Below are positions 1-4,631 of a stretch of DNA of 4,631 nucleotides, piece after piece. Numbering within the stretch: position 1 is the first letter of the stretch; each line of letters starts with the position of its first letter. The notes beneath the pieces are model-generated. The model made no database searches. It was not told where the DNA came from and worked only from the letters and a program-made list of their open reading frames with translations. The translations under genes were made by a program, and so were the position numbers. This DNA comes from a virus (taxonomy: Monodnaviria > Loebvirae > Hofneiviricota > Faserviricetes > Tubulavirales): the IMG/VR virus record IMGVR_UViG_2667527953_000022; one strand, 5' to 3'.

Positions 1-482
1 TGCCCGTTACCCGTATCAACCCAGACAACATCACCAAGAGAATATGAAAAGTCCTTAATTACCGGACGGGAAAGACAATTTTCTTCGGTAACCGGCTTAT
101 TATATTCAGGTGTCAAATCCCCCTCACCACCCTGAAAAGCAAGGGTGCAGGCTGTCCACTTTTGCTTGTCTGAATCCCAGACTTTATATGCTGACCACCG
201 GGCACGGACAAAAGACCCGACAGTCGAAGGTGCATTAACAGGCGTGGAAAGTGGCACACCACAATAATGAATTATTCCGGAACATGCGTCATAATTGCCC
301 GAACCACAGAAAAGATGACCGGCCGCCCTGGCTAATTTAATCGACGTCCCCGCGTCCGAATAATCTGTCCTGCAGGATGAATGGCCTGCACACTGAACAA
401 GTGCATCCGGATTTTCTTTCTCTTCAGCGAAAGAAAACGAGGAAAAGAACAAAAACAGAAGCGGAATAATAAAGTGAATCAA
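1..482 (-). CDS. Putative secreted Cys-rich minor coat / adsorption protein (g3p-like by position); N-terminal 160 codons only, 3' end beyond the left window edge
   Basis: Minus-strand frame is open for 160 codons from TTG at 482..480 to the window edge, checked triplet by triplet. AGGAG at 495..491 lies 8 nt upstream of the TTG. No in-frame ATG exists; the alternative GTG at 491..489 overlaps the SD. N-terminus LIHFIIPLLFLFFSSFSFA/EEK looks like a signal peptide, and the following ~140 aa contain 8 Cys. It sits directly after the coat gene and its terminator, where g3p lies in Ff-type phages. Absent from the ORF track because it runs off the edge. Confidence 0.5.
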   Translation of the reverse strand, partial: MIHFIIPLLFLFFSSFSFAEEKENPDALVQCAGHSSCRTDYSDAGTSIKLARAAGHLFCGSGNYDACSGIIHYCGVPLSTPVNAPSTVGSFVRARWSAYKVWDSDKQKWTACTLAFQGGEGDLTPEYNKPVTEENCLSRPVIKDFSYSLGDVVWVDTGNG

Positions 483-503
483 ACAAAACACTCCTGGTAT
501 GAT

Positions 504-527
504 TAAAAAAGCGCCCCGGAGGGCGCT
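504..527 (-). terminator. Rho-independent terminator downstream of the major coat gene
   Basis: Plus strand 510..527 is AGCGCCC-cgga-GGGCGCT, a 7-bp GC-rich stem with a 4-nt loop. On the minus strand the stem is followed by TTTTT (505..509). It lies 17 nt after the coat gene stop (543..545). On the plus strand no T-tract follows, so it is unidirectional. Confidence 0.7.
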
Positions 528-542
528 GTCATTAAATAACTA

Positions 543-803
<261 letters not shown>

Positions 804-809
804 TTAAAA

Positions 810-980
810 TTAATTAACAGCATCACTGAACATCCGGCAGACCAGAGTGAAAATAACACCAAGACCAAAGCCAAGAAGCCAGCAGACAATCCAGACATAA
901 AGAACGGACCAGTAAAGCTCCCCGTCCTGTACGCCAGAATTCAGTGCGGATAAAACACCGCTGAAATCAAATTCAGTCAT
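810..980 (-). CDS. Small hydrophobic protein, 56 aa (possible g9p-like minor coat protein)
   Basis: ATG at 980..978 overlaps the stop of the preceding ORF in the 8-mer ATGACTGA (980..973), suggesting translational coupling. One strongly hydrophobic segment (LYWSVLYVWIVCWLLGFGLGVIFTLV). No clear SD. Lies between the 141-aa gene and the coat gene, as g7/g9 do in Ff phages. The track lists it as 810..1013 from a GTG. Confidence 0.45.
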   Translation of the reverse strand: MTEFDFSGVLSALNSGVQDGELYWSVLYVWIVCWLLGFGLGVIFTLVCRMFSDAVN

Positions 981-1113
981 AATAACGCTGAACAGTAATG
1001 CTTTGTGAGTCACAGGCGCGAATCAGTTTTATTCCGATGCCAAAACCTGAAGAAAATAAAATCATTGCAGGCGCAGCAAATAAAACAAAGTTCAGAAAAT
1101 CAGCGTCAGACAT
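973..1113 (-). CDS. Small hydrophobic protein, 46 aa (possible g7p-like minor coat protein)
   Basis: ATG at 1113..1111 lies 4 nt after the TGA stop of the 141-aa gene (minus strand reads TGATGATATG). Weak AAAGG about 8 nt upstream. Hydrophobic core FLNFVLFAAPAMILFSSGFGIGI. The track alternative (973..1167, ATG at 1167, N-terminal MTVSRWVHCPQVKKKADD) would overlap the last 16 codons of the 141-aa gene and has no SD; the start is uncertain. Confidence 0.4.
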   Translation of the reverse strand: MSDADFLNFVLFAAPAMILFSSGFGIGIKLIRACDSQSITVQRYYD

Positions 1114-1117
1114 ATCA

Positions 1118-1543
1118 TCAGCCTTTTTCTTTACCTGCGGGCAGTGCACCCAGCGGCTGACCGTCAAAACGTTTCATGGAGCTGGAAATAAAACGATACC
1201 AGACACCATGACGTTCTGAGCCTGTCGCCCATGAGTTAACATCCACCGTGAGATAAACAGGTTTGCCCTGCAAATCAGGACATGAATTAAAAAATTTAAA
1301 ATCCTCCTCAGTACAGGAAAAGCGCTCATGCTCCTCACGGCGGACTTTTAATTTTCGGTCCTCATACGGATAGGCAATAACAATGGCATATTTGGGTTTA
1401 GCCTCAGGGTTATAATGAGAACCCGTGGGTTTTAACTCCTCATCATTTATGACAGTGACGTGAATAAAATATCCCGCCATTGTCATGCCTGAGGTAAAAC
1501 CCTCAGGGGAAGGAAACGGAAAACTGTCGTAAATTTGATTCAT
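1118..1543 (-). CDS. Hypothetical 141-aa protein; candidate ssDNA-binding protein by position (g5p / RstB slot)
   Basis: ATG at 1543..1541 with GAGGAG (1552..1557 on plus) 8 nt upstream, 28 nt after the Rep stop. No recognisable motif by eye. Function is inferred only from its position directly downstream of the replication initiator, and its size is similar to the ~144-aa Pf1 gene 5 protein (from memory). Confidence 0.6.
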   Translation of the reverse strand: MNQIYDSFPFPSPEGFTSGMTMAGYFIHVTVINDEELKPTGSHYNPEAKPKYAIVIAYPYEDRKLKVRREEHERFSCTEEDFKFFNSCPDLQGKPVYLTVDVNSWATGSERHGVWYRFISSSMKRFDGQPLGALPAGKEKG

Positions 1544-1573
1544 AAATCAGACTCCTCAATGTTAAAAATTCAG

Positions 1574-3815
<2,242 letters not shown>

Positions 3816-3848
3816 GACCTCATGTCCTCATGATGAAAGACAAAAAAG

Positions 3849-3877
3849 AACATACTCAAAAAACATCATGAACACAA
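3849..3877 (-). promoter_or_regulatory. Candidate sigma70 promoter for the orf82-rep operon
   Basis: On the minus strand: -35 TTGTGT (plus 3872..3877), 17-nt spacer, -10 TATGTT (plus 3849..3854), about 35 nt upstream of the orf82 ATG. A TCATGA palindrome (3866..3871) lies in the spacer. Prediction by eye only. Confidence 0.3.
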
Positions 3878-3883
3878 GATGTA

Positions 3884-3913
3884 TTAACAACATTTGCTCA
3901 AGTGCTCTAGAGT
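3884..3913 (+). promoter_or_regulatory. Candidate sigma70 promoter for the divergent regulator gene, overlapped by a 14-bp near-palindrome
   Basis: -35 TTAACA (3884..3889), 18-nt spacer, -10 TAGAGT (3908..3913). The near-palindrome GTGCTCTAGAGTAC (3902..3915, 6 of 7 pairs complementary) overlaps the -10. It is back-to-back with the minus-strand promoter. Weak match; by eye only. Confidence 0.25.
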
Positions 3914-3948
3914 ACATGATGGCTAAATACAAAAAAGGGGGCTAAATA

Positions 3949-4149
3949 ATGGCTGAAAAAAGAAAGAGTTATAACGTGCCAAACGAGAAGTATCTAAAGC
4001 TAGAAAGATTAGCTATTGATGCAAGTCAAAAGATAGGAAGGAGCATAAAATGGACCGAAGTACTGTCTTACATGATAGATCACTACGCAAAAGACGCAGC
4101 AATAGATATGGTAAGTCAGGAAGAACTTAAGAAAAAAAAGGCAATGTGA
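3949..4149 (+). CDS. Arc/Mnt-like ribbon-helix-helix transcriptional regulator, 66 aa (putative repressor)
   Basis: ATG at 3949 with AAGGGGG 7 nt upstream. Layout is a short N-terminal strand (KSYNV), helix A (NEKYLKLERLAIDASQKI), a G-R-S loop, then helix B (IKWTEVLSYMIDHY), matching the RHH fold and the N-G-R-S loop of Arc. Divergent from the rep operon, as repressors are in several inoviruses. AT-rich codon usage (ATA, AGG). Confidence 0.6.
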   Translation: MAEKRKSYNVPNEKYLKLERLAIDASQKIGRSIKWTEVLSYMIDHYAKDAAIDMVSQEELKKKKAM

Positions 4150-4212
4150 TCCCTTTCCCAACGTCAAACAAACAGGCCAGGAAAGATCAAAGGAAAAGTT
4201 AAACAAGGAAAT

Positions 4213-4368
4213 ATGCAGATAACCAGTGACTTAATCCTTGACCTGCTGATAAAGCATTTCGTTGTTGGCAGCATCACAGGCATGACAATATTCAGCCTGA
4301 TAACGCTTGTCCCACCGTTGGTGATGACCATACACAAAAAACTAAGTAAGGACACTGAAATCCTTTAA
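4213..4368 (+). CDS. Hypothetical 51-aa hydrophobic peptide (not in the supplied ORF track)
   Basis: ATG at 4213 with AAGGAA 2 to 5 nt upstream, TAA at 4366..4368. Translation: MQITSDLILDLLIKHFVVGSITGMTIFSLITLVPPLVMTIHKKLSKDTEIL, one predicted TM segment then a basic tail. Shares the ATA-rich codon bias of the adjacent regulator. Overlapped by antisense ORFs, so the coding strand is uncertain. Confidence 0.25.
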   Translation: MQITSDLILDLLIKHFVVGSITGMTIFSLITLVPPLVMTIHKKLSKDTEIL

Positions 4369-4374
4369 GGTTCA

Positions 4375-4466
4375 GTGCGCACAATGACGTTATGTATAAA
4401 AAGGCCGCTGCGGTGGAGAGTATCGCAGCGGCCTTTTCAACATAACGCGTGTCACATTGTGCGTAC
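4375..4466. other. Putative XerC/D-dependent attP: two inverted dif-like sites forming an imperfect 92-nt forked hairpin (CTXphi type)
   Basis: Site A (4375..4401) is GTGCGCACAATG-ACG-TTATGTATAAAA. The reverse complement of site B (4434..4466) is GTACGCACAATG-TGACACGCG-TTATGTTGAAAA. The left arms match 11 of 12 and the right arms 10 of 12, with central regions of 3 nt versus 9 nt. The arms resemble E. coli dif (GGTGCGCATAA / TTATGTTAAAT). No integrase is encoded in the window. Confidence 0.5.
4398..4437. terminator. Perfect 10-bp GC-rich hairpin flanked by A- and T-tracts; bidirectional rho-independent terminator and apex of the attP hairpin
   Basis: AAAAA (4398..4402), GGCCGCTGCG (4403..4412), 11-nt loop gtggagagtat, CGCAGCGGCC (4424..4433), TTTT (4434..4437). 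The T-tract follows the stem on both strands. It lies between the plus-strand regulator unit and the minus-strand ORF ending at 4487. Confidence 0.55.
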
Positions 4467-4486
4467 TATTATTGTTATTCACTGTG

Positions 4487-4631
4487 TTAACGAATAAATA
4501 ATGTAATTCCTGACGGATTTTTACAAATAGTACTGATTTCTTTTATATCAGTGTTACTACCTTCTACACTTTGACCCGAACCATTTGCTTGTTTGGCAAG
4601 AATGGAATCACCAAAATTTTTTGAAATAACG
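4487..4631 (-). CDS. C-terminal 47 codons of a minus-strand ORF entering from the right edge (unknown product)
   Basis: Minus-strand frame open from the window edge to TAA at 4489..4487; C-terminus ...KNPSGITLFIR. The other two minus frames stop within about 25 codons. It ends 20 nt before the attP/terminator hairpin. Short, in AT-rich sequence, so only weakly supported. Confidence 0.3.
   Translation of the reverse strand, partial: VISKNFGDSILAKQANGSGQSVEGSNTDIKEISTICKNPSGITLFIR

Follow-up and report, generated by a model that had tools for sequence, protein, structure and literature searches.

A 66-amino-acid (66-aa) protein encoded divergently from the replication (rep) operon of an Escherichia coli filamentous prophage has the predicted fold of a ribbon-helix-helix (RHH) regulator, and the control region that it shares with that operon carries eight TCATGA-like hexamer boxes with a CWWG core, grouped in three arrays of two or three boxes in strict 8-bp register. 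We consider it probable that RHH dimers coat the eight boxes and repress both the rep operon and the regulator's own gene, which would make the module an immunity or replication-control cassette. The regulator is of an ordinary kind and embodies no new principle; the family from which it comes is annotated in no database.

The window, by which we mean the whole stretch of 4,631 nucleotides that was analysed, is part of an E. coli filamentous (Inoviridae-type) prophage. It contains the following features:

Minus strand: a major-coat-like gene and small membrane ORFs.
Minus strand: a 141-aa protein (phrog_30648).
1574..3574, minus strand: replication endonuclease of the phage GPA family, 666 aa (Pfam PF05840, 2e-48; phrog_91, 1e-127).
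3567..3815, minus strand: 82-aa leader gene (phrog_3104), which comes first in the rep operon, after the putative regulated promoter.
3816-3948: intergenic region between the rep operon and the regulator, 133 bp.
3949..4149, plus strand: regulator gene, 66 aa, identical to WP_001409658.1 and assigned to phrog_2503 ('unknown function' in PHROGs).
4213-4368, plus strand: 51-aa hydrophobic ORF downstream of the regulator.
4374-4401 and 4440-4467: two inverted dif-like sites either side of a GC-rich hairpin.

The GPA-family Rep is presumably the main target of repression. Homologues of the 82-aa gene lead the rep operons of several unrelated Rep types and are missing from other operons; they form a small-protein family with the consensus MxIVYYDY...GEWDFF.SFDEL...GDDFVLVS, and an internal insertion sets the window copy apart from the 63-65-aa versions. 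The 51-aa ORF, which is possibly co-transcribed with the regulator, is kept in E24377A (L012, 9378-9551) and cS51a (L011, 9704-9844) despite the differing phages that surround it.

The closest public match to the window is a tandem prophage adjoining hipBA in E. coli TD225-C4 (97.6% identity). This prophage is integrated at dif, with the prophage-chromosome junction within a dif-like site; the junction beside hipA falls exactly at the dif-like stretch, with the XerC-arm sequence TTATGCGCACC. Direct tandem prophage copies lie at the dif region in both TD225-C4 (L001, 1-9972) and cS51a (L011, 2262-17307), as described for CTXphi and YpfPhi. As single-stranded DNA, positions 4374-4467 of the window are predicted to fold, at -35.2 kcal/mol (z -8.4), as a long forked hairpin resembling the folded attP of CTXphi; the inner hairpin, with T-runs after it on either strand, might in addition act as a bidirectional terminator. 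The window as a whole had no megablast match in the phage collection, and Rfam returned no RNA family within it.

TD225-C4 and cS51a encode exactly the regulator protein of the window. At the nucleotide level the cS51a gene differs from that of the window at 22 of 201 positions; all 22 changes are synonymous and none is non-synonymous, which identifies a real gene kept by purifying selection. In every relative it also stands divergent from a rep operon, and these operons encode at least three unrelated kinds of Rep, namely the GPA type (666 aa) and types of ~400 aa and 371 aa. Both observations bear out the view of an initial annotation of this DNA that the ORF is a conserved gene placed divergently from the rep operon.

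An AlphaFold2 model of the monomer (mean pLDDT 83) has an extended N-terminus or coil (residues 1-11), a helix (12-29), a turn (G30-K34) and a second helix (35-65), in agreement with the layout of strand, helix, G-R-S loop and helix, and with the RHH fold, that had been proposed initially. On this model the fold of the regulator is ribbon-helix-helix, with an N-terminal strand and two helices separated by a short glycine-containing turn; two of its chains are predicted to intertwine, their strands forming an antiparallel ribbon. The ribbon would comprise K4-P11 (KRKSYNVP), helix A residues 12-29, the loop G30-K34 and helix B residues 35-65. Structure prediction for a duplicated relative, P0040, gave strand-helix-helix twice (pTM 0.76) and likewise supports the RHH fold.

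A profile search of 1.8 billion representatives returned only 101 relatives of the regulator, five of which are tandem domain duplications. Five matched proteins (P0026, P0098, P0100, P0087 and P0108) were left out of the family alignments; they are very long and repetitive (up to 4589 aa, with 4-14 matched stretches), and composition or coiled-coil structure probably accounts for their matches, which fall in the helical part of the profile. For the regulator itself, Foldseek with the model, phmmer against PDB sequences and NCBIfam gave no match, and Pfam gave none that was significant. Over 73 family members, Pfam matches were all below threshold: five members matched ParG (best E 0.019), one RHH_9 and one RHH_3. 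The profile search of the PDB gave TTHA0139 (E 0.039) and ParG (E 0.14). With hhalign, the family aligned to ParG across the entire RHH domain, with a probability of 78% when the target was the single sequence and 67% when it was an alignment of 22 ParG members; the ParG sequence used retrieved annotated ParG proteins. The probabilities for CopG, Arc and Mnt were 3.7%, 0.3% and 0.1%. As judged by these comparisons, ParG is the nearest sequence relative of the regulator. Membership of the Arc/Mnt family, which the initial annotation had assigned, is rejected on the last two hhalign values and on the absence of a Pfam Arc match in the protein and in the 73 members. The fold had thus been called correctly and the family wrongly, because the alignment over the RHH domain is to ParG, with no affinity to Arc or Mnt.

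Within the 133-bp region, TCATGA at 3828 and 3866, CATGATG at 3829 and 3915 and a near-palindrome at 3902-3915 had already been picked out, together with the 66-aa ORF, and all are present at these positions. The CATGA-type repeats among them are non-random. CATG occurs five times in 3812-3948 versus 16 times in the remaining 4494 bases of the window, and five or more occurrences were found in 11 of 5000 dinucleotide-preserving shuffles (15 of 5000 if any palindromic tetramer is counted). The weighted count of TCATGA with at most one mismatch was matched by none of 500 shuffles. Box pairs at exactly 8 bp number five versus 0.48 expected, and none of 2000 shuffles had as many. The elements of the control region are as follows:

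3812..3833: array A, with GCATGA at 3812, TCATGT at 3820 and TCATGA at 3828, in 8-bp register; identical in cS51a.
3849..3877, minus strand: putative rep-operon promoter, with -35 TTGTGT (3877-3872), a 17-bp spacer and -10 TATGTT (3854-3849); 7/12.
3866..3879: array B, with TCATGA at 3866 and ACAAGA at 3874, over the -35 and upstream spacer of the putative rep-operon promoter.
3884..3913, plus strand: candidate regulator promoter, with -35 TTAACA (3884-3889), an 18-bp spacer and -10 TAGAGT (3908-3913); 9/12 in the consensus scan.
3898..3919: array C, with TCAAGT at 3898, TCTAGA at 3906 and ACATGA at 3914; no box substitutions in cS51a.
3935..3941, plus strand: Shine-Dalgarno-like AAGGGGG, read from the sequence, 7 nt 5' of the regulator ATG.

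Back-to-back promoters had been proposed for this region, and the proposal stands on one side. The candidate promoter of the regulator is at consensus level, and both of its hexamers are unaltered in cS51a. On the rep side the consensus promoter scan found none above threshold; TTGTGT-17-TATGTT may nevertheless be the rep-operon promoter, by positional homology with TTGAAC-17-TATTAT of an IMG/VR inovirus (L016), described below. Array B is the positional homologue of an array at 2912-2933 in that phage, which itself lies over the 9/12 promoter. Array C covers the spacer, the -10 and the +1 of the regulator's own candidate promoter and includes the near-palindrome. Array A overlaps the start codon (CAT, 3813-3815) and the Shine-Dalgarno region of the 82-aa gene, and its conservation could therefore be partly translational.

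In 3812-3921, the window and cS51a agree at all 48 box positions and differ at 7 of the 62 others (one-sided Fisher p = 0.015). Boxes with two mismatches occur by chance at ~5% of positions, so that the weak boxes at 3874, 3898 and 3906 are individually uncertain. The near-palindrome, GTGCTCTAGAGTAC, has six of seven pairs complementary and had been put forward as a feature in its own right. It is at chance level: when the region was shuffled 2000 times, 183 of the shuffled sequences had a near-palindrome at least as long, and eight of this quality are present in the window. Because the degenerate box TCTAGA of the 8-bp-phased array C sits at its centre, the near-palindrome is explained without a second operator. 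As an independent operator it was rejected, since ~9% of shuffles match it and it is conserved only in the near-identical cS51a copy.

The repeats recur in homologous elements. In L016 the regulator is 58% identical, with the ribbon KRATYNVT, the Rep is of 371 aa and the control region is non-alignable with that of the window. This region contains three exact TCATGA boxes and five with one mismatch, three of which keep the CATG core (0/500 shuffles), as well as five box pairs at 8 bp (1/2000 shuffles); one array covers the -35 and spacer of the rep-directed 9/12 promoter. Boxes of the TCATGA type in 8-bp register occur in non-alignable control regions beside regulators of 57-58% identity. Among family members more widely, each of the four control regions with an R-[ST]-Y-N-ribbon regulator contains an exact TCATGA, versus one of eight with other ribbons (Fisher p about 0.01, in a small set whose members are not fully independent). 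Two phages of the same ribbon class are individually weaker cases: in L002 the distance-8 count was equalled in 450 of 2000 shuffles, and L026 has one exact TCATGA (shuffle probability 0.056).

Members with other ribbons are accompanied by other repeats. In E100341 (L013, NZ_CM128606.1), a 60-aa paralogue with 41% identity and the ribbon KRKAIAIT adjoins a Rep 97.4% identical to that of the window and is accompanied by GTTAAC boxes in 8-bp register (0/2000 shuffles). The paralogue (3580-3762, plus strand) is un-annotated; it occupies a 369-bp 'gap' that has the Rep gene on one side and, on the other, a 70-aa family member that is annotated. The phage thus has two tandem members of the family, and it is without the 82-aa leader gene. 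In E24377A a 70-aa family member is accompanied by CGCATGCGC repeats, and members with a KRTTMAI ribbon by ATGCAT-rich repeats, so that the box types seen across the family are TCATGA, GTTAAC, GCATGC and ATGCAT-like. The phased boxes beside the gene and the tracking of ribbon class by box type suggest that the protein would bind DNA sequence-specifically through its ribbon. In cS51a, the window's regulator and boxes stand beside an unrelated Rep, with homology from ~3790 to ~4165; because the same unit is found in this different setting, the regulator and its operators form an exchangeable cassette.

Two further observations concern individual relatives. Phage If1 (L025, NC_001954.1) contains an intact 63-aa family member (MATPKRTTMAIVAERK...) at about 5119-5310 on the minus strand, un-annotated and inside the 'major intergenic region' feature (4834-6039); the DNA upstream of it has GC-rich hairpins, unlike the box arrays elsewhere. 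In L002, a Scandinavium prophage, an 88-aa ORF (5202-5468, plus strand) comes after the regulator; its N-terminal half looks RHH-like by eye (ATIRLKKQESAELQDLA...), and it matches the family profile weakly (E 0.0012 in a 4-sequence search).

In the mechanism that we propose, the ribbon KRKSYNVP of each dimer would insert into TCATGA-like boxes with a CWWG core, and R5, S7 and N9 (ribbon positions 2, 4 and 6) would be the residues that read bases. Adjacent dimers would touch over the 8-bp centre-to-centre spacing, as in ParG and MetJ, with helix-helix contacts setting the spacing, until the three arrays of the divergent control region are coated. A single site for the dimer of dimers that had been envisaged initially is not what the DNA contains; three arrays of two or three boxes are present instead, in the style of ParG and MetJ. 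Occupation of array C on the -10 and +1 of the regulator's own promoter would give negative autoregulation. Array B, on the -35 and spacer of the rep-operon promoter, and array A, on the rep-operon leader, would repress jointly, and the operon silenced in this way would comprise the 82-aa gene, the GPA-type Rep and downstream phage genes. Regulator and boxes together would constitute an immunity or replication-control cassette that can pass from phage to phage, like rstR/ig-2 of CTXphi. A broader proposal is more tentative, and we hold it with slightly more doubt than belief: phrog_2503 may be an unannotated, inovirus-wide family of RHH immunity regulators, the If1 gene included, in which the 8-residue ribbon determines specificity and the helical scaffold the 8-bp register, and whose cassettes, shuffled among phages with unrelated Reps, create heteroimmunity groups of dif-integrating E. 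coli inoviruses.

Several other readings deserve consideration. The initial annotation had described the module as a lysogeny-type switch, a label that is not upheld: one regulator is evident, the control region lacks a LexA box (matches in the window are at chance level and within coding regions) and If1 has a family member. The same observations favour a reading in which the boxes are bound and the regulator governs replication or copy number in a chronic, non-lysogenic infection, like CopG or omega, with no switch. If1 is an Ff-like phage that is not known to lysogenise, and the quite different region upstream of its family member is compatible with such a governor. A role of this sort has also been suggested for the omega-like RHH protein of the episomal inovirus PMBT54 (PMC10534721). 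However, the element is integrated at dif in tandem copies, and the variation and exchange of its module resemble those of heteroimmunity cassettes; we regard a governor without a switch as unlikely, while noting that the governor and immunity roles are compatible with each other and not mutually exclusive.

That the RHH protein coats the boxes as operators is itself open to a different account, in which the CATG-type repeats are translation signals, a host-factor site or chance and the protein acts elsewhere. The position of array A over a Shine-Dalgarno region and start codon would fit this account, as would the chance-level frequency of the individual weak boxes, the non-significant result in each of L002 and L026 and the binding of the host regulator RovA to the rep promoter region in YpfPhi (PMC4266046). 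We find it quite improbable, however, given that register and enrichment recur in L016 and, with a different box, in E100341, in each case beside a family member, that box type follows ribbon class and that substitutions avoid the boxes. We give very little credence to the idea that the protein is the DNA-binding half of another system, either a type II antitoxin paired with the 51-aa membrane ORF as its toxin or a centromere-binding partition protein like ParG. ParG is indeed nearest by sequence, and the conserved hydrophobic ORF does lie downstream on the same strand. Yet no ParA/ParF-type ATPase or known toxin fold is encoded nearby, the ~30-residue N-terminal tail of ParG is missing, the small ORF of cS51a lies ~340 bp away from the regulator, the downstream genes differ in other relatives, and the partner conserved family-wide is the divergent rep operon. 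Both versions are rejected because the partner genes are absent; for an RHH type II antitoxin of the ParD/MazE/CopG type in particular, there is no adjacent toxin family, the downstream neighbours vary and the likeness is in fold only.

Repression by RHH proteins that coat phased short boxes is well known, as are divergent repressors of integrating filamentous phages. What is new here is the assignment of the unannotated phrog_2503 family to the RHH-repressor kind, the map of its boxes and the exchange of its cassettes. In the literature on RHH regulators of inoviruses we found only the omega-like ORF of PMBT54 and the PfiA antitoxin of Pf4, and nothing on the phrog_2503 family. Experimental work on regulation in the filamentous prophages that integrate at dif in E. 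coli and related bacteria (the CUS-1/YpfPhi group) is scarce, and the analysis provides a concrete model of one such element, comprising a named protein, eight boxes with their positions and two promoters, one a candidate and one putative. The natural series of swapped regulator and operator cassettes could explain mutual exclusion among filamentous phages, and a ribbon-to-box code on a ParG-like scaffold would be of the kind already used for artificial RHH transcription factors. Un-annotated genes are also flagged in the RefSeq records of If1 and E100341.

Among characterized RHH proteins, TraY of the F plasmid has tandem RHH domains in one chain, whereas the window protein is a single-copy domain without a relaxosome context. 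Arc and Mnt of phage P22 share with the regulator the RHH fold, the small size and the G-R-S turn before helix B, and they too are phage repressors, as proposed here, with divergent or overlapping promoters as their targets; in sequence, no relationship to the regulator is detectable. The one 21-bp operator of Arc is occupied by a dimer of dimers, in contrast to the three arrays in 8-bp register of the window. In MetJ, CopG and omega, as proposed for the window, tandem short repeats are coated cooperatively by RHH dimers, and all three are transcriptional repressors, including of their own genes. The repeat of the tandem met-boxes bound by MetJ is 8 bp (PMC3413123). The regulator has no evident corepressor domain, and its sequence similarity to them is weak (3.7% for CopG with hhalign) and its genetic context different.

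ParG, the RHH centromere-binding protein and autorepressor of plasmid TP228, offers a closer parallel. Its dimers coat degenerate tetramer boxes with an invariable 4-bp spacer and repress its own promoter; ribbon positions 2, 4 and 6 read bases, and a ParG homologue uses CAT(T/G) boxes (PMC3413123). The ribbon of ParG, KRVNVNFD, aligns with KRKSYNVP of the window, and the control regions agree in having degenerate short boxes in a fixed 8-bp repeat, in either orientation, at or after the protein's own -10 and eight in all (PMC3413123). The box core is CWWG (TCATGA) in the window versus ACTC for ParG, and the spacers of array A, unlike those of ParG, are not AT-rich. The proteins differ as well: the family stays below the Pfam PF09274 gathering score (best E 0.019), the helix A and loop of the regulator are six residues longer, and only three residues precede its ribbon in place of a long flexible N-terminal tail. 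Neither the window nor the annotated prophage has a gene for a ParF partner or ATPase, and there is no partition context.

By genetic position the counterpart is the RstR/ig-2 module of CTXphi. RstR is a helix-turn-helix protein, unlike the regulator, which is predicted to be RHH and has no helix-turn-helix family match; the window control region, unlike the RstR/ig-2 module, also has no LexA box. In both cases the phage is filamentous and integrates at dif, a small regulator and the rep operon are transcribed divergently, and the intergenic region between them, where the operators lie, is the target, as predicted for the window (PMC4266046). The RstR-like YPO2273 of YpfPhi and CUS-1 is likewise a counterpart by position and modularity, and the role of this YpfPhi regulator 'awaits experimental demonstration' (PMC4266046). 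As with RstR/ig-2, the module is variable and is exchanged among otherwise similar phages, and the swaps in cS51a and E100341 are the sequence signature that type-specific superinfection immunity, as conferred by rstR/ig-2, would be expected to leave.

Follow-up and report, generated by a model that had tools for sequence, protein, structure and literature searches.

The locus analysed here raised the question of how a filamentous prophage in which no integrase gene was found became joined to the DNA beside it. The window (the whole stretch of 4631 nucleotides that was analysed) was one complete 4631-bp contig, CDQU01001495.1 of the draft assembly GCA_000936775.1, and consisted mostly of a filamentous (inovirus) prophage with its phage genes on the minus strand (Table 1). 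Near one end of it, an earlier note on the sequence had described two inverted dif-like sites and proposed that they form a folded attP through which host XerCD integrates the phage at dif. In its main points that proposal holds. We consider it very likely that the element is an integrase-less E. coli filamentous phage with a CTX-type hairpin attP on its (+) strand, which integrates by XerC exchange. This mechanism is already known for CTXphi, CUS-1 and Ypf, and the window phage is a further member of the group; recurrent integration in plasmid Xer sites is its least-described aspect.

Pfam and PHROG scans found no recombinase domain in any ORF of the window, nor in the remaining genes of a full 8.8-kb unit of 98% identity, which were those for a secretin, Zot, a pIII-like protein and small proteins. 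The earlier claim that the window lacks an integrase was borne out and extends to this full-length relative. The replication initiator shared about 30% identity with RstA of CTXphi and with Rep of fs2 and VFJ (tblastn), and since its gene (1574..3574) defines the phage (+) strand, that strand is the minus strand of the window. Two plus-strand ORFs, of 51 and 66 aa, both lay at the place that rstR has in CTXphi. The 66-aa ORF was also present in phages with a different (Rep_trans) replication module. The 51-aa ORF had no match in the Pfam and PHROG scans, and an ORF with a similar N-terminal motif occupied the same position at L005 and L015 when the sequences were compared by eye. In the 90%-identity clusters of the window proteins, every member listed came from E. 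coli, and no Yersinia proteins were among those listed (15 of 40, of up to 2063). The replication module was present in 40 of 5426 complete E. coli genomes, and a blastn search of the phage collection with the whole window gave no match.

Table 1. Features of the window and of the att region, with site coordinates based on canonical 11-nt arms.
Feature	Sequence or size	Position	Strand	Remark
pIII-like gene, 5' part		3-482	-	
Small coat-like ORFs		within the window	-	
141-aa protein	141 aa	1118-1543	-	
Rolling-circle replication initiator, Phage_GPA family	666 aa	1574..3574	-	Pfam/PHROG scans
Opposite-strand ORF (relative to the phage genes), in the rstR position of CTXphi	66 aa	3949..4149	+	phrog_2503
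Hydrophobic ORF, stop 6 nt before site A	51 aa	4213..4368	+	
Site A, XerC-like arm	AGTGCGCACAA	4374..4384	+	9/11 vs E. coli dif arm GGTGCGCATAA
Site A, central region	TGACG, 5 nt	4385..4389	+	
Site A, XerD-like arm, then AA	TTATGTATAAA (4390-4400), AA	4390..4402	+	8/11 vs dif TTATGTTAAAT
GC stem-loop, hairpin apex	GGCCGCTGCG / 11-nt loop / CGCAGCGGCC	4403..4433	.	perfect 10-bp stem
Site B, XerD-like arm, phage-derived	TTATGTTGAAA(A)	4434..4445 (arm 4445-4435)	-	9/11 vs dif
Site B, central region	TGTGACACGCG, 11 nt	4446..4456	-	
XerC arm, from the target plasmid Xer site	AGTACGCACAA	4457..4467	-	plasmid homology starts exactly at 4457
Plasmid DNA; a prepilin-type gene (type IV pilus), 3' part only, occupies about 4487 to the end of the window		4468..4631	-	
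(+)-strand att region carrying the phage arm	TCAGTGCGCATAATGTGACACGCG...CATTGTGCGCACTGA, 98 nt			

The two dif-like sites were present as described, with site A (4374-4400, spacer of 5 nt) and site B (4435-4467, minus strand, spacer of 11 nt) in inverted orientation. Their phage-derived arms matched those of E. coli dif at 8/11 to 9/11 positions, in agreement with the XerC and XerD likeness ascribed to them. Single arms with up to three mismatches were not rare in the window and arise by chance, so the arms alone are weak evidence. The complete two-site arrangement was encountered again, in 57 distinct variants, among other genomes and viral contigs. Xer spacers usually have 6 nt in chromosomal dif and 6–8 nt in plasmid sites, and both spacers fell outside 6–8 nt in all 35 aligned variants (5 nt; 10–11 nt), which supports the earlier view that neither site is fit for XerCD as duplex DNA. 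The entire dif 28-mer, searched with up to three mismatches, had no match in the window or in L001 because the spacers are non-canonical. Within the spacer of site B, TGT corresponded to the first three nucleotides of the dif centre TGTATA. The XerC-like arm of site A was identical in window-type, L002-type and L005-type phages and was never swapped during integration. At the GC stem-loop between the sites, an inverted-repeat search returned perfect arms of 14 nt (I11).

Homology of the window to E. coli chromosomes ended at about 4463-4472. From 4457 onward, the window was 96% identical to the E. coli plasmids CP091397.1 and NZ_CP053385.1, and in complete E. coli genomes all 13 of 13 matches of this flank were on plasmids. 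At the point where the window joins, both plasmids had an empty 28-bp Xer core, AGTGCGCACAA-GATAGA-TTATGTTAAAT. Since plasmid homology begins at 4457 and the site is empty in these relatives, the XerC arm of site B belongs to the plasmid; the arm that the phage itself carries, AGTGCGCATAA, is different at 2 positions. The alignment places the crossover between prophage and plasmid at 4456|4457, the XerC cleavage position, and by the same comparison site B in the window reads as a hybrid junction, with the centre and XerD arm of the phage and the XerC arm of the target. What had been taken for an attP is instead the end of an integrated prophage. The left arms of the two sites are indeed alike, but the likeness is one between a phage arm and the arm of a plasmid Xer site (4457-4467). 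Likewise, integration by XerCD at host dif holds for relatives of the phage, but the window copy is in a plasmid Xer site next to the prepilin gene.

A joint of this kind could in principle be a chimera of short-read assembly, with the phage really located at chromosomal dif. The contig came from an assembly with more than 1490 contigs, and the exact window junction was not present in complete E. coli genomes or PLSDB plasmids. The sequence shared by phage and plasmid at the joint amounts to only about 8 nt, however, and AGTACGCACAA is distinct from both the arm of the phage and that of E. coli dif. In addition, phage and plasmid are joined exactly where XerC cleaves, and fully assembled, independent plasmids carry such prophages at Xer sites for which the empty state is known. 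We therefore regard an assembly artefact as very improbable and treat the window as a plasmid-borne prophage end. A scan of viral sequences for regenerated sites found none. A metagenome search gave one match, a TGTATA site with a flank unlike any replicon compared. L177 has a similar arm, AGTACGCATAA, and was rejected since its flank is unrelated.

Related prophages at other targets had junctions of the same form. In E. coli TD225-C4, the window phage (96% identity) occupied the dif locus, with two copies in tandem about 70 bp from hipA. The host-side junction there consisted of GGTGCGCATAA, which is the exact XerC arm of dif, followed by TGTGACACGCG-TTATGTTGAAAA. Related copies at dif with a hybrid junction had been named in the earlier note as something to look for, and this junction, with a dif arm and a phage centre, is one. 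The copy-to-copy junction of the array carried cAGTGCGCATAA, which identifies cAGTGCGCATAA as the phage's own arm. E. coli prophages with another replication module and the same att region ended at their far side in cAGTGCGCATAA-TGTATA-TTATGTTAAAT (arm also given as AGTGCGCATAA). Judged by its sequence, AGTGCGCATAA-TGTATA-TTATGTTAAAT is a dif site regenerated with the phage arm.

Plasmids were targets in several further cases. On the Citrobacter youngae IncFIB/IncHI1B plasmid pCY-CTXM-15, a window-type phage formed an array of at least three copies, with the arm AGTACGCATAA at the near junction and AGTGCGCATAA-TGTACG-TTATGTTAAAT at the far end. The empty IncHI1B site predicted from these ends, AGTACGCATAA-TGTACG-TTATGTTAAAT, was uninterrupted in 103 related plasmids, and 590 plasmids of the IncHI1B type gave a split match. 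A 316-kb Klebsiella plasmid carried a different inovirus with an IKe-like gene set, also in tandem, at the same backbone site as in pCY-CTXM-15, and the site B arm of this inovirus was AGTGCGCATAA. The plasmid targets, large plasmids of resistance and virulence, comprised IncFIB/IncHI1B resistance plasmids of Klebsiella and Citrobacter, IncF-type plasmids of E. coli and the type IV pilus plasmid of the window. Tandem arrays were found at L001, L002-L004, L006/L007, L013/L192 and L016/L193, which is consistent with production of genomes by rolling-circle replication.

At all targets, the arm to the left of TGT came from the target, and the sequence from TGT inward came from the phage. This indicates that exchange takes place where XerC cleaves, on the strand with the order 5'-XerC arm-centre-XerD arm-3', and the crossover was on the XerC side in every case. 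The natural junctions in this way pin the crossover to one phosphodiester position. In inoviruses, the packaged (+) strand has the sense of the phage genes. The exchanged strand has the same sense as the genes for Rep and coat proteins and is therefore the packaged (+) strand. TGT is common to the centres of dif (TGTATA) and of the IncHI1B site (TGTACG), whereas the closest plasmid relatives of the window have GATAGA. By our analysis, a GATAGA centre without TGT homology appears to conflict with the compatibility rule of CTXphi.

Folding of the region as DNA gave a strong hairpin. Positions 4365-4476 had a free energy of -35.2 kcal/mol as the plus strand and -35.7 kcal/mol as the minus strand, compared with means of -13.6 and -12.4 kcal/mol for the respective shuffled sequences (z about -9.3; 0 of 200 as good). 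Folding of both strands, as suggested earlier, did not separate the strands of the window itself, which were nearly equal. Reconstructed free attP sequences favoured the (+) strand, and all seven of seven folded better by 1.2–5.1 kcal/mol as (+) than as (-) strand. In silico, the (+)-strand fold joined the arms of both sites into XerC and XerD half-sites. In the free attP folds, the XerC arm and TG were paired and the next 5–6 nt of site B bulged out. Further inward, the last three nucleotides of the site B spacer paired with CGT of site A, followed by the XerD arms and the GC stem; the complement of the site A centre TGACG was in this manner paired with TG and with those last three nucleotides. 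The folded stem that joins the arms, as envisaged in the earlier note, was recovered, but its centre is not a two-sided bubble: the middle 6 nt of site B form a bulge on one strand only, and the 5 nt opposite are all paired.

Conservation of this structure was examined in att regions gathered by pattern scans, from which 35 distinct sequences from at least three phage backbones were aligned on the (+) strand. The site B XerD arm was fixed by the search pattern, and its constancy among these variants is built in. The site A spacer had 5 nt in all variants, as TGACG, TGGCG or TGACA, and the XerD-like arm of site A occurred in three main forms. The site B spacer of 10–11 nt consisted of an invariant TGT, 4–5 hypervariable bases and an end of (A/G/T)CG or GCA. 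A hypervariable bulge beside an invariant TGT seems to fit the rule known from CTXphi, by which only the XerC-adjacent bases pair with the target. Standard pairs made up 97.0% of the hairpin cells in the 35 variants, as opposed to 23–51% when the 3' partners were slid. Changes on both sides were seen at four pairs, and the covariation score exceeded that of all 500 shuffles. A compensatory change from GCG/ACG to GCA/ACA was present in L116 and L075, and in L116 the pair adjoining the XerD arm had changed from G-C to A-T. The sequences were closely related, and the covariation comprised few independent events. The GC stem was 99.7% paired over the 35 variants, with G.T pairs and one double change. 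The window-type phage had two mismatches in the XerD half of the stem (T.T and G.A), and in many phages of group 4, position 4 of the XerC arm was mismatched (G.A).

The transition-type non-Watson–Crick cells were distributed asymmetrically between the strands. In the phage-derived part, there were 34 G.T and 0 A.C cells on the (+) strand, and in phage-type XerC arms 10 G.T and 0 A.C cells. The (+)-strand G.T cells were spread over 7 pair positions.

These data point to selection on the hairpin itself and bear on whether it is needed at all. As in VGJphi, site B alone might serve as a duplex attP in the replicative form, with XerC acting first and site A being a bystander or relic. XerC exchange on a duplex site B would give identical junctions, VGJ-type elements likewise use XerC plus replication, and the Rep of the window was about 29% identical to those of fs2 and VFJ, of which fs2 is listed as a VGJ-type member. 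The spacer of site B, however, had 10–11 bp in every variant, compared with 7 bp in the VGJ attP and 6–8 bp in Xer sites. Site A with its 5-nt spacer was kept in all variants and backbones and co-varied with site B, and G.T mismatches confined to the (+) strand argue against a duplex attP of the VGJphi type. VGJ-type prophages, moreover, are flanked by two functional sites and excise, whereas one flank here is non-canonical. We consider use of a duplex site B unlikely in view of the length of its spacer, of a site A that is retained throughout and co-varies, and of the asymmetry between strands. The idea that site A is a relic of another element was tried and rejected, as site A is accompanied by the loop and site B at tandem junctions as well as in all backbones. 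A folded (+)-strand attP is the reading that we retain.

The structure might also be mainly a terminator, a packaging signal or a minus-strand origin, with an incidental or secondary likeness to dif. T-runs flank the GC stem on either side and transcription units converge on it, its apex is conserved beyond the needs of a mere spacer, and the G.T asymmetry of the (+) strand would suit any single-strand function. The hairpin is also located in the intergenic region that follows the secretin gene, where the packaging signal of Ff and IKe is described to lie. None of this would account for arms that match the XerC/XerD consensus positions at both sites, for a crossover at the exact XerC cleavage position in four different targets, or for intact dif and plasmid sites regenerated at the far end, and we regard this explanation as highly improbable. 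Terminator, packaging or origin roles may well be compatible with the attP without replacing it. The T-runs on both strands make it probable that the GC stem-loop additionally terminates transcription from both directions where the phage units converge. A terminator scan did not call it because the 11-nt loop exceeds the 8-nt loop limit of that scan. An Rfam search gave only a spurious miRNA-hairpin match far below threshold, and a tRNA search found none.

For the hairpin attP, the following course of integration is proposed. In the packaged (+) strand, site B and the complement of site A would anneal around the GC stem-loop, and the XerC-like arm of site A would provide the bottom strand of the XerC half-site. 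The resulting dif-like duplex would contain an 11-bp XerC half-site, the paired bases T and G, the 6-nt bulge of site B, three further pairs and the XerD half-site. Host XerC would then cleave the strand of site B where the arm meets TGT and exchange it with the target Xer site's top strand, and replication would afterwards fix the insertion. We infer that single-stranded DNA is the substrate, that XerC alone is catalytic and that replication resolves the intermediate. One end of the product would be a dead hybrid of target XerC arm, 11-nt spacer and phage XerD arm, with the intact site A about 50 nt away, and a functional site would be regenerated at the opposite end of the prophage. The prophage would be unable to excise because neither of its sites is expected to work as duplex DNA, and new genomes would arise by rolling-circle replication from tandem arrays.

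The closest parallel is CTXphi. Its attP(+) is described as a forked hairpin of attP1 and attP2 with spacers of 12 and 7 nt (Val et al. 2005, as presented in PMC3089051 and PMC4246890), and a XerC-only exchange yields one functional dif and two dead sites according to the accounts in PMC3089051 and PMC4246890. In the El Tor type as given there, attP1 is AGTGCGTATTA-TGTGGCGCGGCA-TTATGTTGAGG and attP2 is AATGCGTATTA-TACGCCA-TTATGTTACGG. The CTXphi-style architecture proposed in the earlier note was confirmed in that the long and the short inverted site parallel attP1 and attP2: both phages have an inverted pair with a long and a short spacer, of 12 and 7 nt in CTXphi and of 11 (or 10) and 5 nt here. 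Site B resembles attP1 by its long spacer, by the TGTG that follows its XerC arm and by a XerD arm containing TTATGTTGA, and site A resembles attP2. In both phages, the late genes end on one side of the att region and a small regulator gene, transcribed divergently, lies on the other; both have an RstA-like replication protein and no integrase, and their prophages are found in tandem. The crossover is on the XerC side, with one functional site regenerated and two dead sites left, in both as well. Unlike in CTXphi, where about 90 nt and a forked stem separate the sites, the sites here were 31 nt apart with a single GC stem-loop, and the centre of the fold was a one-sided bulge of 6 nt instead of a bubble. 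The hosts also differ, being E. coli and related Enterobacteriaceae, and the targets include plasmid Xer sites. The mechanism of the cholera-toxin phage is in this way extended to filamentous prophages of E. coli, Klebsiella and Citrobacter.

Among enterobacterial phages, reviews treat CUS-1phi and YpfPhi as CTX-type relatives with attP features for integration of single-stranded DNA, and for Ypf they report a XerC/XerD site pair in inverted orientation. As far as these descriptions go, CUS-1phi of E. coli O18:K1:H7 and YpfPhi of Yersinia pestis resemble the window phage in being enterobacterial, in integrating in tandem at dif with one intact dif reconstituted, in the inverted XerC/XerD pair, and in a gene order with an opposite-strand regulator beside attL. 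No K1 reference strain was recognised by name among the 40 complete E. coli genomes with the window Rep module. The window phage probably represents a lineage other than CUS-1phi and YpfPhi with the same kind of att region.

UPphi, described from E. coli, Klebsiella, Salmonella, Citrobacter and Yersinia as dif-integrated inoviruses in tandem (Shapiro and Putonti 2020, PMC7307601), is likewise similar. The paper reports only a dif 'copy' and partial repeats some 15 bases long, and mentions neither a hairpin nor an attP. The replication and structural modules of the window differ from those of UPphi. The att variants of group 4 (site A arm TTATGCTAAAGA) were on IKe-like backbones with annotated attachment protein, G7P and major coat protein, and may be UPphi-like. 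The att cassette was common to at least three unrelated inovirus backbones and is mobile between them.

[quoted passage not shown] The VGJ type has a single duplex attP with a 7-bp centre and is reversible, whereas the window phage has two sites, with spacers of 5 and 11 nt, and its hybrid end keeps the 11-nt spacer. The TLC type has a XerD arm that is degenerate, exchanges strands first on the XerD side and uses a dedicated activation factor; the XerD arm of the window phage matched dif at 9/11 positions and the crossover was on the XerC side in all targets. Like cer of ColE1 and psi of pSC101, AGTGCGCACAA-GATAGA-TTATGTTAAAT and AGTACGCATAA-TGTACG-TTATGTTAAAT are 28-bp XerC/XerD cores of plasmids, and the centre of the psi core likewise begins with GAT. 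Unlike cer and psi in their role in multimer resolution, the plasmid cores here serve as integration targets of phages.

It is conceivable, though we hold this only tentatively, that large plasmids are regularly lysogenised by enterobacterial CTX-type phages, with the Xer cores of these plasmids as points of entry, and that the window copy entered a psi-like GATAGA site. Plasmid-borne prophages could then travel by conjugation, and by occupying the dimer-resolution site of the plasmid they might disturb its resolution. If the target was GATAGA, either E. coli would follow a looser overlap-homology rule than V. cholerae or a different pathway would exist. A literature search found no paper on such phages integrating in plasmid Xer sites. 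Of these results, the use of plasmid targets, the movement of the att cassette between phage backbones and a possible departure from the overlap-homology rule are the ones that merit follow-up.

For annotation, an inverted dif-like pair with spacers of 5 nt and 10–11 nt around a GC stem-loop offers a signature that finds prophage ends missed by integrase-based tools. A pattern scan of genome contigs that included the GC stem was unspecific, and the matches listed were mostly GC-rich terminators of Actinobacteria. Among the matches listed, a dif-like half-site was present beside the stem in at least 11 loci.

The replication module of these phages reassorts with their regulator/att module, since an identical copy of the 66-aa protein (window 3949-4149) sits beside a Rep_trans initiator. 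The contig index listed identical copies for 711 blocks. Each of the 24 contigs that were read, L002-L011 among them, had the protein in a prophage with a 398-aa Rep_trans initiator rather than a GPA-type Rep. The phage at locus L005 had a Rep_trans and not a GPA replication module. In this phage, the window and the phage at locus L015, a short hydrophobic ORF (46-57 aa) stopped a few bases before site A. The three ORFs carried an N-terminal motif resembling ILDLL(I/M)K, and searches of Pfam and PHROG gave no match. This ORF may be part of a mobile att cassette.

At least 18 genomes of E. coli had the same Rep and structural module but lacked both the small ORFs and the dif-like att region. 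Homology to the window in these genomes ended at window position 3568-3571. The arrangement was inspected at one locus, L195, a degraded prophage located between hcxB and a truncated dinG and not at dif. An IS110 family transposase gene adjoined the Rep start at this locus, and the non-coding DNA beside it had no match in Rfam. Either the integration module was swapped at L195, or an insertion sequence was inserted and a deletion followed.

Coordinates of the features compared across the window and related loci (L-numbers are loci from other genomes, plasmids or viral contigs)
Feature	Position	Source or remark
Region with IS110 family RNA-guided transposase gene	L195 10579-11544	E. coli AST240 chromosome, NZ_AP043633.1; gene adjoins Rep start
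Site B broken after TTTTCAACAT	L032 ~512-540; L059 ~6385-6416; L102 ~5190-5222; L143 ~3079-3100	
Loose likeness to the sequence beyond the break	L016 10090-10193	
Hydrophobic ORF before site A	window 4213-4368; L005 ~10545-10683; L015 8831-9004	
Empty IncFIB/IncHI1B Xer site, example	L196 248-275	NZ_CP034681.1
Empty plasmid site with centre GATAGA	L012 3098-3125; L191 1484-1511	compared with window 4446-4467
Segment matched in plasmids	L005 10337-10448	between 66-aa ORF and att region
2012-bp E. coli plasmids with segment match, examples		NZ_AP041817.1; NZ_OZ547098.1
XerC arms of site A		alignment A1 (att region), columns 88-98

In several Enterobacterales loci, site B was broken off directly after TTTTCAACAT, within the XerD arm, and continued into sequence such as GGACATTTCTAA(T/C)GAGCCAG. 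A loose likeness to the latter was observed in L016, in the stretch that separates the junction from a gene annotated as the transposase of ISKpn21 (ISNCY family). Given these breaks and this likeness, an insertion sequence may target such dif-like sites on their XerD side.

The reconstructed empty IncFIB/IncHI1B Xer site had matches at 859 places in 590 plasmids, mostly of Klebsiella. Because the site was in one piece in only 103 of these plasmids, many of them may carry an insertion there. Two different inoviruses were seen inserted at this plasmid site. The GATAGA centre of the empty site in the relatives of the window's plasmid (L012, L191) had no homology to the phage TGT, and the window's XerC arm, AGTACGCACAA, was one base off the arm of these relatives.

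The closest chromosomal copies of the window phage (98% identity; homology matches H2/H35 and H3/H34) were those of E. coli strains 600029 and 100416. Both strains also had plasmids bearing a type IV pilus prepilin gene with 85% identity to window 4487-4631, where this gene forms the flank of the prophage. The receptor of CTXphi is TCP; by analogy, a plasmid-encoded type IV pilus could be the receptor of the window phage.

For the dif arms of other Enterobacterales, the list by Carnoy and Roten was used. The site A XerC arm in L026, L166 and L182, GGTTCGCATAA, was the Pectobacterium (Erwinia) dif arm. That of L156, GGTACGCACAA, was one base off AGTACGCATAA, an arm shared by Sodalis dif and the IncHI1B plasmid site. 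Judging from these arm sequences, site A arms resembling foreign dif arms may record past hosts or may reflect tolerated variation of the XerC arm.

A segment of approximately 110-260 nt of the L005-type phage was matched at 88-96% identity by 2012-bp E. coli plasmids and by several large plasmids.
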